From an uncultured Gammaproteobacteria bacterium (GTDB lineage Bacteria > Patescibacteriota > Microgenomatia > Levybacterales > UBA12049): a stretch of DNA of 64,000 bases. The notes below the pieces were generated by a model. That model had not been told where the DNA came from. It made no database searches and saw only the letters and a list, made by a program, of their open reading frames with translations. The stretch spans positions 432 through 64,431 of the forward strand of contig CAZFYA010000003.1 of NCBI GenBank assembly GCA_964523705.1, given 5' to 3'. The translations under genes were made by a program, and so were the position numbers. This document shows, piece after piece, positions 1 to 64,000 of the stretch. How positions within the stretch are numbered: the first letter of the stretch is position 1; the number at the start of each line of letters is the position of its first letter.

Positions 1-566
1 AATGCCGTTGCCGAGGCTACTGTAAAATGCGCGCCTGCGAGCAACAGAGCCATGGCGAAAAGCAACAAAAAAATATTTTTATACTTGCCATCGCCATTGC
101 TGAATACCTTAGATTTTTCCGTGCCGTTCCTGAAGACTAGGTAGTAGAAAAGAACACCTGTGATTATCAAGATTGCACCGTCAATGCGTGAAAAATGACC
201 GTTTAATCCCAGCACCACGGGGAGCAGTAAGAAAAAAGGATACAGACTGACATTTTTTAGTACCTTGCTTTCGATTTTTATTCCGCGACCGGATAGTAAA
301 ATCAAAAGTGCGAAAATAAGAGACAAGTCCGCGATGTTCGAACCGAACAACGTGCCGAGGCCGAATTCAGGAACGCCCTGAATCGCGGAATTTATCGAGA
401 TAATCGTTTCCGGCAGAATTGATATAAAGGCGACAACCACAAAACCGATAATGTAACGAGAAACGCTGAAGTGTTCCGCGAGTTTGGCGGAATATTTTGT
501 TGCCAAAGTAGCACCCTTAACGACAATGACCAACGAAATGATAAAAAGTAGTAAATTTTCAATCAT
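1..566 (-). CDS. Na+/Ca2+ exchanger (CaCA/YrbG family) membrane protein. The N-terminal part is present; the gene runs off the window start.
   Basis: Reverse translation from ATG (complement of 564-566) gives MIENLLLFIISLVIVVKGATLATK..., a polytopic hydrophobic protein with a GxSxPE-like alpha-repeat (ISILPET). No stop is reached before position 1. Confidence 0.55.
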   Translation of the reverse strand, partial: MIENLLLFIISLVIVVKGATLATKYSAKLAEHFSVSRYIIGFVVVAFISILPETIISINSAIQGVPEFGLGTLFGSNIADLSLIFALLILLSGRGIKIESKVLKNVSLYPFFLLLPVVLGLNGHFSRIDGAILIITGVLFYYLVFRNGTEKSKVFSNGDGKYKNIFLLLFAMALLLAGAHFTVASATA

Positions 567-568
567 AG

Positions 569-775
569 TTATTTCAATAAATCCTCGACGGAAACGCCAA
601 GTACCTTAGCTATTTTAGCAATCATTTGAACACCCGGCTTCTTTACAAAATCGCCCTCGATTTTGGCGAGAGTGGAATATTTAAGCTCGGCTTTCCGCGC
701 CAAGTCGTCTTGGCTTAAACCTTGTTTTGTCCTTAATTTTTTGATGTTTTCGCCTATAGTTGCCATACTATCCAA
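569..775 (-). CDS. XRE/Cro-CI family helix-turn-helix transcriptional regulator
   Basis: 68 aa. GENIKKLRTKQGLSQDDLARKAELKYSTLAKIEG is a canonical XRE HTH. Confidence 0.75.
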   Translation of the reverse strand: MDSMATIGENIKKLRTKQGLSQDDLARKAELKYSTLAKIEGDFVKKPGVQMIAKIAKVLGVSVEDLLK

Positions 776-953
776 ATTTTGATAACATAGAATTATGTTA
801 CAATCTTACTGTAAGATTATGATAACAAATTTTTTTATTTCTAACAAGAAAAGCCCGCTTTTGGCCTTACTGAATTCAAAACGGCTTGAATTTTCGGCAA
901 AAAACGGCTGGCGAGCCCGCGTAGCGGGCGAGCCAATGAGCTCATTTCCTAAC

Positions 954-1043
954 TGGCGGAGAGAGTGGGATTCGAACCCACGGTGACATTGCTGCCACGT
1001 TGGTTTTCAAAACCAATGCACTAGTCCACTATGCGATCTCTCC
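954..1043 (-). tRNA. tRNA-Ser (anticodon TGA), class II with long variable arm; CCA is encoded
   Basis: Reverse complement reads GGAGAGA-TC-GCA...TGC-A-TTGGT-TTTGAAA-ACCAA-(19 nt variable arm)-GTGGG-TTCGAAT-CCCAC-TCTCTCC-G-CCA. It has a 3-bp D stem with a long D loop, and a GGTTCGAATCC T arm. Confidence 0.85.
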
Positions 1044-1135
1044 CTAGCTTGCATATTATAACAAAAACTGACAAATTAAAAACTTGTATTACGATAAGCG
1101 ATGATATAAGATAAAGGAGGAGTTGCAAAGACGTT

Positions 1136-2125
1136 ATGGAAAAAAGAGTAAAATTTAAACCAGGTGATCAAAAGAGGTGGATAGAAAAGGTTATGAAAGC
1201 TTCTAGTCTTTCAATTAAGGAACTTGCTGCTGTTGCTAAAATACATCCGAGAAGCTTTCGAGACTGGAAAAATGAAAAACTAGCAATGTCATTTTTTGCC
1301 ATGAATTTATTTTGCAAAAAATTTAATATAGAACCTCCAGAGAGGAAGGAAGTTTTAATTAAAAGATGGCTTGAAGCGAGAAAAAAGAGAAATAGAATTG
1401 GGGGAATTGCGCGCTTTAAAAAATATGGAAATCCAGGAACAGAAGAAGGAAGAAAAAAAGGAGGATTGAATTCTATTAAAAAATTAAGAGAGAGTAGAAA
1501 GATCCCAATTGCTAAAATATACAATATCCCCTCCCGTTCAGTATCGTTAGCTGAATTTGTGGGTATTATGCTAGGAGACGGTGGTATTACTACTTCTCAG
1601 TGTACAATTACACTGAATTCAATATCGGACATTGATTATATAAGTTTCGTTTCGAATCTCGCTAATCAGCTTTTTGGAGAAAAACCAAAAACCTTCAAAA
1701 AGAGAGATTGCAATGCAGTTGTTCTTTATTATAACAGTGTTTTTCTAACCAGGTATTTTTGTTCAATTGGGCTTGTGGTTGGTAACAAAGTAAAACAACA
1801 AGTTGGAGTACCAGAGTGGATTACAACAAATCTTGAATATAAGATAGCCTGTTTAAGGGGACTAATGGATACTGATGGAGGAGTTTTTCTGCACAGATAT
1901 TTAGTTAATGGTAAAAAATATGTTTATAAAAAAATATCCTTTTCAAATAGATCATTGCCCCTACTCAATTTTGTTTACGAAACTTTATCTGAGTTGGGTT
2001 TTGCTCCTAAAATTATAAATAAAGTAGAAAACAAAAAGGTTTGGCTGTATAATGAAAGCGAGATTAATCGATACCTAAAGGAAATAGGTAGTAATAATAA
2101 ACGATTATTAAAATATGGAGGGTGA
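1136..2125 (+). CDS. Double-motif LAGLIDADG homing endonuclease with an N-terminal HTH-like DNA-binding region
   Basis: 329 aa. Two LAGLIDADG-type motifs: VGIMLGDGGI and LRGLMDTDGGV. AAGGAGG RBS at 1114-1120. The stop codon TGA lies inside the 5' acceptor stem of the downstream tRNA-Ser. Confidence 0.8.
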   Translation: MEKRVKFKPGDQKRWIEKVMKASSLSIKELAAVAKIHPRSFRDWKNEKLAMSFFAMNLFCKKFNIEPPERKEVLIKRWLEARKKRNRIGGIARFKKYGNPGTEEGRKKGGLNSIKKLRESRKIPIAKIYNIPSRSVSLAEFVGIMLGDGGITTSQCTITLNSISDIDYISFVSNLANQLFGEKPKTFKKRDCNAVVLYYNSVFLTRYFCSIGLVVGNKVKQQVGVPEWITTNLEYKIACLRGLMDTDGGVFLHRYLVNGKKYVYKKISFSNRSLPLLNFVYETLSELGFAPKIINKVENKKVWLYNESEINRYLKEIGSNNKRLLKYGG

Positions 2126-2203
2126 CTCAGCCGGTTACGAGACAGGTTTGCTAAACCTGCAGGGTGAATAACCCTGAGTGGGTTCGACTCCCACACCCTC
2201 CGC
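2117..2203 (+). tRNA. tRNA-Ser (anticodon GCT), class II; no CCA encoded
   Basis: GGAGGGT-GA-CTC-AGCCGGTTAC-GAG-A-CAGGT-TTGCTAA-ACCTG-CAGGGTGAATAACCCTGA-GTGGG-TTCGACT-CCCAC-ACCCTCC-G. It overlaps the last 9 nt of the LAGLIDADG ORF. Confidence 0.85.
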
Positions 2204-2214
2204 AAGGACAATAA

Positions 2215-2781
2215 CTAGAGGTTAATTTTGTAAAAATAAACCTTAGCTGGGGTATGCTCAAAAGAGCACATTTCTTCATTTGAAAGCTTTTCAAAATATT
2301 TTCTCATCGGCCTTAAAGAGTTTCCATGAGCGGAGATGAAAATAATATCATCTTTTTTCCAAGTAGGAATAAAATCATTTAAAAAAGCCATTACTCTTTT
2401 TTCAACGTCTTTTATACATTCTCCGTTAGGTGGGGGAACATCATATGATCTATGCCATAAGGCAAAATTTTTAGGATCAGCATCTCTAATATCATCCTTA
2501 TTTAATCCTGTTAAGTCTCCGTAATCTCTTTCTTTTATTCTTTCGTCTTCAACAATATCTACACTTTTATGATATTTATCTAAAACTAATTCTAAAGTAT
2601 GTTTTGAGCGTATTTGATCAGAAGTATATGCCTTGTTGACTTTAACATCTTTTAGCTTTTCTCCTATTTTTCTTGCCTCTTCCTCGCCTTCTAGGGTTAG
2701 GTCAACATCTCTAAATCCTGAAAAAGTATGATTTTTATTATCTGTTGTTTGTCCGTGTCTAAAGATATATATTTTTGCCAT
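2215..2781 (-). CDS. Histidine phosphatase family protein (phosphoglycerate mutase-like)
   Basis: N-terminal IYIFRHGQTTDN (RHG catalytic motif) and a downstream AHGNSLR motif. Confidence 0.7.
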   Translation of the reverse strand: MAKIYIFRHGQTTDNKNHTFSGFRDVDLTLEGEEEARKIGEKLKDVKVNKAYTSDQIRSKHTLELVLDKYHKSVDIVEDERIKERDYGDLTGLNKDDIRDADPKNFALWHRSYDVPPPNGECIKDVEKRVMAFLNDFIPTWKKDDIIFISAHGNSLRPMRKYFEKLSNEEMCSFEHTPAKVYFYKINL

Positions 2782-2828
2782 AAAAGTAGTATATAGTATT
2801 TAAGGAGTGGTATCCAGTATGGCGGTTT

Positions 2829-3194
2829 TGGTGGAGATGTCGAGTAGTGAACTCGAGTCCAAGAAATTTATTAAAAAACATTTACAAGCTTATTCGATTT
2901 TTAAGCTTCGCTTTATTCTTATCCAATCGAAAGGAAAAAATAAAGTTAAGATTAAATAAGTTCGATAAGGATATAATCAACTTCCTTATTATTTTCCAAA
3001 CTGTGTTTATGCCTATAAAATCCCGTTTGGAAAAGATTAAATAGACAGGCAATCTACTTAAGCGTATGCGTAAGCAAATTGACCACTAGAATATTGATTT
3101 CTAGCATTTATATTTTGACTAGGATTTAGCGACATTTAGTCATTGTCGGCTTGCAGTTTTTTAAAGTGCTTTCCTGTCGATGCAATGCATCCCC
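2829..3194 (-). ncRNA. ssrA: tmRNA (ssrA)
   Basis: The minus strand begins GGGGAUGCAUUGCAUCGACAGG and ends ...GGACUCGAGUUCACUACUCGACAUCUCCACCA. The acceptor GGGGAUG/CAUCUCC carries the G3:U70 Ala identity pair. Candidate tag reading frame is GCT AGA AAT CAA TAT TCT AGT GGT CAA TTT GCT TAC GCA TAC GCT TAA, giving (A)RNQYSSGQFAYAYA. It lies next to smpB. The plus-strand ORFs 2847-3044 and 3151-3435 in the track are spurious. Confidence 0.8.
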
Positions 3195-3230
3195 ATTAAG
3201 CGAGAATTATAGCACTGTGAGGCTAAAAAG

Positions 3231-3671
3231 TCAAATTTTGCCCCTTAACTCCTCCTCAACTTGTCTTTGTAAATCCTTTCTTTTTAGAGCTTCTTTTTTT
3301 TCAAATTTTCTCTTTCCCTTACCCAAGCCCAATTCAACTTTAATAAGACCACTTTTTGTGTACATGGAGATTGGCACAATAACTAAGTTTTCTCCTTCTG
3401 TTTTTGATTTTAAAGCAATTATTTCCTTTTTATGAAGCAAAAGCTTTCGACTTCTTGCCTGATCATAATCTTTAAGACTGGCATATTCATAAGGAAAAAC
3501 CTTAGCGTTGACCAAGTATGCCTCACTGCCTTGAATTTTTACAAAACTTCCGGTTAAATCGGCATGCCCTCCTTTAATTGCTTTTACTTCATATCCATAA
3601 AGATTAATTCCCGCTTCGATTCTATCTTTTAAAGAATAATCATAATTTGCTCGTTTATTAATAATTTTCAT
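3231..3671 (-). CDS. smpB: SsrA-binding protein SmpB
   Basis: 146 aa with typical SmpB sequence (NKRANYDY...GYEVKAIK...LLLHKKEI) and a basic C-terminal tail. Confidence 0.9.
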   Translation of the reverse strand: MKIINKRANYDYSLKDRIEAGINLYGYEVKAIKGGHADLTGSFVKIQGSEAYLVNAKVFPYEYASLKDYDQARSRKLLLHKKEIIALKSKTEGENLVIVPISMYTKSGLIKVELGLGKGKRKFEKKEALKRKDLQRQVEEELRGKI

Positions 3672-3733
3672 GGTTCGACTACGCTCACCACGTAGTATTC
3701 AAATAATACGTCAAAGAGGAAAAAAAGTAAAAT

Positions 3734-5542
3734 TTATTTTATTTCAATCTCGTAAATTTTATCAGAGGATAAAATAAGAATTTTTTTATTACCTTCTAAA
3801 ACCTCAAGCTCTTTAGCGCCTGATAAGATACTTGCAGAATATTGCTCTATGTAATTTCCTTCTTTATCAAAAACAACAATTCTTGAATTGCCGTTATCTA
3901 AAATGTAAACATTGTCTAAATCACTATTGGTGTAAATCTTACTTGGACTAGAAAAAGCGGAGTCAAGCCCAGTTAAGCTTAATCCGTCTGATTTACCCCT
4001 GGTAAACTTCAGAACAGTACCATCTGATAGAAGTATCCAAATTGAGCCATCAATTGCCATTGATTTAGCATCGGCTAAATCAGGTTCTGTATCAGTAAAA
4101 TAGTTTGCTTTTCCAAAGCCAGTTTGTCCTCCGACAAACTTAACAACTCCACCTTTTGCTTTTTCTAAAACATAAAGATTACTTAAATAGGGGACAACAC
4201 TTGCTACATTATCCCAATCGCCATCATTTTCGATTATTTCTTTGGTATTTTCTTTTCCTTTAGTTGTGGAATAAACACCATCTTTATCAATAGAATAAAT
4301 AGTGTCATCGCTTTGTCCAAAAGCAATTGCCTTTGATGATAGTACAAAGCTTAAAAACTCACTTTTTTCTTTTTCTATTTCTTTTGCCTCAACTGCATTT
4401 ACGCCTGAAGTTGAATTTATGGCATTTTCAACTTTTTCTAAAAGTTCAAGTAATTGTTTTTGTTCATTTGAGCCTTCATTAAACTTTTCAAGGTTTTCGT
4501 TAATTATTTCCTTAGATGAATTAAAACTATCTCTTGCTAAGTTTTGATTTAAGTCAATAAGACTTTGTCCCTCATCATATTTTTGAACAGCTTGCGGATA
4601 AACACCATCAAACATTGCCTTAACCTTTGCTTCATTTTGCTTTTTAACAGCCAAAAAGATACTGAAAACAAGAACAATCACAACAACTATGGCGATAAAA
4701 AGATACAATTTTTTTGAATGATTAAGTGATGGCTTTCTTAAATTAATTTTTCCAAAAAAATTTGTAAAAACTTGACTAATTCTACCTAAAACCCCATTGG
4801 ACGAAGAAGTTGTTTTAATTGGTGCTTCTTCTAAAACCTCTTCTTCTATGGTTTTATCCTCTTCTTTTTTCTCCTCTTTTTCATCAGCTTCTGCCAAAGG
4901 TTGCTTTTTAAAATTGATAATTATTGCCGCTGCTCCTCCTTGTTCATGTCCATGAACTGTTGGGGCAATAGATTCAACAACCTCATCCGGAGATAGGCTA
5001 TCCAGAGTTGAAACCAGTTTTTCTGATGGAATAATGTCTGAAAATTGTTTAGTTTCAAGAATTATTACATCGCTTTCTTTAACATAACCAGAGGCTGCTT
5101 TAATTGTGGTTTTTTCGTTCCCTGTTGACTGTAAAATTAAACCAAAATTACCATCTCTTTTTAAGTATATTTTTCCAACTCCTAAAACAAAAATATATAA
5201 AATATTTTTAATAAGAGCGGTTATTACAAAAGAGGCTTTAACATCTTCTGGAATTTTATGAGCAGTAATTAAAATGGCATTTTTGATTGAGTCTAAATCT
5301 TTTGACTCTAGGGCAAAGTATTCACTCTCCAGGGTATCTAATATGTTTTTTCCTAAAATTGCCAAAAAGTCCTTCTCTTCAATTTTTTCTTCTTCTTGTT
5401 CTTCTTTTTTTTCTTTTTCAAGAGAAAGTGCAGCAAAGAGGCTACCGGCATTATATGCCTGCGACCAGATATTGGGCGTAGGATTAGCAGCGATTTTAGC
5501 GAATTCTAAGTTTGATTCAGGCATTAATTTATAATATAACAA
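3734..5542 (-). CDS. Hypothetical membrane-anchored protein. It has an acidic N-terminal cytoplasmic region, a single TM helix, and a C-terminal extracytoplasmic beta-rich domain.
   Basis: 602 aa. TM segment LYLFIAIVVVIVLVFSIFLAV. No family recognised with confidence. Confidence 0.45.
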   Translation of the reverse strand: MLYYKLMPESNLEFAKIAANPTPNIWSQAYNAGSLFAALSLEKEKKEEQEEEKIEEKDFLAILGKNILDTLESEYFALESKDLDSIKNAILITAHKIPEDVKASFVITALIKNILYIFVLGVGKIYLKRDGNFGLILQSTGNEKTTIKAASGYVKESDVIILETKQFSDIIPSEKLVSTLDSLSPDEVVESIAPTVHGHEQGGAAAIIINFKKQPLAEADEKEEKKEEDKTIEEEVLEEAPIKTTSSSNGVLGRISQVFTNFFGKINLRKPSLNHSKKLYLFIAIVVVIVLVFSIFLAVKKQNEAKVKAMFDGVYPQAVQKYDEGQSLIDLNQNLARDSFNSSKEIINENLEKFNEGSNEQKQLLELLEKVENAINSTSGVNAVEAKEIEKEKSEFLSFVLSSKAIAFGQSDDTIYSIDKDGVYSTTKGKENTKEIIENDGDWDNVASVVPYLSNLYVLEKAKGGVVKFVGGQTGFGKANYFTDTEPDLADAKSMAIDGSIWILLSDGTVLKFTRGKSDGLSLTGLDSAFSSPSKIYTNSDLDNVYILDNGNSRIVVFDKEGNYIEQYSASILSGAKELEVLEGNKKILILSSDKIYEIEIK

Positions 5543-5765
5543 CTGCCAATAAGAAAAGCAAAACAGCTAAAATTACATTTATAAAAGAGATAAAAAGAAG
5601 TAAAAATGATACCTGGGATTGAGTAACAGTTCTATTCATTATTTGTACTCTTCTAGTAATTACAATAGACAAGACTACGTAAAACAAAATTAAAACAATT
5701 AAGCCGATTTTAATTAAAAAGAACGGATTTAAAAAAGGTAATAGTAAAAGTTCGTTATTCGGCAT
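5529..5765 (-). CDS. Small hydrophobic membrane protein
   Basis: 78 aa with two predicted TM helices. Start and stop overlap the flanking minus-strand genes, consistent with an operon. Confidence 0.35.
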   Translation of the reverse strand: MPNNELLLLPFLNPFFLIKIGLIVLILFYVVLSIVITRRVQIMNRTVTQSQVSFLLLFISFINVILAVLLFLLAVVIL

Positions 5766-6537
5766 GTACCCCTCCTATTAATATTTCTACTAAATTTACA
5801 ACTCTTTCAGGATTTGGTACACACATAAAACTAAAAGTTAAGGTTTTTCCGGCAGTTTCAACAAAGACATCTCCATAACCAAAAAATGAAGCAAAAAAGC
5901 CGGACTGAACATAGTTTACGTCTTCAATTAAATTAAGCTTAGTTATTGAAACGTGATGATAAATTATATCTTGAAAGTGAATATCAACAACCTTTTTATT
6001 AGTTATTAAGTCGGCATTGTAGTACCAGGTAACATAACTTATGAAAAGGTAGCAAAAAACTACCAAGTAATAGGCAAAAACCAAGATTATAGTTGTTTGG
6101 ATTGAAAACAAAAAACTTGAGAACATATTAGTGTAATGATATAGATAAATCAAAAAAAGCGGGAAAAATATTAAGATTATTCCAAATAAAATCCAGGGGA
6201 CATTAGTAACAAAATGTTTTCTTAAGATAAGTAAAATTTCCTCATCTGCGTCTTGTTCATGATATCTTAAGCCTTTTGGTTTTACTTTAAAATGACTAAA
6301 AGGACCAATTGGAGCAGCTATTATTGCATATTTACCTCTTTGCTTACTTCCCGGTAGGTGCAGGGCGGAAGCAATTAGTTCTTTTTTCTTACTTCCTTTT
6401 CTTAACTCATTAACAATTTCTTCACCATGAAGCATTACAGGATGTTCTTCTTCCCAAGTATACTTTCTTTCTTTTTTTCTTTCTTCCTCTTTTTCTTTGT
6501 TTTCCTTTTTATCGGCAGGTATAAAGATGTCAGGCAT
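5755..6537 (-). CDS. Membrane protein with a bacterial PH-like (YdbS/YdbT-type) domain
   Basis: 260 aa. A charged N-terminus, two TM helices (ILFGIILIFFPLFLIYLY and TTIILVFAYYLVVFCYLFI), then a soluble domain. Confidence 0.4.
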   Translation of the reverse strand: MPDIFIPADKKENKEKEEERKKERKYTWEEEHPVMLHGEEIVNELRKGSKKKELIASALHLPGSKQRGKYAIIAAPIGPFSHFKVKPKGLRYHEQDADEEILLILRKHFVTNVPWILFGIILIFFPLFLIYLYHYTNMFSSFLFSIQTTIILVFAYYLVVFCYLFISYVTWYYNADLITNKKVVDIHFQDIIYHHVSITKLNLIEDVNYVQSGFFASFFGYGDVFVETAGKTLTFSFMCVPNPERVVNLVEILIGGVHAE

Positions 6538-6578
6538 GTTTATTTTCTTTCTACATTATACAACTAAGAACCTGTAAT

Positions 6579-8336
6579 CTACATTCGTTCTACATTGTAA
6601 AGCGAATACATTCCACATGAAAGATCACTGTTTGGTTGACAAGTTGGTTTCAATTGGATGTTCCCAGGAGCTCTTAAGTTAAACATGTTTTTAAATTTTT
6701 GAGCATCAAGCGATATGCCATTTATATTAATTGTTCTTGAAATGCCATTATTTTCCCAGTTTACGCTAATTGAGCTTATTGATCCCAAAGGCGTTTTACC
6801 CCTTATTCTTATTTCCTCCTTTACTTTATCAGAAGACCATGTATCTGGGGTTGATTTATCAGTTTGGCTTAAGTGTGAAATAAGAGAATTGTCCATCTCC
6901 CAAAGAATATAGGCGTTTACAATATCAACTACCTCTTCCTCTTTAAGCCAAGCAGTGTTGTTGTATTCTTTACGATATCCCCAATCGCAATAAAACCAAG
7001 GCGAACTTTTGTCATATGCGCTGTTTTGCAACTGATCCATAGATTCAAAAGCCGATGCATCAGGTGCATTTTTAGTCCAAGGAGTATCATTCCATCCAAT
7101 TTGACCTGATTTTAAAGTAAATCCTCCATGAGTTGATGAGTACCAAGCAGTAATAGGATTGCCATTGTTAGTCATAACTTTTCCCTTAGTTTCTTCTACG
7201 GCATTGATCCACTCTTGGCTATTTAATTCTTTTTTAACAACTTGGCCAGATTGATTGGGAGGAATTGGTAATCTGCCATTTTCTGTTCTTGATAATGCAT
7301 ATGATCTTGCAGCAATTGCCTGTGCTTTTAATGCTTTTGAATCCCAACCAGAAGGCATTTCATATAAGTGTTTAAGGTATTCTTCAATGTTAAAAGACTC
7401 ATTATTAAAAGACTGTCCATATTCATTGGTGCCGTTTACAATAATGTTTATTGATGTATCATAATCTTGAATCGCAAAATTAGCATAATACGCATTTAAA
7501 ATTTCTTCATATCCTTGTCCTGCATCTGCCCTCCCTTTTGCCCCATATTGATTTAATCCTGTTCTATTGGGAACACCAAAACTAAAAAAACCAAACGCAG
7601 GGCTAAATCCAGGACTTTTACCTATGTCACTTGAGCATCCACCCAAAGATGTTACTGCAAGTTTTGGAACAGGTGCACTAGAAAACTTTTGAGCTAATAA
7701 CTCCTGTTGTTTTGCAGACAATTCTGCAATTTGGGTTGATAGCTGTGATTGATATGCTTTGGCTCCGCTAACTAATTCGTCTAATTTTGCAGATTGTTCG
7801 TCCAAGTCTGCTTTTGCTAAAGAAAGGCTTTTTTGCTCACTCTCAAGTTTTTGTTTTTTTGTTTCTAGGTCCTGAATGGTAATTGCAATATTAGTAATTA
7901 TTAATTTATCCTGGTCGGTTGCTGCTTTTTGGTAAGCCAGAAGTTGGGTAATATCAGAGGCTTTGGATGAGGAAAGAAAAATTAAAATAGGGGAGTAATA
8001 ATAACTTTTAATGTAATAATCATTAATTGCTTTGTATAAAATTTTTTCTTGTTTATCTAAGTCTTTATACCCTTCATCAATTTTTATTTTTTTGGATGCA
8101 ATATCTTTTTCAATTGTTAAAATCCTATTTTTGATATTATTGACTTGTTCTTTTAGAGCGTTCAGTTGATCCTCATGTGGTTTGGTTGCTTTAATTGATT
8201 GATCCAAGGCTGCTGTTAAATCACCGATTTGTTTATTTATATCATCTAATTCATCTGAAAAAGTTAAGCAAAGGTTGTTAAAAGAAAAAGACATCACTAA
8301 CAGAATAGAGAAAAATAAAAATAGGAGTTTTTTCAT
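6579..8336 (-). CDS. Secreted coiled-coil protein with a C-terminal SpoIID/LytB-type domain
   Basis: Signal peptide, a long Q/E/K-rich coiled coil, and a C-terminal region carrying the SpoIID hallmark ALKAQAIAARSYAL. Confidence 0.6.
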   Translation of the reverse strand: MKKLLFLFFSILLVMSFSFNNLCLTFSDELDDINKQIGDLTAALDQSIKATKPHEDQLNALKEQVNNIKNRILTIEKDIASKKIKIDEGYKDLDKQEKILYKAINDYYIKSYYYSPILIFLSSSKASDITQLLAYQKAATDQDKLIITNIAITIQDLETKKQKLESEQKSLSLAKADLDEQSAKLDELVSGAKAYQSQLSTQIAELSAKQQELLAQKFSSAPVPKLAVTSLGGCSSDIGKSPGFSPAFGFFSFGVPNRTGLNQYGAKGRADAGQGYEEILNAYYANFAIQDYDTSINIIVNGTNEYGQSFNNESFNIEEYLKHLYEMPSGWDSKALKAQAIAARSYALSRTENGRLPIPPNQSGQVVKKELNSQEWINAVEETKGKVMTNNGNPITAWYSSTHGGFTLKSGQIGWNDTPWTKNAPDASAFESMDQLQNSAYDKSSPWFYCDWGYRKEYNNTAWLKEEEVVDIVNAYILWEMDNSLISHLSQTDKSTPDTWSSDKVKEEIRIRGKTPLGSISSISVNWENNGISRTININGISLDAQKFKNMFNLRAPGNIQLKPTCQPNSDLSCGMYSLYNVERM

Positions 8337-8417
8337 GGTTATTTGATTATATCAGATAAAAAACAATCTATTGAAAAATGGAAATTTTCTGTTATACTTT
8401 GCTCAAAGGTTTTAACT

Positions 8418-9005
8418 ATGGAAGATATAGCTTTTCAGGAACCTTCTCAAACATTTACTGCCCCTAAAAAAAGAAACCCAAAACGTTTTGCTCTTTTAAT
8501 AGTTGCTATTATTATTGTCATAATTTTTTCCGTTCTTATTACCACTTCAAATCTTGGCAGGGAAAAAGAAGAAGCAACTACAACTACTTCTACAACAATA
8601 ACTCCAACTGAGACACCAACTCCAACAGAAGTTGAAGAAAATGAAGAGGAGAATGAAGAAGAAGAGGAGGATACACCAACTCCTAATCCAACATCAAACC
8701 CTATTGATAAAGAATCAGGGCTTGATAGAAGTAAATTATCAATTGAAATTCAAAACGGAAGTGGTGTAGCAGGGGTTGCCGGAGAGGCAAGTACAATTTT
8801 AAGAAACCTAGGATATAAAATTTTAACAACCGGAAATGCTGATAGTTTTGATTATGAAGATTTAACAATAAGAGTAAAAAGTAAAAGCAGTGATTTTTTA
8901 AGTCTTTTAGAATCGGATCTTGAAGAAAAATATACAATTGGAGAAACTTCATCTGATTTATCTTCGTCAACTTCAGCTGATGCATTAATTATTATTGGTA
9001 AATAA
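8418..9005 (+). CDS. LytR_C (LytR/CpsA/Psr C-terminal) domain membrane protein
   Basis: TM helix followed by a T/P/E low-complexity linker and a C-terminal SIEIQNGSGVAGVAGEASTILRNLGYKI...LTIRVKS domain. The start is moved to the ATG at 8418, behind a TTGAAA-17-TATACT promoter. The track start at 8343 is probably too early. Confidence 0.55.
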   Translation: MEDIAFQEPSQTFTAPKKRNPKRFALLIVAIIIVIIFSVLITTSNLGREKEEATTTTSTTITPTETPTPTEVEENEEENEEEEEDTPTPNPTSNPIDKESGLDRSKLSIEIQNGSGVAGVAGEASTILRNLGYKILTTGNADSFDYEDLTIRVKSKSSDFLSLLESDLEEKYTIGETSSDLSSSTSADALIIIGK

Positions 9006-9044
9006 AACTTGCTTAAAGTCTTCTAATAATTGTATAAATAGAGT

Positions 9045-10007
9045 ATGAAACACTTTGATGTTATTGCGGTTGGTAACGCCACGGTTGATGTTTTTTTATC
9101 AATTGATGATGAAAATAAACATATTAGATTAGATGAGAAAACAAAAGAAATATGTTTAAAACATGGAGATAAAATCCCAATAGATAGGATTCAATTTTCT
9201 ATTGGTGGAAATGCAGCTAATGTTTCAATAGGACTTAGTAGGCTTAGTTTAAAAACAGCAATTGTTGCTGAAATTGGACAGGATGAATTCTCCGAAAAAA
9301 TAACAAATACCTTAGATAAAGAGGGGGTAGATAATAATTTAGTTATAAAATCAGCAGGTGAGACTTCTCCGTTTTCAGCAATTGTAAGCTATAAAAAGGA
9401 GAGAACTATTTTTTCTGAAAACAGTGAAATGGAACATGATTTTAGTTTTAAAGATTACGAAACAGATTGGATATATTTAACATCGCTTAGTAAAAAATGG
9501 AAAAGTACATACGAAAAGACTTTGGAGTTTGCAAAAAAAACAGGAGCAAAAATTGTTTTTAATCCGGGAGTTCCGCAAGTTGATGCAGGAGAAAATCATA
9601 TCTCTAAAATCTTAGAAAACACACAGATTTTAATAGTTAATAAAGAAGAAGCAGCAAGGATTTTAGACAAAAAAATACCAACAGAAAAAGAAGAAATAAT
9701 AACTCTTTTAAAAGAGCTTAAGGCACAAGGACCTAAAATATCTGTAATTACAGACGGCAACAATGGATCTTATTCTATTGATGAAAATGAACAATATTTT
9801 TACCAGCCCATAAAAGATGCTTTAGTAGTAGAAAAAACCGGAGCAGGTGATGCATTTTCTGCAGCATTTTTAGCAGCAATTATTAATAGTAAATCAGTTA
9901 AAGAGGCACTTTTTTGGGGAACGATAAATGCAGCATCTGTTGTTGGAAAAGTCGGTTCTCAAAATAAACTTTTAAATAAAGAAGAAATAGAAAAAGAATT
10001 AAAATGA
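9045..10007 (+). CDS. PfkB-family carbohydrate kinase (ribokinase-like)
   Basis: GAGDAF anion-hole motif (TGAGDAFSAAFLAAI) and N-terminal GG motif region. Confidence 0.8.
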   Translation: MKHFDVIAVGNATVDVFLSIDDENKHIRLDEKTKEICLKHGDKIPIDRIQFSIGGNAANVSIGLSRLSLKTAIVAEIGQDEFSEKITNTLDKEGVDNNLVIKSAGETSPFSAIVSYKKERTIFSENSEMEHDFSFKDYETDWIYLTSLSKKWKSTYEKTLEFAKKTGAKIVFNPGVPQVDAGENHISKILENTQILIVNKEEAARILDKKIPTEKEEIITLLKELKAQGPKISVITDGNNGSYSIDENEQYFYQPIKDALVVEKTGAGDAFSAAFLAAIINSKSVKEALFWGTINAASVVGKVGSQNKLLNKEEIEKELK

Positions 10008-10930
10008 TAAATACTTTAAGTTTAGGATACAAAGAACCATTATATATTTTACCCTTTGATCATAGGGCTTCTTTTGAAAAAGGGATGTTTAATACAGAAA
10101 ATGATTTAAGTGATTTACAGAAAAAAGAAATAGTTGATGAAAAAAAAATGATTTATGAAGCATTTAAAAAAGCAATTTTAGAAAAAGTCCCAAAAGAATA
10201 CGCAGCAATTTTAGTTGATGAACAATATGGGGATGAAATTTTACAAGATGCTATAAAAAATGGTTTTAATGTATGTTTGACAACTGAAAAAAGTGGACAG
10301 GAAGAATTTGATTTTGAATACAATGAAAATTTTAGAGAGCATATTGAAAAATATAACCCAAAGTTTGTAAAAGCACTGGTTAGATATAATCCTCAAGGAG
10401 AAAGAGAAGTTAATAGTATTCAGGAAGAAAAATTAAAAACATTAAATGATTATTGCAGGGACAAGGGTTTTTGGTTTTTACTTGAAATTTTAATTCCACC
10501 AACAAAGGAACAACTAGAAAAAGTTAGCGGAAATCTTTTGGTATATGAAGAAACAATAAAACCGGATTTAACAATAGCAGCAATTGCCATGCTTAGAAAT
10601 GCAGGGATTAAGCCGGATGTTTTTAAACTTGAGGGTATGAATACAAGGAAAGATTATGAAAAAGTTGTTTTAGAAATAAAAAAAGATGGAGGAGAAAATG
10701 TTGGGATGGTAGTTTTAGGAAGAGGAGAAAGACAGGAGATGGTTGAAAAATGGATTATCGAAGCAGCAGGCGTTAGGGGAATTACTGGTTTTGCAATTGG
10801 CAGAACCATTTTTTGGCAAGCATTAGTTGATTTAAGAGAAGAAAGATTAACAAGAGAAGAGGTAGTGGATATAATTAGTAAAAATTACCAATATTTTTAT
10901 CAATTATTTATTGATAATAAAAACTTATGA
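10004..10930 (+). CDS. Conserved hypothetical protein, possibly a TIM-barrel aldolase-like (DUF2090-type) protein
   Basis: 308 aa. Start overlaps the kinase stop (ATGA). The PFDHRASF N-terminal motif is recalled from aldolase-like proteins that accompany PfkB kinases. Family assignment is uncertain. Confidence 0.35.
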   Translation: MINTLSLGYKEPLYILPFDHRASFEKGMFNTENDLSDLQKKEIVDEKKMIYEAFKKAILEKVPKEYAAILVDEQYGDEILQDAIKNGFNVCLTTEKSGQEEFDFEYNENFREHIEKYNPKFVKALVRYNPQGEREVNSIQEEKLKTLNDYCRDKGFWFLLEILIPPTKEQLEKVSGNLLVYEETIKPDLTIAAIAMLRNAGIKPDVFKLEGMNTRKDYEKVVLEIKKDGGENVGMVVLGRGERQEMVEKWIIEAAGVRGITGFAIGRTIFWQALVDLREERLTREEVVDIISKNYQYFYQLFIDNKNL

Positions 10931-11376
10931 AAATATATTTAGCAACAGATCATGCCGGTTTTGAATTAAAAGAGCACATTAAAAAATACTTATTAACTAA
11001 AAACTATCAAGTAGAAGACTTTGGTGCTTTTGAATTTAAAGCAGATGATGATTATCCTGATTTTATTGAAAAAGCAGCCAGAAAAGTAGCAGATGATAAA
11101 AATTCGCTTGGAATTATTTTTGGAAAATCAGGAGCAGGTGAGGCAATTGCGGCAAATAAAGTAAAAGGAATAAGAGCAGTTGTTGGTTTTAATAAGGAAA
11201 ATGTTGAGCTGGCAAAAAAACACAATAATGCCAATGTTTTATCTTTAGGTTCACAGTTTATGGATGTGAATTTAGCAGAAGACTTAGTAAGTTTGTTTCT
11301 AAACACTTCTTTTACAAATGAGAATCGGCACGTAAGAAGACTTGAAAAAATTAAAGCAATTGAGGATAAAAATTAA
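10927..11376 (+). CDS. rpiB: Ribose-5-phosphate isomerase B (RpiB/LacAB family)
   Basis: MKIYLATDHAGFELKEHIKKYL... is typical RpiB. Confidence 0.85.
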   Translation: MKIYLATDHAGFELKEHIKKYLLTKNYQVEDFGAFEFKADDDYPDFIEKAARKVADDKNSLGIIFGKSGAGEAIAANKVKGIRAVVGFNKENVELAKKHNNANVLSLGSQFMDVNLAEDLVSLFLNTSFTNENRHVRRLEKIKAIEDKN

Positions 11377-11379
11377 TTT

Positions 11380-12009
11380 ATGTTTGAAATTATCCCCGGA
11401 ATTTTAGAAAAAGATTGGGAATCAATTGAGGCAAAAATTAAACTTATTAAGCCTTTTTCAAAGACTGTTCAAGTTGATATTATTGACGGCAAATTTGCTC
11501 CAAATATTACCTTTTTAGATCCCAGTCCATTTAAAAAATACACAAATGATTTGTTTTTTGAAGTACAACTAATGACTAATGAACCAATTAAATACGTAGA
11601 AAGCTTTGCTAAAGCAGGTTTTAAAAGATTTATTGGTCAAATAGAGAAGATGTCATCTCAAAAAGAATTCATTGAATATGCTAAAAAATTTGGTGAAGTA
11701 GGCTTAGCAATTGATGCTGAAACTTTAATTGATGAAATCAATGTTGATTTAAATTCAGTGGATTGTATTACTTTAATGAGCGTTAAAGCAGGGTTTTCAG
11801 GACAGGCCTTTTTACCTCAAGTTTTAGATAAAATAAAAACAGTAAAACAACAAACAATAAAGCCAATTGAAATAGACGGTGGAGTAAATGAGAAAACCAT
11901 AAAACAACTTAAAGACTTAGGTGTTGAAAGATATATTGTAAACAGTGCCTTGTTTAATGCCAATGATATAGAAAATCAATATCAAAAACTACTAAAGCTT
12001 GTTTCTTAA
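11380..12009 (+). CDS. Ribulose-phosphate 3-epimerase-like protein
   Basis: IIDGKFAPNITF (compare DVMDGxFVPNxTFG) and C-terminal DGGVN...VNSALF. Confidence 0.6.
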   Translation: MFEIIPGILEKDWESIEAKIKLIKPFSKTVQVDIIDGKFAPNITFLDPSPFKKYTNDLFFEVQLMTNEPIKYVESFAKAGFKRFIGQIEKMSSQKEFIEYAKKFGEVGLAIDAETLIDEINVDLNSVDCITLMSVKAGFSGQAFLPQVLDKIKTVKQQTIKPIEIDGGVNEKTIKQLKDLGVERYIVNSALFNANDIENQYQKLLKLVS

Positions 12010-14273
12010 TTTATTGCAACAGGAGAAGCACTTGGAGTTGCGGTTAAATTACACTTTGCTAAATTTTCCGTTCCTTTTATAAAATACTCAACCTTTCCGT
12101 TACAAAGTTTGGTAATAATATTATTTGGCACACTTTGTTTTTCTGTTTCTTTATTTTGAATAAGGTTAGTCATTATTTTGTTCCAAATAGGAGCAGCGCC
12201 TGTAATACCGGAGGCAATGCCACTCATTGGTGTATTATCGTTATTACCAACCCAAACAGAAACCAAAATAGAGGGCGTATAGCCAATTGTCCAATTATCC
12301 CTTATGTTATTTGATGTTCCGGTTTTAACAGAAACTGTTTTTCCAGGGATATTAAGCGGTGAATTTGCTCCAAATTCAATTAACCTTGCCTTATTATCAG
12401 CTAGGATATCTGAAATTATAAAGGCAACTGCGCTGTCTAAAACCCTGGTTTTATTATTCCCTCCTTTTTCAAGAAGAAGGTTTCCTTTTGAGTCGGTAAT
12501 TTTTAAAATCGGATCAAGGTTTACTCTTTCCCCGCTGTTTGCTAAAGTGCCATAAGCTGTTGCAAGATCAGTCATTTTAACTTCAGCTGCCCCAAGCGTT
12601 ACAGCCAGTCCATAATCATCTGCTTCTTTCCAGGTGGTAATACCCATTTTTTTTGCCAAATCTACCATCGTCTCAATACCAATTTTATTTAATACTTTTA
12701 CAGCGGCAACATTTATAGAATTTCCAAGTGCATTTCTTAAGCTTATTTGTCCATGAAACTTTCCATCATAGTTAACCGGTGCATAGTCTTTGGCTCCGGG
12801 ATTTTTAAAAACAATTGGAGAATCATTTATAAGCGAAGCTGCTGTAAAACCGTTTGATAAAGCAGCACTGTAAGTAATTGCTTTAATGGTTGAGCCCGGT
12901 TGTCTTTGCGCTGTCGTAACATTAAAGTTGCCGCCCAATGGGTCGTTATAATCCTTACTGCCAACCATGGCTAAGATATCGCCGTTTTTAGGATTAGTGA
13001 CAAGCGCTGCACCATTGGTTAAATTATAGAAATAGTTATTGTTTACTTCTTCTCGAACAATCTCTTCAGCCATTTCTTGCGTTTCAAGATCAAGGCTGGT
13101 AAAGACATTTAGCCCACCCTTCTCAACAATAGGAAGTCCGTACTTTTTAATTAAAAAATCTTTAACATACATTACAAAATGAGGGGCTTTAATTGGTGTT
13201 TGATTAGGTAAAAAGACAAGTTCTTCTTTTTCTGCCTCGTCTTTTTCTTCTTTAGTAATCATTTTTAACTCTTGCATTCTGTTTAATACGTCAAGCTGTC
13301 TTTTTTTCCAAAGATTAGGATTATCTGCGTATGGAGAATAAACACTTGGTGCCTTTGGCATTCCTGCCAAAAAAGCTGATTCAGCAAGGGTTAAATTTTC
13401 TACTGATTTACCAAAATAGGTTTGCGAAGCTGCTTCAACTCCCCAAGCAGTACCACCATAAGGAACCTGATTAAAATACATCTGCAAAATCTGATCTTTG
13501 GTATATATCTGCTCAGACCAGAAAGCTAAAATTACTTCTTTTACCTTTCTTGTTAAAGTAACCTCAGAGGTTAAAAGCCCGGATTTAATTAACTGTTGAG
13601 TAATTGTTGATCCTCCTTGAAGCGATTCTCCTGAAAGATCGGCAATTGCCGCTCTTATGATAGCGGCAATATCAAAGCCCGGGTTTTTATAAAAATCTTT
13701 ATCTTCAATTGCAATAGTTGCATTTATTAAATCTTTTGGAATACTTGTAATTGGAACAATTGTTCGATTCTGATTAGCATAAATTTGGTATAAAAGCTTA
13801 CCGTTTCGATCGTAAATTTTTGTTGTTTGGGCAATTTCAGCTCCGTCCAAAAGCCTTGGGCTAGGAAGATTTTGTAAAAAAATTAAAAACAAAAGCGGGA
13901 TAAAAATTAAAATAAGTGAGGCAAAAACCCCAATTAAAAAATATTTAAATTTTGTAAAAAAGGGCAGTGGAAAAAGCTTGGCTTTTCTTTTTCTTTTAAA
14001 GAGATTAAGTCTAAATTTAGGAAGCTTTAAGTTTTTAAAAGGCTTAATCTTAAGTAGGGAAACCTTAATGGACATTTTTATTAAGTAAAAATATCTCTGT
14101 AATTTTTTTAATAAAACCTTTAGGTATTTACCAATAAATTTAATGAGTTTTAAGATTTTTTTAAAAAGAAATTCGGCAATGGATACTGGAATATCCAATA
14201 AAAAAAGCGTAAAATCCCCAATTTCAATTAAAACCTTAATAATTATAAAAATAATATAAACAAATACTTTCAT
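12006..14273 (-). CDS. Class A penicillin-binding protein (bifunctional transglycosylase/transpeptidase, PBP1A family)
   Basis: GT51 motifs (IAIEDKDFYKNPGFD, GGSTITQQL) and transpeptidase motifs (STIK, SxN, KTGT). It has an unusually long K-rich N-terminal extension before the TM anchor. The real start may be an internal Met. Confidence 0.85.
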   Translation of the reverse strand: MKVFVYIIFIIIKVLIEIGDFTLFLLDIPVSIAEFLFKKILKLIKFIGKYLKVLLKKLQRYFYLIKMSIKVSLLKIKPFKNLKLPKFRLNLFKRKRKAKLFPLPFFTKFKYFLIGVFASLILIFIPLLFLIFLQNLPSPRLLDGAEIAQTTKIYDRNGKLLYQIYANQNRTIVPITSIPKDLINATIAIEDKDFYKNPGFDIAAIIRAAIADLSGESLQGGSTITQQLIKSGLLTSEVTLTRKVKEVILAFWSEQIYTKDQILQMYFNQVPYGGTAWGVEAASQTYFGKSVENLTLAESAFLAGMPKAPSVYSPYADNPNLWKKRQLDVLNRMQELKMITKEEKDEAEKEELVFLPNQTPIKAPHFVMYVKDFLIKKYGLPIVEKGGLNVFTSLDLETQEMAEEIVREEVNNNYFYNLTNGAALVTNPKNGDILAMVGSKDYNDPLGGNFNVTTAQRQPGSTIKAITYSAALSNGFTAASLINDSPIVFKNPGAKDYAPVNYDGKFHGQISLRNALGNSINVAAVKVLNKIGIETMVDLAKKMGITTWKEADDYGLAVTLGAAEVKMTDLATAYGTLANSGERVNLDPILKITDSKGNLLLEKGGNNKTRVLDSAVAFIISDILADNKARLIEFGANSPLNIPGKTVSVKTGTSNNIRDNWTIGYTPSILVSVWVGNNDNTPMSGIASGITGAAPIWNKIMTNLIQNKETEKQSVPNNIITKLCNGKVEYFIKGTENLAKCNLTATPSASPVAIN

Positions 14274-14375
14274 ATCCTTTTAAAGGGGCAGTTATTAATA
14301 AAATAAATAAGTTCTAAGGGTAATGTTTAAGCTTGCTTTATTATACTATAGGTATTTCTTTTTTTAAAGAGCTTT

Positions 14376-16580
14376 TTAGGGTGTTGGACTAGGAGTGGGT
14401 GATGGATGAGGACAAGTTAAGCAATATTTATCTCCTGTTAAGTCAATTAAGACTTGGTGTTCTTTTGCTTCAAGATTATCGGTTTTTCCAGGCGGAGGAA
14501 GATCCTGTGTGTCTTTATCAACCCAGACCTCCTGCGTTTTAATAGTGGCATATTTTCCCTCAGTTCCTTTTATAAAATACTCAAAGCGCGTTACACAACC
14601 TTGGGGATTACTATCAGATGAGGCAAGTGCTCCTGACATTGAGCAAACGGATTTTTGAATAACATTTGATGGTCTTTGAATGGACTGGGGATCTTTTCCC
14701 AAAAGTAAGGTAGACATAATTCCGTTCCAAATGGGCGCAGCTCCTGTAACACCTGAAGCAAGCCCGCTCATTGGCGTATTATCATTGTTTCCAACCCAAG
14801 TTGTTACAACAAAAGAGGGAGTATAGCCAATTGTCCAGTTGTCCCTATAATCATTTGTGGTTCCTGTTTTAACAGATACAATTTGACCCGGAATTCTAAG
14901 TTCAGAATTTGGCCCAAAAGCAATCAGCCTTGCGTTATTATCAGCTAGGATGTCTGAAATTATAAAAGCAATCCCCTCGGGTAGTACTTTTTTTCCAAAA
15001 ATAGGGCTTTTTGGGGGTTGATATTCTTCAAGCACTTTTCCGTTTTTATCAACAACTTTTAAAATAGGGTGTAATCCTACTTTATAACCTGCATTTGCAA
15101 AAACACCAAATGCCTGTGTCATATCATACATAGTTACTTCTCCTCCACCTAGGGTTAAGGATAAACCGTAGTTATCAGGATTTTTAAAAGTAGTTATTCC
15201 CATTGCTGAAGCAGTAGAGATCATTGTTTTAAGTCCATTTGCCTTAAGCATCTTAACAGCTGGTATATTAAGCGATGAACCAAGGGCAATTCTCATTGAA
15301 ACAATACCATGAAATTTCCCATCATAGTTTACAGGGCAATAGTTTTTTCCTCCTTGATTTGGAAAACAGGTTTTTTGGTCAATAAAAGGAGTTGCTGCAG
15401 TATAACCATTTCCTAGTCCTGCAGCGTAATTTATTGGCTTTATTGAAGAACCTGGTTGTCTAAAAGCAAGGGAGACATTAACGTTTCCGTCAATTTCTGC
15501 ATCAAAATAGTCTTTGCTGCCAACCATTGCTAAAATTTCACCGGTTGCCGGGTTTGATACCATTGCAGCTCCATTTGAGACTCGATAGTTTTTTATTTTT
15601 TCAACTTCAGCTGCAACAGTTGCCTGGGCCATCTCCTGAATGTCTAAATCAAGACTGGTTGTAATTTTTAATCCTCCTTCTTCAACCACTCGCTCACCAT
15701 ATTTTTTAATTAAAAGATCTTTAACAAAAAGAGAAAAATGAGGCGCCTTAATAGAAGTAGAGAAGCGTTTATAATTAAGTGTTTCATTTTCTGCCTTCTC
15801 CTTTTGTTCTTTAGTGATATAGCCTTCTTCAAGCATTGCGTTTAGAACTTGTTTTTGTCTGCTAATTGCCAGCTCCGGATGAGAGCCAAAAGGAGAAAAA
15901 GTAGTTGGCGCTTCAGGAAGTCCTGCAAGCAGTGCCCCCTCAGCAATAGTTAAGTCTTTTGCTTTTTTACCAAAATAGGTTTGTGAGGCTGCTTCAATTC
16001 CATAGGCAGTCCCGCCATATGGTACCTGATTTAAATACATCTCCAAAATTTTATTTTTTGAATATAAAAATTCAGTTGCAAAAGCTAAAATTATTTCCTT
16101 TATTTTTCTTACTACTGTTCGCTCAGGTGTTAAAAGACTTGTTTTAACTAATTGCTGGGTTAAGGTTGATCCTCCTTGAAGTTCTTTATGAAAAACAATT
16201 GAATAAGCAGCTCTGGTCATTCCTCTTATATCAATTGCGCCATGACTATAAAAATTTCTATCCTCAATTGCAATTGTTGCCTGTTGTACGTGCTTTGGGA
16301 TTTGCGATAAGGAGATAAAGGTTTGGTCTTTTGATTGATAAATATTATATAAAAGCTTACCGTTTCGATCGAAAATTTGTGATGATTGAGGATTTGATGA
16401 GCTGGCTAATTTTGTTGGAAGAGGGAGGTCTTTTAAAATAAAAAAGTAAAAAGGGATTATAAAGATAATTAAAACCGCAACAGCCATTAAGATTATTTTC
16501 GTTATTTTTTTTGTTTTTTTAAACTTTTTCTTAATTACTTGCATAAGCCATATAATATCATTATCTTTATTTCGTGGCAA
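14376..16580 (-). CDS. Class A penicillin-binding protein (PBP1A family), tandem paralogue
   Basis: IAIEDRNFYSHGAIDIRG, GGSTLTQQL, SSIK, KTGTTND, and a C-terminal Cys/Pro-rich tail. Confidence 0.85.
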   Translation of the reverse strand: MPRNKDNDIIWLMQVIKKKFKKTKKITKIILMAVAVLIIFIIPFYFFILKDLPLPTKLASSSNPQSSQIFDRNGKLLYNIYQSKDQTFISLSQIPKHVQQATIAIEDRNFYSHGAIDIRGMTRAAYSIVFHKELQGGSTLTQQLVKTSLLTPERTVVRKIKEIILAFATEFLYSKNKILEMYLNQVPYGGTAYGIEAASQTYFGKKAKDLTIAEGALLAGLPEAPTTFSPFGSHPELAISRQKQVLNAMLEEGYITKEQKEKAENETLNYKRFSTSIKAPHFSLFVKDLLIKKYGERVVEEGGLKITTSLDLDIQEMAQATVAAEVEKIKNYRVSNGAAMVSNPATGEILAMVGSKDYFDAEIDGNVNVSLAFRQPGSSIKPINYAAGLGNGYTAATPFIDQKTCFPNQGGKNYCPVNYDGKFHGIVSMRIALGSSLNIPAVKMLKANGLKTMISTASAMGITTFKNPDNYGLSLTLGGGEVTMYDMTQAFGVFANAGYKVGLHPILKVVDKNGKVLEEYQPPKSPIFGKKVLPEGIAFIISDILADNNARLIAFGPNSELRIPGQIVSVKTGTTNDYRDNWTIGYTPSFVVTTWVGNNDNTPMSGLASGVTGAAPIWNGIMSTLLLGKDPQSIQRPSNVIQKSVCSMSGALASSDSNPQGCVTRFEYFIKGTEGKYATIKTQEVWVDKDTQDLPPPGKTDNLEAKEHQVLIDLTGDKYCLTCPHPSPTPSPTP

Positions 16581-16593
16581 TCGGTTATAAATA

Positions 16594-17625
16594 TTGTCTA
16601 TAATAGAATTAATGGATTTAAGCTCTTGTTTTTATTTAATTTCAAAATCAGGAATAAATTGGGTTGATGTTTTAATCCTATTTGTAATTATATTTTATGC
16701 AATTGAAGGATATGCAGCCTCATTCTGGGATGCTTTTTGTGATTTAGTAAGTTTTGTAATCGCCTTTTTTAGTGCGCTTCTTTTTTACTCAACCTTAGCA
16801 AAGTTAATTTTAAGTGTATTTAAAATTCCTCAAGGGTTTGCAAACGCAATTGGCTTTTTTCTAATTGCCTTTATTTTTGAAATAATTCTAATCTTTATTT
16901 TTCGATCAACAATTTGTAACTTTTTTAAAAAAGAAGATGAAGAAGGTTCTAATAAAGAATCATTATGGAAAATAGCAGGAATTATCCCTTCGGTAATATC
17001 AGGATTAATTTTAATTTCCTTTGTTTTAACAATAATTGTAAGTCTTCCGCTTTCTCTTTTTTTAAAACAAGCAGTGTCATCTTCATCCATTGGAAATCTT
17101 TTAGTTGCCAATACCCAAGGGTTATCAAAAGACATTAATCAAATTTTTGGGAAAGCAATAGATGATAGCTTAGCTTTTTTAACTATTGACCCTCAAAGTA
17201 AAAGAGTAGTAAGTTTAAATTTTAAAACTGATAAAATAGAAGCAGATCCTAACGCGGAGAATAAAATGCTTGATTTGATTAATTTTGAGAGAAAAAAGCT
17301 TAGCCTTTTAGAGCTTGAATTTTCTTACGATTTGCAAAAAACAGCCAGATTTCATTGCGAAGATATGTTAAAAAAGGGATACTTTTCTCACTACTCACTT
17401 GATGGTTATTCTCCTTTTGATAGAATGGCACAGTTTGATATTTATTATACTTATGCAGGAGAAAACTTAGCCTTTGCACCAAACACAGAGCTGGCAATGA
17501 AAGGATTAATGCAAAGCAAGGGGCATAGGGAAAATATTCTATCAAAGGATTTTAAAAAAGTTGGCATTGGAGTAATTGATGCTGGTATTTATGGGCAGAT
17601 GTATTGCCAGGAGTTTACTGATTAA
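16594..17625 (+). CDS. CvpA-family membrane domain fused to a C-terminal CAP/SCP (PR-1-like) domain
   Basis: N-terminal four-TM CvpA-like region, and a C-terminal GYFSHYSLDG...GENLAF...HRENIL region with CAP-domain signatures. Confidence 0.55.
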   Translation: MSIIELMDLSSCFYLISKSGINWVDVLILFVIIFYAIEGYAASFWDAFCDLVSFVIAFFSALLFYSTLAKLILSVFKIPQGFANAIGFFLIAFIFEIILIFIFRSTICNFFKKEDEEGSNKESLWKIAGIIPSVISGLILISFVLTIIVSLPLSLFLKQAVSSSSIGNLLVANTQGLSKDINQIFGKAIDDSLAFLTIDPQSKRVVSLNFKTDKIEADPNAENKMLDLINFERKKLSLLELEFSYDLQKTARFHCEDMLKKGYFSHYSLDGYSPFDRMAQFDIYYTYAGENLAFAPNTELAMKGLMQSKGHRENILSKDFKKVGIGVIDAGIYGQMYCQEFTD

Positions 17626-18651
17626 ATGAATAATTTTTTAACAATAGATAGTAATAAATGTAAAAACAAAGTTGTTTTTTTAAGACTGGATTTAGACGTT
17701 CCTCTTAAAAACAGAGAAATAGAAGATGATAATCGCTTAAAGACAAGCTTAAAAACAATTGAGTTTTTGCTTGATAATGCCAAAAAAATTATTATCTGTG
17801 GACATTTAGGAAGGCCAGTTGGTTTTGATGAAAACTTAAGTTTAAAACCAATTGCCAAATGGCTTAAAGACAAATTAAATATCCCATTTGATATACAAAA
17901 CGGAAAACTAGAAAGTTTTCCAGGTTTTAAATTAGGGGACAAGCTATTCTTGCTTGAAAATATCCGCTTTTTTAAAGAAGAAGAAAAAAATGACTTAGAG
18001 TTTGCTAGGAAATTAGCTAGTCTCTCCGACATTTATGTTAATAATGCCTTTGCTTCTTCTCATCGAAATCACGCTTCAATAGTAGGGATTACTAATTTTT
18101 TGCCCTCATTTGCCGGTTTTAGCTTAAAAGAAGAAATAGAAGCTTTAGAAAAAGTGCTTAAAGAACCTAAAAGACCTTTAATAATAGTAATCGGCGGAGC
18201 AAAAATTGAAACAAAACTCCCCTTAGTTAACAAAATGAAAAATTTTGCGGATTATACACTGGTTGGTGGAAAAATTGCTAAGGAATATCATAAAGATGAG
18301 CAAGACCAAAAAGTTATAGTAGCAAATTTAACTAGTGATGGAAGAGATATTTCAAAAGAAAGCCTTAATGATTTTATTAAGACCTTATCAACTGGTAAAA
18401 CAATAGTTTGGAACGGTCCGGTTGGAAAAGTAGAAGACAGTGATTGCGTTGACACAAGCCTTAAAATTGCAAAAGAAATAATTAATACAAATGCTTACAG
18501 TGTAATTGGCGGAGGAGATACAATAGATTTTGTTAAAAAAATGGGATTAATTAAAAAGTTTTCTTTTGTTTCAATGGGCGGGGGAGCAATGCTTTCTTTT
18601 TTAACAGGAGAAAGCTTGCCTGGAGTTGAGGCTTTAAAAAAACCCCATTGA
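17626..18651 (+). CDS. pgk: Phosphoglycerate kinase (short form)
   Basis: NNAFASSHRNHASIVGI and VIGGGDT... motifs. 341 aa, shorter than typical PGK. Confidence 0.85.
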   Translation: MNNFLTIDSNKCKNKVVFLRLDLDVPLKNREIEDDNRLKTSLKTIEFLLDNAKKIIICGHLGRPVGFDENLSLKPIAKWLKDKLNIPFDIQNGKLESFPGFKLGDKLFLLENIRFFKEEEKNDLEFARKLASLSDIYVNNAFASSHRNHASIVGITNFLPSFAGFSLKEEIEALEKVLKEPKRPLIIVIGGAKIETKLPLVNKMKNFADYTLVGGKIAKEYHKDEQDQKVIVANLTSDGRDISKESLNDFIKTLSTGKTIVWNGPVGKVEDSDCVDTSLKIAKEIINTNAYSVIGGGDTIDFVKKMGLIKKFSFVSMGGGAMLSFLTGESLPGVEALKKPH

Positions 18652-18688
18652 ACCTCAAGTTTTAAAAAGTTATACTACTTATATATTT

Positions 18689-19756
18689 ATGTTAAAAGTT
18701 GCAATTAACGGTTACGGAAGAATCGGAAGAGTTGTTCATAGAGTAATTTTAGAAAGATTTTCAGAAGATGTAGAATTAGTTGCTATAAATGCCGGTTCCT
18801 CAACGGATATTAAAGGTTGGATGTATCTTTTAAAGTATGATAGTGCTTATGGGCCAATTTTAACAATTGACATTAACTTTGAAGAAGCAGAAGAAAATCC
18901 TAAACTAAAAGATTTAATTGGATATTTAGTTATAGATAACAAAAAAATTCCAGTAATTTCCCAAAAAGATCCATCTCTTTTACCATGGAGTAATTTAGAC
19001 GTAGACGTTGTTATTGAGTCAACCGGTCATTTTACAACTAAGGAAAAATTAACTCCTCATTTAAACTCCGGTGCAAAAGCAGTTGTTTTATCAGCTCCTG
19101 CTAAAGGAGGAGATGTACCAACCTTTGTGCTTGGGGTTAATGCAAAAGACTATAAAGGAGAAAAAATAATTAGTAATGCTTCTTGTACAACAAATTGCGT
19201 TGCTCCAATTGCTAAGATTATGGTTGATAATTTTGGAGTAGAAAAAGCAATGATGACAACAATTCATAGTTTTACATCAGATCAGCGTCTTCAAGATGGG
19301 GGACACAAGGACTACAGGCGCGCAAGAGCAGCATCGTCTAATATTATTCCGACTTCAACAGGAGCAACAATAGCAGCAGCAGAAGTAATAACAGAATTAA
19401 AGCAAATTTTTAACGGCTTAGCGATTAGAGTCCCGGTGATTGTTGGGTCTTTGTCTGATTTCACCTTTGTTTTAAAAAAAGAAACTTCAGTTGATGAAGT
19501 GAATAGTGTTTTAACAAAAGAAGCTCAAAGCCCAAATTACCAAGGAATCTTAGCAGTTTCAAATGAACCATTAACCTCAACTGATATAATAGGGAATCCG
19601 TATTCAGCAGTTGTTGATTTATCATTAACACAGGTAATTGGTAATTTAGTAAAAGTAATTGGTTGGTATGATAATGAATATGGATATGCAAATAGACTAA
19701 TGGAAGAAGTATTGCTAGTTGGAAATACACTAAGTCAAAGCCTGCCTCAAGCATAA
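18689..19756 (+). CDS. gap: Glyceraldehyde-3-phosphate dehydrogenase
   Basis: INGYGRIGR NAD motif and SNASCTTNC active-site motif. Confidence 0.9.
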   Translation: MLKVAINGYGRIGRVVHRVILERFSEDVELVAINAGSSTDIKGWMYLLKYDSAYGPILTIDINFEEAEENPKLKDLIGYLVIDNKKIPVISQKDPSLLPWSNLDVDVVIESTGHFTTKEKLTPHLNSGAKAVVLSAPAKGGDVPTFVLGVNAKDYKGEKIISNASCTTNCVAPIAKIMVDNFGVEKAMMTTIHSFTSDQRLQDGGHKDYRRARAASSNIIPTSTGATIAAAEVITELKQIFNGLAIRVPVIVGSLSDFTFVLKKETSVDEVNSVLTKEAQSPNYQGILAVSNEPLTSTDIIGNPYSAVVDLSLTQVIGNLVKVIGWYDNEYGYANRLMEEVLLVGNTLSQSLPQA

Positions 19757-19759
19757 TAA

Positions 19760-20338
19760 ATGAAAAAACCAGTAGAAATTCCAAACATCAGAGTTATTAC
19801 TGTTTCAGGAAGAATTGCTTCTGGCGCAACAACCTTGGCAAAAAAACTTGCTGAAGAACTAAACTGGACACTTTTGGAAGGCGGAGATCTTTTTGAAAAA
19901 ATTCATAAAGAACTAAATTTAGATCAAGAAATGGTTGATAAAAGGCCTGATCATTTTGATTTAGAATACGAAGAAAAATTAAAGAAAATTTTTACTAAAG
20001 AAAAAAATATTGTTGTTCAAAGTCACTTAGCTGGCTTTGATGCACAAGGGATAAAGGGCGTTTTTAAAATACTTGTTGAATGTACTGAAAAAGACCTTGA
20101 TAAGCCAGAAATTAGAATTGACAGGCTTGTCAATAGAGATGGTGTTCCAATTGAAAAAGCAAAACAAGAGGTATTTGAGAGAGAAAAAAATCATTTAGAA
20201 AAATTCAGAAGGCTTTATGCAAAGGGAGATAAAAACTGGGTTTATTGGCAAAAAAAATATTACGACTTAATTATTAATACCTTTGATCACAATGCTAAAG
20301 AAGCTTTTGACCTTGCTCTTAAGGCAATTAACGTATAA
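19760..20338 (+). CDS. P-loop nucleotide/nucleoside kinase (cytidylate kinase-like)
   Basis: P-loop ITVSGRIASGATTLAKKL at the N-terminus. 192 aa. Confidence 0.5.
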   Translation: MKKPVEIPNIRVITVSGRIASGATTLAKKLAEELNWTLLEGGDLFEKIHKELNLDQEMVDKRPDHFDLEYEEKLKKIFTKEKNIVVQSHLAGFDAQGIKGVFKILVECTEKDLDKPEIRIDRLVNRDGVPIEKAKQEVFEREKNHLEKFRRLYAKGDKNWVYWQKKYYDLIINTFDHNAKEAFDLALKAINV

Positions 20339-20397
20339 AACTTTGACTTTAATTTTTGCTTGTAATATAATCCCCTTCCTTTAGAAAATAAAGCACT

Positions 20398-21225
20398 ATG
20401 CATGAGAGAAAATTTTGGCCATTTCCTATAAAGAGAAGAGCATCAACTAGTGATGTTGATGAGCCAACCAATATTAAGTCACAAGGACTAGAAATAAGAC
20501 ATGGGACAAAAAGATATCTCCCGGAAAGATCAGATTACGATCCGCTTCTAAGGGGAGAGGTAAGCAGCATAAGAGAGCTTGATCTAGAATCTGAAGAACC
20601 TGCAATTTACTTAGATTTGCTTCGTAGAAACAGCACCCATTTTACAGGTATTTTTACAGAAACAGAAGGTGATATTAAGCCAATAAAATTAAGAAAATTT
20701 AAAAGTTATTTAAGAAAAGCGAATAATCATCCAATTGTTGGTTTAAATAAATATGGGGAAAAAATTGGATACGCTGTTATTTCAGATGCTCCAGAAGGGC
20801 AAAGAGATAACTGGATTGAAAGATTGACAGTAATAGACGATTTACAAGGAGACTTAACACCTGCAAAAACAGGAAAAACTATGTTAAATCATGTTTTAGA
20901 TTATGCTTTTACGACAAAAGATTACCTAGAAAGAGAAAGAAATAAAATTGATGCAGCGGTAGTAATGTTTGTTCCAGGTTGGGAAAGAGCATATAATCTT
21001 TTTTTTAAAGACTCAAGATTTGAAGCAAGAATGGTGTTGCCCAAGCAAGCAGACGTATATATTCCTCCTGGAGTATTGTTAGATGAAGAGAAAGAGCCTT
21101 CATTGGAGGGAAGAATTATAACAAGACCAACTACCAGGTTTGAGACAATGCGTGATACTTGGGAAGTGGAATCCATGATAACAAGGGTAAAAAATGGTTC
21201 AAGCAAGAGGAAATTAGGAAGTTGA
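20398..21225 (+). CDS. Hypothetical protein, possibly GNAT-like acyltransferase fold
   Basis: 275 aa. Local GC is visibly higher than the neighbours. Weak GNAT-like motif (TGKTMLNHVLDYAF). The start is uncertain. Confidence 0.3.
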   Translation: MHERKFWPFPIKRRASTSDVDEPTNIKSQGLEIRHGTKRYLPERSDYDPLLRGEVSSIRELDLESEEPAIYLDLLRRNSTHFTGIFTETEGDIKPIKLRKFKSYLRKANNHPIVGLNKYGEKIGYAVISDAPEGQRDNWIERLTVIDDLQGDLTPAKTGKTMLNHVLDYAFTTKDYLERERNKIDAAVVMFVPGWERAYNLFFKDSRFEARMVLPKQADVYIPPGVLLDEEKEPSLEGRIITRPTTRFETMRDTWEVESMITRVKNGSSKRKLGS

Positions 21226-21277
21226 AATTACGATTGTAAAATGATAGAGTAAATATAATTTTAGTGCCCTTATTTTT

Positions 21278-22531
21278 ATGAAAGTATCAAGGGTAATGTC
21301 AAAAACCGTAGACCATGTTTCTCCAGAGACCTCGATAAAAGATGTTTCTAAAATTATTTTTGGTCGTGGAATAAACGGAGTACCTGTTTGTAAAGGTAAA
21401 AAAATAGTAGGTTTTATTACAGATAAAGATATTCTTTCTAAATTTTACCCTTCGATTCAAGAATTTGTCGAAGATCCTTTTCGCTCAAGCGATTTTGAAG
21501 CTATGGAAAAAAAAGTACCCGAGGTTTTCTCGTTAAAGGCAAAGAATGTCATGAGCTTATCACCTGTAATTGCAACGCCAGAGATGCCTTTGTTGAAAGC
21601 TCACTCATTAATGTTGGTTAATGAAATTGGAAGAATGCCTGTTGTTGATGAAAAAAATAATTTAATAGGCATGATTTCAAAAAGTGACATTTTTAGAGCA
21701 GCAGTTGGTGATAGGTTGCCTGTTGACACTCAAGAAGAATATCATGACTGGCTTTCTCGTCACTACGATTTATTTACAGACTGGGGAGAAAGATTGAAAA
21801 ACGAAATTCCAGATCTTGTTAATCTTTTTAAGAAAGAAAAAGTAAATACAATTATAGATATTGGTTGTGGGACAGGGGAGCATGATATCGCTTTGGTAAA
21901 AAAAGGATTTAAGGTGTTGGGATTAGAGAAAAGTAAGTCAATGTATGAAGCCGCTATTTATAAAAAAAATAAATTAAGAAAAGAAATTAAAAAAAGAGTA
22001 GATTTTGTAAATGGCGGTTATGAAAAATTATTAAATTTACAAAGAGAAAAATATGATGCCGCTATTTTTATGGGAAATGCGTTTCCTCACTTAGCCAATG
22101 AGTATAAAAAGGTTCTTAAATCAACGGTAAAAGCGCTTTCTCAAAAATCTTTAATTATTTTTCAAATAATAAACTTTGAAAAAGTTTTTAATGTAAAAAA
22201 TAGAATACTAGAGTTTAATTTTCCTAAATCTCCCAACAATGAAATTTATGAGCATGGATTTTTAGAGTTTTACGATCCTCCTAAAGAAGATAAATCAATG
22301 ATTACGTTAAATATGTTTATTTTTGATTTTGATGGTAAAGGATGGAACGATAGATCAAAAAACTCTACAAAAATTGCGTATTTAAAACAAAACGATATTA
22401 TTAAGCTTTTAAAAAAAGAGGGCTTTAAGAAAATTTCATTCTATGGTAGTATGTTTAGGAAATCGTTATTTGCAGGTCCATTTAAACCATTAGAGAGCGA
22501 TTGGTTAATTGTAGTAGCTAAAAAGAAATGA
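21278..22531 (+). CDS. CBS-pair domain fused to a class I SAM-dependent methyltransferase
   Basis: Two N-terminal CBS modules. Methyltransferase motif I IIDIGCGTGEHDIALVKKGFKVLGLEKS. Confidence 0.6.
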   Translation: MKVSRVMSKTVDHVSPETSIKDVSKIIFGRGINGVPVCKGKKIVGFITDKDILSKFYPSIQEFVEDPFRSSDFEAMEKKVPEVFSLKAKNVMSLSPVIATPEMPLLKAHSLMLVNEIGRMPVVDEKNNLIGMISKSDIFRAAVGDRLPVDTQEEYHDWLSRHYDLFTDWGERLKNEIPDLVNLFKKEKVNTIIDIGCGTGEHDIALVKKGFKVLGLEKSKSMYEAAIYKKNKLRKEIKKRVDFVNGGYEKLLNLQREKYDAAIFMGNAFPHLANEYKKVLKSTVKALSQKSLIIFQIINFEKVFNVKNRILEFNFPKSPNNEIYEHGFLEFYDPPKEDKSMITLNMFIFDFDGKGWNDRSKNSTKIAYLKQNDIIKLLKKEGFKKISFYGSMFRKSLFAGPFKPLESDWLIVVAKKK

Positions 22532-23088
22532 AGAAAACATTAATAACACTATTTATATTATTAGCTTTTTTATTTACTTTTAATGTCTCCTTTGCAGCCA
22601 ATGAAGTAATAGATAAGAGTTCATCTTCTGCGGAAAAGGAAACTGTTGATTATGAACTTGCCTATCCTGGAATTTTACCGGATCATCCTTTTTACATTGT
22701 TAAAGCAATAAGAGATGCAATTACCAGGTTTTTTATTTCAGATCCGTTTAAAAAGGCAGAGTTTGATCTTTTACAAGCAGATAAAAGACTAAACGCAGGA
22801 TACTACTTATTTTTAAAAGGAGAAACTCAAGAGAAAAAGGCAATTGAAACTATTTCTAAAGGAGAAAACTATTTTGATAACGCTATAAAAGAAGCAGTAG
22901 AAGCAGAAAAAGGGGGAATAGACATTAATGGATTTTGGGAAAAAATGTTTCTTTCAACAAAAAAACATCAAGAAATTCTAAATGAATTAATGGAAAAAGT
23001 TTCAAAAGAAAATAGTGTAAATCTTGAAAATGAGCTAAAAAGAGTCCAAAATTTTGAGGAAATGGTTGGTAAACTTAAGGCAGATTAA
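22528..23088 (+). CDS. Secreted hypothetical protein (DUF5667-like)
   Basis: Signal peptide MKKTLITLFILLAFLFTFNVSFA. The LPDHPFY motif is recalled from DUF5667 proteins. Confidence 0.4.
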   Translation: MKKTLITLFILLAFLFTFNVSFAANEVIDKSSSSAEKETVDYELAYPGILPDHPFYIVKAIRDAITRFFISDPFKKAEFDLLQADKRLNAGYYLFLKGETQEKKAIETISKGENYFDNAIKEAVEAEKGGIDINGFWEKMFLSTKKHQEILNELMEKVSKENSVNLENELKRVQNFEEMVGKLKAD

Positions 23089-23134
23089 AAAGAATTAATT
23101 TATTTTTTGTACATTTTTTTTACTCTTAAAAGTA

Positions 23135-23166
23135 AGACATATTTTTTAAAAATATGTCTTTTTTAA
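23135..23166 (+). terminator. Rho-independent terminator (AT-rich perfect palindrome plus T-run)
   Basis: AAGACATATTTTT / AAAAATATGTCTT followed by TTTT. Confidence 0.5.
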
Positions 23167-23247
23167 TCGTTTTTTTAAATTTTAAAAAACAACAGCAAAA
23201 TTGAGGCTAAAAATTGCCCTGATCAATTTTGATATATTAATTAATAG

Positions 23248-23298
23248 TTGACATAACAGATCTAGGGCTTTATGATTTTTTTGGCACTAGATATAGTG
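23248..23298 (+). promoter_or_regulatory. Sigma-70-type promoter (TTGACA-17-TATGAT) with an NrdR-box-like palindrome over the transcription start
   Basis: TTGACA at 23248-23253 and TATGAT at 23271-23276. CACTAGATATAGTG at 23285-23298 is one mismatch from a perfect palindrome, resembles NrdR operators, and lies 9 nt before the nrdR ATG. Confidence 0.5.
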
Positions 23299-23306
23299 TT
23301 TTTAAG

Positions 23307-23756
23307 ATGAAATGTCCATATTGCGGTAATCGAGAAACAGAGGTAGTTGAAACCAGAGTAAGCGAGGATTTTGACACTATACGAAGAAGAAGAGCATGTT
23401 TAAAGTGTGAAAAAAGATTTACAACTTACGAAAGAACGGAAAACATTACCTTAATTGTTATTAAAAAAGACGGTAGAAGAGAGCAGTTTAACAGAGAAAA
23501 ACTTAAAAATGGAATGATTCGATCTTGCGAAAAGACAAAAGTATCAATTGCAGATATAGAAAAAATAGCAGCAGAGATAGAACAAGAATTAAGAGGCGCA
23601 GATTCAGTAGAAGTAGAAAGTAAGAAAATTGGACAAATGGTAGCAACAAGGCTTAAGAAATTAGATAAAGTAGCATATATTAGATTTTCAAGCGTATTTA
23701 AAAGATTTGTAGACGTTGAAGACTTTGAAAAAGAAGTCAAAAGATTAATTAAATAA
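23307..23756 (+). CDS. nrdR: Transcriptional repressor NrdR
   Basis: MKCPYCGNRETEVVETRV...CLKCEKRFTTYE zinc ribbon plus ATP-cone. Confidence 0.9.
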   Translation: MKCPYCGNRETEVVETRVSEDFDTIRRRRACLKCEKRFTTYERTENITLIVIKKDGRREQFNREKLKNGMIRSCEKTKVSIADIEKIAAEIEQELRGADSVEVESKKIGQMVATRLKKLDKVAYIRFSSVFKRFVDVEDFEKEVKRLIK

Positions 23757-23759
23757 ATT

Positions 23760-26237
23760 ATGAAACTAGACGGTATCAGAGAAAAAGTTTTTCTAGACAG
23801 ATATTCATTAAAAAATAAAAAAGGAGCTCCTGTGGAGAAAACCCCCAATGAGATGTGGAAAAGAGTAGCAAAAGGAGTTGTAAAGGCTGAAAAAGCAAAT
23901 GTTAGAGCAAAGTGGCAAAAAAAATTCTATGATGCAATGCAGGATTTTAAATTTGTTCCGGGAGGAAGAATTTTAGCCGGAGCAGGAACAGGATATCAGG
24001 TAACTTTTTATAACTGTTTTGTTTTACCAAGCCCCAAAGACTCAAGAGATGGAATTTTAGAGAACTTAAAACATATGACTGAAATAATGGCAAGAGGAGG
24101 AGGAGCAGGAATCAATCTTTCATCACTTAGGCCAAGAGGGGCAAGGGTTAAGAAGGTAAATGGATTTTCTTCAGGTCCGATTAATTGGGCAGAGCTTTAT
24201 TCAATAACCACAAAAGACATTATTCAACAAGGTGGCTCAAGAAGAGGAGCATTAATGCTTATGCTTTGGGACTGGCATCCTAATATTGAAGAATTTATTA
24301 CCGTAAAGCAGGATTTAACTAAAATTACCGGAGCAAACCTTTCTGTTTGCGTATCCGATAAATTTATGGAGGCAGTTAGAAAAAATAGCAACTGGGACTT
24401 AGTTTTTCCAGATATTAATGATAAAGACTATGATGAAAAATGGGATGGAAGCCTTGAAAACTGGAAAGCCTTAAAGAAAAAAGTAAAAGTATATAAAACT
24501 GTTAAAGCAAGACATCTTTGGGATTTAATTTGTGAAGCCGCATGGAAATCTGCTGAGCCAGGAGTTGTTTTTATGGAAAGATATAACAAATGGTATAACA
24601 ACTGGTATTGGAATAGAGTAAATTGTACAAATCCATGTGGAGAAGAAGGCTTACCAGCTTGGGGAGTTTGTAATTTAAGCTCTTTGAATTTATCGGCCTT
24701 TGTAAAAGGGTACAGTGTAGACAAACCAGGGGAAATGGATTATAAATCCCTTGCTGAACATGCAAAGATTGGAGTTAGGCTTCAAGATAATGTAATAGAC
24801 CTTGATTCCTATGCTTTTCCTCAAATAAGAGAAATGCAGTTAAACGGAGAAAGAAGAATTGGCCTTGGAACAATGGGTCTTGGAGATGCATTAATAAAAA
24901 TGCATCTTCGCTACGGATCTAGCGATTCACTTAAGGTAATTGAGAAGATATTTAAAACAATTAGAGACGCAGCATATGAAGCATCAGCAGAGCTTGCCAA
25001 AGAAAAGGGTGCATTTCCAAAGTTTAATTCCTCAAAATATTTAAAAGGCTACTTTATTAAAAAACTACCAAAAGAAATAAGAGCAAAAATTAAAAAATAT
25101 GGAATTAGAAACTCGCTTCTTCTTCAAGAAGCACCAACCGGCTCAACCAGTCTTTTAGCAGGGGTTTCATCGGGAATTGAACCAATTTATGAATTTGAAT
25201 TTACAAGAAAAGATAGACTTGGAGAACACAAAATTTATCATCATTTATATGAAGAATGGAAAAACACTCATCCTTCGACAAGCTCAGGACAGGTCCAAGA
25301 AAAACCAGACTATTTTGTTTCAGCAAATGACTTAACACCTGAAGATCATGTAAAAGTTCAGGGTAAAATTCAAGAATATGTTGATGCTTCTATTTCAAAA
25401 ACAGTTAATGCACCAAAAGCCCATACAATTGATGATGTTAAAAGACTTTACATGCTGGCGTATAAAGAAGGTTGCAAAGGAATTGCCTATATGAGAGAAG
25501 GCTCAAGGGAAGGGGTTTTAGTTAGACAAGAAGATAAAAAAGAAGAAGTAAAAAAAGAAGCTACACAACCAATTGATACAAAACGCCCAATTACCCCAAG
25601 GCCGTATATGGTAGAAGGAGTAACATATCAAACCGAAACTCCGGTTGGAAAAACCTTTATTACCATCAATCATGATGATAATAAAGAACCATTTGAAATT
25701 TTTATTACAGTTGGGAAAAGTGGTTCAGACGTTGCTGCGATGGCAGATGCATTAGGTAGAATGTTGTCTTTGTTTTTAAGATCACGTGGACATTTATCTT
25801 CAAGGGAGAGAATAAAACAAATAATAGCACAGCTTATTGGAATTGGTGGTGCAAAAAGCGTTGGTTTTGGTGATAAAAGAGTAAGATCCTTGCCAGATGC
25901 GGTTGCTAAGGTTTTGGCTAAGCACTTTTCTTTTAGAGTAAATGGAATTGTTGAAGATAATCCAAAAGCTGCAAATGGACAAGTTAAAGCAAATGGAGTT
26001 ACTAATGGAATAACCAATGGGCATGTAAAGCCTTCACCTGTTTTAGAACCTCAAAAAGAAGAAGAAAAAGAGGTAGTTATGCTTAAGCAGTTAACAATTG
26101 AAAATCAAGAAGGACACTTAGCAACAGAAGGATTAGCAACAGGGCTTTTTGATATTTGTCCTGATTGTGGAAGTGGAAGCTTAGCTTATGAAGAAGGCTG
26201 TAGGAAATGCTACAGCTGTGGATATTCAGAATGTTAG
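23760..26237 (+). CDS. nrdJ: Class II (adenosylcobalamin-dependent) ribonucleotide reductase
   Basis: 825 aa with RNR catalytic-core motifs (NPCGE, ...). C-terminal Cys cluster CPDCGSG...CRKCYSCGYSEC. Confidence 0.85.
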   Translation: MKLDGIREKVFLDRYSLKNKKGAPVEKTPNEMWKRVAKGVVKAEKANVRAKWQKKFYDAMQDFKFVPGGRILAGAGTGYQVTFYNCFVLPSPKDSRDGILENLKHMTEIMARGGGAGINLSSLRPRGARVKKVNGFSSGPINWAELYSITTKDIIQQGGSRRGALMLMLWDWHPNIEEFITVKQDLTKITGANLSVCVSDKFMEAVRKNSNWDLVFPDINDKDYDEKWDGSLENWKALKKKVKVYKTVKARHLWDLICEAAWKSAEPGVVFMERYNKWYNNWYWNRVNCTNPCGEEGLPAWGVCNLSSLNLSAFVKGYSVDKPGEMDYKSLAEHAKIGVRLQDNVIDLDSYAFPQIREMQLNGERRIGLGTMGLGDALIKMHLRYGSSDSLKVIEKIFKTIRDAAYEASAELAKEKGAFPKFNSSKYLKGYFIKKLPKEIRAKIKKYGIRNSLLLQEAPTGSTSLLAGVSSGIEPIYEFEFTRKDRLGEHKIYHHLYEEWKNTHPSTSSGQVQEKPDYFVSANDLTPEDHVKVQGKIQEYVDASISKTVNAPKAHTIDDVKRLYMLAYKEGCKGIAYMREGSREGVLVRQEDKKEEVKKEATQPIDTKRPITPRPYMVEGVTYQTETPVGKTFITINHDDNKEPFEIFITVGKSGSDVAAMADALGRMLSLFLRSRGHLSSRERIKQIIAQLIGIGGAKSVGFGDKRVRSLPDAVAKVLAKHFSFRVNGIVEDNPKAANGQVKANGVTNGITNGHVKPSPVLEPQKEEEKEVVMLKQLTIENQEGHLATEGLATGLFDICPDCGSGSLAYEEGCRKCYSCGYSEC

Positions 26238-26307
26238 GTGTATAGGTAATTGCCGTGTAATTCGGCGACAGTGCCGCTACTGTTAAAGTCAGAAAACTAT
26301 ACACACC
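26237..26307 (+). promoter_or_regulatory. Structured RNA element with cobalamin-riboswitch-like core motifs (candidate minimal B12 aptamer)
   Basis: Outer helix GGTGTATAG...CTATACACACC encloses GTGTAATTCGGCGACAGTGCCGCTACTGT (compare GGUGAAAAUCCGG...CCCGCCACUGU) and AAGTCAGAAAAC (compare the B12 box AAGUCAGGAGAC). It is followed by a second hairpin CCTCTATATATTAAGTAGAGG. Confidence 0.35.
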
Positions 26308-26387
26308 TCTATATATTAAGTAGAGGATTTCCCGAGCAGGAATTTTTTTATAAATAAACCTTCTTGGGAAACAAGGAGGATTTTTTT

Positions 26388-26906
26388 ATGAAAAAAATAT
26401 ATACAAAAAGGGGAGATAAGGGCTTTACCTACCTTTTTAGCGGTAAAAAAGTAGCAAAAGACCACGCAAAAATACAAGTCTTAGGAAGTATTGATGAGCT
26501 AAATTCAATAATAGGGATAGCAATCTCTTTTTCAAAAGATAAAAAGATAAAGCAAGAATTAATTAATGTTCAAAAAGATTTATTTTTAATAGGAGGATGC
26601 TTAGCAGGATCAACACAGGGAGAAATAGGAACATTAAAAGAAAGAACAGAAAAAATTGAACAATTAATAGATAAATTATCAATTAAACTTCCTATATTAA
26701 CTCACTTTATACTTCCGGGAGGAGTAAAGGAAGCTTCATTGTTACACCTTGCAAGAACAATTTGCAGAAGAGCAGAGCGAAGTATTATAGCTTTTTCCAG
26801 AAGAGAAAAGATAAAAAAAGAAATACCCATTTATTTAAATAGGCTTTCAGACCTCCTTTTTATAATGGCGAGATATACAAACTTTAAATCGAAAAAAAGG
26901 AGGTAG
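26388..26906 (+). CDS. PduO-type ATP:cob(I)alamin adenosyltransferase
   Basis: MKKIYTKRGDKGFTYLFSGKKVAKDHAKIQVLGSIDELNS matches the PduO/MMAB N-terminus. AAGGAGGA RBS at 26372-26379. The track start at 26364 uses a TTG; the ATG at 26388 is preferred. Confidence 0.7.
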   Translation: MKKIYTKRGDKGFTYLFSGKKVAKDHAKIQVLGSIDELNSIIGIAISFSKDKKIKQELINVQKDLFLIGGCLAGSTQGEIGTLKERTEKIEQLIDKLSIKLPILTHFILPGGVKEASLLHLARTICRRAERSIIAFSRREKIKKEIPIYLNRLSDLLFIMARYTNFKSKKRR

Positions 26907-26920
26907 TCTGGAGAAAGTAA

Positions 26921-27970
26921 ATGAAAGAAGTTGTTGGTTCAAGCGCATTTAAAATAGAATATCAGCCACCAGTATTAGACAAAGAAATTAGAGAAGATGT
27001 TGTTTCCTATCTTTGGGAATATCGATTTTGTGGCCAAAAATATAATTACACTTTAGATTTTTCAAATGGGCAGATTCGCGATTGTCATAGAAGTGAGCCA
27101 ATGGGAATTAAGGCAAAAAGAGCAATAGAGGATAGAGAAAAAAAAGGGCTATTAACCAGAAGAGAAGAGGCGGAAGCTATAGGAATTAAAAGATTAGAAA
27201 ACAAATTGATGTTTAGTCGGGATAATTCATCGATTGTTTGGGCAAGTCCACCAGGATTAATAGAGGAGGGGTATGGAGACTATGGTTTTGTATACTTTGG
27301 GAAAGTAAAAAAAGAAGGAAAAGATAAAACGCTTGAAATGACTGCAATAAGAGTAGAAAATCCTTCAATAGATGACTTCAATAGTTTTTTTAAAGAGATA
27401 CTAGATGAAAACATTGATTTTAAAAACGCAGAAGATTTTATATCTTCTCCTGTAATAGTTAGTGAAGAAATCAGCGAAGAGTCAATAGAAAAAATTCTAA
27501 ATAAAGTATTTTTATATCAAGAAAGAAAAGGTGAAGGAGAATACTTTTCTAAAGTAAAAAGAAAACTAGAACCGTTAATAGATCAATTTATTCGCTTAGA
27601 AGGAGAAGGGAAATTAAAAGCATTTTATGCACTTGAAAATTACGCAATCTTACTTAAAGAAGAACATGAAACAGGATTTGAAAACGTACTTTATTTAAGA
27701 CAAAACAATGATCCAACCCTTGAACAGTTAATATCAATTCATGGACACAAACCACCAGTTGTTAGAGGAAGCTGTGGTAGTACAGGAAGTATAGAGAGCA
27801 ATAACCTTTTTAATACAACTTCGAGTTTAGACTTTTTGGAAAACGATAAATACGGATCAAGAAGTTTTACTTGTCCTAATTGTGGAATGGTTAATGTTAG
27901 ACCCGAAAACGAACTTATTTCTTGTTGTCAATATTGTGGCAGCAATGAGGTTTCTTGTTCCCACGCTTAG
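26921..27970 (+). CDS. Hypothetical protein with a C-terminal zinc ribbon
   Basis: 349 aa. C-terminal CPNCG...CCQYCG. No family recognised. Confidence 0.4.
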   Translation: MKEVVGSSAFKIEYQPPVLDKEIREDVVSYLWEYRFCGQKYNYTLDFSNGQIRDCHRSEPMGIKAKRAIEDREKKGLLTRREEAEAIGIKRLENKLMFSRDNSSIVWASPPGLIEEGYGDYGFVYFGKVKKEGKDKTLEMTAIRVENPSIDDFNSFFKEILDENIDFKNAEDFISSPVIVSEEISEESIEKILNKVFLYQERKGEGEYFSKVKRKLEPLIDQFIRLEGEGKLKAFYALENYAILLKEEHETGFENVLYLRQNNDPTLEQLISIHGHKPPVVRGSCGSTGSIESNNLFNTTSSLDFLENDKYGSRSFTCPNCGMVNVRPENELISCCQYCGSNEVSCSHA

Positions 27971-27991
27971 GTTTGTTTAAGCCCTTTTTTA

Positions 27992-28387
27992 ATGCTATTA
28001 TGTTTATATATGGACGACCAGCAAAAAAAGGGATTAAGTAAAGACCAGGACAATATTAACGTTAGCTTGCCTAATAAAGAAGTGGAGCCAGCTCCTGTTA
28101 CAGAATATGTAAAACCTTCGGAGTCGGAAATCACAATAGATAAAGAATTAGAAGAAACAAGAGTTAAAAAAACAGAGGAAACACCAAAACTTACAAAAGA
28201 GCATAAAGACTTAGGGATTGAACACACAGAGCAAATTGAGACACAACAAAAAAAGATAAATTTACCAATTCCTGAAGAAGAAGCAGAACAAATAGAAAAA
28301 AAAGAAAGCCCATCAAGTTCTATAAAATGGTTAGCCTTACTTGTAATTAAGGCTTTTAAAAAAATAAAAGTAGGAGATAATAAATGA
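27992..28387 (+). CDS. Small acidic hypothetical protein with a C-terminal hydrophobic segment
   Basis: 131 aa, E/K-rich, ends WLALLVIKAF. Its stop overlaps the next start. Confidence 0.3.
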   Translation: MLLCLYMDDQQKKGLSKDQDNINVSLPNKEVEPAPVTEYVKPSESEITIDKELEETRVKKTEETPKLTKEHKDLGIEHTEQIETQQKKINLPIPEEEAEQIEKKESPSSSIKWLALLVIKAFKKIKVGDNK

Positions 28388-30750
28388 GCTTAACAGACGC
28401 TTTAACAACCAGTAATTTATTAATGGGAATGATAATGTTTATTGCCTACTTGCTTTTAGTGGCAATTATCGCCTTTGTTCTATTTATAATTTTCTACACC
28501 CTTTTTCTCTTTTATAAAAATAGAAATAGGGAAAAAGAATCTTTAGACTCTGTTTTGCTTCAGGTTGCCCTACCAAGAGATAATGAGATAAAAATTGATG
28601 CTGCAGAACAGCTATTTTCTTCTCTTGCTTCAATAAAAAAGGGTGGATTTTTAAAACTTCAGCCACACATTTCTTTTGAAATAATTGGAATTCCAGGAGA
28701 TATTCGTTTTTATGTTCATGCACCGAACAATTTAAAAGATTTAGTAGAAAAACAAATCAACGGAGCTTATCCTGACGCAGAGATAAAAATAGTGGACGAG
28801 GAAAGCTTAAAAGAGGGCTTTATAATCGGAAACGAATATAATATTTTTTCAAAACAAGGAAAGGTTGCCTTTACTTCTTTAAAGCTTAAAACATCAAATT
28901 ATTATCCGATAAAAGTATATAAAGACCTAGCAGTTGATCCCTTATCTTCGATAACTTCAGTGCTTGCTAAAATGACCGAAGGAGAGGGAGCAGCCATTCA
29001 GGTAATAATAAGTCCGGCAAAAGATAAATGGAAGAAAATGGGAAGAGGTTTTCTTTCAAGAATTAAAAAAGGAGAAGCAAACCCGGAGACTGCTAAATAC
29101 TCCGCGGATTCAAAAGAATTAGAAGCAGTGGAGGGAAAAATATCAAAACCGGGCTTTGATACTGTGATTAGAATTGTTGTTTCATCAAGCACAACTGAAT
29201 CTGCTAATGCACACTTGGGAAATATTATGACCAGCTTTGGGCAATTTAGCGGCATAAATTCATTTACTAAAAACAAACACTTTTTTAAGGGCTTGTTTAT
29301 GAATGATTTTATTTACCGTTTTATGCCAATGCGAGGACAGTCATCTGTTTTAACAAGCGAGGAATTAGCAACTGTTTATCATTTTCCAAATAAAGCAATA
29401 ACAACTCCTCATATTCACTGGCTTAATTCAAAAAGAGCACCTGCTCCTGCAAAAATTCCAGTATCAGGACTTTTTCTTGGTAAAAGTACTTACAGGGGTT
29501 TATCAAAACCGGTATATATACAACAGGATGATAGAAGAAGACACATGTATGTTATTGGAAAAACAGGTGTTGGAAAATCAGAATTTTTAAAGGACATGAT
29601 TTTACAAGATATTAAAAATGGGGAAGGGGTTTGCTTTATTGATCCACACGATACTATTGATAAACTGCTTCCGCTTATTCCACCGGAGCGGGCAGAAGAC
29701 GTAATTCTTTTTGAGCCATCAGACACTGAAAGGCCAATGGGATTAAACATGCTTGAAGCTCAAACAGAAGATCAAAAACACTATGTTGTCTCATCAATAA
29801 TTGGCTTAATGTACAAGCTTTATGATCCTAATAAAACCGGAATTATTGGGCCAAGATTTGAACATGCAATTAGAAATGCAATGTTAACAGTAATGTCTGA
29901 ACCCGGAAATACTTTTGTTGAGGTGGTTAGGGCGTTAACTGATTCAAGTTTTGTTGAAGAACTTTTGCCAAAAGTACAAGACCCAATGGTAAGAAGGTAC
30001 TGGACAGATCAAATCGCCCAAACTTCAGATTTTCATAAATCAGAAGTCTTAGATTACATTGTTTCAAAATTTAGCAGATTCGTAAGTAATAAGATGATGA
30101 GAAATATTATTGGTCAATCTGATTCTGCTTTTAATTTTAGAAAAGCAATGGATGAGGGGAAAATTCTTCTAATCTCCTTATCTAAGGGGAGGATTGGGGA
30201 GGAAAATTCAAGCTTTTTAGGTCTTGTATTAGTGCCAAAAATCTTAGTTGCAGCTATGAGTAGACAAGATACACCGGAGGATAAGAGGCGTGATTTTTAT
30301 CTTTATGTTGATGAGTTTCAAAATTTTGCCACACCTGACTTTGCCCAAATCTTATCAGAGGCCAGGAAATACAGGCTTAATTTAATAGTTGCCAACCAAT
30401 TTATTGGCCAAATGGATGAGGAGGTTAAAAATGCTATTTTTGGAAATGTTGGGACACTAGTTTCTTTTAGGGTTGGAGTAACAGATGCTAATTACCTTCA
30501 GCATGAATACCAACCGGTATTTACTGAGGCAGATCTTATTAATGTTGACAGGTTTAATGCTTACATTAAAACAGTAGTTAATGGAGAACCGGTTCCGCCG
30601 TTCTCAATGGATTTAACGCGTGACATGGTAGAGGAAAAGAAACAAGAAAACCAAAGAGTAGCAGAGTTAATTAGAGAGCTTTCAAGGCTAAAATTCGGAA
30701 GAGATGCTCAAACCGTTGAAAAAGAAATTGCCCAAAGAGCAAGACTTTAA
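28384..30750 (+). CDS. VirD4/TraD-like type IV secretion coupling-protein ATPase (TraG/TraD family)
   Basis: Two N-terminal TM helices. Walker A VIGKTGVGKSEF, Walker B LYVDEFQNF, and LIVANQ... as in TraD/TrwB. Confidence 0.65.
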   Translation: MSLTDALTTSNLLMGMIMFIAYLLLVAIIAFVLFIIFYTLFLFYKNRNREKESLDSVLLQVALPRDNEIKIDAAEQLFSSLASIKKGGFLKLQPHISFEIIGIPGDIRFYVHAPNNLKDLVEKQINGAYPDAEIKIVDEESLKEGFIIGNEYNIFSKQGKVAFTSLKLKTSNYYPIKVYKDLAVDPLSSITSVLAKMTEGEGAAIQVIISPAKDKWKKMGRGFLSRIKKGEANPETAKYSADSKELEAVEGKISKPGFDTVIRIVVSSSTTESANAHLGNIMTSFGQFSGINSFTKNKHFFKGLFMNDFIYRFMPMRGQSSVLTSEELATVYHFPNKAITTPHIHWLNSKRAPAPAKIPVSGLFLGKSTYRGLSKPVYIQQDDRRRHMYVIGKTGVGKSEFLKDMILQDIKNGEGVCFIDPHDTIDKLLPLIPPERAEDVILFEPSDTERPMGLNMLEAQTEDQKHYVVSSIIGLMYKLYDPNKTGIIGPRFEHAIRNAMLTVMSEPGNTFVEVVRALTDSSFVEELLPKVQDPMVRRYWTDQIAQTSDFHKSEVLDYIVSKFSRFVSNKMMRNIIGQSDSAFNFRKAMDEGKILLISLSKGRIGEENSSFLGLVLVPKILVAAMSRQDTPEDKRRDFYLYVDEFQNFATPDFAQILSEARKYRLNLIVANQFIGQMDEEVKNAIFGNVGTLVSFRVGVTDANYLQHEYQPVFTEADLINVDRFNAYIKTVVNGEPVPPFSMDLTRDMVEEKKQENQRVAELIRELSRLKFGRDAQTVEKEIAQRARL

Positions 30751-30760
30751 CCCCTTTTGT

Positions 30761-30788
30761 TTGAAGATTAACAAAATCTTGGTATAAT
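30761..30788 (+). promoter_or_regulatory. Promoter for tRNA-Ile (TTGAAG-16-TATAAT)
   Basis: TTGAAG at 30761-30766 and TATAAT at 30783-30788, 14 nt before the tRNA 5' end. Confidence 0.45.
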
Positions 30789-30802
30789 TCAATAGTAATT
30801 TT

Positions 30803-30876
30803 GCTCCTGTAGCTCAGTGGCAGAGCGCTACTCTTATAAAGTAGATGTCCTTGGTTCGAATCCAAGCAGGAGCACA
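30803..30876 (+). tRNA. tRNA-Ile with anticodon TAT (UAU); no CCA encoded
   Basis: GCTCCTG-TA-GCTC-AGTGGC-AGAGC-G-CTACT-CTTATAA-AGTAG-ATGTC-CTTGG-TTCGAAT-CCAAG-CAGGAGC-A. Anticodon loop CTTATAA puts TAT at positions 34-36. Confidence 0.8.
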
Positions 30877-30878
30877 AT

Positions 30879-31739
30879 TTAAAGTTCTGTGAGAACTGAA
30901 GATTCTTTTCCCCTTTCAGGAACATATTGAAGATATCGCTCAGTTGTAGATAGTCTTTTATGTCCTAAAACCTTAGATAACATTACTAAAGAAATCCCAT
31001 GTTTTAAATGATGAGCAACAAAAGTATGTCTTAAATCATTAACTTTTGCTCCTTTAATTTCAGCTAATCTAAAATATCTTTCAACAGCAGTTCTAATATT
31101 TCTGATTAAAAATGGCTTTCCGGATTTTGTAATAAATAATGTTTCTTCAGTTGTTTTAGGTCTTACTTCCAGATATTTTTCTAAAGCATCTTTTGCTCTT
31201 TTATTAAGGGGGACCATTCTTTCCTCGTGTTTTTCAAAAGGAGCAATATATAGACTGTCTTTTTTAATATCTGAAAGTTTTAGGGCTGCCAATTCTCCAA
31301 TTCTAATACCGGTTTGAAGTAAAAGCTCAATAATGGCATACATTCTGGCATCATTTCTTGCAGCATCTCTTAATGCTCTGTATTCTGTTGGTGTTAAAAT
31401 TCTAGGTGGAGCAAGTTGATAAGTAGGGTGGGCAATTAAAAGCGATGGATCATCTGTAATATATTCATTTATTTTTAAAAACCTATAAAAAGTTCTGGTA
31501 GAGTTAATTTTTCTAGATACTGACTTTGGAGTATAACCCTCCTTGTTCATTTTTGCTAAAAAAGCCTCTAGGTCTTCTTTGGCTACATCATGAACATGAG
31601 CTTTTTTAAGCTCTTCAAGAAAAACTACAAGCTGATCAATATCTTTTCCGTAGGCAACTACGGTTGAGTTTGAATGCTTGTTATCCTGTAAATATTTTTT
31701 AAATCGCTCGTGGGCATCCCGAAGCTTAATTGGCGTCAT
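30879..31739 (-). CDS. XerC/XerD-family tyrosine site-specific recombinase
   Basis: 286 aa. C-terminal R...HxxR...LGHKRLSTTERYLQY with the catalytic Tyr. The N-terminal SAM-like domain is typical of Xer proteins. Confidence 0.75.
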   Translation of the reverse strand: MTPIKLRDAHERFKKYLQDNKHSNSTVVAYGKDIDQLVVFLEELKKAHVHDVAKEDLEAFLAKMNKEGYTPKSVSRKINSTRTFYRFLKINEYITDDPSLLIAHPTYQLAPPRILTPTEYRALRDAARNDARMYAIIELLLQTGIRIGELAALKLSDIKKDSLYIAPFEKHEERMVPLNKRAKDALEKYLEVRPKTTEETLFITKSGKPFLIRNIRTAVERYFRLAEIKGAKVNDLRHTFVAHHLKHGISLVMLSKVLGHKRLSTTERYLQYVPERGKESSVLTEL

Positions 31740-31834
31740 AATATTATCCTATAATATCACTAAAATTACCTATAGTCAAGAAGAAATATTTCGGTAAAAC
31801 CATAAAAAACATGCTATTATAGACAAAATGGCCT

Positions 31835-32176
31835 ATGAAAAAGATAGTTTTTATAATAACAGTAATAATTTTACTTCTAATAATTAATAACCTTTTGCGC
31901 TCAACCTTTGATTTATGGCATAAACAAGACCTTTTAACCAAGGCTCAAAAAGAGCTTATAAAAGAGCAACAATTAAATCAACAGCTTAAAGCAGAGCTAT
32001 CATTTGCTAAAACAAGGGAATTTATTGAAGAAGAGGCAAGAAATAAGCTGTTTATGGTAAGACCCGGAGAACAACCGGTTTTGATACCAGAAGAGCTACT
32101 TAAACCGTATTTATCAGTAGAACCAACTCCAGCAGTCCCAAATTATCAAAAGTGGCTTGATTTATTTACGAAGTAG
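31835..32176 (+). CDS. FtsB/DivIC-like septum formation initiator
   Basis: 113 aa. N-terminal TM helix, then a coiled coil (KAQKELIKEQQLNQQLKAEL), typical FtsB architecture. Confidence 0.5.
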   Translation: MKKIVFIITVIILLLIINNLLRSTFDLWHKQDLLTKAQKELIKEQQLNQQLKAELSFAKTREFIEEEARNKLFMVRPGEQPVLIPEELLKPYLSVEPTPAVPNYQKWLDLFTK

Positions 32177-32987
32177 TATTTGTTGTTAGAAACTCTAAAG
32201 TTCCCTCCCCAAAAAGACTTTTAGTAAAAACTGGTTTCTTTTTTAATTTACTAGAGTCAAGCTTCTCCGCCTTTCCTACAAAAACAAAGTCTAAAGAGTA
32301 TTCATCTTGTAATTCTTCTGCCATTTCCGTATCTGATTGGCTATCTCCAATAGCTACGATGTGTTCTGGTTTAATACCCCTTTCCTTTAACCAGTTAGCA
32401 ATTCTTCTTGCTCCTAAATGTTTTCCAACATGACTATTTTGTATATCAGTAGCAATTGTTGTTGGGTCAATCTTAAGATCAAGCGATTTAAACTCTTTTT
32501 GTTCTAGAATTTCTCTCATTTCTTCAACTAAAATATGTTGTTTTTTTGAATATTTTGCAATAGGGTGTCCATCAATCATTTCTGTTGAAATCATGGTTAA
32601 TTTACTTTCGTCGTAAAACATACAATCACTAAATTTGTCATTAATTAAGTTTCTTATGGCGTTTTGAAGGCTTTTAGGAGTACTAACATTTTTATCAACT
32701 TCAGTAACCCATTCTCCATTTTGAAAGAAAAGCCACGAACCTCCTTTTTCTCCAACAGCCAAGAAATTATCTAAATTTTCTTTATTTTTAACAGCTTTTT
32801 CTATTGGTTTAATAACCCTATCCATCATCCAAGATAGGGAACGACCGGTGTTTAAGGTAACAATATCCCCTTCATCTAATTTCTGAGCAATAGCCTCAAT
32901 TAAGCCTTCTTCCGTTACCTTTTTTTCAGCAGGGTTGGTTATAACTCCGTCAACGTCGAAAATATAACAGTATTTTGGGGTTGTCAT
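32166..32987 (-). CDS. HAD-superfamily hydrolase (Cof-like phosphatase)
   Basis: N-terminal FDVDGVITNP (DxDG motif I) and C-terminal GDSQSD (motif IV). Confidence 0.65.
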   Translation of the reverse strand: MTTPKYCYIFDVDGVITNPAEKKVTEEGLIEAIAQKLDEGDIVTLNTGRSLSWMMDRVIKPIEKAVKNKENLDNFLAVGEKGGSWLFFQNGEWVTEVDKNVSTPKSLQNAIRNLINDKFSDCMFYDESKLTMISTEMIDGHPIAKYSKKQHILVEEMREILEQKEFKSLDLKIDPTTIATDIQNSHVGKHLGARRIANWLKERGIKPEHIVAIGDSQSDTEMAEELQDEYSLDFVFVGKAEKLDSSKLKKKPVFTKSLFGEGTLEFLTTNTTS

Positions 32988-32999
32988 ATTAAAATAGAT

Positions 33000-33290
33000 A
33001 AAAATCTTTGTTGCGGGGCTAGGAGTTGCGCCTAGCCTATGAGATTATGCAATCTGTTTCTCTAATTACTTAGAGTGTCGGACTATATCATCATCCATTT
33101 TCTGGATGCTTGGCGTGTAGTCTCTACGGGATCTTTTTTTAGACTTCCCTCGGTATTGTCCTATCGAAATAGGATTTTACCGATATAGCCAAGTTCTCTT
33201 CTCATTATTGCTAATAAAAAGGGCCCATTTGAGCCTCATGTGCACTGTACACTACCCCGCACGTGAAAGCATTATAACAATTTAACTTTA
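33000..33290 (-). ncRNA. Group I intron-like ribozyme core (P3-P9), on the strand opposite to the adjacent LAGLIDADG ORF
   Basis: Minus-strand assignments, given as plus coordinates. P3 is CUUGGC (33188-33193) paired with GCCAAG (33109-33114). P4 is UCGGUA/UACCGA. P5 is UCCUAU/AUAGGA capped by a UUCG loop. P6 is GGGA...UCCC. P7 is AGACUA (complement of 33118-33123) paired with UAGUC (complement of 33081-33087). P8 is CAUCCA/UGGAUG. P9 is CUCUAA-GUAA-UUAGAG with a GNRA loop. P9.2 is GGCUAGG/CCUAGCC. The S-element-like string GAUAUAGUCC is present. Confidence 0.6.
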
Positions 33291-34052
33291 ATGGGTCAAC
33301 GTTTGACAAAAATAGAACAGGTAGCTATAGTATTAGTACTAATATATTTTGGCAGTTTGATTATGGCAAAATTTGAGCTTAGATTACGGGCACGAGAAAT
33401 GAGAAAAAAAGGAATTAGCGTCAAGGAAATTGCTAACACGTTGGGAATTTCGAAAAGCACAGCTAGTATTTGGGTTAGAGATGTAGTTCTGTCAATTAGT
33501 CAACTAGAGAAATTAAGACAAAAAAGCCTTGATGGAGCAGAGCGTGGGCGTTTAAAAAGTGCTTTAATGCAAAAAAATAGATGGATTAAAAAATTAGAAG
33601 CACATAAGCAAGCAGGAATAAAAACGATTGGTGATTTGGACAAGAGAGAATTTTTTATCGCTGGGCTTGCATTGTATTGGGCAGAGGGAAGTAAAAAAAG
33701 CAGATCTGTAGAATTTTGCAACTCAGATCCCAAGATGATCGTATTTTTAATACGTTGGCTTACGGAATGTTTTTCGATAGGGAAAGAAGAGCTTAGGTGT
33801 AACGTTGGAATAAATGAAATTCACAGGAAAAGAGAGAAAATTATTAATGAATACTGGTCAAATATTACAGGTATTCCATTAAGTCAATTTAGGAAAATAA
33901 TGTATAAAAAAGTTATAAATAAAAAAATCTATGAAAATTACGATAATTATTTTGGAACTCTTGCTGTCAGAGTAATGCAACCATCGAGATTTTATGCTAA
34001 AATCTTAGGGCTAATAGAAGGATTAGCATTTGCCAGCGTAGCTCAGGGGTAG
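33291..34052 (+). CDS. HTH plus single-motif LAGLIDADG homing endonuclease-like protein
   Basis: N-terminal HTH (ISVKEIANTLGISKSTASIWVRDV). LAGLIDADG motif FFIAGLALYWAEGSKK. A possible degenerate second motif GLIEGLAF lies at the extreme C-terminus. The stop codon lies inside the D loop of the downstream tRNA-Met. The real start may be the Met at 33363. Confidence 0.6.
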   Translation: MGQRLTKIEQVAIVLVLIYFGSLIMAKFELRLRAREMRKKGISVKEIANTLGISKSTASIWVRDVVLSISQLEKLRQKSLDGAERGRLKSALMQKNRWIKKLEAHKQAGIKTIGDLDKREFFIAGLALYWAEGSKKSRSVEFCNSDPKMIVFLIRWLTECFSIGKEELRCNVGINEIHRKREKIINEYWSNITGIPLSQFRKIMYKKVINKKIYENYDNYFGTLAVRVMQPSRFYAKILGLIEGLAFASVAQG

Positions 34053-34106
34053 AGCGGACGTTTCATAAGCGTCATGTCGCAGGTTCGAATCCTGCCGTTG
34101 GTACTA
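34032..34106 (+). tRNA. tRNA-Met (anticodon CAT), elongator-type; no CCA encoded
   Basis: GCCAGCG-TA-GCTC-AGGGGTA-GAGC-G-GACGT-TTCATAA-GCGTC-ATGTC-GCAGG-TTCGAAT-CCTGC-CGTTGGT-A. The acceptor stem has two G-U pairs and there is no GGG/CCC run in the anticodon stem, so it is not an initiator. It could alternatively be tRNA-Ile(LAU). Confidence 0.75.
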
Positions 34107-34131
34107 GTAAAATCAAAAATCTCCTTATTTT

Positions 34132-34920
34132 ATGAATAATCAACCAATCGGAATTTATGATTCAGGAGTCGGTGGTCTCTCGGTTTTAAAAGAGCTCAAA
34201 AAACTTTTGCCTAAGGAAAGTTTTGTTTATGTTGCGGATCAAAAATATGTTCCGTATGGTGGAAAAACAACTAAAGAACTTCATAGGTTATCCTCGGATA
34301 TGGTTAAGTTTTTACTTTCTAAAAGGGTTAAGATCGTTGTAGTTGCTTGTAATACCTCAACGGTTCATTCAATATCATATCTTCGCAAAAAGTTTAAATT
34401 ACCAATAATTGGTACAGTGCCAGTTATTAAAACACTGGTTAATATTACTAAAACTAAAAAAACGGCCGTATTTTCAACTCCTGCAACTGCAAGAAGTGCA
34501 TATCTCACGAGATTAATTAATAAATTTGCAAGAGGAATTAAAGTATATAAAGCAGGAGGAACAGGACTTGAAGATTTAATAGAAGAAGGAGATATTTATT
34601 CAGAAAAAATAAAAAAGATTTTAAAAAAACATCTTTTACCTTTAAAAGAAAAAGGAGTTGACACAATTGCTCTTGGTTGTACTCATTACCCATTTCTTAG
34701 AGATCAAATAGAAAAACTAGTGGGGGATAAAATGCAAATAGTTGATTCAGGTGGAGCTGTTGCTAGAAGAACTAAGGAGATATTAATAAAAAATAAGATC
34801 CTTGCAAACAAAAAGGACAAAGATTACTATTACACAACAGGAGATAAAAAGAAGTTTGAAATAGCCTTAAATAAGCTTTTAGGTAAAGAAAAAAGGAAGG
34901 TAGAGTATTTAGAGTTATGA
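34132..34920 (+). CDS. murI: Glutamate racemase
   Basis: IGIYDSGVGGLSV...VVACNT...GCTHYP motifs. Confidence 0.85.
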   Translation: MNNQPIGIYDSGVGGLSVLKELKKLLPKESFVYVADQKYVPYGGKTTKELHRLSSDMVKFLLSKRVKIVVVACNTSTVHSISYLRKKFKLPIIGTVPVIKTLVNITKTKKTAVFSTPATARSAYLTRLINKFARGIKVYKAGGTGLEDLIEEGDIYSEKIKKILKKHLLPLKEKGVDTIALGCTHYPFLRDQIEKLVGDKMQIVDSGGAVARRTKEILIKNKILANKKDKDYYYTTGDKKKFEIALNKLLGKEKRKVEYLEL

Positions 34921-36212
34921 AAATAGACTTCAAAAATAAAAAAATAGCGGTTATAGGAAAGGGAATAGAGGGAGAGGCAAGTTTTAGATTTTTTAAAAAG
35001 GTTGGTGCAAGTGTTGATATTTTAGATAAAAACCAGGGAGAAGACTATCTTAGAAACCTTGATGATTATGACTTAATTGTCAGAAGCCCTGGAGTTAAAC
35101 ATTCTTTATTAAAAGTAAATAAAGATAAAATAACTTCTCAAACAAAACTTTTTTTTGATTTTTGCCCTGGTGAAATAATTGGAATTACCGGAACAAAAGG
35201 AAAGGGGACAACTACCTCTTTAATATATGAAATTCTTAAAAAACAAGGTATTGATGCATATTTAGTTGGGAACATTGGAAAGCCCCCACTTGATATATTG
35301 GACAAATTAACTCCTCAATCAAAAGTGGTATTTGAATTGTCTAGTTTTCAACTTTTGGACCTAGATAAGAGTCCGCATATTGCAGTTTTATTAATGGTAA
35401 CAAGTGAGCACTTGGATTACCATAAAAATTTAGAAGAATATATTGAGGCAAAAAGAAATATTTTAAAATTTCAAAGCGAGAAAGACTTTGCAATAATAAA
35501 CAGGGACTATCCATCAGCTAATGAAGCAGATATTCTAACTAAGGGTAAGATTTTTCAAATATCAACGGAGCAGGATGTTTTAGAAAACGGAGCATTTATT
35601 AAAGATAATGCCATTTGGTATAAAAGGGACGGTGAAGAGGAATTTGTTTGTGAAACTTCTCAAGTTTTACTTCCCGGAAAACACAATTTAGAAAATGTAT
35701 TACCGGCAATTATAGTTTCAAAAATCTATAACACTTCAAATGAAACAATAATTTCTACTTTGGAAAACTTTAAAGGACTTGAGCATAGGCTTGAATTAGC
35801 AAGGGAAATAGGGGGAGTAAAATATTATGATGATTCCTTCTCAACCATTCCAGAAACTGCAATCGCAGCAATTAATGCTTTTGATTCACCAGAGATTTTA
35901 ATCCTGGGGGGATCTGGTAAAAAAAGCGATTTTAAAACTTTAGGAAAAATAATTTCTGAAAATAAAAATATAAAAGCAATTATTGGCATTGGTGAGGAGT
36001 GGAAAAGAATAAAACAAGAGATTTCCGATCCGAACCACAGAATGATTATTGTTGAAGGAGCAAAAAACATGCAGCAAATTGTCTTAGCAGCTTCAAAAAT
36101 AGCAAAAGCAGGAGATGTAGTACTTCTAAGCCCTGCTTGTGCCAGTTTCGGCATGTTTAAAAACTACAAAGACAGAGGTGATCAGTTTAAAAAAGAGGTA
36201 GGAAAGTTATAG
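34917..36212 (+). CDS. murD: UDP-N-acetylmuramoylalanine--D-glutamate ligase
   Basis: Mur ligase P-loop IIGITGTKGKGTT and N-terminal Rossmann fold. Start overlaps the murI stop. Confidence 0.85.
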   Translation: MKIDFKNKKIAVIGKGIEGEASFRFFKKVGASVDILDKNQGEDYLRNLDDYDLIVRSPGVKHSLLKVNKDKITSQTKLFFDFCPGEIIGITGTKGKGTTTSLIYEILKKQGIDAYLVGNIGKPPLDILDKLTPQSKVVFELSSFQLLDLDKSPHIAVLLMVTSEHLDYHKNLEEYIEAKRNILKFQSEKDFAIINRDYPSANEADILTKGKIFQISTEQDVLENGAFIKDNAIWYKRDGEEEFVCETSQVLLPGKHNLENVLPAIIVSKIYNTSNETIISTLENFKGLEHRLELAREIGGVKYYDDSFSTIPETAIAAINAFDSPEILILGGSGKKSDFKTLGKIISENKNIKAIIGIGEEWKRIKQEISDPNHRMIIVEGAKNMQQIVLAASKIAKAGDVVLLSPACASFGMFKNYKDRGDQFKKEVGKL

Positions 36213-36218
36213 AACCTA

Positions 36219-37388
36219 ATGTTTAAGTTTGAAATTCTTCATAAAGATAAAAAAACCAAGGCAAGAGTTGGAAAAATACACACAAAAAGGGGAGTAATAG
36301 ATACTCCAATGTTTACTCCGGTTGGTACGAAAGCTACAGTTAAGACATTAACGCCAAAAGACTTAAAAGAAATTGGAGTGCAATTATTTTTTGGTAATAC
36401 TTATCACTTGCATCTTCAACCAGGGGAGGACCTAATTAATAAATTTGGTGGCGTTTCAAAATTTATGGGATGGGAGGGGCCTGTAATTACCGATAGCGGA
36501 GGATTTCAAGTTTTTTCCCTAGCCAGAACAAAAAAATTTAGAGGCCCAAATAAAGAAGAGATCCCAATGTTAGTTAAAATTACTAATGAAAAAGTAGAGT
36601 TTCGCTCTCACTTAGATGGGAGCTTACATATTTTTTCACCTGAAGAATCAATAAAAATACAACACAAATTAGGAGCAGATTTAATTCTTTGTTTTGATGA
36701 TTGTCCACCACATCCTTTAACAGAAGAAAAAGTAAAACTAGCAGTTAACAGAACTCATAAATGGGCAAAAAAATGTCTTGATTATCATAAAAAGAGTAAT
36801 AAAAAGGGACAAGCGCTATATGGAATAACTCAAGGAGGAGTATATAAAGATTTAAGGGAGAAGTCGGCAAGATATATTAATAGTCTTTCTTTTGATGGAA
36901 TTGCTATTGGCGGAGTAGCAGTTGGTGAAAGCAAAACTGAAATGTTAAATGTTTTAGATTGGTCAATGCCACATTTATCTGAAGAAAAACCAAAACACCT
37001 CTTGGGAGTAGGCGAAGTAGATGACTTTTTTGAAATTATTGAGCGTGGAATTGACACTTTTGATTGTGTTATTCCAACCAGACTTGGTCGAACCGGTTTT
37101 ATTTTTGTATCACCACCTGAGGGAAATATTAAAAACAGATTCAGAATTGATATTCAAAAAGCAAAATGGCAAAGCTCAAAGGTACCACTTGATAAAAATT
37201 GTAATTGTTATGTTTGTCAAAATTTTACCAGGGGATATATTCACCATTTATTTAAAGCAAAGGAACTTTTAGCATATAGACTTGCAACTTATCATAACCT
37301 TTATTTTTTAATAAGTTTAACAAAAAAAATTAGGGAAGCAATTTTGAAGGATAAATTCTTAAAGCTTAAAAAAGAATGGCTGGTGTGA
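36219..37388 (+). CDS. tgt: Queuine tRNA-ribosyltransferase
   Basis: TPMFTPVGT, substrate-pocket residues, and zinc site CNCYVCQNFTRGYIHHL. Confidence 0.85.
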   Translation: MFKFEILHKDKKTKARVGKIHTKRGVIDTPMFTPVGTKATVKTLTPKDLKEIGVQLFFGNTYHLHLQPGEDLINKFGGVSKFMGWEGPVITDSGGFQVFSLARTKKFRGPNKEEIPMLVKITNEKVEFRSHLDGSLHIFSPEESIKIQHKLGADLILCFDDCPPHPLTEEKVKLAVNRTHKWAKKCLDYHKKSNKKGQALYGITQGGVYKDLREKSARYINSLSFDGIAIGGVAVGESKTEMLNVLDWSMPHLSEEKPKHLLGVGEVDDFFEIIERGIDTFDCVIPTRLGRTGFIFVSPPEGNIKNRFRIDIQKAKWQSSKVPLDKNCNCYVCQNFTRGYIHHLFKAKELLAYRLATYHNLYFLISLTKKIREAILKDKFLKLKKEWLV

Positions 37389-37401
37389 TAAACTAAATAC
37401 A

Positions 37402-38400
37402 ATGAAAACAGTTTTTTCAGGGCTTCAACCAACTGGTAATATGCACATCGGAAATTACATTGGTGCAATAAAACAGTGGGTTAAGCTTCAGGATGAAAGA
37501 GATGCAATTTATTGCATTGTTGATCTTCATGCAATAACAGTGTATCAAGACCCAAAAGTCTTAAAAGAAAAAATTCTTGATACGGCCGCATTATATATTG
37601 CTTGTGGACTAGATCCTAAAAAAGCAAAGCTTTTTGTTCAATCTGATAATCCAGACCATCCATATTTAGCTTGGATTTTAAACACGATAACTCCTCTTGG
37701 TCAATTAGAAAGGATGACTCAGTTTAAAGAAAAGACAGCGAAACACCAGGAAAATGTAGGCCTTTTTGATTATCCGGTTTTACAGGCAGCAGATATTTTG
37801 TTGTATCAAACAGATGAAGTGCCGGTTGGCGATGATCAAAAGCAACACATTGAATTAGCAAGAGATTTAGCTGAAAAATTCAACAGTAAATTTGGGCAAA
37901 CATTCAAATTGCCAGAACCTCTAATTCAAAAACCCTTCGGATCCGCTCAGGGCCAAGGGCAGGCAAGAATTATGAGTCTTCAAAATCCAACAGCTAAGAT
38001 GAGTAAGTCTGATGTTGATCCAATGGGAGTAATTAATCTTTTAGACACAAAAGATGAGATTTTTGAAAAAGTTAAAAAGGCAGTAACTGATTCCGGTTCA
38101 AAAATTTCCCGCGATAAAGCTTCGGAAGGGCTATCTAATCTTTTAACAATTTATTCTGCATTTAAAAATCAGGGGTTAGACAAAACCTACGACGACGTAG
38201 AAGGGAAGTCTTATGGAGAATTCAAAACTAAATTAGCAGATCTTTTAATTGAAAATTTAACACCAATTCAAAAAAATTATAAAGAAGTTAGAAGTGATGA
38301 GGATTATCTACGTAACGTTTTAAAACAGGGTTTAGAAAATGTTAAAGAAAAGTCCTCAAAGACAATAGAAGAAGTAAAAGAAAAAGTAGGACTTGGCTAG
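37402..38400 (+). CDS. trpS: Tryptophan--tRNA ligase
   Basis: FSGLQPTGNMHIGNY (HIGH-class motif) and KMSKS. Confidence 0.9.
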   Translation: MKTVFSGLQPTGNMHIGNYIGAIKQWVKLQDERDAIYCIVDLHAITVYQDPKVLKEKILDTAALYIACGLDPKKAKLFVQSDNPDHPYLAWILNTITPLGQLERMTQFKEKTAKHQENVGLFDYPVLQAADILLYQTDEVPVGDDQKQHIELARDLAEKFNSKFGQTFKLPEPLIQKPFGSAQGQGQARIMSLQNPTAKMSKSDVDPMGVINLLDTKDEIFEKVKKAVTDSGSKISRDKASEGLSNLLTIYSAFKNQGLDKTYDDVEGKSYGEFKTKLADLLIENLTPIQKNYKEVRSDEDYLRNVLKQGLENVKEKSSKTIEEVKEKVGLG

Positions 38401-38433
38401 AAAACTAGCCTCTCCTGTGCTATACTGACCACC

Positions 38434-40281
38434 ATGCCAAACAAAAGAATAAAAAGGTTTAAGATTATAAAACCAAAGCCTAAATTCTCCTGGAAAAACT
38501 TAATTGTTTATGGTTTTTTGGCAGTTTTTTTATGGTTTATAATCCTTGGCATTACTCAACCAACTGGAAGCATTAGCGAAGATGCAAAACAAGTACCTCT
38601 TTCTCAAGTAATAACAGAAGTTAAAAAGGAAAATGTAAAACAAATTGAAGTATCAGGAAACAAGATTACCGCAATTCAAAAGAATGATGAAGCAATTGAG
38701 GCATATAAAGAGCCGGGAGCCAATCTTTATCAGATTTTTAAAGACTCTGGAGTATCTTTAGAAAAAACAAAAGTTGATGTAAAAGATGATACGGCAATGA
38801 ACAATTGGATAACCATTTTATCTTCAGTTCTTCCGATTTTATTAATGGTTGCTTTTTTCTATTTTATCTTTCGTCAGGCAAGGGGAGCGCAGGAAAGCGT
38901 ATTTTCCTTTGGACAATCAAAAGCAAAGTTATTTAATAAAGGAATTCAAAGGATTACCTTTAATGATGTTGCAGGAGTAGATGAGGCAAAACAGGAATTA
39001 TCAGAAGTTGTAGATTTTCTTAAAAACCCCGGTAAATACAAGGCAATTGGAGCAAGGACACCAAAAGGAGTATTAATGATTGGTCCTTCAGGTACAGGAA
39101 AGACCTTGCTTGCCAGAGCAACTGCCGGTGAGGCAAATGTACCATTTTTCTCAATGGCAGGTTCAGAATTTATGGAGATGTTGGTTGGAGTTGGCGCATC
39201 AAGAGTTAGAGATTTATTTAACACTGCTAAAAAAGCTCAACCGGCAATTATCTTCATTGATGAAATAGATGCGATTGGAAGACAAAGAGGAGCAGGCCTT
39301 ATGGGAGGACATGATGAAAGGGAACAAACCTTAAATCAGATATTGGTAGAAATGGATGGGTTTTCACCAAACGAACAACTAATTGTAATTGCAGCAACTA
39401 ACAGACCCGATGTATTAGATCCGGCCTTAATTAGACCCGGAAGATTTGACAGAAGAGTTGCTCTAGATATGCCAGACGTTGAGGGGAGAAAAGCTATTCT
39501 TCAAATTCATGCTAAAGGAAAACCGTTCACAAATGATGTTAATTGGGAAAAAATTGCTAAAAGAACAGTTGGTTTTTCAGGAGCAGATATTGAAAATATG
39601 TTAAATGAAGCAGCTATTTTAGCGGCAAGACTGTCTAAGAAAGCAATTGACACAAAAGATATAGAAGAAGCAGCAACCAAGGTTAAATTGGGACCGGAGA
39701 AGAAAAGACTTCAAACAGAAGAAGATAGAAAAATGACTGCATACCACGAGGCAGGACACGCTTTAGTTTCTTGGAGTATGCCCCACACTGATCCGGTACA
39801 TAGAATTTCAATTGTTTCAAGAGGGGTGTCTTTGGGTCATACAATGCTTGAACCAACAGAGCATATTCATCAAACAAAAACTTATCTTTTAGAACAAATT
39901 GCCGTAATGCTTGGAGGCAGGGCAGCTGAAGGGTTGATTTTTAAAGAAATGACAACCGGTGCAGCTGATGATATTGCTAAGGCAACTCAAGTTGCCAGAA
40001 CAATGGTTGTTGAATTTGGAATGAGTGAATTAGGGCCAGTTAACTTAGACGGAGATAAAAAACTAATTTATGAACAAAGTACTATTTCTCCCGATATGGC
40101 TTCAAAAATAGATGCAGAAGTTAAAAGAATTATTGATACTGCATTTAAGAACGCAACAGCTGTTCTTTCAAAAGCAAAACCAAGATTAGATAAGTTAGCA
40201 GAAGAACTTCTTAAAAAAGAAACTCTTGAGTCAGAAGAATTTGAGGCCATAGTTAATCCTAAAAAAACCGCTAAAAAATAA
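38434..40281 (+). CDS. ftsH: ATP-dependent zinc metalloprotease FtsH
   Basis: AAA Walker [12 protein letters not shown] region, HEAGH zinc motif, and N-terminal TM anchor. Confidence 0.9.
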
Positions 40282-40283
40282 TC

Positions 40284-41960
40284 ATGAAAAAAAGACTTAA
40301 ACTAATATTAATTAGTCTTATTTTGCTCTTTTTGTCAACTTCTCCTGTTTTTGCTTCATCTGAATCAATCCAAAATTTTTATACAGAAATTACAGCTCAC
40401 AAAGATGGAAGTTTAGACATAGTCGAGAACATAAAATATGATTTTTCAACTAATCAAAAGCATGGTATTTTTAGAAATATCCCTTTAATAAATACGGTTG
40501 AGGGTGTATCAAGAAAAATTGATATACAAGTAATTAAAGTTTTAAGAAATGGAGCAGAAGAAAGATATGTGGTGTCTAATAGCAAAAATGCTTTAAATTT
40601 AAAAATTGGTAAGGCAGAAGAGACAATTTCCTCAATTCAAGACTATACTATTTCTTATAAGGTCGCAAATGCAATTGGTAATTTTGATGACCATGATGAA
40701 ATATATTGGAACGTAACGGGAAATGAATGGGGTGTTCCAATTTCTAATGCTACTGCATCCGTAAAAGCTGATTTTGAAACAACAATTACAAAAGCAACAT
40801 GTTTTACGGGAGTGGTAAACAGCAAGGATAAAAACTGTAGTTTTCAAAAAGAAAATGATGTAGAGTTTTTCCAGGCGGAATCAATGCTTAACAGTGGGGA
40901 GGGGTTAACTATTGTTGCTGCTTTTCCTCCTAATACTTTTCCCAAGAGTAAAATTGAAGTTTCTCCAGCTCAAATTTCCTCAAAAACAGCAACAATAATT
41001 GCTATTATTTCTTTTGTTTTGATAGTCCTTTATTACATAATCCTTCCGTATTTTATCCTTCGTTGGTATTTAAAAAGAAGACATAAGTCCCGTTTTGGAA
41101 AACCTGCTGTTAATTTTGATATTCCAAAAGACAAGAACAAAAAAAGACTACTCCCGGCAGAAGCAGGAGTTATGGACACAGCAAGGCTTGACAGGGATGA
41201 TGTAATTGCCACGATTTTTGATTTAGCAATTAGAAAATATCTTGTTATTGAGCAAACTAAAAAGAAGAAAAACTTTTTAGGCCTTGGTGGCAAAGAAGAA
41301 TTTACAATAAAGAAAAAAAAGGATTATAAAGACCTAACTACCTTTGAAAAAACCTTACTTGATAGGCTCTTTAAAGATGGAAATTCAATAAAATTAAGCT
41401 CATTATCAAGTGATTTTTACAAAACATTTAGTGCTTTACAGACAAATATTTTCTCTCTTCTTATTAAAAAAGGTTTTTATAAAGAAAATCCAAAAAACAA
41501 AAAAGCACTGTATTTATCATTGGGGCTTGTTGCCATCTTTTTCTTTTTAAACCTCCCTTTGGCTTTTGTTCTTTTTTGGATGTTTAAATCATATAACGGC
41601 AGAACAGATTTAGGTGATGAAGCGGATTTTAGAATTGACGGGCTTAAACTTTTTCTAAGTAGTATGAGTAGGGAGCATAAGTGGTATGCAAATGAGTTAG
41701 CCCTAGTTGAAAAGATGATTCCATATTCAATTGCGCTTGGCTATATTGATAAGTTTATGGAGCAATTAAAAATTTCTTATCCTGATTATAATCCAAGCTG
41801 GTATAAAGGAAACCTTGCCTTTTATGCGGCTTCTAATACTATGTTTAAGTCAATGAATACTAGTGTTTTAACAAATGCTCCTTCAAGATCAAGTGGTTTT
41901 TCCTCTGGTGGAGGTTTTTCAAGTGGTGGTTCAGGTGGAGGAGGAGGCGGAAGCTGGTAA
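40284..41960 (+). CDS. DUF2207-family membrane protein with a Gly/Ser-rich C-terminal tail
   Basis: Signal peptide, a large exo domain, several TM helices, and a C-terminal SGFSSGGGFSSGGSGGGGGGSW. Confidence 0.5.
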   Translation: MKKRLKLILISLILLFLSTSPVFASSESIQNFYTEITAHKDGSLDIVENIKYDFSTNQKHGIFRNIPLINTVEGVSRKIDIQVIKVLRNGAEERYVVSNSKNALNLKIGKAEETISSIQDYTISYKVANAIGNFDDHDEIYWNVTGNEWGVPISNATASVKADFETTITKATCFTGVVNSKDKNCSFQKENDVEFFQAESMLNSGEGLTIVAAFPPNTFPKSKIEVSPAQISSKTATIIAIISFVLIVLYYIILPYFILRWYLKRRHKSRFGKPAVNFDIPKDKNKKRLLPAEAGVMDTARLDRDDVIATIFDLAIRKYLVIEQTKKKKNFLGLGGKEEFTIKKKKDYKDLTTFEKTLLDRLFKDGNSIKLSSLSSDFYKTFSALQTNIFSLLIKKGFYKENPKNKKALYLSLGLVAIFFFLNLPLAFVLFWMFKSYNGRTDLGDEADFRIDGLKLFLSSMSREHKWYANELALVEKMIPYSIALGYIDKFMEQLKISYPDYNPSWYKGNLAFYAASNTMFKSMNTSVLTNAPSRSSGFSSGGGFSSGGSGGGGGGSW

Positions 41961-42002
41961 TTTTTGCTTGACAAAAAAGAAGTTTAAGTAGACAATAATT
42001 TT

Positions 42003-42611
42003 ATGGAAAAGTTTTCAATTAAAGAAGCAGTCAGATTTGGGTTTAAGATAGCGATAAAAAACGTTCTTTTTTTCCTTGGAATTTTTGTTATTACAATTTT
42101 TATTTCAGGCATCAGTGGTTCTCTCCAAAACAGTCTTGAAGAACAAGCTCTTCTTGCTTTTATAGTTTCTTTTATTTTCTGGGTCATTTCAGAAATAATT
42201 GGTATGGGAATTTTAAGAATTAACCTTAAGTTTGTAGATAAGAAAAAACCAGGTTATAAAGACCTTTTTGTTCTTAATTGGAAAGCGATTTTTAATTATA
42301 TTGCTTCTGTAGTTTTAGTAGGTTTAATAGTTCTAATTGGTTTTATCCTACTTATTATACCCGGAATTTACCTTGCGCTTAGACTTCAATATGCTGGTTT
42401 TCTAGTTGTTGATAAAAACCTTACTGCCATAAAGGCAATTAAAAAAAGCTGGGCAATAACCAAGAATCATGCTTGGCATTTATTTGTCTTAGTCCTTGCC
42501 CTAATTGGAATAAATATTGTAGGTCTTTTAGTACTTGTGATTGGTCTTTTGGTCACAGTTCCTTTGTCAATGGTAGCTACAGCTTTTGTCTTTAGAAAGC
42601 TCTCCTCATAA
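42003..42611 (+). CDS. Hypothetical polytopic membrane protein
   Basis: 202 aa with four or five predicted TM helices. Confidence 0.4.
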   Translation: MEKFSIKEAVRFGFKIAIKNVLFFLGIFVITIFISGISGSLQNSLEEQALLAFIVSFIFWVISEIIGMGILRINLKFVDKKKPGYKDLFVLNWKAIFNYIASVVLVGLIVLIGFILLIIPGIYLALRLQYAGFLVVDKNLTAIKAIKKSWAITKNHAWHLFVLVLALIGINIVGLLVLVIGLLVTVPLSMVATAFVFRKLSS

Positions 42612-42640
42612 AAAAGGCTTTAAAATGCTATAATTTCCAT

Positions 42641-43600
42641 ATGCAAAAACTTATTCTTATTGATGGAAACGCAATACTACATCGCGCTTTTCATGCTCTA
42701 CCACCTCTTAATAATAAAAAGGGACAACAAACAAATGCGGTTTATGGGTTTTTTAGTATGCTTTTTAAAATAATAACTGATTTAAATCCAGAATATTTAG
42801 CAGTCTGTTTTGATCGGCCAAAACCCACCTTTAGAAAAGAGTTGTACGTTGGTTATCAGGCAAAAAGACCAAAAATGGATGATGACTTGGTTCCACAAAT
42901 TAAACTTGTTCACAAAGGATTAAAAAAAGCCAATATCCAAGTTTTTGAAATTGACGGCTATGAAGCAGATGATTTAATTGGGACAATTTCTACTCAAGCA
43001 GTAAAAAATAAAAAAGAGAATCTTCAAGTTATTATACTCTCAGGAGACAGAGATTTATTGCAATTAGTAAATCACAAGGTAAAAGTTTTAGCTCCAATAA
43101 TTGGCATGACAAAAATGATTTTATTTGATGAAGAAAAGGTAAAGGAAAAATATCATCTTAAGCCAATTCAAATTATTGATTACAAAGCGTTGGTTGGGGA
43201 CTCATCAGATAATTATCCAGGTGTACAAGGAGTGGGACCAAAAACTGCAAGCGAACTATTAAAAAAATATGAAACCTTTGAAAATCTATACAAGCACTTA
43301 GGCGAACTTCCTGAAAAAATATCTATAAAACTTGCTCAAGATGCAGAGCAGGCAGCTTTATGTTTAAAACTAGCAACCATAGTTAATAATGCTCCGTTAA
43401 AATTAAAACTTGATGATGCAAGCTTGATAAAATTAAATAAAGAAAAGCTTATTCAGTTTTTCAAAACAATGGGTTTTAAAAGCTTAATTAATAGAATAAT
43501 CAATAAGAAGGAAGAGAAGTTGAGCGAAGCCGCGTCAGACGCGGCGAAAGCGAAATCCGCCTCTGGCGGAAAAAACAGTCAACAATTAGGATTGATATGA
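42641..43600 (+). CDS. 5'-3' exonuclease (Pol I N-terminal / FEN-like domain only)
   Basis: LILIDGNAILHRAFHALPPL...GYEADDLIGT..., helix-hairpin-helix region. The C-terminal 30 aa are low-complexity and overlap GC-rich hairpins. Confidence 0.8.
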   Translation: MQKLILIDGNAILHRAFHALPPLNNKKGQQTNAVYGFFSMLFKIITDLNPEYLAVCFDRPKPTFRKELYVGYQAKRPKMDDDLVPQIKLVHKGLKKANIQVFEIDGYEADDLIGTISTQAVKNKKENLQVIILSGDRDLLQLVNHKVKVLAPIIGMTKMILFDEEKVKEKYHLKPIQIIDYKALVGDSSDNYPGVQGVGPKTASELLKKYETFENLYKHLGELPEKISIKLAQDAEQAALCLKLATIVNNAPLKLKLDDASLIKLNKEKLIQFFKTMGFKSLINRIINKKEEKLSEAASDAAKAKSASGGKNSQQLGLI

Positions 43601-44694
43601 AAATAGCTTTAGTTCACGATTATATTAAAGAATATGGCGGGGCAGAGAGAGTGCTTGAGGCCTTACACGAAATATATCCTGATGCACCGATATATACTTC
43701 GCTTTTTCTCCCACAATTCTTGGGACCGCATAGGAAACGCTTTGAAGAGATGGATATTCGACCTTCTTTTTTACAACAACTTCCAATTAAAGATAAATTA
43801 ATAAGCCCTATTAGGCTTATTGCACCGATGGTTTTTAAAAGCTTTGATTTATCAAAGTTTGACTTAATTATAGTTTCAGCAACCGGAGCATATTCTCCTA
43901 ATTTAATAAAAAAAAGTGGCGCAATTCAGGTTTGTTATTGTCATACACCGCCAAGATACCTTTACGGTTTTGCAACAGCCAGAGAGTGGAAGAAAAACCC
44001 ACTTTTTAAAATACTTGGAGAGGGGGCAAATCACTTTTTAAGGCTTTCGGATTTCAAATCAGCTAAAAATGTAGACTATTTTATTGCCAACTCTAAAAAT
44101 GTTCAAAGACGTATTAATAAATTCTATAGAAAAGAGGCAGTTGTAATTTATCCGCCCGTAGACATTTCAAATACAAAATACAAAATACTAAATACTAAAT
44201 ACTATTTGGCTGGAGGAAGATTGGCAAGGCCAAAGCATATTGATTTAATTGTTAAAACATTTACGAAAAATAAACTGCCACTTAAGATATTTGGTAAAGC
44301 CTTTGCCGGATATGGGGAAGAGTTAAAAGCAATTGCTGGTAAAAATATTAATTTTTTAGGGGAAATAACAGATTTAGAAAAAGAAGTTTTAATGAGCAAA
44401 GCAAAAGCCTTTGTTTTTGCCTCAGAAGATGAAGACTTTGGTATAACACCGGTTGAAGCAACAGCAGCAGCAACTCCTGTTATTGCATATAGCTCAGGTG
44501 GGGTTTTAGAATCTGTAATTGAGGGTAAAACCGGTATATTTTTCAATGAATTAACAACAGAAAGCTTAGATGAAGCTATTAAAAAACTTGAAAAAGTAAA
44601 ATTTAATAAAGAAGAAATGTTTAATCATGCTCAAAAGTTTAGTAAAGAGCGCTTTAAAAAAGAAATAAAGAAATATATACAAAGCTTAACTTAA
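43597..44694 (+). CDS. Glycosyltransferase family 4
   Basis: C-terminal EDFGITPVEA and GGVLESV motifs of GT4/GT-B enzymes. Confidence 0.75.
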   Translation: MKIALVHDYIKEYGGAERVLEALHEIYPDAPIYTSLFLPQFLGPHRKRFEEMDIRPSFLQQLPIKDKLISPIRLIAPMVFKSFDLSKFDLIIVSATGAYSPNLIKKSGAIQVCYCHTPPRYLYGFATAREWKKNPLFKILGEGANHFLRLSDFKSAKNVDYFIANSKNVQRRINKFYRKEAVVIYPPVDISNTKYKILNTKYYLAGGRLARPKHIDLIVKTFTKNKLPLKIFGKAFAGYGEELKAIAGKNINFLGEITDLEKEVLMSKAKAFVFASEDEDFGITPVEATAAATPVIAYSSGGVLESVIEGKTGIFFNELTTESLDEAIKKLEKVKFNKEEMFNHAQKFSKERFKKEIKKYIQSLT

Positions 44695-44695
44695 T

Positions 44696-45559
44696 ATGCC
44701 AGAACTTCCGGAAGTAGAAACACTAAAACTAGGTCTTCAAAAATATATCATAGGTAAAAAAATCTTAGATATTGAAGTAAAAGTTGCAAAGCTTTTTCAA
44801 GGAGATAAAAAAAATATAATTGGTGCAAAAATAACAGGGGTAAAAAGAATAGGAAAGGGATTAATAATTGAACTTGATAATAAATTTTGTCTTGCAATTC
44901 ATTTAAAAATGACCGGACAAATGATTTATCAGGGAAAAGAAACAAAGGGAATTGTACTTTCTAAAAAAACAGGAGGAGATTTACCTTCAAAATACAGCCA
45001 TGTAATTTTTACACTTAGTAATAATGCCAAATTATACTTTAATGATCTTCGAAAGTTCGGTTGGATTAGGGTTTTAAAAAGAAATGAGGCTGAAAAACTA
45101 CCTCTTTTTAGCGAAATGGGACCTGAACCATATGAAAAAACCGATTTAAAAAGAGAAAAGCTAACCCTTGAAAAATTTAAAGATATCCTTAGTAAGAGCA
45201 ATTTAGCAATAAAAGTACTTTTAATGGATCAGAAACGAATAGGAGGTATTGGAAATATTTATGCTAATGAAGCCTTATTTATTGCAGGGATTAATCCTAA
45301 AAGAAAAGCAAAGGAGCTAACAAATAAAGAAACAGAAAAACTTTTTAAGGCAATTTTTACTGTAATAAAAAAAGGAATAAAGTATGGTGGATCATCAGAT
45401 GAGAATTTTATTAATGTTTTAGGGCAGGAAGGCAAGTATCAACAGCATTTTTTAGTCTATAACAGAAAGGGACAAAATTGTGTTCAATGTGGCGAAAAGA
45501 TATTGAAAATAAGGCTTGGCCAAAGAGGCACATATTACTGCAAAGCTTGTCAAAAATAA
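44696..45559 (+). CDS. mutM: Formamidopyrimidine-DNA glycosylase
   Basis: MPELPEVETLK (catalytic Pro2/Glu3), H2TH, and C-terminal zinc finger CVQCG...CKACQK. Confidence 0.85.
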   Translation: MPELPEVETLKLGLQKYIIGKKILDIEVKVAKLFQGDKKNIIGAKITGVKRIGKGLIIELDNKFCLAIHLKMTGQMIYQGKETKGIVLSKKTGGDLPSKYSHVIFTLSNNAKLYFNDLRKFGWIRVLKRNEAEKLPLFSEMGPEPYEKTDLKREKLTLEKFKDILSKSNLAIKVLLMDQKRIGGIGNIYANEALFIAGINPKRKAKELTNKETEKLFKAIFTVIKKGIKYGGSSDENFINVLGQEGKYQQHFLVYNRKGQNCVQCGEKILKIRLGQRGTYYCKACQK

Positions 45560-45597
45560 GCATTGATTTATTTTTCGTAGTGTGTTAACATCAACTT

Positions 45598-45626
45598 CTA
45601 GCAACCTAAAAAATTGCTAGTTTTTT
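45598..45626 (+). terminator. Rho-independent terminator after mutM
   Basis: CTAGCAA-cctaaaaaa-TTGCTAG followed by TTTTTT. Confidence 0.55.
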
Positions 45627-46331
45627 ATGTCTAACGGATATAAAGAAAAAATTGTAATCTCAGTAGGGGGATCATTGATTGTCCCCAACGGAGGAATTGA
45701 TTCAGATTTTTTATCTGGATTAAATAGATTTATAAGAGAACAACTGGCGAAAAATAAGCACCGCCAGTTTTTTTTAATCACAGGTGGGGGAAAAACAACA
45801 AGACATTATCAAATGGCAGCAAGAGACGTAATTGGTAAGAATTTAACAGATAATGATTTAGACTGGTTAGGAATTCATGCTACAAGGTTAAATGCCCATT
45901 TAGTAAGAACAATTTTCAGAGATATTGCTCATTCACATTTAATTGATGATTATGATTACATTAGAAAAGCTAAAGAACCGGTAGTTATTGGGTCGGGCTG
46001 GAAGCCTGGATGGTCAACGGATTATGATGCAGTTTTAGTTTGTGAAGATTACGGAGCAAAAGAAATTATAAACTTAAGTAATTTAGAAAAAGTATACAAT
46101 AAAGATCCTAAGAAATATAAAGATGCAAAGCCATTAGATAAAATTTCTTGGCCAGAATTTAAAAAACTAGTTGGTGACAAATGGACTCCTGGTTTAAATG
46201 CTCCTTTTGATCCAATTGCTTCTAAAAAAGCAGAGGAATTAGGAGTAAGAGTAGCTTTTCTTGGCAAAGACTTTAAGAATCTTAAAAATTACCTTGCAGG
46301 AGAGAAGTTTGTTGGTACGATTATCGAATAA
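45627..46331 (+). CDS. Amino-acid-kinase family protein, probably archaeal-type UMP kinase
   Basis: KIVISVGGSLIVP...FFLITGGG... fold of carbamate/UMP kinases. 234 aa. Confidence 0.5.
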   Translation: MSNGYKEKIVISVGGSLIVPNGGIDSDFLSGLNRFIREQLAKNKHRQFFLITGGGKTTRHYQMAARDVIGKNLTDNDLDWLGIHATRLNAHLVRTIFRDIAHSHLIDDYDYIRKAKEPVVIGSGWKPGWSTDYDAVLVCEDYGAKEIINLSNLEKVYNKDPKKYKDAKPLDKISWPEFKKLVGDKWTPGLNAPFDPIASKKAEELGVRVAFLGKDFKNLKNYLAGEKFVGTIIE

Positions 46332-46368
46332 ATTAAATTGAAAAAAACCTCTTAAAAATGTAAAATGC

Positions 46369-47448
46369 TTGTTAATGTTTCTTAAAAACCTCAAACTTAC
46401 TAATTTTAGAAATTATAACAAAATTGAGATTAAATTTAATCCTAAGACTACTATAATTATTGGCCCAAACACTTTTGGTAAAACAAATCTTTTAGAAAGT
46501 ATTTATCTTTTGTCTACCGGAAAAAGCTTTAGAGCTGAAAAAGACATTCAAATGATTAGCTTTGGTGAGAATATTGCCAGAGTAACAGGAGAAGTAGGAG
46601 ATACTAAGCTTGAGGTGGTGCTTAGTAATGGTTTAACAAAGAATAATGGGTTTTTAAAAAAGCTTTTAGTTAATGGAATACCCAAGAGAAGAGTGGATTT
46701 TGCAGCTAATCTTACAACAGTTTTATTTTCTCCTGAAGACTTAGACATTATTGTTGATTCACCCTCACTTAGAAGAAGGTTTTTGGATAATGTTTTAGAG
46801 CAAGTAGATAAGGAATACAGACTCTCTTTAATTTCCTTTACAAAAGCCTTAAGACAAAGAAATGCGCTTTTAGAAAAGGCAAGAGAAACCCATTCGATGT
46901 GCTCAGGGCAAGCGGGAAGAAGAAATGAGAAGCAGTTTGAATATTGGGACAATATTTTAATTGAAAACGGTAATAAAATAACTGAAAAACGTCAAAATTT
47001 TATTGAATTCGTAAACAAAGAAGAAAGAGAAATATTTGATTTTGTAATGTATTATGATAAAAGCATAATTTCAAAAGAAAGACTTTTGCAATATAAAGAA
47101 GCTGAATTAGCTTCAGGAATAACATTAGTTGGTCCACATAGAGATGATTTCTCTCTTTCCATGTTTGATGATGAAAAAAGAACAACTCATGATATAAAAC
47201 TATTTGGCTCAAGAGGACAACAACGCTTGGCGATTTTACAGCTTAAGCTTTTGGAATTATTATATATTGAAAAAAACTTAGGCTATCGTCCCGTGCTACT
47301 TCTTGATGACATTTTTTCAGAACTTGATGAGGAGCACATAAATTTAGTATTAGAAATTATTGACAAACAACAAACAATTATCACAACAACACATAAGGAA
47401 TTTATTCCAAAAAACATTTTAGCTAAAATACAAGTATTAAAGCTTTAG
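46369..47448 (+). CDS. recF: DNA replication and repair protein RecF
   Basis: LKLTNFRNYNKIEIKFNPKTTIIIGPNTFGKTNLLESIYLLSTGKSFR (Walker A), plus signature and Walker B regions. Confidence 0.85.
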   Translation: MLMFLKNLKLTNFRNYNKIEIKFNPKTTIIIGPNTFGKTNLLESIYLLSTGKSFRAEKDIQMISFGENIARVTGEVGDTKLEVVLSNGLTKNNGFLKKLLVNGIPKRRVDFAANLTTVLFSPEDLDIIVDSPSLRRRFLDNVLEQVDKEYRLSLISFTKALRQRNALLEKARETHSMCSGQAGRRNEKQFEYWDNILIENGNKITEKRQNFIEFVNKEEREIFDFVMYYDKSIISKERLLQYKEAELASGITLVGPHRDDFSLSMFDDEKRTTHDIKLFGSRGQQRLAILQLKLLELLYIEKNLGYRPVLLLDDIFSELDEEHINLVLEIIDKQQTIITTTHKEFIPKNILAKIQVLKL

Positions 47449-47450
47449 AA

Positions 47451-48275
47451 ATGAATAAATTTGACTTAAAAACACTTAGTAAAATTTATAAACCAAGTTT
47501 AACTTCTCATAAAGGGCAAAATGGGAAATTAATGATTATTGGAGGATCAAAGCTTTTTCACGCAGCCTCTCTTTGGTCTTTAAAAGTTGCATCCAGAATT
47601 GTAGATATGGTTTTTTACTCTTCAGTTCCGGAAAACAATAGGATTATTCAAAAAGAAAAAGAGGAATTTAGAGACGGTATTATTATTCCAAGAGGAAAAA
47701 TAGATAATTACATTAATGAAGCAGATTGTATTTTAATCGGTCCTGGCTTACCAAGGGAAGAGGGTAAAGAAGAGGGAGACGACGATACAAAAGATTTAAC
47801 TCAAGGCTTACTTAAAAAATATCCTGATAAAAAATGGGTTATCGATGGAGGGAGTCTTCAAGTAATTACTCCTGAAGATATTCCTCAAACAGCTATAATT
47901 ACACCTCATAAAAAGGAATTTAAAACTCTTTTTAATCTTGAGCCAACAGTTGAAAATACAAAAGAGGTTTTAAAAAAGTATCAATTTACAATTCTTTTAA
48001 AAGGGGAAAAAGATATTGTTTGCGGCAATAAAGAATGTGCCTTTATAGAAGGAGGAAATCCTGGTATGACAAAAGGAGGAACAGGAGATGTTTTAGCAGG
48101 ATTAGTTTCAGCGCTTTATTGTAAAAATGAAGCCTTTTTATCAGCTTCTGTTGCCAGTTATATAAATAAAAGAGCAGGAGACAGGCTGTTTAAAAAGGTG
48201 GGAACATATTTTAACGCTTCTGATTTAGCAGATGAAATACCTTTGGTAATGAAAGAGTGTTTATTTGACAAATAA
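47451..48275 (+). CDS. ADP-dependent NAD(P)H-hydrate dehydratase (YjeF C-terminal domain)
   Basis: GGNPGMTKGGTGDVLAGLVSAL motif. Confidence 0.7.
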   Translation: MNKFDLKTLSKIYKPSLTSHKGQNGKLMIIGGSKLFHAASLWSLKVASRIVDMVFYSSVPENNRIIQKEKEEFRDGIIIPRGKIDNYINEADCILIGPGLPREEGKEEGDDDTKDLTQGLLKKYPDKKWVIDGGSLQVITPEDIPQTAIITPHKKEFKTLFNLEPTVENTKEVLKKYQFTILLKGEKDIVCGNKECAFIEGGNPGMTKGGTGDVLAGLVSALYCKNEAFLSASVASYINKRAGDRLFKKVGTYFNASDLADEIPLVMKECLFDK

Positions 48276-48301
48276 AATATTTTTCTTATAATAACTCTTT
48301 T

Positions 48302-48484
48302 ATGAGAGGAAAAGAAAGTGAGATTCGAGTTATTAAATCACCAGGAGGATATTGTGTTAAAAACCCTGATCTAGATATTGCGCGACTGGAAGCACATTTA
48401 GATTTTTATGAGACAATCATGAGTGAAGCTCCTAATAAGACAAATCCGGTAATAAGAAAAGGTCTTCGTCTTAGAAAGAAATAA
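48302..48484 (+). CDS. Small protein, candidate FicA/VbhA-like antitoxin
   Basis: 60 aa, located immediately upstream of Fic. Contains TIMSEA, which fits the inhibitory motif (S/T)xxxE(G/N) except for the last position. Confidence 0.3.
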   Translation: MRGKESEIRVIKSPGGYCVKNPDLDIARLEAHLDFYETIMSEAPNKTNPVIRKGLRLRKK

Positions 48485-48523
48485 CTTGCATTTTTTCGGG
48501 AAATATGCGTTAATTAGTATCTA

Positions 48524-49582
48524 ATGTTTCAACCAACATTTGTTATTACTAATAAAATCCTTAAAAACATTGGTCAAATTGAAGCCTCTAAAGAAGTAAT
48601 TGATCATGCTCCTCTTCTTCCATATTTTGAAAAAGAATTTCAAAAAGACGCAATTATTAGAACCGTGCATTTTGGAACTCATATTGAAGGGAATGAACTT
48701 AATTTATCCCAAGCAGAAAAAGTTTTAGAAGGGAAAGAAATTTCAGCAAGAGAAAGGGATATTCAAGAAATTATTAATTACAGAAAAGTAATTGAATACA
48801 TTGGAAAAATTCAAAAAACCTCTGAAAAAGAAGGCAAGTTTAAATTAACAGAAGAAACTGTAAAAGAAATGCACAAAATTACAGTTGAGAAAATTTTAGA
48901 TGATGAGAAAAGTGGAGAATATAGAAAAACACAAGTTGTTGTTAAAAACAGTTTAACAGGAGAGGTAACTTTTAGGCCGCCAAGAGCAGTTGCTGTTCAG
49001 TTTCAAATAAAGGATTTGCTTGATTTTGTAAACAAAACAAGTGATATTCACCCAATTTTAAAAAGCGGGATTGTGCATTACGAATTAGTTAGAATTCATC
49101 CCTTTTTGGATGGAAACGGAAGGGTAGCAAGAGCCTTATCAATGTTAATCTTGTTTCTTGAAGATTATGATATTAGAAGATTTTTTTCTTTAGAAGAATA
49201 TTTTGATTCAAATGCCACAGATTATTACGATGCACTGCAAAGCGTTGAAAAGGGAAAGGGAGATTTAACTAAGTGGCTTGAGTATTTTACCCTAGGTTTG
49301 GCAATTGAACTTTCAAAAATTAAAGATAAGGTAGAGAAAATATCAGTTGATGTTAAGTTAAAAGAAAAGCTTGGTGGAAAGCCAATAATGCTATCTGATA
49401 GGCAACTTAAAATTATTGAATATATTCAAAAAACAGGTTATCTTCAAAACAAAGCATTTGAGCAGCTTTTTCCAATGGTTTCAGAAGACACGGTTTTAAA
49501 TGAATTAAAACCGCTTTTAAAACACAAGATTATAAAAAAACAGGGAGTAACTAAATCGGCAAGGTATATAATGTCTAAATAA
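48524..49582 (+). CDS. Fic/DOC family protein with intact Fic motif and C-terminal winged-helix domain
   Basis: HPFLDGNGRVARAL matches HPFx(D/E)GNGRxxR fully. Confidence 0.8.
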   Translation: MFQPTFVITNKILKNIGQIEASKEVIDHAPLLPYFEKEFQKDAIIRTVHFGTHIEGNELNLSQAEKVLEGKEISARERDIQEIINYRKVIEYIGKIQKTSEKEGKFKLTEETVKEMHKITVEKILDDEKSGEYRKTQVVVKNSLTGEVTFRPPRAVAVQFQIKDLLDFVNKTSDIHPILKSGIVHYELVRIHPFLDGNGRVARALSMLILFLEDYDIRRFFSLEEYFDSNATDYYDALQSVEKGKGDLTKWLEYFTLGLAIELSKIKDKVEKISVDVKLKEKLGGKPIMLSDRQLKIIEYIQKTGYLQNKAFEQLFPMVSEDTVLNELKPLLKHKIIKKQGVTKSARYIMSK

Positions 49583-49586
49583 CAAT

Positions 49587-51308
49587 ATGCATTTTAAAGA
49601 ATTAACTTCATATTTTGAAAAACTTGAAAAAACCTCTTCAAGGCTTGCCTTAATTGATATCTTATCCTCTCTTTTTAAAAAAGCAAAGGTTGAGGAAATT
49701 GATAAAATAACCTATTTAATTCAGGGCAGAATTGCTCCGTTTTTTGAAGAAATAGAAATTGGTATGGCTGAAAAAACCGTTGCTTCATCTATTGCTATTG
49801 CCTTTAACTTAAAAAGAGAAGACGTGTTAAAAAAGTTTAATAGCTTAGGTGATATGGGAAAAGCAGTTGAAGAGCTGTCTTTGGTAAAAACAAGTTCTAA
49901 AATAACTATAGATGAGGTATTTAATATTCTTTTGCAAATTGCAAACACAAAAGGAGAGGGAACAGTTGAAAAAAGACAAAATCTTTTAGCAAGTCTTTTA
50001 AAACAAGTAGATAAACTATCTGCAAAATATATTGTTAGAATCCCACTTGGTAATTTAAGACTTGGAATTGGAGACCCAACTGTTTTAGACGGACTGGCTA
50101 AGGCAATACTGGGGGATAAGAGTAAAAGAAAACTTTTAGAAGGAGCATATAACAGAACTTCAGATCTTGGTTTAATTGCAAAAACATTAAAAGAAAAAGG
50201 TTTAGCTTCGGTTGAGAAATTAGATATTCAAGTTGGAAAACCAATTAGATCTGAGCTTTGTGAAAGGCTTCCAAATCCTAAAAAAGCAATTGAAAAGATG
50301 GAAAAAGCTGATGCTCAGTATAAATACGATGGATTTAGGGTGCAGATTCATAAAGATAACAATAATGTCTATATGTTTTCAAGAAATCTTGAGAACATGA
50401 CTCATATGTTTCCAGAACTAATTGAAGCAACCTTAAAACAGATTAAAGCAAAAACAGCAATATTAGATACAGAAGCGCTTGCATATAATATTGAATCTGA
50501 AGAGTTTTTACCATTTCAAGAAACTACTAAACGAAGAAGAAAGCACCAAGTTTCAGAAATGTCTAAAAAGCTTCCGCTTAAAGCATTTGTTTTTGACATT
50601 TTATATAAAAACGGAAAGTCTTTAATTGATGAGCCGCTTTTTAAAAGACTTGAAGTTCTTAAAAAAACAATTGTTGAAGATGATATTTTAATTCCAACTA
50701 AAAACCAAGTAGTTGATGATGATAAAACATTATCCCTTCTTTTAGAAGATGCAATATCTAAAGGACTTGAGGGTTTGGTAATTAAAAAAATTGACAGTAA
50801 ATATGAAGCAGGGGGAAGAAATTTTAATTGGGTAAAGCTAAAAAGGCATTCATCAGGAGAACTTAAAGACACAATAGACTGCGTTATTTTAGGCTATATA
50901 GTTGGAAAAGGAAAAAGAACCGCTTTTGGAGCAGGGGCACTGTTGGTTGGTGTTTATGATGAGAAAAAAGATGAATTTGTTACTGTTTCAAAGATTGGAA
51001 CAGGACTAACAGACGAGGAATGGAAGGAAATCCACAAACGCGCAGATAAAATTAAGGTTGATAAAAAACCGGCAAGAGTAAACTCCTTAATTACCCCCTC
51101 TGTTTGGATAAGCCCTGAAATTGTAATAGAAGTTTTAGCAGATGAGATAACCAGATCTCCTGTTCATACGGCCGGAAAAACAGAAAAAGAAGCAGGATAT
51201 GCACTAAGATTTCCAAGACTTGTTAGTTTTAGAGGAAATGATAAAAAAGCAGAAGATGCAACAACAGTTAAAGAATTAATATCAATGTATAAAGAGCAGG
51301 GAAAATAA
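49587..51308 (+). CDS. ATP-dependent DNA ligase
   Basis: KYDGFRVQIH (KxDG adenylation motif I), then motifs III-VI and an OB domain. 573 aa. Confidence 0.8.
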   Translation: MHFKELTSYFEKLEKTSSRLALIDILSSLFKKAKVEEIDKITYLIQGRIAPFFEEIEIGMAEKTVASSIAIAFNLKREDVLKKFNSLGDMGKAVEELSLVKTSSKITIDEVFNILLQIANTKGEGTVEKRQNLLASLLKQVDKLSAKYIVRIPLGNLRLGIGDPTVLDGLAKAILGDKSKRKLLEGAYNRTSDLGLIAKTLKEKGLASVEKLDIQVGKPIRSELCERLPNPKKAIEKMEKADAQYKYDGFRVQIHKDNNNVYMFSRNLENMTHMFPELIEATLKQIKAKTAILDTEALAYNIESEEFLPFQETTKRRRKHQVSEMSKKLPLKAFVFDILYKNGKSLIDEPLFKRLEVLKKTIVEDDILIPTKNQVVDDDKTLSLLLEDAISKGLEGLVIKKIDSKYEAGGRNFNWVKLKRHSSGELKDTIDCVILGYIVGKGKRTAFGAGALLVGVYDEKKDEFVTVSKIGTGLTDEEWKEIHKRADKIKVDKKPARVNSLITPSVWISPEIVIEVLADEITRSPVHTAGKTEKEAGYALRFPRLVSFRGNDKKAEDATTVKELISMYKEQGK

Positions 51309-51311
51309 CTA

Positions 51312-52673
51312 ATGGAATACATTACAGACCTTCATTTTCATTCTAAGTACTCAAGAGCAGTAAGTAGGGACATGACTCTTCCAATAATTTCTATGTGGGC
51401 AAAGAAAAAAGGAATTGATATTTTATCAACTACTGATTGGACCCATCCCCTGTGGTTCAGAGAAATAAAAGAGCAATTAGAAGAAGAAAAAAAAGGACTT
51501 TTTAAGTTAAAAAAATCCTTTACTCAAGAAAATGGAAGAGAGGATATCTTATTTATTCTCTCAACTGAAATCTCAAGTATTTATTCACAAGGGGGAAGTG
51601 TAAGAAGAATTCATAATTTAATATTTTCACCAAGTTTTGAAGTAGCAGAAAAGATAAATAGAGAATTTATAAGAAGAGGAACAAATCTCTCATCAGATGG
51701 GAGGCCAATTACAGGACTCACCTCAATTCAGGTAATGGAATTAATAAAATCGGTTGATAAAAACACATTTTTAATCCCTTGTCATATCTGGACTCCCTGG
51801 TTTTCCATGTATGGATCAAAATCCGGTTTTGACTCAATTGAAGAGTGTTTTGGGGAGTATAAAAATGAAATTTATGCTATTGAAACAGGTCTTTCAAGTG
51901 ATCCGTTTATGAATTGGCAAATAAAAGAATTAGAGGATAAAACAATAGTTTCCTTCTCAGATGCTCATTCTCCTCCCAAACTTGGAAGAGAGGCAACTGT
52001 TTTAAAAACTTCTACAAATAAAATTTCTTATGATGATATTATTAAGGCTTTTAAAAAAGATAAGACCACAGATTTAAAAGTATCCTACACAATTGAGTTT
52101 TATCCGGAGGAGGGAAAATATCATTTTACAGGGCATCGAAACTGTAAAGTGATTCAATCTCCAAAGGAAACAAAAAAGAATGGTTATTTATGTCCGGTTT
52201 GCAAAAGACCATTAACCTTGGGAGTAATGCATAGGGCTGAAGTTTTAGCAAAAGAAGGCACTGATTTTACCAATGAAACAGTAAAATATAATAAAGATGG
52301 CATTAAATGGGTTATAGACCCCTCAAAAAAACACCCCCCATATATAAAATTAGTTCCTTTAATAGAGATTGTTGCCGAGAGTATTGGTTCAACTGTGAAT
52401 AGTCAAAAAAGTAAAGATTTATACGAAAGTTTGTGTAGCAAATTTAATTCTGAACTTAATGTATTATTAAGAGTTAAAAAAGAGGATGTTTTAAAAGTTG
52501 CTTCTGAAAAAGTCGCGGAGGGAATTGAAAAGGTAAGAGAAGGAGAAATCGTAATCAGGCCAGGGTTTGATGGTGAATATGGGATTGTTAAGATTTGGAA
52601 TGAGGACACGGGAAAAAAAGAAAAAAATAAAAAAGAACAAGAGAAAAAGGCTCAGCTTGGTCTTGACTTTTAA
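51312..52673 (+). CDS. PHP-domain metal-dependent phosphoesterase, possibly endonuclease Q-like
   Basis: N-terminal DLHFHSKYS PHP motif. CPVCKRP zinc-finger-like segment. 453 aa. The EndoQ assignment is from memory of its architecture only. Confidence 0.4.
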   Translation: MEYITDLHFHSKYSRAVSRDMTLPIISMWAKKKGIDILSTTDWTHPLWFREIKEQLEEEKKGLFKLKKSFTQENGREDILFILSTEISSIYSQGGSVRRIHNLIFSPSFEVAEKINREFIRRGTNLSSDGRPITGLTSIQVMELIKSVDKNTFLIPCHIWTPWFSMYGSKSGFDSIEECFGEYKNEIYAIETGLSSDPFMNWQIKELEDKTIVSFSDAHSPPKLGREATVLKTSTNKISYDDIIKAFKKDKTTDLKVSYTIEFYPEEGKYHFTGHRNCKVIQSPKETKKNGYLCPVCKRPLTLGVMHRAEVLAKEGTDFTNETVKYNKDGIKWVIDPSKKHPPYIKLVPLIEIVAESIGSTVNSQKSKDLYESLCSKFNSELNVLLRVKKEDVLKVASEKVAEGIEKVREGEIVIRPGFDGEYGIVKIWNEDTGKKEKNKKEQEKKAQLGLDF

Positions 52674-52720
52674 AATGAGCTAACTTAGGATTAAATTAGG
52701 TTAAGTTTTAAAAAAAGGAG

Positions 52721-53176
52721 GTGATAAAAACGGCAGAAAAGAAAACTTCAGTAAATTCCATTATTACTTCAATGGGGCAATTATATGCAAAGCTCCCATC
52801 ACTTCCAAAAAATGTCAATGACTTTATAGTTGTGGTAGTACCATGGCTAGCTTTGATCTTTGGTATTTTAAGAGTTTTAGGATCGCTTTCTGCATTTGGC
52901 GTTTCAGTTGTTGCATCTCCTTTGGTAGCATTAGGCGGTGGTTTTAATGCAGCTACAGGATTAATTGTTGCAACCTTAATTGGCCTTGTAGCAAGTGTAT
53001 TGGAAATAATCGCTTTTCCAGGACTTTTAAATCGAAAAATGTCAGGTTGGGTATTTCTTTTTTGGGTTGAAATCCTTGGAATATTATCAGCAGTAATTAC
53101 GCTCTCAGGATTTGGAGTAATAATGGCTTTAATTTGGTTTTATTTCTTATTCCAAATAAAACCTTATTACAAATAA
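52721..53176 (+). CDS. Small hydrophobic membrane protein
   Basis: 151 aa with three or four TM helices. Confidence 0.4.
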   Translation: MIKTAEKKTSVNSIITSMGQLYAKLPSLPKNVNDFIVVVVPWLALIFGILRVLGSLSAFGVSVVASPLVALGGGFNAATGLIVATLIGLVASVLEIIAFPGLLNRKMSGWVFLFWVEILGILSAVITLSGFGVIMALIWFYFLFQIKPYYK

Positions 53177-53198
53177 GGTTAAAGTTTTTATAATTAAA

Positions 53199-53236
53199 AA
53201 AGAGCCGGTTTTTTAACTTGGCTCTTTTGTTTTTTT
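53199..53236 (+). terminator. Rho-independent terminator
   Basis: AAGAGCC...GGCTCTT stem followed by TTTGTTTTTTT. Confidence 0.45.
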
Positions 53237-53257
53237 AAAGTAGTATAATAGGAGCAA

Positions 53258-53881
53258 ATGTTTGGGGGAAGAGAAGAGGCAGGTTTAAAACTTGCTAAAA
53301 AACTTGAAAAAAAAGTAAAAGATAAAAATACAATTATTCTTTCACTTACCAGGGGAGGAGTGGTTGTTGGTAAAATAATTTCTACTTATCTTAATTTTCC
53401 GCAAGATATTTTAGTACTTAAAAAAGTAGGAGACCCAAAAAATAAAGAGCTGGCAATTGGAGTAGTAGGGCCAAAAAATACTGTTGTCTGGAATGAAGAC
53501 ATTTTAAGTTACTTAAACTTAAGCGAGAAAGAAAAAAATAAATTAAAAAAAGTAAAGGAAAGAGAAAGAGAAAAACAAGAAGCATTTTTTAGAAAAGGTA
53601 ATAGTAGTTTAGTGCTTAAAAATAAGACAGTAATATTAGTAGATGATGGAGTTGCAACCGGAGCAACTGTTCTTTGTGCGCAAAAATATTTAAAGAAAGA
53701 AAAAGTTAAAAGGTTAATATTAGCTGTTCCAGTGATTGCTAAAGATACATTAAATTATATTAATAAATACTTTGATAGTGTTGTCTATTTAAAAAAAGCC
53801 AAAGAGTTTTTTGCAGTTGGCCAATTTTATAGAAGCTTTCCTCAAATAACCAATGAACAAGTTATTGATTTAATGTTATAA
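53258..53881 (+). CDS. Type I phosphoribosyltransferase-family protein
   Basis: PRPP-binding motif VILVDDGVATGATV. Confidence 0.6.
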   Translation: MFGGREEAGLKLAKKLEKKVKDKNTIILSLTRGGVVVGKIISTYLNFPQDILVLKKVGDPKNKELAIGVVGPKNTVVWNEDILSYLNLSEKEKNKLKKVKEREREKQEAFFRKGNSSLVLKNKTVILVDDGVATGATVLCAQKYLKKEKVKRLILAVPVIAKDTLNYINKYFDSVVYLKKAKEFFAVGQFYRSFPQITNEQVIDLML

Positions 53882-53894
53882 TTTATTATATTAA

Positions 53895-54524
53895 ATGAAG
53901 TTAATCGTCGGACTTGGAAACCCCGGAGAAAAATATGAAAAAACCCGCCATAATCTTGGTTTTATGGTAATAGATAAATTTTTAAAAGAGTTTTTAAGAG
54001 GCGGAGAAAATCATTGGGAAAAAAAGACAAAATTTAAAAGTGAAATTGCAGAAATTGAATGGCAAAGACAAAAACCACTTAATAATAGCTTGTCTGAGAA
54101 AATAATTTTGGCAAAACCATTAACTTTTATGAATTTATCAGGACATGCAATTTCCTCAATCTCGTCATATTATAAAATTAAAACAACTGATATTTGGATA
54201 ATTCATGATGATATTGATTTAAACCTTGGTGCGTTAAAAATTAGAATAGGGGGCGCATCAGCAGGACATAAAGGCGTTGAGTCAATTATAAAATCGCTTA
54301 AAACAGATAGATTCTGGAGATTTAGACTTGGAGTTGGCCACCCATTAAATAAGGAAAAAAACAGAAAATCAAAATTAATGTTAGTTGATCAATATGTTTT
54401 AAAAGATTTTGGGCGAGGTGAGGGAGGAAAACTAAAAGACATTATTAAAAAGGCGGTAAAAGCCTTAGAAAACGGACTTGAGATTGGACTTGATAAAACC
54501 ATGAACAAATTTAATGCAAAATAA
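53895..54524 (+). CDS. pth: Peptidyl-tRNA hydrolase
   Basis: MKLIVGLGNPGEKYEKTRHNLGF... canonical Pth N-terminus; HDD region. Confidence 0.85.
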   Translation: MKLIVGLGNPGEKYEKTRHNLGFMVIDKFLKEFLRGGENHWEKKTKFKSEIAEIEWQRQKPLNNSLSEKIILAKPLTFMNLSGHAISSISSYYKIKTTDIWIIHDDIDLNLGALKIRIGGASAGHKGVESIIKSLKTDRFWRFRLGVGHPLNKEKNRKSKLMLVDQYVLKDFGRGEGGKLKDIIKKAVKALENGLEIGLDKTMNKFNAK

Positions 54525-54793
54525 TGAAATCAGTAAAACAAATACTTAAAAACTTTAATCCGGTAGAAGATAAATACATTTCTCGTGAGTTTCAATCATT
54601 TGGAATTCATCTTGCAGAAGAATTAGATGACTATAAACATAGAAGTTTATATATTAAACTTGCAAAAACCCATCATCGCTCTCTTCTTGAGAAGGCCCTA
54701 TCTTTTGTATCAGATAGTAATGCCAGAAATAAAGTGGCACTTTTTATGTGGAAACTAAAGGAATTAAAAAAAGAAACAAAAGTTAAAAAATAA
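54524..54793 (+). CDS. Hypothetical small basic protein
   Basis: 89 aa, no recognisable motif. Coupled to pth (ATGA overlap). Confidence 0.3.
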   Translation: MKSVKQILKNFNPVEDKYISREFQSFGIHLAEELDDYKHRSLYIKLAKTHHRSLLEKALSFVSDSNARNKVALFMWKLKELKKETKVKK

Positions 54794-54794
54794 C

Positions 54795-55067
54795 ATGACA
54801 GTTCATTTATTAATTTCAGGATTTGTACAAAGAGTAGGATATAGACAGTTTGTTAAAAAGGAAGCAATCAAGCTTGGTTTAACCGGCTGGGTTAAAAATT
54901 TACCTGATAGAAGAGTAGAAATTCAAGCAGTAGGCTTAAAAGAAAACTTACAGGAATTAATAAATAGGTGTAAAAAAGGACCCTTTTTAGCAAAAATAAA
55001 AGAAATAAAGGAAGATTGGTTTGAAAAAGATGATAGTTATAAAGACTTTGTGGTTTTACTTGAGTAG
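54795..55067 (+). CDS. acyP: Acylphosphatase
   Basis: VHLLISGFVQRVGYRQFV...GWVKNLPDRRVEI matches acylphosphatase signatures. Confidence 0.8.
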   Translation: MTVHLLISGFVQRVGYRQFVKKEAIKLGLTGWVKNLPDRRVEIQAVGLKENLQELINRCKKGPFLAKIKEIKEDWFEKDDSYKDFVVLLE

Positions 55068-55071
55068 TAAA

Positions 55072-55794
55072 TTATTTTTCAATAAATACCATAAGTAAAG
55101 CTAATAAAACTCCTGCTAAAAAAGCAAACGTTGAATGTTTTTTTTCATGCTCTCTGGTTTCTGGTAAAAGATGAGAGGCTGAAACATATACTAATACACC
55201 AACTACAAAACCCAAAGCTAGTCCTAAAACTGAACTATTCAAGTTCTTTACAAAAGGATAGGCTACAAATGCTCCTATTGGGGTGGTTAAAGCAGCAACA
55301 AAAAAAGCGTAAAGCATTGCTTTCTTTCTTTTAATGCCACCCTTTACTAAAACAGAAAATGTAATTATCCCCTCGGCTAATTCGTGTATCACAAGTCCAA
55401 TTCCTGCTAATAAACCTACTGCAACGCTTACACTAAATGTTACCGTGTAAATTACACCATCTAAAAATGAATGTATTCCTATTCCCTCAACAGCAGTGAT
55501 TCCAAAAGCCAGTTCTTTTTGTTTGCTTCTGTATTTTATAAATTTATTACTAAAAAACATAAACAAAAAACCAACTAAAGCGGCAAAACCGGCATATTCG
55601 GTTTTCTCTATAGCTTCGGGGAAGGCAAGTATTAAGGGAGATGAGATTAAAACACCTGCAGCAAAACACATAAAGTATTCTTTTGTTTTTTCTGCCCATT
55701 TACTGTTCTTAAAGATGATAAAAATGCCAATAGTATTAACTACTGCTGCGCTTAGAGCAAAAATTGTAATCCAGGAAAAAGTGCTAAGTTGCAT
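55072..55794 (-). CDS. ZIP-family divalent metal transporter (ZupT-like)
   Basis: HELAEGIITF metal-binding motif in TM IV/V; eight TM helices. Confidence 0.7.
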   Translation of the reverse strand: MQLSTFSWITIFALSAAVVNTIGIFIIFKNSKWAEKTKEYFMCFAAGVLISSPLILAFPEAIEKTEYAGFAALVGFLFMFFSNKFIKYRSKQKELAFGITAVEGIGIHSFLDGVIYTVTFSVSVAVGLLAGIGLVIHELAEGIITFSVLVKGGIKRKKAMLYAFFVAALTTPIGAFVAYPFVKNLNSSVLGLALGFVVGVLVYVSASHLLPETREHEKKHSTFAFLAGVLLALLMVFIEK

Positions 55795-55920
55795 AAATTA
55801 TAAAAAATTATTTCAGATTTTGATTATACAATATTTATTATGCTTTTGTCTTGGATATTTTACTTTTTAATTTTTGATAAAGACTTAAAGCTTAAAATGT
55901 TATGTTATAATTAAAGATCG

Positions 55921-56685
55921 ATGAATTTAAACGAAGTATTTATTCCCTTTTTATTAACACTAATTGCCGGTTTATCAACAGTTCTTGGTAGTTTTATTTT
56001 TCTTTTTAAAAATTTTTGTCAAAGAAGATTTCTTGGTTTTTTCCTAGGACTATCTGCAGGGGTAATGATTTACCTTTCTTTTGTTGAGCTTCTTCCTTTT
56101 GCAATTGAGAACATGGGATTTCTAAAAGGCAATATTTTCTTTTTTATAGGAATTTTATTAATGGCGCTTATTGATTTTTTTATTCCACATAACTATTTAA
56201 AAGAAAAGGCATGCAAAGGGCAGGGAGTAATTGATAGTAAATTATTATCAGTAGGAACAGTAGTTGCCCTAGGTCTTATTATCCATAATTTCCCAGAAGG
56301 AATGGCAGTTTTTTTAGGTTCGTTTGCTGATATAAAACTGGGACTTTTACTTGCCTTAGCAATTGCTGTTCATAATATTCCGGAGGGAATTGCGGTTTCT
56401 GCTCCAATTTATCATGCTACAGGAAGCAAGATAAGAGCAATAAAGTATGCTTTTATTGCCGGAATAGCAGAGCCATTAGGAGCAATTATTGCTTTTCTTT
56501 TTTTAAGACCGTATTTTAACCAGGGAATTCTTGCGTTGGTGTTTGCTCTTGCTGCCGGTATTATGGTTTATATTAGCTTTGACGAATTACTACCTGCATG
56601 TTTTAGAGATAAGAACGCACACCACGTAATTTCAGGAATAGTTATAGGAATGATAATTGTTGCCTTTAGTCTTCTTTTTCTTTAA
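55921..56685 (+). CDS. ZIP-family divalent metal transporter (ZupT-like)
   Basis: HNFPEGMAVF and HNIPEGIAVS motifs. Confidence 0.75.
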   Translation: MNLNEVFIPFLLTLIAGLSTVLGSFIFLFKNFCQRRFLGFFLGLSAGVMIYLSFVELLPFAIENMGFLKGNIFFFIGILLMALIDFFIPHNYLKEKACKGQGVIDSKLLSVGTVVALGLIIHNFPEGMAVFLGSFADIKLGLLLALAIAVHNIPEGIAVSAPIYHATGSKIRAIKYAFIAGIAEPLGAIIAFLFLRPYFNQGILALVFALAAGIMVYISFDELLPACFRDKNAHHVISGIVIGMIIVAFSLLFL

Positions 56686-56766
56686 TTAAGATAAGCTTGA
56701 CAAAAACACCCCTTAATGTTATTATGAATAAGTATTCAATACTTAATAAAAGGAGGTGAAAGAAAT

Positions 56767-57009
56767 ATGCCAAGATTTGATGGAACAGGACCAATGGGAC
56801 AAGGACCTATGACAGGTAAGGGCTTTGGGCCATGTGGAATGGGACTAGGTTGGAGAAAAAGATTTGGTGCAGGTAGAGGTATGGGAAGATACTTTCGCTG
56901 GAATTGGCCAAATACTGCTGAAGACCAAAAAAAAGCTCTTGCAGAATATAAACAAGCATTAAAAGAAGAGCTTGAAGATGTCGAAAAAGAAGAAGAAGAG
57001 TTAAAATAA
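56767..57009 (+). CDS. DUF5320-like Gly/Met/Pro-rich small protein
   Basis: MPRFDGTGPMGQGPMTGKGFGPCGMGLGWRKRFG..., which I recall as the conserved partner of DUF134 genes. Confidence 0.45.
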   Translation: MPRFDGTGPMGQGPMTGKGFGPCGMGLGWRKRFGAGRGMGRYFRWNWPNTAEDQKKALAEYKQALKEELEDVEKEEEELK

Positions 57010-57010
57010 T

Positions 57011-57292
57011 ATGTCAAGACCAAGACTATTTCGAAAGTTATGCTTTAATCCAAGTGTAATATATTTTAAACCACAAGGAATTCCCTTAAGGGAACTTGAA
57101 GAGGTAATTATATTGCCTGATGAGATTGAGGCACTAAAGCTTTACGAAGTTGATGAGCTTGAACAAACAAAAGCAGCAAAACAGATGAAAATATCACAAC
57201 CTACCTTTGCCAGGCTTTTGGGGAGTGCGAGTAAAAAAATTGCCAATGCAATAATAAACGGTAAGGCAATTAGAATAGAAAAGACTAAATAA
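57011..57292 (+). CDS. DUF134/UPF0251-family predicted DNA-binding protein
   Basis: 93 aa; HTH at ELEQTKAAKQMKISQPTFARLL. Confidence 0.5.
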   Translation: MSRPRLFRKLCFNPSVIYFKPQGIPLRELEEVIILPDEIEALKLYEVDELEQTKAAKQMKISQPTFARLLGSASKKIANAIINGKAIRIEKTK

Positions 57293-58428
57293 TGAGACAA
57301 AAATTTTCCAATTTAAAGCTTAAACATTTCTTATTAACAATAATATTGTTAGTTTCTTTTTTTGTTTTATTTAAAGAAAATGTTTTTGCGCAAAATTTAG
57401 CCAGTGCTCCTAAAGAAGAGATTTTAGAAGCAAAAATAGAAAAAATCTTAGAGGAAAAACAAATTATCCCAGAAGGTTCAAAAGATACTCAACTTTATCA
57501 AAAGCTAGAGCTTTTAGTAACTAAGGGTTCTTTAAAAAACGAAAAAATTATTGTTGAAAATGGAAATCTTCCTGTTGCCAATAGCCTTAAATATGAAGTT
57601 AATGATAAAGTAATAGTGACTTTTACCAAGGATCTTAAAGGCAATGATGTATTCTACATAACAGACTACATAAGGCGTGATTCTCTGCTTTTTCTATTTT
57701 TAATTTTTGTAATTTTAGCAATAGTTGTTGCCAGAAAACGCGGTCTTGCTTCGCTTATTGGCATGGCTTTTTCATTTTTAGTAATCTTTTTATTTATTTT
57801 GCCAATGATTTCATCGGGAAATAGTCCGGTAGAAATTGCTATACTTGGTTCTTTGGTAATTATTCCGGTTACTTTTCTTCTTTCACATGGGATAAACAAA
57901 AAAACAATGGTTGCAATTATTGGTACAATTATTGCTTTAATAATTACCGGCATTTTAGCAAGTATTTTTGTTGAAGGAGCAAAATTAACCGGTTTTGCTT
58001 CAGAAGAGGCAAGCTTTTTATCAGTTGCAAAACAAGGTGTGATAAATATAAAAAACTTGCTTTTAGCAGGAATAATTATTGGCCTACTTGGTATTTTAGA
58101 TGACATTACTATTTCTCAATCAGCAATTGTTTTCCAGCTTAAAGAAACCGATAAAAAATTAAAAGTTTCAGAGCTTTACAAAAAGGCAATGAACGTAGGG
58201 CAGGACCATATATCCTCAATGATTAATACACTTGTTTTAGTTTATACAGGGGCAAGTCTTTCTTTATTTCTTCTTTTTATTGATAATCCGCGTCCTTTTC
58301 TAGAAGTAATTAATTATGAAATTATTGCAGATCAAATAATTAGAGTTTTAATTGGTAGCATAGGATTAATATTAGCTGTGCCGATTACAACTTTTATTGC
58401 AGCACTTGTTGCAGATCATAATAGTTGA
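57292..58428 (+). CDS. YibE/F-family membrane protein
   Basis: N-terminal signal/anchor, an exo domain, then six or seven TM helices typical of YibE/F. Confidence 0.55.
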   Translation: MRQKFSNLKLKHFLLTIILLVSFFVLFKENVFAQNLASAPKEEILEAKIEKILEEKQIIPEGSKDTQLYQKLELLVTKGSLKNEKIIVENGNLPVANSLKYEVNDKVIVTFTKDLKGNDVFYITDYIRRDSLLFLFLIFVILAIVVARKRGLASLIGMAFSFLVIFLFILPMISSGNSPVEIAILGSLVIIPVTFLLSHGINKKTMVAIIGTIIALIITGILASIFVEGAKLTGFASEEASFLSVAKQGVINIKNLLLAGIIIGLLGILDDITISQSAIVFQLKETDKKLKVSELYKKAMNVGQDHISSMINTLVLVYTGASLSLFLLFIDNPRPFLEVINYEIIADQIIRVLIGSIGLILAVPITTFIAALVADHNS

Positions 58429-58517
58429 ACTAGCAAAATATTTTAAAAATTATTATTTGAACCCTTTTTATATTTTTGCTAAAATTTTAAACTGTGGAGA
58501 AATAGGGAGGTGAGAGG

Positions 58518-58796
58518 ATGAAAGTTTTAAAAATTGGAGCAATTTGGTGTAACATCTGTAATGTTATGCGACCTCGTTTTGAGGAAATTGAAAAAGAAAA
58601 TCCTTGGCTTAAGACAGAATATTTTGACTTTGATAAAGACAAAGAGGTTTTAAAGAAACATAATTTAGAAAGTGAAAGCCAAAAATTACCAATTTTTATC
58701 TTTTTGGATAAAGATAATAAGGAAATTTTACGTTTAAGAGGAGAAGTAGAAAAACAAGAGATAGTAAAATTAATTAACGAATACAAGGATAAATAA
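58518..58796 (+). CDS. Small thioredoxin-fold protein with a non-canonical WCNIC active-site motif
   Basis: 92 aa. KIGAIWCNICNVMRP sits where thioredoxins carry WCGPC. Confidence 0.45.
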   Translation: MKVLKIGAIWCNICNVMRPRFEEIEKENPWLKTEYFDFDKDKEVLKKHNLESESQKLPIFIFLDKDNKEILRLRGEVEKQEIVKLINEYKDK

Positions 58797-58798
58797 TT

Positions 58799-59986
58799 AT
58801 GTTAAAAAAAGTCTTTAAATACTTATTTTTATTGATGTTTTTTTTGCTTTTAGCAAGACCGGCAATGGCAAAAGAGGCAACTCTTCATTTTTTTTGGTCT
58901 TATGGATGCCCGCACTGTGCAAAAGAAAAAGCGTTTTTGGATACTTTAAAAGAAAAATATCCTAAGTTAATTGTTAATGAATATGAAGTTTCCTCAAATC
59001 CTCAAAATTTAGAAATTTTACAAAAAACAGGAGAAAGATTACAGGCTGATACTTCAGGAGTTCCGTTTACTGTTATTGGCGAGGAGTATCTTATCGGCTA
59101 TTTAAATGATCAAACAACAGGAAAGGAAATAGAAGAGAAAGTTAAATGCGCAATAGATAATGGATGTAGTGATTTGGTTTCCAATTTAACTCCTGAAGAG
59201 AAGGCTAGTGAAGTAGAAAAAGTGGAAAAAGAGACGTCTAAGATCTTAAGTGTTCCTGTTTTTGGCGAGGTAGATTTAAAGAGTTTTTCATTGCCGCTTT
59301 TAACAGTAGTTTTAGCACTTTTAGATGGATTTAATCCATGTGCTATGTGGACGCTATTATTTTTGATTAGTCTTCTTTTGGGAATGCAAGACAAAAGGCG
59401 AATGTGGACCTTGGGGATTGCTTTTATTGCTTCTTCTGCTCTTGTATATTTTCTTTTTCTTGCCGCTTGGCTTAATCTATTTCTCTTTTTAGGATTTATT
59501 ATTTGGGTAAGAATACTAATTGGTTTAGTTGCTTTAGGCGCCGGTGGGTATTATTTAAGAGATTATGTTGTCAACAAACAAGGAGGATGTAATGTTATGG
59601 GTAATGAAAACAGACAAAAAACATTTGCCAGAATAAGAAATATTGCTCAAAATCGTTCGTTCATTTTAGCAATTTTTGGCATTATTTTACTTGCATTTGC
59701 TGTAAACTTGGTTGAGTTGATTTGTTCTGCGGGACTGCCGGCAATTTATACCAATGTTTTAAGCTTATCAAACCTTGCTTCTTGGCAATATTATCTTTAT
59801 CTTCTTTTATATATTTTTATCTTTATGCTTGATGACTTATTTATTTTCTTTACAGCCATGATTACGCTTCAGGTAGTTGGAATACAAAGCAAATACTCCA
59901 GATTTTCTCATCTAATCGGCGGATTCTTAATGCTTGTTATTGGTTTTCTTCTTCTATTTAAACCCGAGTGGTTGATGTTTGGATAA
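58799..59986 (+). CDS. Secreted thioredoxin-like domain (CPHC) fused to a polytopic membrane domain with conserved cysteines (DsbD/CcdA-like)
   Basis: Signal peptide, then WSYGCPHCAKEKAF. C-terminal TM region with DGFNPCAMW and ELICSAGLP cysteines. Confidence 0.45.
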   Translation: MLKKVFKYLFLLMFFLLLARPAMAKEATLHFFWSYGCPHCAKEKAFLDTLKEKYPKLIVNEYEVSSNPQNLEILQKTGERLQADTSGVPFTVIGEEYLIGYLNDQTTGKEIEEKVKCAIDNGCSDLVSNLTPEEKASEVEKVEKETSKILSVPVFGEVDLKSFSLPLLTVVLALLDGFNPCAMWTLLFLISLLLGMQDKRRMWTLGIAFIASSALVYFLFLAAWLNLFLFLGFIIWVRILIGLVALGAGGYYLRDYVVNKQGGCNVMGNENRQKTFARIRNIAQNRSFILAIFGIILLAFAVNLVELICSAGLPAIYTNVLSLSNLASWQYYLYLLLYIFIFMLDDLFIFFTAMITLQVVGIQSKYSRFSHLIGGFLMLVIGFLLLFKPEWLMFG

Positions 59987-59991
59987 GTGGT

Positions 59992-60975
59992 TTATTCGCA
60001 ACTTGCTGAAGCGCCTTCTACTGATACAGTTTCTGTTTCTGAAAAAGAACTAGCCATCTCATCCTTAGATAATTCTTTATTGCAAAACTCTGCCTTTGTT
60101 TTTGAACCACAACAAACTATTTGTTTTATTGCATCTGCAACCCTACCGCCAAAATCAAATTCAGAAACCGTCTCTTTATTGTTAAGCACTAGAGTAGGAG
60201 AGCCGGTAACGTTAAATTTAGCGGCTAAATCAAAGTCAGCCTTAGCATATTTTAATCCCTTATTGCTATCAGTCATACACGTATTTAACGTTGCTTGATT
60301 AACGCCTACTTGATTTAAACAAGTTTGTGATAGACCTTCTGCTTTCATGTAGCAAGAAAGATATGGCCAGAATTTATCTTTTTGCTCTTCTCTTATACAA
60401 ATTTGTCTTAAGTTTTCCTGAGCTTCTTCATCGCCATGCATAGAAGTTATTTTTCCGTCCTCAATACTTCCCATGTATTTAACACTTAAATTATTGGCAA
60501 TTTCCGGAAGCTCTGATATTGTTTTGTTATACAATCTTTGCATCTGAAGTCCAAAAGGACAATTAGAAACTACAAATGCCATTAAATCCGGTTTATCTGT
60601 TTTAGTTAATTCTTCACAGGATGCTTTTTTTGTGGTAGTGGTTGTTGATGCTTTTAATTCTTCCAGTTCTATACCTGATGTAAAGAGAATTTTTCCATCC
60701 TTTGAAATAAAAGAAGTATACTCTTGAGCCTGTTCCCCTTCACCAATGCTTAATTTGAATTCATATACGCCGCTTTTTTCCTTTACCTCTCCAATAGTAA
60801 ATTTGGTTTCAGGATTATTAATTGCCAGTTTTACTGCTTCTGGAATTGTTTTTTCCTTAATTTCATTAATTTTTGAGTTTGAAGTAATTCTTGGAATTAA
60901 AATTGCCAAAACAATGATTAATGCAATTAAAATGTATATTTTTTTTCTGGAGCCTTTAATTTCCTTTTTTGCCAT
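59992..60975 (-). CDS. Secreted DsbA-like thioredoxin-fold protein with a degenerate active site
   Basis: Signal/anchor, then AFVVSNCPFGLQMQRLY where DsbA proteins carry CPHC. Cys-rich C-terminus. Confidence 0.45.
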   Translation of the reverse strand: MAKKEIKGSRKKIYILIALIIVLAILIPRITSNSKINEIKEKTIPEAVKLAINNPETKFTIGEVKEKSGVYEFKLSIGEGEQAQEYTSFISKDGKILFTSGIELEELKASTTTTTKKASCEELTKTDKPDLMAFVVSNCPFGLQMQRLYNKTISELPEIANNLSVKYMGSIEDGKITSMHGDEEAQENLRQICIREEQKDKFWPYLSCYMKAEGLSQTCLNQVGVNQATLNTCMTDSNKGLKYAKADFDLAAKFNVTGSPTLVLNNKETVSEFDFGGRVADAIKQIVCCGSKTKAEFCNKELSKDEMASSFSETETVSVEGASASCE

Positions 60976-61033
60976 GTTGGTATTCTATCTTTTTTTTAAA
61001 AAGTTTGTCAATAAGTAAAAATTATTAATTTAA

Positions 61034-62083
61034 ATGATTGAAAAATCTATTTTAACTTATATAATAATAGTAATGGCAAAAATAGTTTTTTTCGAAATAG
61101 AAAAGTGGGAAGAGGAGTTAGTTAAAAAAGCCTTATCTGAACATCAGTTAGTTTTTACAGAAGAAAAACTAGAGCCAAGAACTTTTGAAAAATATAAAGA
61201 CGCGGAAATTGTATCCCCATTTATTTATTCAGATATAAATAGGCAAGTATTAAGTAATCTATCAAATCTTAAATATATTGCCACTCGTTCTGTTGGGTTT
61301 GATCATATTGATACTAATTTTGCTAAAGAAAAGGGAATTGTTGTTTCAAATATCCCGCGCTATGGAGGAGATACGGTTGCAGAGCATACCTTTGCTTTAA
61401 TTTTAGCAATTTCAAGAAAACTAATCCCCTCAATTGAGCGAGCAAAAAAGGGCGATTTCAGTTCAGATGGATTAACTGGCTTTGATCTTTTTGGCAAAAC
61501 CTTAGGTGTTATTGGAGCAGGGCATATCGGAAAAAAAGTAATAGAAATTGCTAAATGCTTTGGAATGAAAATTTTAATTTATTCAAGAACCAAAGATGAA
61601 AAATTAGCAAATGATGAAAAAATAACCTATGCAGAAACTCTAGATGAGCTTTTGGGAAATTCAGATATTATTACTCTTCATGTACCTCATACAAAAGAAA
61701 CAGAACACATAATAAACATGGGCAATTTAGATAAATTTAAAAAAGGTTGTATTTTAATTAATACTGCACGGGGTATTTTAATTGAGACACAAGCAATTTT
61801 AGAAGGTATTAAAAAGGGAGTTTTCTCAGCTGTTGGATTAGATGTTTTAGAAGAAGAAAGACCTCTTAAAGAAGAAAGAGAGCTTTTAACTACTGACTTT
61901 TTAAAATTATGCGGAGAAGATACAAAAAACGAACTTTTAAATCATATTTTACTAACCAGAGAGGAAGTAATTATTACTCCTCATAATGCCTTTAACAGTA
62001 AAGAAGCCTTAGCGCAAATAATTGATGCTACTATTTTAAATATTAAAAATTATCTTTCAGGACAACCTCAAAATGTAGTTTAG
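61034..62083 (+). CDS. D-isomer-specific 2-hydroxyacid dehydrogenase
   Basis: NAD-binding GVIGAGHIGKKV and the catalytic R/E/H triad region. Confidence 0.8.
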   Translation: MIEKSILTYIIIVMAKIVFFEIEKWEEELVKKALSEHQLVFTEEKLEPRTFEKYKDAEIVSPFIYSDINRQVLSNLSNLKYIATRSVGFDHIDTNFAKEKGIVVSNIPRYGGDTVAEHTFALILAISRKLIPSIERAKKGDFSSDGLTGFDLFGKTLGVIGAGHIGKKVIEIAKCFGMKILIYSRTKDEKLANDEKITYAETLDELLGNSDIITLHVPHTKETEHIINMGNLDKFKKGCILINTARGILIETQAILEGIKKGVFSAVGLDVLEEERPLKEERELLTTDFLKLCGEDTKNELLNHILLTREEVIITPHNAFNSKEALAQIIDATILNIKNYLSGQPQNVV

Positions 62084-62134
62084 TCATTTCTATTGCATGA
62101 TTTTTAAGTTATGATAAGATAGGAAAATTAAAAA

Positions 62135-63712
62135 ATGAGTAATTCAAATTTTTCTCCAGTTGTTCGAGCTTTGCTTAAAGAGTTTGAAAAAGGAGAAGTA
62201 GCATCAATAAGTGATAAAAAAATCAGTGTTAATCCAATAGTTTCTAAAGTTGCGCATCTTTATGAGAAACTTCGAAACGTAATGGACTACAGAGACGAAG
62301 AAGTAATTTTAAGAGCAGCAATTGAGAGAATTCTAAAAAGAAGATTTCTTCTTGGTGGAAGTGGTAAAACAATAGCAGCGCCTTTGGTAAGGGAATTAGT
62401 CTGGGCAAGATACTTTGCAGATGAAAGCCTCTCCGAGTCTATTGTTGAAAAAATTGAAAAAGAAATAGACCTTTTTTTAAATTTAAGAGAGCAAATATTA
62501 AAAAAACATAAAAGCATAAAAGAAAAAACCGTTAACGAATGGATTTACCAGCTTATGTCCTCAACAATTGCTCATGTGTTAGGAGCAATGAAAAGAAAAG
62601 AGAAGATGACCAACTTCATGTTTGAAACGATTAAAAATAACATCACTATTGCTGATGATACGGATCAGGTAAGAGATATTCAGGTATTTATAGCTGTTCA
62701 TAAAAGTTTTGCCAAAGATGATTTAGCGCTTCTAAGATATCATTTATTTAGACAATATTTTGGAGAGATTAACCAAACAAACATAAATAAAGTAGGAGAT
62801 AATTTTTTAGATTGTTATAAAGAAATTCAGCATCAGCTTCATTATCCCTGTAAGGATAAAATTTTAAATTATGTTAAGGATAAAACAGCAGTATTTTTTA
62901 TTCTTGAAGACCTTTTAAATTTGGAAAACGGAAGAATAGGAGTGCTTTATGAAAATGAAAATGAGCTAAGAAGTATTATTAACGACATATGTGAAACAAG
63001 ATATAAAGGGATTGCGGCAAGAGTAAGAAGAGGAATAGTAAGGAGTGTTATTTTTATTCTTTTAACAAAAGCTTTTTTTGCTATTGCGGTTGAAGCAACC
63101 TTTGAAAGAATTTTTTACGGAGCAATAATTTGGGGAGCATTAATAGTAAATATTGTAACACCGCCTGCTTTAATGGCTTTGATGGGTCTTTTTATCAAAC
63201 CCCCGGGTCAGGATAATACAGATAGAATATACTATTATATAAGGGCTATTTTTGTAAACAATCAATTAAAATTTGCTAAGCCATTAGTGGTTAAGAAAAA
63301 TCCTCCTAAAACAAAACCACTGGAAAGTTTTCTTTTTACCCTTCTTTGGCTTGTTACTTTTGTTGTTATTTTTGGCGTAATTGTTCTTTTGCTTATGAAA
63401 ATTAATTTTAATCTTTTAAGTATCGGAGTCTTTATTTTCTTTTTAGCAATTGCTTCATTTCTTGCTTATAGAATTAATCAATCTGCAAAAATATATTTAA
63501 TTGAACCAAGGAAAAATATCACGACTCCAATTGTTGATTTTATGTTTATCCCTGTTGTTAGAGTAGGAAGATATTTAACAACCGGAGTATCTCAAATTAA
63601 TATCTTTATTTTTATCTTTGATTACATAATTGAAATGCCGTTTAAAGGAATATCAGCCTTTTTGGAACAGTGGTTTTTGTTTCTTCAGTCAAAAAGAGAA
63701 GAATTAGAATAA
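62135..63712 (+). CDS. Hypothetical membrane protein
   Basis: 525 aa. Soluble N-terminal half, then about six TM helices. Confidence 0.4.
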   Translation: MSNSNFSPVVRALLKEFEKGEVASISDKKISVNPIVSKVAHLYEKLRNVMDYRDEEVILRAAIERILKRRFLLGGSGKTIAAPLVRELVWARYFADESLSESIVEKIEKEIDLFLNLREQILKKHKSIKEKTVNEWIYQLMSSTIAHVLGAMKRKEKMTNFMFETIKNNITIADDTDQVRDIQVFIAVHKSFAKDDLALLRYHLFRQYFGEINQTNINKVGDNFLDCYKEIQHQLHYPCKDKILNYVKDKTAVFFILEDLLNLENGRIGVLYENENELRSIINDICETRYKGIAARVRRGIVRSVIFILLTKAFFAIAVEATFERIFYGAIIWGALIVNIVTPPALMALMGLFIKPPGQDNTDRIYYYIRAIFVNNQLKFAKPLVVKKNPPKTKPLESFLFTLLWLVTFVVIFGVIVLLLMKINFNLLSIGVFIFFLAIASFLAYRINQSAKIYLIEPRKNITTPIVDFMFIPVVRVGRYLTTGVSQINIFIFIFDYIIEMPFKGISAFLEQWFLFLQSKREELE

Positions 63713-63726
63713 TTTTTTAAAAAATC

Positions 63727-63755
63727 CTTGACACAATTTTTTTTTGTTGATACAG
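63727..63755 (+). promoter_or_regulatory. Promoter for trxA (TTGACA-17-TACAGT)
   Basis: TTGACA at 63727-63732 and TACAGT at 63750-63755. Confidence 0.4.
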
Positions 63756-63772
63756 TAGATAGGTAAAATTTT

Positions 63773-64000
63773 ATGGCACATACTTTTACAGACGAAAATT
63801 TTAAAAAAGAAGTTTTAGATTCAAAAGAGCCTGTTTTAGTTGATTTTTGGGCAGAGTGGTGTGGTCCATGCAGAGCGGTTGGTCCAATTATTGATGAGTT
63901 AGCAGAAGAATACAAAGGAAAATTAAAGGTTGGAAAAGTTAGTGTTGATGAAAACGGAGGTACTGCATCCTCATTTCAAATAATGAGCATTCCTTCTGTT
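63773..64000 (+). CDS. trxA: Thioredoxin, 3'-truncated by the window end
   Basis: [53 protein letters not shown] carries canonical WCGPC. Confidence 0.85.

Follow-up and report, generated by a model that had tools for sequence, protein, structure and literature searches.

A free-standing gene for a predicted LAGLIDADG endonuclease interlocked with tRNA-Ser genes in CPR bacteria

The DNA that we analysed, a stretch of 64,000 nucleotides referred to here as the window, carries close to its start two tRNA-Ser genes with a protein-coding gene between them. The first, tRNA-Ser(UGA), lies on the minus strand at 954-1043, divergent from the open reading frame (ORF), and was recognised by ARAGORN (anticodon tga) and by the Rfam tRNA model (58.5 bits). 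The 92-nt divergent intergenic region that follows contains a plus-strand site, CTGACA-16-TACGAT at 1068-1095, that agrees with the promoter consensus at 9 of 12 positions in a consensus scan and may serve the ORF. Reading of the sequence also places a ribosome-binding site, AAGGAGGAG (1114-1122, plus strand), upstream of the ATG at 1136, and homologues share this start, with an N-terminus of the form MExR(V/I)KF. The ORF (1136-2125, plus strand) is 329 codons long in the ORF list and encodes a protein with a helix-turn-helix (HTH) region and a double-LAGLIDADG core, as described below from Pfam, AlphaFold2 and Foldseek. Its last codons, GGA GGG TGA, are at the same time bases 1-9 of the second tRNA gene (2117-2125), which places the TGA stop (2123-2125) at tRNA bases 7-9. 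This second gene (2117-2203, plus strand) was assigned the anticodon gct by ARAGORN, and in Rfam it is a tRNA with a long variable arm that scores 46.7 bits with the tRNA-Sec model, the overlapping match to the tRNA model being suppressed by clan competition; since its anticodon loop reads UUGCUAA, it is tRNA-Ser(GCU). ARAGORN, Rfam and direct sequence reading thus confirm the original prediction, which had described a 329-aa ORF with its own ribosome-binding site, flanked by two tRNA-Ser genes and overlapping one of them by 9 nt. The same neighbours recur in related loci, with a divergent tRNA-Ser as the immediate upstream neighbour in L003, L004, L016, L017, L047, L061, L066, L068 and L091, and tRNA-Ser(GCU) on its 3' side in L001, L003, L004 and L008. 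No intron or other structured-RNA family matched positions 700-2400, even at E<=1, which agrees with the earlier remark that intron-like RNA is absent around the ORF. Pfam found no Hint domain in the protein, and NCBIfam models that contain inteins match its endonuclease part only. The ORF is free-standing, and is neither an intron-encoded nor an intein-encoded endonuclease or maturase.

The N-terminal region of the protein (aa 1-135; 1136-1540, plus strand) appears to be of a DNA-binding type, as judged from HTH_26, the AlphaFold2 model and conserved residues. It consists of an HTH at about aa 11-63 followed by long helices that carry the conserved sequence GGxAxxKKYGxPGTxEGRxKGG. The Pfam match to HTH_26 (aa 16-67, E 6e-4) falls just under the cut-off, some homologues match HTH_3 or HTH_26, and the JGI label for such proteins is XRE-family regulators. 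AlphaFold2 modelled aa 11-80 with a pLDDT of ~95, and D43, W44, G89 and G98 are conserved in alignments of homologues. The first LAGLIDADG motif, LAEFVGIMLGDGG, spans aa 138-150 (1547-1585, plus strand); its D148 (codon 1577-1579), within LGDGG, does not vary in alignments A1, A4 and A7 and reaches at least 90% conservation across 82 loci. The second, CLRGLMDTDGG, spans aa 239-249 (1850-1882, plus strand) and contains an invariant D245 (codon 1868-1870) and, within DTDGG, D247 (codon 1874-1876), which is at least 90% conserved, with E at this position where it is replaced. Pfam LAGLIDADG_3 (PF14528) matches aa 234-318 at 38 bits, above its cut-off of 22.5, and is present in nearly all homologues, while LAGLIDADG_2 matches aa 142-192 weakly. 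In the AlphaFold2 model as a whole (pLDDT 88.8), the helical N-terminal region is followed by two alpha-beta-beta-alpha-beta-beta-alpha domains. The best solved structure found by Foldseek is I-Tsp061I (2dch, E 4e-12), with intein endonucleases, I-AniI, I-OnuI and I-DmoI next, and the Foldseek probability is 1.00 for I-Tsp061I, PI-PfuI, I-AniI, I-OnuI, I-DmoI and I-SceI. The two LAGLIDADG motifs and the N-terminal HTH-like region that had been proposed from the letters are therefore supported by Pfam, AlphaFold2 and Foldseek. With a profile match, the two-domain fold and an acidic residue at the end of each motif, the protein has the features of the LAGLIDADG superfamily, and it is probably a genuine, catalytically competent, site-specific DNA endonuclease with a monomeric double-LAGLIDADG core joined to an HTH region. 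Descent from a free-standing homing endonuclease is the best explanation for the gene.

Other identities for the protein were considered as well. The conserved GxPGTxEGRxKGG looks NUMOD3-like, but no NUMOD model matched at E<=1. A WhiA-type regulator is not indicated either, as PF14527 stays below its cut-off (15.3 bits, with 23.2 required), the catalytic Asp residues are kept and the HTH is N-terminal. As for an anti-phage defence protein, PADLOC returned only a weak generic "HEase" match (E 0.0017), and there are no conserved partner genes nearby. Mean conservation is 0.50 in the predicted DNA-contacting strands and 0.59 in the helices, values that do not discriminate between the explanations discussed below.

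The protein belongs to a large family, with 3600 clusters at 50% identity that match at E<=1e-3, 542 of them at E<=1e-30. Members with a named source belong to Levybacteria, Microgenomates, Parcubacteria, Staskawiczbacteria and Nealsonbacteria. In a collection of 5.8 billion proteins, the one most similar to the window protein shares 65% identity with it. To describe the genomic setting, we used 82 distinct loci from Microgenomates and Parcubacteria with 33-100% identity; the 80 metagenome loci were chosen through the protein itself, and they are therefore silent on the share of CPR genomes without the gene. A same-strand tRNA-Ser gene starts between 31 nt after and 56 nt before the end of the ORF in 72 of the 75 informative loci, and in the other three the ORF still lies within tRNA-Ser clusters. 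The association between the ORF and a tRNA gene, noted originally at a single locus, is thus real and far stronger than could be told at that point. Close homologues run into tRNA-Ser(gct) in every context examined, while distant members precede tRNA-Ser genes with the anticodons gct, gga, cga, tga or act. The upstream neighbours are variable and include tRNA-Ser in either orientation, tRNA-Arg, an ATPase and others. Of the 32 ORFs that overlap the tRNA, 20 reach it in phase 0, exactly at its base 1. No locus has more than one copy of the ORF, though 2-5 tRNA-Ser genes are often present, and a difference in the downstream anticodon between L067 and L082 is due to an anticodon mutation of the same tRNA rather than to relocation of the ORF.

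Might this arrangement be no more than a result of tight gene packing, the genome being small and AT-rich, with no functional or historical link between the ORF and the tRNA? CPR genomes are compact, and the window holds an unrelated gene, at 33291-34052, that likewise overlaps a tRNA gene, in this case tRNA-Met. Against this stand the breadth of the association, which holds within -31 to +56 nt across loci with 33-100% identity, the occurrence of another amino-acid type at the downstream position in one locus only (tRNA-Arg, in L023), and the lack of conservation of the other neighbours. A CPR genome has ~4-5 tRNA-Ser genes among roughly 1000 genes, so that adjacency by chance would be expected in <1% of genomes. 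Packing alone is a highly improbable explanation, effectively refuted by the family-wide positions of the tRNA-Ser genes; the gene-tRNA arrangement is a property of the family in CPR bacteria, beyond chance. The gene at 33 kb had been paired with this one as a second tRNA-associated homing-endonuclease-like gene. Its entry into a tRNA gene is indeed a conserved arrangement, but its protein is weakly LAGLIDADG-like and has no detectable relation to the product of 1136-2125: BLASTP found nothing, and hhalign aligned the HTH only, at 35% probability.

The overlap between the two genes extends to their expression signals. The best promoter-like site in 700-2900 lies inside the ORF, at 2025-2053 on the plus strand, where TAGAAA-17-TATAAT agrees with the sigma-70-type consensus at 10 of 12 positions and overlaps the codons for V-E-N-K-K-V-W-L-Y-N; we regard it as a candidate promoter for tRNA-Ser(GCU). 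The segment GTTTGGCTGTATAAT has a single difference across five aligned sequences and stays 61-68 nt from the tRNA in loci of the Microgenomates clade, and the conservation of the promoter segment includes a rare CTG Leu codon. In the clade with a gap of 10-31 nt between stop codon and tRNA, a TTGAAA-17-TAnnnT match of at least 9 of 12 positions straddles the stop codon in 45% of loci; the same match occurs in 2.7% of control windows. As the putative promoter for the tRNA sits within the ORF tail, tRNA-Ser(GCU) would not depend solely on read-through. This qualifies the earlier suggestion of co-transcription into the tRNA, which is structurally plausible because a terminator would not fit and the ORF ends within the tRNA, but which would not be the only source of the tRNA.

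Loci without the ORF were sought by scanning GTDB genomes, independently of the ORF, for a D-arm and anticodon pattern of tRNA-Ser(GCU), a narrow pattern that found four loci. The ORF is missing at tRNA-Ser(GCU) in two of the four GTDB species (L005 and L007), a count that applies to that locus only, and the gene is dispensable in some lineages. In L007 the ORF is deleted, with the promoter segment and a degenerate tail kept before the tRNA; read from the sequence, such a remnant identifies the locus as the relic of a deletion and not as a virgin target. L005 has tRNA-Ser(gct) with neither ORF nor relic and with a different upstream neighbour. We had considered it as a clean empty site syntenic with L001, but because the upstream P-type ATPases are just 24% identical, the synteny holds on the downstream side only. 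A comparison of presence and absence at related tRNA-Ser loci, which had been put forward as a check, therefore yields loci that do lack the ORF, of which one is a relic and the other has a non-orthologous upstream region.

We then compared the divergence of the ORF with that of the host genome around it. Between the window and L001, identity is 64% for the ORF, 64% for SmpB and 65% for a histidine phosphatase, and in most of ~40 locus pairs the identity of the ORF falls inside the range of the flanking host proteins, a coarse test in which the few exceptions all involve one locus, L088. There are no near-identical ORFs in divergent hosts among these ~40 pairs. Comparisons of family ORFs gave dN/dS values of 0.06-0.18, and an internal stop interrupts only 2 of 80 copies, so that 97% are intact at saturated synonymous divergence. 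The GC content of the ORF tracks that of its flanks (r=0.89, hosts with 30-60% GC), at ~6 points under them. ORF distance is also correlated with tRNA-Arg(GCG) distance in a Mantel test (r=0.19, p=0.004), which is weakly informative because tRNA sequences saturate. No copies were found by tblastn in phage or plasmid collections, and IMG/VR holds one true family member, at a provirus border, its other matches being generic LAGLIDADG domains. Gene conversion of the HO type among clustered tRNA-Ser genes was tried and set aside, as paralogues within a locus (59%) are no more alike than tRNAs of different loci, and a nearest neighbour from its own locus is seen for only 1 of 103. Taken at the level of sequence comparison, the inheritance of the ORF looks vertical and under strong purifying selection. 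This speaks against a currently mobile form of the tRNA-targeting homing element that was one of the two possibilities originally raised: ORF and flanks are equally diverged, dN/dS is low, phage, plasmid and near-identical copies are missing from the sets searched, and the two ORF-less tRNA-Ser(GCU) loci are the relic and the locus with a different neighbour described above. The position of the ORF is instead conserved across distant relatives under purifying selection, the very pattern that had been named in advance as pointing to a domesticated protein. On this reading, the gene is not a recent or hopping insertion.

An active selfish element nevertheless deserves consideration, although we think it rather unlikely. 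It would cut ORF-less tRNA-Ser alleles at the junction of promoter and 5' end and be copied in by repair, with the 5' leader of the pre-tRNA as a safe harbour where RNase P would free the tRNA of the insert in much the way that an intron is spliced out, and it would supply a replacement promoter for the tRNA and persist through continual homing among close relatives. Universal or nearly universal retention of the catalytic residues agrees with this, as do linkage that is tight on the tRNA side with variable upstream neighbours, the phase-0 entry of 20 of the 32 overlapping ORFs at tRNA base 1, the related species whose tRNA-Ser(gct) lacks the ORF, and the ORF GC deficit of ~6 points. Its closest structural relatives are all homing endonucleases, and LAGLIDADG homing endonucleases are known in CPR rRNA genes (PMC11270868). 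The vertical signal is itself compatible with homing, because homing restricted to close relatives would also yield host-like GC and divergence. What this account does not lead one to expect is the absence of any visible horizontal movement, with ORF divergence equal to that of flanking host genes in most pairs, or a nearest relative that is just 65% identical in so large a protein collection. Nor does it sit well with a limit of one copy per locus amid several tRNA-Ser genes, with anticodon changes that stem from tRNA mutation, or with ORF-less loci of which one is a relic and the other differs upstream. In the cycle of Goddard and Burt, a fixed endonuclease is said to decay unless new lineages keep being invaded, and the intactness of 97% of copies at saturated synonymous divergence runs against the decay expected.

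A domesticated protein that is no longer a nuclease could account for the vertical inheritance and purifying selection too. Its LAGLIDADG core would be a binding platform only, and the protein would either regulate the promoter or cluster of the tRNA-Ser next to it or act as a maturase-like RNA chaperone for class II pre-tRNA-Ser. Regulator genes commonly adjoin their targets, and here a candidate tRNA promoter lies inside a gene whose product has an XRE-type HTH at its N-terminus; there are also LAGLIDADG precedents as a regulator (WhiA) and as an RNA maturase (bI3), with I-AniI and bI3 among the fold matches. WhiA and the bI3 maturase have lost the metal-binding Asp residues, whereas those of both motifs are invariant or nearly so throughout this family. 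The subthreshold score of the WhiA Pfam model, the lack of a structured RNA partner besides tRNA in 700-2400, and the unsupported need of tRNA-Ser for a dedicated factor also weigh against such a role, which we consider quite improbable.

We give about an even chance to the reading that the ORF is an anciently fixed, selection-maintained nuclease gene, derived from a homing endonuclease and interlocked with a tRNA-Ser gene. An anciently fixed gene that selection maintains, whether domesticated or otherwise retained, is its most likely status because of the vertical inheritance and purifying selection. The unit would be inherited with the host genome and sometimes lost through deletions that spare the promoter, and in many lineages the ORF, having no room for a terminator, would read into the tRNA. 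Judging from consensus sites, transcription may start at the ORF promoter (~1068-1095) and continue past the end of the ORF into the tRNA; a cut by RNase P at 2116/2117 would then free the tRNA and set the 3' end of the mRNA. Such a cut strips the stop codon in the window, so that normally terminated protein would come only from unprocessed transcripts. The internal promoter at 2025-2053 would allow independent expression of the tRNA. The HTH region and the LAGLIDADG saddle would together bind a long DNA site, which is then cleaved, and the cleavage site would most likely be in the tRNA-Ser locus because the gene sits there. LAGLIDADG endonucleases cut specific DNA sites of 14-40 bp. We propose tentatively, and with some doubt, a more specific form: a LAGLIDADG nuclease, domesticated yet catalytic, that would serve the host specifically at tRNA-Ser loci and would have been conserved since the early CPR radiation. 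This would be the second bacterial domestication of the LAGLIDADG fold after WhiA, with the gene and the tRNA as one expression unit. We know of no host role for a DNA nuclease linked to tRNA-Ser, and the retained catalytic residues would be needed equally by a selfish endonuclease. In a variant of the proposal, the 5' leader of the pre-tRNA may be an RNase P-dependent safe harbour for homing endonucleases, the equivalent of an intron.

The known settings of homing endonucleases are introns, inteins and the intergenic regions of phages. The family described here adds hundreds of clusters (50% identity) which, in two CPR superphyla, share a single genomic niche at the 5' boundary of tRNA-Ser genes, and it behaves like a host gene, with vertical inheritance, a dN/dS of ~0.1 and divergence equal to that of SmpB. 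If domesticated, it would give catalytic LAGLIDADG proteins a function not seen before in bacteria, and it would be among the few lineage-wide CPR protein families without annotated function that have a precise genomic anchor. If still selfish, it would represent a new route to harmlessness for the host, through a seat in the tRNA leader, removal by RNase P and the supply of a tRNA promoter. A promoter within coding sequence together with a stop codon within a tRNA is a clear overlap of coding and regulatory information, and the interlock predicts a non-stop mRNA after tRNA processing. In practical terms, the family offers a source of meganuclease scaffolds that are monomeric and carry an extra HTH module, as well as an annotation marker for CPR tRNA-Ser clusters.

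Among characterised enzymes, the archaeal, intron-encoded I-Tsp061I and I-DmoI come closest in structure (2dch at E 4e-12, and also the I-DmoI entries); like the window protein, they have two LAGLIDADG domains in a monomeric fold and an acidic residue where each motif ends. They are mobile, reside in rRNA introns that host enzymes remove and are without the 135-aa N-terminal HTH region, whereas the window gene is free-standing, abuts tRNA-Ser and is apparently inherited vertically. Closer in terms of host, Brown et al. in 2015 reportedly described CPR rRNA genes with insertion sequences or group I introns that carry LAGLIDADG homing endonucleases. Such endonucleases sit inside 16S and 23S rRNA genes of CPR bacteria, and their spread has been attributed to target-specific homing in a paper that nowhere mentions tRNA (PMC11270868). 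These rRNA-gene enzymes have the host group, the enzyme superfamily and the association with a conserved stable-RNA gene in common with the window family, which differs in lying outside introns, in preceding tRNA-Ser and in co-diverging with its host. Similarity to phage enzymes is also evident: phrog_4645, a group of LAGLIDADG endonucleases from phages that are extended at the N-terminus, matches aa 47-317 (E 1e-6), and most of the AlphaFold2 model can be aligned with phage endonucleases of about its length. SegB, a free-standing GIY-YIG homing endonuclease of phage T4, lies in a tRNA gene cluster, and its mobility has been demonstrated. Like other free-standing phage endonucleases, it resembles the window gene as a nuclease gene with its own expression signals among tRNA genes; SegB is phage-borne, in contrast to the window family, of which no member was found in the phage or plasmid collections. 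Domesticated relatives form a further point of reference. WhiA is a bacterial regulator derived from a LAGLIDADG protein, with its catalytic residues lost and a C-terminal HTH, and yeast HO is a domesticated, intein-derived and still catalytic LAGLIDADG nuclease that acts in mating-type switching, a process for which we know of no counterpart at tRNA-Ser loci. Both combine a LAGLIDADG scaffold with an extra DNA-binding domain, are inherited vertically and are kept by host selection, and HO shows that a domesticated form can retain its cleavage activity.

The 329-aa nuclease ORF at positions 1136-2125 (+) of the window is the single ORF between two tRNA-Ser genes called by ARAGORN, tRNA-Ser(tga) at 954-1043 (-), which Rfam also matched as a tRNA, and tRNA-Ser(gct) at 2117-2203 (+), which Rfam recognized as a tRNA with a long variable arm. 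For the latter gene, the tRNA-Sec model of Rfam (46.7 bits) beat the tRNA model within the clan; we regard it as a tRNA-Ser because its anticodon loop reads UUGCUAA. Reading the sequence, we found AAGGAGGAG ahead of the ORF start (1114-1122, +), and the final ORF codons, GGA GGG TGA, are also bases 1-9 of tRNA-Ser(gct). A double-motif LAGLIDADG ORF between two tRNA-Ser genes, with a 9-nt tRNA overlap, had been proposed in the original prediction and is confirmed by ARAGORN, the ORF list, Pfam, and the sequence itself. The GC content of the ORF (32.5%) is close to that of the window (32.7%), and Rfam gave zero matches to introns or other RNA families in window 700-2400, even with the threshold relaxed to E<=1.

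Association with tRNA-Ser characterizes the nuclease family as a whole. In the contexts of three close homologues, the ORF stops on or in tRNA-Ser(gct) in all three (overlaps of 9, 1, and 9 nt) and a divergent tRNA-Ser(tga) lies directly upstream in two; the remaining tRNA-Ser genes are nearby, while the protein-coding neighbours vary. Distant representatives have the same layout with other isoacceptors, such as a tRNA-Ser(gga) overlapped by 49 nt. A metagenome scan added 80 loci (33-56% identity), which were picked via the nuclease protein and give no measure of the share of genomes without the gene, for 82 distinct loci in all. The suspected tRNA association proved real: in 72 of the 82 loci, the start of a same-strand tRNA-Ser lies no more than 56 nt ahead of the ORF end or 31 nt past it, with 7 others uninformative as the ORF ends at a contig edge. 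Even the three exceptions lie within tRNA-Ser clusters, and these counts exclude chance gene packing as the cause of the adjacency. The downstream anticodons in the 72 loci are gct (40), gga (13), cga (9), tga (7), and act (3). The ORF extends into the tRNA in about half of cases (32), 20 of which enter it in phase with tRNA base 1. ORF phylogeny mostly predicts the downstream anticodon, and the switches fit anticodon mutation of one tRNA, judging from a pair of loci (L067, cga; L082, tga) in which the tRNA body is identical and the anticodon alone has changed. The anticodon is not a recognition element for seryl-tRNA synthetase.

By every test applied, the window protein is a LAGLIDADG endonuclease, with its activity predicted from sequence and model. 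Pfam LAGLIDADG_3 scored above cut-off, an HTH match fell slightly under it, and the motif pair is LGDGG and LMDTDGG. The AlphaFold2 model (pLDDT 88.8) has a helical N-terminal region followed by two LAGLIDADG domains, and its top match among solved structures is I-Tsp061I, an archaeal intron endonuclease, followed by intein endonucleases, I-AniI, I-OnuI, I-DmoI, and I-SceI. Among 5.8 billion proteins we found 858 relatives, the best 120 of which are all ~330 aa with 51-65% identity; the named ones come from the Levybacteria/Microgenomates group of candidate-phyla-radiation (CPR) bacteria. Searched by profile, a set of 1.84 billion cluster representatives yielded 3600 matches at E<=1e-3, of which 542 reach E<=1e-30, and the best 150 are mostly full length, with ~15 shorter fragments. 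Strong conservation spans the full length of the family alignment, taking in the HTH region, both motifs, and a linker (GGxAxxKKYGxPGTxEGRxKGG). The close set shows no variation at D148, D245, or D247, and in diverse sets these residues are either invariant or >=90% conserved. As a distant-member profile retrieved proteins named Parcubacteria group, Staskawiczbacteria, Nealsonbacteria, and Patescibacteria, the family covers both large CPR superphyla. Some members and contigs with clear CPR-type synteny (L006/L001 and L007) are publicly labelled Gammaproteobacteria, Bathyarchaeia, Nevskiaceae, or Clostridia, probably through mislabelling or mis-binning.

The ORF also appears to carry a promoter for the tRNA. 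All promoters discussed here are predicted from consensus matches, backed by conservation and by a relic in the related locus L007. The top promoter-like site within window 700-2900 is TAGAAA-17-TATAAT at 2025-2053, which lies within the VENKKVWLYN codons, 64 nt ahead of tRNA-Ser(gct). In the Microgenomates clade, where the element is 61-68 nt from the tRNA, GTTTGGCTGTATAAT is near-identical (one difference among five aligned sequences) and includes a CTG leucine codon, which is unusual in such AT-rich genomes. When we searched for the tRNA independently of the ORF, we obtained loci from four GTDB species; the ORF was present in L006 (same contig as L001) and L008 and absent from the 8 kb examined in both L005 and L007. 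The L005 tRNA has its own predicted promoter, TGATATAAT. In L007, a relic ahead of the tRNA retains ATAGAGTAGAAAATAATAGAGTTTGGCTGTATAAT, translating as VENNRVWLYN, with both hexamers and the 17-nt spacing intact before a shortened, degenerate tail; this indicates that the ORF was deleted in the L007 lineage and the promoter piece spared. In the clade whose stop codon lies 10-31 nt ahead of the tRNA, the predicted promoter spans the stop, with TTGAAA within conserved HLK codons, a 17-nt spacer, and a TAnnnT that stops 9-12 nt short of tRNA base 1. Of the loci with these gaps, 45% match TTGAAA-17-TAnnnT at >=9/12 positions, vs 2.7% of control windows. From this anatomy, transcription of the nuclease would read through into tRNA-Ser, RNase P would set the mRNA end, and in the window the mRNA would lose its stop codon, while the internal promoter would express the tRNA independently. 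tmRNA and SmpB are encoded at 2829-3194 (-) and 3231-3671 (-), ~0.7 kb from the nuclease locus, a placement kept in L001, L005, and L007. This proximity may be coincidence; it is relevant because RNase P processing would strip the stop codon from the nuclease mRNA.

The data do not back a mobile element targeting tRNA genes, as originally suggested: even in distant relatives the ORF keeps its place and is under purifying selection, an outcome that the original prediction itself had named as refuting. Inheritance of the gene looks vertical and under selection. We assessed host/gene congruence by flanking-protein identities, and between the window and L001 these are 64% for the ORF, 64% for SmpB, 65% for a histidine phosphatase, and 48% for a large membrane protein. 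Across ~40 locus pairs, ORF identity is mostly inside the range of flanking host proteins (for example, 72% vs 73-84%, 68% vs 65-77%, and 58% vs 57-58%), the few pairs in which the ORF is clearly more conserved all involve one locus (L088), and no pair has an almost identical ORF between diverged flanks. The dN/dS of the ORF is 0.06-0.18 with saturated dS, its GC content follows that of hosts ranging from 30-60% GC (r=0.89), and just 2 of 80 copies have an internal stop. We found no copies in phage and plasmid collections; IMG/VR held one true family member, which sits at the edge of a provirus integrated beside the tRNA.

The homing cycle predicts that a selfish endonuclease, once fixed, will decay unless it goes on invading new lineages. 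Because the copies instead remain intact and resemble their hosts even though synonymous divergence is saturated, we favour an anciently fixed nuclease gene, derived from a homing endonuclease, kept by selection, and physically interlocked with a tRNA-Ser gene, a reading to which we give roughly an even chance. Less likely is an active element homing solely among close relatives, for which the retained catalytic residues, the tight and often exactly in-phase tRNA junction, and the dispensability of the gene in some lineages speak. The invariant Asp residues tell against a non-catalytic regulator or RNA chaperone, which we consider improbable.

The window has another ORF that runs into a tRNA gene, at 33291-34052 (+), encoding a 253-aa HTH protein and overlapping tRNA-Met (34032-34104) by 21 nt. 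Orthologues (L095-L097; 55-67% identity) overlap tRNA-Met by 10-37 nt and share a synteny of XerC-like integrase, DivIC, intron, ORF, tRNA-Met, MurI, and MurD, and paralogues of ~30% identity (L008, L039, and L085) lie directly 5' of tRNA-Lys, tRNA-Ile(UAU), and tRNA-Ala. The predicted recurrence of ORFs reading into tRNAs therefore stands, with this second protein at most a candidate nuclease: besides an HTH it carries a LAGLIDADG-like motif, IAGLALYWAEGSK, and its fold match is weak (Foldseek vs I-DmoI, E about 0.2). It has no detectable relationship to the first nuclease. Next to it, an ORF-less group I intron (33059-33241, -; Rfam 81.6 bits), with counterparts in L096 (2172-2368, -) and L097 (2176-2366, -), lies within a divergent tRNA-fMet-like gene (GCGGGG...CCCCGCAACA) that ARAGORN did not call, and the ORF could be a free-standing endonuclease or maturase of this intron. 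Also in the window are an AdoCbl-II (cobalamin) riboswitch (26228-26307, +; 50.8 bits) and a tRNA-Ile with anticodon UAU (30803-30875, +), the latter also found in L008 and L097 (781-852) and implying that AUA codons are decoded directly.

The comparison set of 142 tRNA-Ser genes in 80 loci showed no trace of within-genome concerted evolution. The nearest other-locus relative has a different anticodon for 35 of 103 genes, and entire tRNA-Ser bodies, such as GTACCGAAGYGGTCATAACGG, are common to different anticodons, which suggests from sequence comparison that anticodon shifts are frequent in CPR tRNA-Ser genes. At least seven CPR loci have a well-formed tRNA-Ser with anticodon ACU (A34, loop UUACUAA) adjoining tRNA-Ser(gct): L009 1309-1397, L027 3181-3269, L084 1994-2078, L072, and, on the minus strand, L017 2315-2400, L047 2344-2432, and L068 438-525. 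Apart from Arg(ACG), bacteria rarely have tRNAs with A34. In L009 (1433-2962, -; accompanied by a Rep gene) and L098 (1033-2772, -; within a provirus called by IMG/VR), a large serine recombinase gene is convergent with, or overlaps, the 3' end of the nuclease-linked tRNA-Ser, so mobile elements in CPR seem to use tRNA-Ser as an integration site. In L001, a small GIY-YIG-domain ORF (1372-1617, -) stops 18 nt ahead of tRNA-Ser(gga) (1267-1354, -), and another GIY-YIG ORF adjoins the tmRNA gene. A full-text literature search found no link between LAGLIDADG endonucleases in CPR bacteria and tRNA-Ser; the descriptions it turned up for CPR bacteria concern rRNA insertions and introns only.

Follow-up and report, generated by a model that had tools for sequence, protein, structure and literature searches.

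A predicted class-II cobalamin riboswitch between nrdJ and a cobalamin adenosyltransferase gene in a Patescibacteria-type genome

The closest described counterparts of the element analysed here are compact class-II cobalamin riboswitches (Cbl-II), namely Cbl-IIa, represented by env8HyCbl or AdoCbl-variant (RF01689; PDB 4FRN), and Cbl-IIb, represented by the AdoCbl-type element of E. faecalis eut (RF01482). The E. faecalis element is described as acting in an sRNA and not as a cis-acting leader. Cbl-IIa is recognized by a J1/3 T-loop docked on J6/3 (PMC6158498, PMC7367189), and env8 is of marine origin (PMC7367189). [quoted passage not shown] Our literature search returned nothing pairing 'cobalamin riboswitch' with 'Patescibacteria'.

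In the window, by which we mean the whole stretch of 64,000 nucleotides analysed, a 71-nt aptamer core lies between nrdJ and the adenosyltransferase gene, here called ATR (Table 1), with the UAG stop codon of nrdJ (26235–26237) abutting it. We consider it probable that this is a functional class-II cobalamin riboswitch inside an nrdR–nrdJ–ATR operon, in a bacterium of Patescibacteria (CPR) type, and that a plentiful supply of cobalamin would make it repress the genes behind nrdJ. The promoter-like site is a candidate promoter of the nrdR–nrdJ–(riboswitch)–ATR transcription unit, and a separate promoter may lie within the 3′ end of nrdJ. ATR is most likely the gene regulated by the riboswitch, and the 349-aa ORF behind it is probably co-regulated. 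Two minus-strand ORFs (26083–26304 and 26316–26477) were rejected, being short and overlapping nrdJ or ATR. A cobalamin riboswitch also stands over the B. subtilis btuFCDR (yvrC) operon, which contains the adenosyltransferase gene btuR (PMC9600662, PMC7367189); that element, however, heads a transport operon (5′ end) rather than lying between two cistrons after nrdJ, and its aptamer, unlike that of the window, has P2 and a different periphery.

Table 1. Features of the nrdR–nrdJ–ATR locus, in window coordinates.
Feature	Position	Strand	Basis or remark
Promoter-like site, TTGACA-17-TATGAT	23248..23276	+	Upstream of nrdR; 11/12 consensus matches, consensus scan only
nrdR (Zn-ribbon + ATP-cone repressor)	23307..23756	+	Pfam PF22811, PF03477
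nrdJ-type class II (B12-dependent) ribonucleotide reductase	23760..26237	+	Pfam Ribonuc_red_lgN, Ribonuc_red_lgC, TSCPD
Cobalamin class-II aptamer, Rfam RF01689 match	26228..26307	+	cmscan; folded core 26237-26307
P1/P3 5′ strand, GUGUAUAG	26238..26245	+	RNAfold; inner two pairs covary over 10 aptamers
P4 hairpin UGCCG/CGGCG, L4 UGUAAUU (the family's T-loop-like loop)	26251..26267	+	cmscan alignment
P5 (AG/CU), L5 UGCCG at 26272-26276	26270..26278	+	cmscan alignment
P6 (CUG/CAG), simple 7-nt L6 UUAAAGU	26280..26292	+	cmscan alignment
P1/P3 3′ strand, CUAUACAC	26297..26304	+	8 contiguous pairs with 26238-26245
H2, 7-bp hairpin in P1–P13 linker (J1/13)	26306..26326	+	In all five orthologs
Anti-sequestor 5′ strand, UUUCCCGAG (P13 5′ half + part of L13)	26328..26336	+	Pairs with 26363-26371
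P13 hairpin, stem UUCC/GGAA, loop L13 CGAGCA (26333-26338)	26329..26342	+	L13 complementary to L5
U7 run immediately 3′ of P13	26343..26349	+	Sequence; recurs in many instances
H4 hairpin, CCUUCUUG/CAAGGAGG, SD-sequestering, terminator-like	26359..26379	+	Terminator-like call; RNAfold
Anti-sequestor 3′ strand, CUUGGGAAA	26363..26371	+	H4 5′ arm and loop
U7 run from H4 to start codon	26381..26387	+	Sequence
ATR, PduO-type ATP:cob(I)alamin adenosyltransferase	26388..26906	+	Pfam PF01923, E 1.2e-53
349-aa ORF	26921..27970	+	Begins 15 nt past ATR; no Pfam match

The family of the 349-aa ORF comprises 119 homologs, one of them an ATR fusion (P0127); it is uncharacterised, carries Patescibacteria names and is ATR-linked. 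The window protein and the ORF in the equivalent position at the related locus L004 (loci of relatives are numbered with the prefix L) were matched by hhalign at 98.7%, and a fold search of the PDB gave no match. No homologs of DUF4430 or DUF6580 were found in the window by tblastn.

Scanning with cmscan matched the element to RF01689 (AdoCbl-II/AdoCbl-variant, Cbl-II; clan CL00101) at 50.8 bits, where the gathering score is 36.5, and the E values of 2.1e-9 (whole 64-kb window against all 4227 families) and 2e-11 (local 601 nt), taken with this score, exclude a chance match. RF00174 (Cbl-I) was beaten by RF01689 in clan competition, and neither Cbl-I hallmark, a P2 loop–stem–loop or a long P6 extension, occurs in the window aptamer. 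The 71-nt core has no P2 module and no large P6 (P7–P11) extension; it contains the P3–P4–P5–P6 four-way junction and the conserved nucleotides of L4, L6, J3/4 and J6/3, backed by covariation. The element after nrdJ therefore appears to be a genuine cobalamin riboswitch of an already known compact class, Cbl-II (RF01689). A preliminary description of this DNA had noticed a helix-closed element at 26237–26307 directly 3′ of the nrdJ stop codon, and the sequence reads as it described; the two strings that it quoted as resembling a cobalamin aptamer both align to the conserved core of RF01689, the B12 context that it found coherent (nrdJ with an adenosyltransferase gene) is borne out by the RF01689 match and by Pfam for the flanking genes, and the cmscan test that it proposed gave a score above the gathering score. 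Its view that the element is far shorter than known cobalamin riboswitches did not hold, as class-II aptamers are about 80 nt long and the Rfam model has 81 positions. Nor does any of the options that it offered (a degenerate fragment, a coincidence or an unusually minimal variant) apply to this element, a regular member of class II whose periphery mixes features of the subclasses, with no J1/3 loop and a simple L6. The 5′ end of the Rfam match (26228–26236) falls within the last nrdJ codons and is unpaired, and three of the six pairs of the model's outer P1 are non-canonical in the window according to cmscan. Weak Rfam matches in the spacer (snoU109, Yfr10, SpF39 and others) were discarded as noise, with E values of 0.19–9.5 and scores far under the gathering scores.

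Like env8, the window aptamer combines a compact P3–P6 four-way junction, without P2 or a large P6 extension, with conserved L4, L6 and core nucleotides. Unlike env8, it has no internal loop at J1/3: P1 runs into P3 as an uninterrupted helix of eight pairs, and the UUAGGUG segment that aligns with J1/3 pairs with CAC(A)CC instead of forming a bulged T-loop docking on J6/3. A further pair, of G26237 with either C26306 or C26307, is possible if an intervening A stays unpaired. In this respect the aptamer resembles Cbl-IIb, which has no identifiable J1/3 element (PMC6158498, PMC7367189) and in which the segment is paired or briefly mismatched. Orthologs at L009, L010 and L014 further resemble Cbl-IIb in their short P6 hairpin, and the best Rfam match of L014 is RF01482; the window copy, in contrast, has a plain 7-nt L6, and its best match is RF01689, not RF01482. 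The short P6 hairpin, an insertion at P6 in the orthologs L009 and L010, is also present in L013b, L019b and L020, and absent from the window, L004 and L008.

Covariation was scored on 10 insertion-free aptamers; a MAFFT alignment of all 19 misaligned the 3′ halves owing to L6 insertions. In these 10 sequences, 85.5% of aptamer cells are paired compared with 65.5% in shuffles, 11 pairs show changes on both sides, and the covariation score is 0.51 versus 0.15, a value attained by none of 500 shuffles and by no slid register (all ≤ 0.16). P3, P4 and P5 are backed by compensatory changes. At P4 these fall on four of five pairs, with 95.9% of cells paired, and a P5 pair is A-U in five sequences and U-A in the other five. 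P6, which together with J6/3 (GAAAAC) makes up the 'B12 box'-like string, is invariant and hence uninformative, and the outer P1 pairs are in register only for window-type sequences, so that pairing of helix 1 is 70%. RNAfold alone joins P5 and the 5′ arm of P6 in a single hairpin; this was rejected in favour of the family fold, which the covariance model and covariation support.

The same element lies between nrdJ and ATR in relatives whose ATR is 88%, 70% and 63% identical, with scores of 45.5 bits (L004/5/6), 55 bits (L008) and 37.6 bits (L010/11); at L009 it aligns clearly with a score under the threshold. Its position is identical in all syntenic relatives recovered (ATR 63–88% identical), and it is retained while the flanking linker sequences diverge completely. 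The orthologous intergenic regions, whose comparison the preliminary description had suggested, thus show a conserved element with covariation. Many more distant, Patescibacteria-like contigs carry an ATR-adjacent element, and aptamers of the Cbl clan that share L5 and L13 adjoin ATR genes at L012–L016, L019, L020, L053, L058, L092, L095 and L096. When genome contigs were scanned with the ATR protein, the one locus returned was distant (L001, Peribacteria, 40% identity) and had no riboswitch.

Downstream of the aptamer, the hairpin and T-run of the preliminary description are present, but there are three hairpins, H2, P13 and H4, not one. H2 has unrelated sequences in the five orthologs, so its changes are compensatory, and it is missing in more distant instances, where the linkers are 8–12 nt long; it is a clade-specific hairpin that keeps the effective linker short, and its presence in J1/13 sets the window apart from env8. 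The P13 stem covaries (UUCC/GGAA, CUUC/GAAG, CUUU/AGAG, CCC/GGG and UCCUU/AAGGA), while L13 is identical in 18 of 20 instances and L5 in 19 of 20. Between L5 (5′-UGCCG-3′) and L13 (5′-CG[A]GCA-3′) five pairs are possible, with one A left unpaired, and L013a, with L5 AGCCG and L13 CGAGCU, has a U:A to A:U double change; covariation of the kissing loop is limited to this one compensatory event and one tolerated variant (L053), L5 and L13 being otherwise invariant. We propose an L5–L13 kissing loop with at least one unpaired nucleotide, as the clan rule has it. In env8 the same loop joins the aptamer to a small P13 platform hairpin with unpaired purines in L13, two in number compared with the one unpaired base of the window (PMC5028336). 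The U7 run behind P13 may be a pause site, a weak second terminator or a relic of a direct P13–SD–AUG arrangement.

The Shine–Dalgarno sequence (SD) AAGGAGG, at 26373–26379, is inside H4, 31 nt past P13, and the U7 run that follows is proposed to double as terminator tail and SD–AUG spacer; a U6–U7 run occupies this site in 17 of 17 H4-bearing instances. The window anti-sequestor has nine pairs (−11.7 kcal/mol, equalled in 0 of 1000 shuffles) and is the minimum free energy structure for transcripts ending at 26372–26387. Complementarity of 7–9 bp recurs in 16 of the 17 H4-bearing instances, where no more than 6% of shuffles do as well, and is poor in L012 (281 of 1000 shuffles as good). The strands change in compensatory sets, CUUCCGGG/CCCGGAAG in L053, CUUUCGAG/CUCGAAAG in L016, CUUCCGAG/CUCGGAAG in L013b and L096, and UUUCCCGAG/CUUGGGAAA in the window, and the mean energy is −11.1 kcal/mol for own-locus pairing versus −8.8 kcal/mol for cross-locus pairing. 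In its sequence logic this is a repressing platform, with pairing between the 5′ halves of P13 and H4 that covaries over loci. For the transcript 26306–26387, the anti-sequestor state is calculated at −23.5 kcal/mol versus −21.9 kcal/mol for the state with P13 and H4, a gap so small that stabilisation of the kissing loop by ligand could reverse it. In the full-length mRNA without ligand, however, the SD-sequestered state is favoured by about 6 kcal/mol, with the U-run 26343-55 pairing with AUGAAAAAAAUA; the thermodynamic model holds only for a decision made kinetically or during transcription.

Relatives without H4 (L004, L008 and L058) have an SD of the sequence AGGA or AGGG on the 3′ side of P13 and the AUG 6–8 nt further on, which looks like the direct, env8-type arrangement with the ribosome-binding site in L13/P13. 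The window SD, unlike that of env8, is not in L13; it lies in a separate downstream hairpin that would be reached via the anti-sequestor relay. The P. megaterium metE platform (Kennedy et al. 2023, PMC10653944) is similar in its kissing-loop-stabilised P13, its terminator hairpin with U-run and its repression on ligand binding, which for the window is a prediction. It differs in that its aptamer is of class I, in that it builds the antiterminator from the 3′ side of P13 and not, as predicted for the window, from the 5′ side and first loop bases, and in that the window terminator also bears an SD directly ahead of the AUG.

In the mechanism that we propose, cobalamin would be bound by the four-way-junction aptamer and would stabilise the kissing loop between L5 and the P13 loop. 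With P13 locked, H4 would form and bury the SD, and H4 with its U7 tract could also end transcription just ahead of the ATG at 26388; ATR and the later ORFs would be OFF, and the nrdJ transcript would end at H4. When no ligand is bound, the weak P13 of 4 bp would open and its 5′ strand would pair with the H4 strand, and this anti-sequestor, or antiterminator, would free the SD and leave the genes ON. Both the ligand-OFF direction, which is that of env8 (PMC5028336), and the division between transcriptional and translational modes are what we infer from this layout. For physiological reasons we favour AdoCbl as the ligand, since ATR supplies NrdJ with this cofactor and would then be under feedback control by its own product.

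Other readings of the locus differ in the ligand, the direction and the existence of control. The aptamer might sense non-adenosylated cobalamins (hydroxo-, aquo- or methylcobalamin), like env8-type Cbl-IIa, in which case its signal would be the total cobalamin imported and not the AdoCbl product; among Rfam families it matches best the one whose structurally characterised member, env8, prefers HyCbl/MeCbl (PMC7367189), and a simple L6 without a P6 hairpin is a IIa-type periphery. We regard this as possible but rather doubtful, because the J1/3 T-loop, a part of the IIa pocket that sets selectivity, is missing and P1 and P3 stack continuously, whereas AdoCbl is the ligand of members without J1/3, Cbl-IIb of the E. 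faecalis eut type (PMC6158498, PMC7367189), and a P6 hairpin as in IIb is present in the orthologs L009 and L010. Moreover, an adenosyltransferase repressed by its own substrate would be expected to starve NrdJ of AdoCbl, and selectivity in class II is a spectrum (PMC6158498). Induction of the adenosyltransferase by its substrate, so that imported B12 becomes adenosylated, would be physiologically sensible, and an activating corrinoid riboswitch exists, that of A. halodurans cobT (PMC10653944). An ON switch of this kind is nevertheless very unlikely here: the activating layout has P13 itself overlapping with the terminator (PMC10653944), whereas in the window P13 (26329-42) and H4 (26359-79) do not overlap and one alternative pairing excludes both, so that a stabilised P13 favours H4 and hence OFF; the SD inside P13 in L004, L008 and L058 likewise points to OFF.

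As to the mode of control, H4 could act purely on translation, masking the SD and leaving the U tract as a mere SD–AUG spacer, with no regulated termination. The SD within H4, the AUG adjoining it, the relatives that lack H4 and have the SD in P13, and the translational action of env8 and E. coli btuB (PMC5028336, PMC10653944) all fit such a scheme. It is a minority possibility in our judgement, since U6–U7 is strictly conserved after a GC-containing stem in every H4-bearing instance, the folding energies of the full-length mRNA speak for a decision made kinetically, during transcription, and H4 with its U-run occurs in L019a and L092 without a start codon behind it, which argues for transcription termination. 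Finally, the unpaired outer P1 of the Rfam model and the AT-rich, low-complexity spacer might suggest a decaying relic or a chance look-alike without regulatory function, the hairpins being the nrdJ terminator. This is effectively refuted, and can be given hardly any weight, in view of the E value of 2e-9, the retention of the element in place at ATR identities of 63–88% between linkers that diverge completely, and the compensatory changes in P3, P4, P5, P13, H2 and the anti-sequestor.

The repressing class-II riboswitch that we prefer does not overturn existing knowledge; it belongs to a known class and is ordinary, though solid, and for annotation the element is settled as a bona fide Cbl-II riboswitch. 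It adds well-covarying natural class-II platforms in which P13 is relayed through an anti-sequestor to an SD/terminator hairpin, with natural variants that short-circuit the relay, and aptamers mixing IIa and IIb periphery that are useful tests of the rules for upper-ligand selectivity. The host, in biogas or sediment-type metagenomes, has a Patescibacteria-type genome, unlike the marine surface bacteria of env8. A more far-reaching reading, which we think unlikely, is that the window aptamer, without the Cbl-IIa J1/3 T-loop and the Cbl-IIb P6 hairpin, is a truly minimal AdoCbl-selective sensor and a conditional intra-operon terminator at the nrdJ end in an ultra-small Patescibacteria genome. 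The lineage would then be a natural experiment in periphery and platform swapping, in which same-locus orthologs gain or lose the P6 hairpin (L009, L010) or the whole SD-hairpin module (L004, L008) with function kept, and the 349-aa family, ATR-fused, fold-orphan and co-regulated, would be a new cobalamin-processing factor. The locus defines a small B12-salvage regulon in Patescibacteria-type genomes, consisting of ATR and the ATR-fused or ATR-linked uncharacterised protein, to which relatives add the DUF4430/DUF6580 uptake candidates, and the hosts, presumably auxotrophic for B12, would depend on AdoCbl for their sole visible ribonucleotide reductase.

Searched in full against Rfam 15 with gathering thresholds, the window gave six matches, among them one to RF01689 (AdoCbl-II, the 'AdoCbl-variant' class-II cobalamin aptamer), which scored 50.8 bits where the gathering score is 36.5 (E 2.1e-9 for the whole-window scan), with all 81 model positions aligned. 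The preliminary description of a compact cobalamin-riboswitch-like RNA at 26237-26307 matches the window sequence, including the closing helix of GUGUAUAG (26238-45) paired to CUAUACAC (26297-304), and the strings it had likened to cobalamin-aptamer motifs fall, in the RF01689 alignment, on the conserved core: L4/P4, P5/L5 and P6/L6/J6/3. The sole misfit to the model is the outer P1, in which three of the six pairs are non-canonical and whose 5' side (26228-26233) is the tail of the nrdJ reading frame; the aptamer begins at the nrdJ stop codon. The bases aligned to J1/3 lengthen P3 instead, giving a continuous 8-bp helix. The flanking genes had also been called correctly, with a class-II ribonucleotide reductase (RNR) before the element and a PduO-type ATP:cob(I)alamin adenosyltransferase (ATR) after it.

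The exact window ATR and its closest relatives (88%, 70% and 63% protein identity) were located on metagenomic contigs and MAGs. Longer contigs have the gene order methyltransferase-DUF5667-nrdR-nrdJ-spacer-ATR-unknown ORF-small ORF-DUF8128/TraG-like, and shorter ones preserve at least nrdJ-spacer-ATR. The element is present in these orthologous spacers: RF01689 was found at 45.5 bits in loci L004/5/6, at 55 bits in L008 and at 37.6 bits in L010/11, where L6 holds a 31-nt insertion, and the L009 spacer aligns clearly to the aptamer with a score under the RF01689 threshold. Scanning metagenomes with an ATR profile, followed by a motif screen and cmscan, showed that many contigs of more distant relationship also have cobalamin-clan aptamers with an identical L5 beside their ATR genes. 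These lie either upstream of ATR or shortly after it, and in the latter position they precede an unknown ORF of ~400 aa or a DUF4430/DUF6580 gene pair. The source names of the homologs point to Patescibacteria/CPR (Microgenomates, Levybacteria, Parcubacteria). Ten insertion-free aptamers supported the family fold in a covariation test, with 85.5% of cells paired, compared with 65.5% in shuffles, and both-side changes in 11 of 18 pairs; the covariation score of 0.51, against 0.15, was matched by none of 500 shuffles, and every slid register gave 0.16 or less. Most of this signal comes from P4; P5 flips from A-U to U-A, and P6 is invariant.

Comparison of 20 distinct instances shows that the expression platform is modular. 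At the J1/13 linker, the five orthologs of the window carry the hairpin H2, whose pairing is retained though its sequence differs wholly between relatives; its place is taken by 8-12 unpaired nucleotides in the more distant instances. Since kissing-loop docking in env8 is tuned by linker length (PMC5028336), it is plausible, by analogy, that H2 serves to keep the linker ends near each other. The P13 stem that follows covaries (UUCC/GGAA, CUUC/GAAG, CUUU/AGAG, CCC/GGG, UCCUU/AAGGA). Its loop, L13, is CGAGCA in 18 of the 20 instances and L5 is UGCCG in 19, so that 5'-UGCCG-3' and 5'-CG[A]GCA-3' could form five pairs with one A unpaired, in agreement with the rule that an unpaired base is always present in cobalamin kissing loops (PMC5028336). 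The single L5 variant, AGCCG in riboswitch copy L013a, is accompanied by the only L13 variant that matches it, CGAGCU, and the L13 variant of L053, CGGGCCA, retains complementarity to L5; as covariation of the kissing loop, this one compensatory event is suggestive but thin. A run of U6-U8 lies directly after P13 (window 26343-26349), even where a second hairpin and U-run lie downstream, and occupies the same position in L009, L010, L012, L014, L015 (1509 copy), L020 and L053; it may cause pausing, act as a weak terminator that depends on ligand, or be a relic.

Hairpin H4, downstream of P13, was called terminator-like by the feature scan. An alternative 'anti-sequestor' pairing can join UUUCCCGAG (26328-36), which comprises the 5' half of P13 and the start of its loop, to CUUGGGAAA (26363-71) in the 5' arm and loop of H4. 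It has 9 bp and -11.7 kcal/mol, and shuffling the downstream segment 1000 times never produced its equal. This complementarity recurs, with no more than 6% of shuffles as good in any of them, in 16 of the 17 H4-bearing instances, and the two strands change together across loci (CUUCCGGG/CCCGGAAG, CUUUCGAG/CUCGAAAG, CUUCCGAG/CUCGGAAG). In folds of the growing transcript the anti-sequestor is the minimum-energy structure for ends from 26372 to 26387, and at the U-tract the two platform states are near-equal (-23.5 kcal/mol for the anti-sequestor, -21.9 kcal/mol for P13 with H4). In the full-length window mRNA the sequestered state is preferred by about 6 kcal/mol (-30.8 versus -24.7 kcal/mol), because the first U-run and AU-rich spacer (26343-26399, +) can pair with the A-rich ATR start, AUGAAAAAAAUA, lengthening H4 into a long helix that buries the AUG too; only the window and orthologs of the MKKIYTK type have this pairing. 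The switching decision is therefore probably kinetic.

Neither P13 nor H4 can coexist with the anti-sequestor, and the two do not overlap; therefore a P13 stabilized by a ligand-dependent kissing loop should release H4, which would mask the Shine-Dalgarno (SD) sequence and create a terminator, an OFF switch. The logic is the same as that of a class-I repressing riboswitch, genetically established there and sequence-derived in the window, and opposite to that of the activating cobT design (PMC10653944). Of the two outcomes of H4 formation, transcription termination is favoured, because the U6-U7 tract is strictly conserved and because H4 and its U-run have no adjoining start codon in L019a and L092. 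The element is likely to be a conditional terminator within what we infer to be an operon, such that nrdR-nrdJ would always be made, and ATR with the downstream ORFs only when cobalamin is scarce. A consensus scan of the window placed a strong, near-consensus sigma-70-type promoter-like site (TTGACA-17-TATGAT, 11/12) at 23248-23276 (+), just upstream of nrdR, and found no comparable site between nrdR and ATR.

Three loci, L004, L008 and L058, are without H4; there the 3' arm of P13 contains AGGA or AGGG and the AUG follows 6-8 nt later, a direct, env8-like design with the SD within P13. Compared with window 26343-26387, L004 (3993-4000) and L008 (2000-2007) miss the whole of H4. In the window the near-repeat GGA(A/U)UUUUUUUAU(A/G)AAA stands on both sides of the missing segment of roughly 45 nt; this suggests that a simple deletion or duplication separates the window from L004, turning a relay platform into a direct one.

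In Cbl-IIa aptamers J1/3 is a bulged T-loop and L6 is plain; they prefer HyCbl/MeCbl, with some AdoCbl-selective members, whereas Cbl-IIb aptamers are without J1/3, have a short P6 hairpin and bind AdoCbl; J1/3 is a key selectivity determinant and is absent from some members (PMC7367189, PMC6158498). The window aptamer shares the absence of J1/3 with Cbl-IIb and the plain L6 with Cbl-IIa, and its orthologs L009 and L010 have a P6 hairpin, so the ligand form is not decidable from sequence. Physiology favours AdoCbl, with a probability of about one half or a little more, because this would be product feedback on the enzyme supplying NrdJ. The hairpin is an L6 insert of ~30-70 nt resembling the Cbl-IIb P6 extension (L009 3868-3905; L010 2538-2571), seen also in L014, L013 (2956 copy), L019 (2060 copy) and L020; the window, L004 and L008 have a plain 7-nt L6 at the locus where L009 and L010 have the insert, implying that the extension was gained or lost among close relatives.

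Coordinates of genes and RNA elements (window positions unless a locus is named)
Feature	Position	Strand	Remark
tRNA-Ser-UGA	954-1043	-	
tRNA-Ser-GCU	2117-2203	+	
tmRNA	2829-3194	-	tag ARNQYSSGQFAYAYA
nrdR	23307-23756	+	
nrdJ	23760-26237	+	class-II RNR with TSCPD domain
RF01689 aptamer	26228-26307	+	
H2	26306-26326	+	J1/13 linker
P13	26329-26342	+	3-5-bp stem in the 20 instances
H4	26359-26379	+	8-bp hairpin; 3' arm is SD AAGGAGG, then U7 and ATG
ATR	26388-26906	+	PF01923
349-aa ORF	26921-27970	+	15 nt after ATR
tRNA-Ile-UAU	30803-30875	+	
tRNA-Met-CAU	34032-34104	+	
349-aa ORF family, L004	4536-5711		
349-aa ORF family, L009	4555-5625		
349-aa ORF family, L016	864-2072		
349-aa ORF family, L019	2192-3508		
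349-aa ORF family, L053	2200-3531		

The family of the 349-aa ORF behind ATR was found under Patescibacteria/CPR names only; a GSCG motif is invariant in it, and a 4-Cys zinc ribbon lies at the C-terminus. The ORF has no Pfam match and, apart from its zinc ribbon, no sequence relative in the PDB; its AlphaFold (AF2) model is confident (pLDDT 86), and a Foldseek search with it matched nothing in the PDB at E <= 0.001. A fusion with ATR exists in one homolog, P0127 (538 aa). The 391-aa ORF at the same position in L004 is a remote homolog (hhalign 98.7%), and its relatives immediately follow cobalamin riboswitches in L016, L019 and L053. The 349-aa ORF is a good candidate for a new cobalamin-handling or processing partner of PduO-type adenosyltransferases. 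In related contigs, cobalamin riboswitches also precede DUF4430 and/or DUF6580 genes (L096 2547-3712; L013 2900-3062 and 2029-2933; L015 266-930). DUF4430 is a transcobalamin-like domain, and DUF6580 has weak similarity to ECF S-components; these genes, with no homolog in the window by tblastn, are candidates for capturing and importing B12 in CPR bacteria.

The tmRNA and four tRNA genes of the window are ordinary. A group I intron (RF00028, 81.6 bits; ~32990-33290 on the minus strand, Rfam match 33059-33241) is flanked on that strand by tRNA-like exon sequences, GCGGGGUAGUG... and ...CUAGCCCCGCA, around which ARAGORN called no split tRNA, and, on inspection by eye, the adjoining ORF (33291-34052, +) contains FIAGLALYWAEGSK, which resembles a LAGLIDADG motif.

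The window element is a member of a known riboswitch family, and its platform logic is likewise already known, as are adenosyltransferase genes under cobalamin riboswitches (B. subtilis btuFCDR; PMC9600662). Our literature search found no paper joining cobalamin riboswitches with Patescibacteria. Specific to this case are the lineage, the intercistronic position after nrdJ and the mixed IIa/IIb periphery, together with a well-covarying relay platform that has natural short-circuited variants.

Follow-up and report, generated by a model that had tools for sequence, protein, structure and literature searches.

The window, by which we mean the whole stretch of 64,000 nucleotides analysed, comes from the core chromosome of a Candidatus Levybacteria bacterium (Patescibacteria/CPR, class Microgenomatia), and it carries a conserved pair of genes: one for a small protein of 131 amino acids (aa) and one for a 788-aa ATPase. 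The ATPase belongs to the type IV coupling proteins (T4CP; VirD4/TrwB/TraD family), within the subtype of monoderm bacteria and archaea. The pair is inherited vertically throughout the phylum, and the sequence family of the small partner varies with the ATPase clade. On balance we lean towards a reading in which the ATPase is the hexameric motor of the phylum's relaxase-less type IV secretion system (T4SS) and the partner its adaptor or regulator.

The sequence-only reading of this region had described an operon of three overlapping genes. The ORF list contains all three on the forward strand: a gene for a 349-aa protein (26921-27970), the small acidic partner (27992-28387) and the T4CP-type (VirD4/TrwB-like) membrane-anchored ATPase (28384-30750; Pfam, NCBIfam, PDB profile search and AlphaFold2 (AF2) model). 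The genes are real, with hundreds to thousands of homologs for the ATPase and the 349-aa protein. The overlap holds at one junction: the 131-aa and ATPase genes share 4 bp (ATGA), whereas the 349-aa and 131-aa genes are separated by 21 bp. The pair is probably translationally coupled, and a GGAG Shine-Dalgarno lies 8 nt upstream of the ATPase start. The distance from the ATPase stop to the tRNA, given earlier as about 50 bp, measures 52 bp. This tRNA-Ile(UAU) (30803-30875, forward strand), a conserved neighbour, has its own promoter-like site at 30761-30788. Beyond it, on the reverse strand and convergent with the ATPase, lies a Xer-like tyrosine recombinase identified with Pfam (30879-31739). 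As a separate observation, a group I intron was seen inside a tRNA(CAU) gene.

The conserved unit is not the operon of three genes but the small protein with the ATPase, as the 349-aa protein occupies a variable slot. In relatives, this gene is absent, replaced or inverted: it is missing in three related loci (L002, L013 and L018) and lies on the opposite strand in two others (L014 and L019), whereas the pair of partner and ATPase is retained. Its membership of the ATPase module is doubtful; it looks like a fast-evolving, lineage-specific accessory and a neighbour of the module. The protein does carry the C-terminal Zn ribbon first read in it (CxxC-14-CxxC, aa 318-339, nt 27872-27937), in which C318, C336 and C339 are invariant and C321 nearly so among 55 homologs. 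It also has the conserved motifs WASPPG..EGYGDYGF and GSCGS, and a strong Shine-Dalgarno (AAGGAGG) precedes its gene.

Upstream, the forward strand carries an AdoCbl-II riboswitch (26228-26379), with the aptamer at 26228-26307 and a hairpin at 26359-26379 that contains the PduO Shine-Dalgarno and has seven consecutive T after it. The riboswitch may regulate all that follows it, the ATPase included, and all three genes may share a longer transcription unit behind it and PduO. The 349-aa protein is possibly tied to PduO: its gene starts 14 bp past PduO, in relatives that have it the gene sits between PduO and the small partner, and in one MAG the two proteins are fused in frame. That it belongs functionally with this B12 adenosyltransferase and its riboswitch, and not with the ATPase, nevertheless seems unlikely. 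The fusion is a single case and may reflect a lost stop codon, the 349-aa family evolves far faster than PduO, and the protein has no cobalamin-related domain, its model (pLDDT 85.5) matching no solved fold in the PDB.

With the T4CP-type ATPase, the tRNA and the tyrosine recombinase all within 1 kb of one another, the region might be taken for one end of an integrated conjugative or mobilisable element, inserted at the tRNA-Ile through the adjacent recombinase and using the ATPase as its coupling protein; the sequence-only reading had named an integrated conjugative element as its alternative. Full-length homologs of the ATPase are indeed found on conjugation-type plasmids. We give this explanation next to no credence, since the genes, tRNA and recombinase are syntenic in relatives, and the region has a native composition and lacks an att repeat. 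The order NrdR-RNR-PduO ... ATPase-tRNA-Ile(UAU)-Xer-DivIC is repeated in Levybacteria, Woesebacteria, Daviesbacteria, Collierbacteria and Dojkabacteria. Among related loci, 23 have the tRNA and 20 have Xer. Compared with a related contig (L001), identity is 79% for the ATPase, 80% for Xer, 66% for RNR and 53% for PduO; the ATPase and Xer are conserved to the same extent as NrdR. Xer is 72-80% identical among Levybacteria. Where relatives have inserts between the tRNA and Xer, these are ordinary genes (an MFS transporter, NUDIX, PBP, a VapBC pair) and no element was seen.

The searches for traces of integration gave the same answer. Two probes of 21-22 nt from the 3' half of the tRNA each gave one match at up to 3 mismatches in the 64 kb, and a general search for direct repeats between 20 and 40 kb returned AT-rich chance matches only, with no long direct repeats. 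GC profile, tetranucleotides and codon usage show no deviation that would indicate foreign origin (tetranucleotide z-scores of the region range from -0.9 to +0.3, and in GC3 and codon usage it agrees with core genes). As stated before, the ATPase is an orphan in the window: no VirB4, relaxase or pilin was found by Pfam in the 31 ORFs scanned (11 of at least 453 aa and 20 smaller ones), nor any other mobility gene.

The recombinase, first read as a member of the XerC/D family, has both the catalytic domain and the SAM-like N-domain (Pfam Phage_integrase 1.4e-29, Phage_int_SAM_1 3.4e-15). Against the NCBIfam equivalogs it scores 171 bits for XerD (cut-off 330), 169 for XerC (335) and 152 for XerA (220). 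It is thus Xer-like but below equivalog thresholds, and its conserved synteny suggests a housekeeping role. We conclude that it is a conserved core neighbour and not the integrase of an element, and that the tRNA-Ile(UAU) is a long-standing chromosomal neighbour and not an attachment site.

Conservation of the ATPase itself extends well beyond these loci. A search at E<=1e-30 gave relatives in 5,851 clusters at 50% identity, and full-length relatives occur throughout many named CPR lineages, in agreement with the suggestion that the system is conserved in small-genome bacteria of this group. The best 120 matches listed are all at least 75% identical, and those with a named source come from Levybacteria or from unplaced Patescibacteria. 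Outside Microgenomatia, the neighbour families that can be recognised are housekeeping genes such as DnaX, CysS, GyrB and SmpB, and a few conserved families are unannotated.

Near-universal orphan T4CPs have already been reported for the phylum by Quinonero-Coronel et al. 2025 (PMC12102498). In the part of that study cited here, 5,713 VirD4-like T4CPs are counted in 2,918 of 3,035 Patescibacteria genomes (about 96%), only 148 of them near virB4; there are about two orphan homologs per genome, and 2,417 genomes have VirB4 and 103 have relaxases. As described there, these proteins share with the ATPase of the window the phylum, the Pfam signature (TrwB_AAD_bind, TraG-D_C) and a chromosomal location away from virB4 and without a relaxase, and the ATPase almost certainly belongs to this set. 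The same part of the paper makes no mention of DUF8128, of an abutting partner gene or clade-specific partner families, or of how deeply the gene is linked with tRNA-Ile(UAU) and Xer within Microgenomatia.

The attribution to the VirD4/TraD (T4CP) type, already made in the sequence-only reading, is supported by Pfam, NCBIfam and PDB profile matches and by Foldseek superposition on TrwB. The Pfam matches are TrwB_AAD_bind (8e-6, 25.4 bits, cut-off 20.5), TraG-D_C (5.8e-6, 26.7 bits, cut-off 22) and DUF87, the HerA central domain (1e-6, 29.4 bits, cut-off 23.2). The top NCBIfam matches are TraD and VirD4-like families (SXT_TraD, 1.5e-13), and the PDB profile search is led by TrwB (2e-7) and DotL (6e-7), with HerA at 2e-3.

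Other identities were also considered. FtsK/SpoIIIE and HerA belong, like the ATPase of the window, to the ASCE P-loop superfamily, but the ATPase has neither the gamma domain, nor the four-helix membrane domain, nor a NurA partner. The Pfam FtsK_SpoIIIE match scores only 18.8 bits (cut-off 24) and covers only the P-loop (residues 375-407), no FtsK chain is among the PDB profile matches listed, and the FtsK gamma (KOPS-binding) domain gave no Pfam match at E<=0.1. HerA structures match the model (Foldseek E of about 1e-11-1e-12), but by sequence T4CP matches rank above HerA, and no NurA-like neighbour was seen. As to VirB4, the Pfam domains AAA_10 and CagE_TrbE_VirB gave no match and NCBIfam matches reach only 5e-4 to 8e-3. 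On the other side, the best Foldseek E-values (9e-16) come from full-length TrwK/VirB4 alignments, with a low TM-score of 0.30 and an rmsd of 16 Å. Weak matches to CedD and CedB were also obtained in the NCBIfam search.

It is highly improbable that the ATPase is a component of anti-phage defence or a phage-derived ATPase of the packaging type. Such an origin might be read from the matches to PADLOC mad8 (1.2e-16), to HerA models (near 1e-5) and to phrog_5156 (6e-97), a family with no assigned function. However, this is a core gene that keeps its synteny and is highly conserved, it has no further defence genes beside it, and only 12 relatives are found in 2.9 million viral contigs (IMG/VR), most of them the motor domain alone.

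The AF2 model of the ATPase (pLDDT 89.4) shows an anchor, an N-terminal domain and a motor. The membrane anchor is a single N-terminal helix (aa 9-54, nt 28408-28545), also visible as a hydrophobic run in the translation; it is followed by a basic stretch (KNRNREKE), which, by the positive-inside rule, suggests that the remainder of the protein is cytoplasmic. The domain at aa 56-340 (nt 28549-29403) is assigned to DUF8128 by Pfam in precomputed annotation. In the model it consists of repeated beta-alpha-beta units, and it terminates in an invariant motif, EELAxxxHFP. A profile of this domain built from 21 sequences gave only coiled and designed-repeat noise against the PDB and nothing against the local Pfam copy, and domain fusions in long relatives of the ATPase were TPR repeats or nothing informative.

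The P-loop nucleotide-binding domain (aa 360-745, nt 29461-30618) is supported by Pfam, the TrwB alignment and the model, and it includes an all-alpha insert at aa ~462-576, judged from the AF2 secondary structure. The Walker motifs noted from the sequence are clear: Walker A is GKTGVGKS (aa 392-399, nt 29557-29580) and Walker B is YVDEFQNF (aa 641-648; the segment aa 638-647 corresponds to nt 30295-30324), and five of their residues are invariant in the homolog alignment (G392, G397, K398, D643 and E644). Walker A, Walker B and Q672/Q676 align with Walker A, Walker B and Q-x3-Q of TrwB, segments that the two proteins have in common. Foldseek alignments with TrwB give a TM-score of 0.60-0.69 (target length), an rmsd of 4-6 Å and E of about 1e-12, and Cagbeta was matched too.

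A membrane-anchored P-loop motor with a helical insert is a feature that the ATPase has in common with TrwB (R388), VirD4, Cagbeta and DotL, the group to which its closest solved relatives belong both by sequence and by rigid superposition. Structural-alignment identity with these proteins is only 16-17%, and there are three further differences. Classical T4CPs have two transmembrane helices, whereas one is predicted here; a domain of ~285 aa is added between anchor and motor; and the gene does not adjoin a relaxase or a T4SS.

Through this locus, the DUF8128 domain is connected with coupling proteins from Bacillus and haloarchaeal plasmids. Residues 94-747 of the ATPase are collinear with a 913-aa DUF87 protein from a 64.7 kb Bacillus subtilis plasmid (26% identity, E 7e-48), the N-terminal part of which is collinear with the DUF8128 domain. 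On the plasmid, this protein adjoins a replication-relaxation protein, TcpE and a separate VirB4-like AAA_10 ATPase. On haloarchaeal plasmids the two ATPase domains are adjacent separate genes within a pilin/conjugal-transfer cluster, whereas the ATPase of the window is a single gene. Collinearity with the Bacillus (NZ_OX419568.1) and haloarchaeal (pHTS138) versions includes the N-domain motifs ISFEI, GEgAAIQ, IRIvVS and EEL..FP, but identity is only about 25-30%. Unlike the ATPase of the window, the plasmid genes are clustered with VirB4-like ATPases, TcpE, a pilin and a relaxase-like gene, and nothing corresponding to the small CPR partner lies upstream of them.

The 131-aa partner is acidic, as had been noted (pI 5.2), and its N-terminal part is of low complexity. 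The hydrophobic tail attributed to it is instead a short basic amphipathic helix, SIKWLALLVIKAFKKIK, whose hydrophobic run is too short for a membrane span. It lies in a conserved C-terminal region (aa 89-126, nt 28256-28369) with the motif LPxP/T ... SxxWLAxxxxxxxK. The start is uncertain: databases use M7 (28010, giving 125 aa), and neither start has a clear Shine-Dalgarno. A positional homolog in L001 is 36% identical, and the protein falls into a family of 15 members encoded directly upstream of the orthologous ATPase in Microgenomatia. More generally, a small ORF on the same strand abuts the ATPase start in 65 of 80 related loci (48 of the 65 in recurring families), and the partner families follow ATPase clades. 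Relaxase, MobC or TraM identity was also considered for this and the 349-aa protein, and no credible match was found in Pfam, NCBIfam, PADLOC or PHROGs.

In CagZ-Cagbeta, TraM-TraD and IcmS/IcmW-DotL, a small protein regulates or loads the T4CP. These proteins, often acidic, are encoded near the T4CP, as the small partner abuts the ATPase in most loci. By analogy, the partner could be an adaptor or regulator that docks on the ATPase through its C-terminal amphipathic helix; the likeness is one of arrangement, no sequence or structural similarity to the 131-aa protein having been found.

The most likely role for the ATPase, as we infer it, is that of substrate-recruiting motor for a relaxase-less T4SS. 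It would form a membrane-bound hexameric ring, as TrwB does, and recruit a substrate (protein or nucleic acid) for a chromosomal system whose VirB4 cluster would lie elsewhere in the genome. The T4SS of S. epibionticum is essential, yet no coupling protein can be recognised in its cluster (PMC10633639). Several observations argue against such a role. No T4SS gene is linked to the ATPase in the window (by Pfam) or among the conserved neighbour families inspected in the 80 related loci; according to the cited part of PMC12102498, T4CP homologs exceed VirB4 in the number of genomes that carry them (2,918 versus 2,417), and the S. epibionticum T4CP homolog is non-essential although the T4SS is essential. 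The authors raise exaptation themselves. The single predicted transmembrane helix, compared with the two of classical T4CPs, also counts against it.

An exapted T4CP could, for example, act independently of the T4SS as a housekeeping nucleic-acid translocase, either importing DNA or nucleotides for salvage, in an organism without de novo nucleotide synthesis, or acting at the septum in chromosome segregation or dimer resolution with Xer and DivIC. This we consider unlikely. It would fit the greater spread of T4CPs than of VirB4 and their near-complete lack of linkage to virB4 (as far as these are given in the cited part of PMC12102498), the very strong conservation of the ATPase sequence, and the DNA-related neighbours found by lineage (NrdR-RNR and Xer-DivIC in Microgenomatia; DnaX or GyrB elsewhere). 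In addition, its superfamily relatives FtsK and archaeal Ced, to the second of which the weak CedD/CedB matches belong, transport DNA with no relaxase involved. Xer and DivIC are, however, linked to the ATPase convergently and not as an operon, the linkage is missing outside Microgenomatia and Dojkabacteria, and the neighbour pattern may be explained by general collinearity. The lack of an FtsK gamma domain and the subthreshold FtsK match also count against it, and a separate ftsK is annotated in a Saccharibacteria genome (PMC10768705). As to DNA uptake, the function that the sequence-only reading had suggested might apply, natural transformation is ComEC-dependent in S. epibionticum, the one Patescibacteria species studied genetically (review PMC12857230). 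A more specific version, in which the orphan DUF8128-T4CP and its partner are a self-contained, CPR-specific translocase that does not serve a T4SS and either feeds host DNA or nucleotides to the adjacent RNR or pumps DNA at the septum with Xer and DivIC, we hold to be slightly less probable again.

A large part of bacterial diversity is accounted for by Patescibacteria, which rely on their hosts for nucleotides and other building blocks. For the locus described here, the result is a clean negative as regards a mobile element and a positive definition of a unit made up of the small partner and the ATPase. Because the T4SS is essential in the one species studied genetically, where its cluster is without a recognisable coupling protein or relaxase, and because this ATPase family is present in about 96% of genomes, strongly conserved and almost never near virB4, the family is an obvious candidate for the missing motor, or else for a separate DNA-handling function. 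If the pair were a self-contained translocase, an entire phylum would be putting a conjugation motor to a new physiological use.

The ATPase gene (28384-30750, + strand, 788 aa) lies in a compact locus. Upstream of it on the same strand are the ORFs of the 349-aa protein (26921-27970) and of the 131-aa small partner (27992-28387), while tRNA-Ile(tat) (30803-30875) and a tyrosine recombinase (Xer) gene on the - strand (30879-31739) follow downstream. A reading made from the sequence alone had placed all five features at these positions. It had also described the three ORFs as overlapping. This is correct for the 131-aa and ATPase genes, which share 4 bp, and not for the 349-aa and 131-aa genes, which are 21 bp apart (the small-partner gene could also start at 28010 in place of 27992). 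The Zn ribbon of the 349-aa protein, the acidic pI of the 131-aa protein, and the Walker A, Walker B and membrane anchor of the ATPase were confirmed, but the supposed 'hydrophobic tail' of the 131-aa protein is a basic amphipathic helix and not a membrane span. Outside the locus, the recognisable part of the window consists of housekeeping genes. Their products are two class A PBPs, MurI, MurD, PGK, GAPDH, RecF, an ATP-dependent DNA ligase, a 5'-3' exonuclease, NrdR, a ribonucleotide reductase (RNR), PduO, TGT, a tRNA synthetase and FtsH. As the sequence-only reading had noted, no VirB4, relaxase or pilin gene is apparent: a Pfam scan of the 11 window ORFs of at least 453 aa and of 20 smaller ones gave no match to any of these.

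The assignment of the ATPase to the VirD4/TraD type is supported. It matches the type IV coupling protein (T4CP) families TrwB_AAD_bind, TraG-D_C and T4SS-DNA_transf in Pfam, and SXT_TraD, TOL TraD and CD1115 VirD4-like in NCBIfam. There is a match to the generic HerA central domain as well; that to FtsK_SpoIIIE falls below threshold and covers only the P-loop. A profile built from 47 diverse relatives ranks PDB sequences in the order TrwB (2e-7), DotL (6e-7) and HerA (2e-3), with FtsK not listed among those matched; the alignment with TrwB spans the Walker A, Walker B and Q-x3-Q segments. In the AlphaFold model, which is confident (pLDDT 89.4, pTM 0.81), one long N-terminal helix (residues 9-54) precedes an N-domain of repeated beta-alpha-beta units (residues 56-340) and a P-loop domain that carries a helical insert at about residues 462-576. 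Foldseek superposes this model on TrwB with a TM of 0.60-0.69 (target length) and an rmsd of 4-6 A, and also matches Cagbeta. The lowest Foldseek E-values (9e-16) are to TrwK/VirB4, where the match is full-length but the superposition poor (TM 0.30, rmsd 16 A); the N-domain may therefore resemble that of VirB4. The N-domain is DUF8128 in precomputed Pfam data; no sequence relatives of it were detectable in the PDB or the local Pfam copy. Two further database matches were recorded: phrog_5156 in PHROGs (unknown function) matches the ATPase strongly and over nearly its full length (6e-97), and mad8, a component of the MADS defence system in PADLOC, matches the motor domain moderately (1.2e-16). 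Only 12 relatives occur in IMG/VR contigs.

The sequence-only reading had raised the alternative that the locus is the edge of an element integrated at tRNA-Ile. A 389-kb groundwater contig (ATPase 79% identical) repeats the gene order of the window: NrdR, RNR, PduO, a 452-aa protein, a 134-aa protein, ATPase, tRNA-Ile(tat), Xer (- strand) and DivIC, with MurI and MurD further along. Identities to the related contig L001 (NrdR 83%, Xer 80%, ATPase 79%, RNR 66%, DivIC 61%, PduO 53%) place the ATPase and the recombinase among the best-conserved genes here. We also surveyed 80 ATPase loci from species-representative genomes. In 23 of these, tRNA-Ile(tat) follows the ATPase at a distance of at most 1.3 kb, and in 20 an Xer ortholog does so within about 3 kb; the loci that keep them span several Microgenomatia lineages and Dojkabacteria, and extra DNA between the tRNA and Xer in relatives consists of ordinary genes. 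Two probes for the tRNA-Ile 3' half, allowing up to 3 mismatches, gave no second copy in the window, and no meaningful direct repeats were found over 20-40 kb. The tetranucleotide deviation is unremarkable (z from -0.9 to +0.3) and GC3 resembles that of core genes. Conserved synteny, the lack of a tRNA 3' repeat and native composition thus rule out an integrated mobile element.

Neither is the conserved unit the three-gene operon originally described. The real module has two genes, the small partner and the ATPase. In 65/80 loci a small ORF on the same strand directly precedes the ATPase start (typical gaps -4 to +20 bp), and recurring families account for 48 of these 65. The 131-aa protein is one of 15 members of a Microgenomatia family with a conserved C-terminal motif (LPxT ... 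G ... SxxWLAxxxxRxxK). Through this motif two smaller partner families show a weak relationship to it (hhalign E about 3e-4 to 5e-4), and a further three, from loci apparently of Parcubacteria and Saccharibacteria type, are unrelated in sequence. In a neighbour-joining tree of the ATPases every partner family falls in its own ATPase clade. Beyond the partner, the conserved neighbour sets differ by lineage. Most of those inspected are housekeeping genes (DnaX, CysS, GyrB, SmpB) and a few are unannotated; none is a recognisable T4SS component.

The interval between the PduO and small-partner genes (the slot) is, by comparison, variable. Divergent relatives of the 349-aa protein with shared SPPG and Zn-ribbon features fill it in three related loci (L001, L004, L006), and opposite-strand relatives occur in L014 and L019. 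The slot holds unrelated large proteins in L010 and L011 and is empty in L002, L013 and L018, while one MAG (L096) carries an in-frame PduO-349-aa fusion. The ATPase module therefore does not require the 349-aa protein. The 119 homologs of this protein typically show about 40% identity, against ~79% for the ATPase; it has invariant motifs (WASPPG..EGYGDYGF, GSCGS and the Zn ribbon) and no Pfam family. Its AlphaFold model is confident (pLDDT 85.5), with no fold match in the PDB (best E 0.066). Together with the slot proteins of L001, L004, L006, L014 and L019 it forms a fast-evolving family with SPPG, G-C-G-rich and C-terminal Zn-ribbon motifs.

The genes for RNR and the adenosyltransferase PduO are separated by an AdoCbl-II riboswitch (26228-26307, + strand, 50.8 bits). 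The riboswitch is followed on the same strand by a hairpin (26359-26379), T7 and an ATG at 26388, which is probably the PduO start rather than TTG 26364. This hairpin sequesters the PduO Shine-Dalgarno and resembles a terminator. The gaps along PduO, the 349-aa gene, the 131-aa gene and the ATPase are 14, 21 and -4 bp, and a consensus scan of the + strand from PduO through the ATPase revealed no consensus terminator and no strong promoter between genes. These genes may be co-transcribed, and B12 may control the ATPase. tRNA-Ile is preceded by its own promoter-like site.

A tRNA-Ile with a UAU anticodon is rare in bacteria. Its retention directly downstream of the orthologous ATPase in the 23 loci suggests that Microgenomatia and Dojkabacteria read AUA with a UAU tRNA, instead of or besides a lysidine-modified CAU tRNA. 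A tRNA(CAU) gene nearby (33011-33261, - strand) contains a 182-nt group I intron (33050-33231; Rfam RF00028, 81.6 bits, full model). ARAGORN does not detect this gene in the unspliced sequence, but once the inferred exons (33261-33232 and 33049-33011) are joined it recognises a 69-nt tRNA-Met(cat), whose D stem has 3 bp and whose T loop, CGCAACT, is unusual. Both splice sites agree with group I rules, with U as the last base of the 5' exon and G as that of the intron. Two + strand ORFs may be homing-endonuclease-like genes. One (LAGLIDADG_3, 1136-2125) lies between two tRNA-Ser genes, its end overlapping the start of the second; the other (HTH domain, 33291-34052) adjoins the intron-bearing tRNA and overlaps tRNA-Met (34032-34104) at its 3' end.

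A translated search with the ATPase over 72,556 plasmids found relatives in 427 records, 85 of which cover at least 80% of the protein. For example, a 913-aa homolog on a 64.7-kb Bacillus subtilis plasmid (L094, 6111-8852) is collinear with ATPase residues 94-747, N-domain motifs included (26% identity, E 7e-48). Its neighbours are a replication-relaxation family protein, a TcpE-family protein, a 'conjugal transfer protein' and a separate AAA_10 ATPase (VirB4-type, 4e-83). On Haloterrigena plasmid pHTS138 (L095, 7758-12051) the N-domain and motor are two adjacent genes, in a cluster that also holds pilin and conjugal transfer protein genes. The DUF8128-like N-domain and T4CP motor are encoded separately in haloarchaeal plasmids and by one gene in Bacillus plasmids and CPR, so this domain acts as an independent module in the coupling proteins of monoderms and archaea. 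The Bacillus and haloarchaeal clusters together indicate that the ATPase is built like the coupling ATPases of T4SS clusters of monoderm and archaeal type, in agreement with a published survey (PMC12102498) that derives the Patescibacteria T4SS from the MPF-FATA class.

The family is large (22,607 clusters at 50% identity with E<=1e-3; 5,851 with E<=1e-30). The 120 best matches listed are 75-100% identical, and those with a source name are Candidatus Levybacteria or unplaced Patescibacteria. Genomes labelled as many different CPR lineages encode full-length relatives with 38-78% identity: Levy-, Woese-, Curtiss-, Davies-, Roizman-, Shapiro-, Collier-, Dojka-, Berkel-, Doudna-, Uhr-, Magasanik- and Staskawiczbacteria, WWE3 and Saccharibacteria. 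Some CPR genomes carry two paralogs in tandem or close together (L046, 1128-6163; L074, 5860-13312), consistent with the ~2 T4CP copies per genome in the literature. The window ATPase belongs to a group that has been described before. The survey (PMC12102498) counts 5,713 VirD4-like T4CP homologs in 2,918 of 3,035 Patescibacteria genomes, of which only 148 lie near virB4; VirB4 itself occurs in 2,417 genomes and relaxases in 103. In S. epibionticum, according to the survey, the T4CP homolog is not essential while the T4SS is, and the survey authors leave exaptation possible for this reason. Wang et al. (PMC10633639) describe the essential T4SS cluster as lacking recognisable coupling and relaxase proteins. 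The main rival explanation, an exapted nucleic-acid translocase independent of any T4SS, draws on these points: the ATPase family is more widespread than VirB4, is almost never linked to it and is dispensable where the T4SS is essential.

The ATPase is a core, vertically inherited, membrane-anchored T4CP-type protein with an abutting small partner. The points of interest here are its function, the newly noted partner gene and the link between the N-domain and plasmid T4CPs. As a coupling protein, the ATPase would, by analogy with its family, assemble as a hexameric ring on the cytoplasmic side of the membrane and handle its substrate in an ATP-driven manner, with N-domain and motor predicted to be cytoplasmic by the positive-inside rule. 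From what is known of the phylum, the substrate may be delivered to a chromosomal, relaxase-less T4SS encoded elsewhere, and the small partner may serve as an adaptor or regulator of the ATPase.
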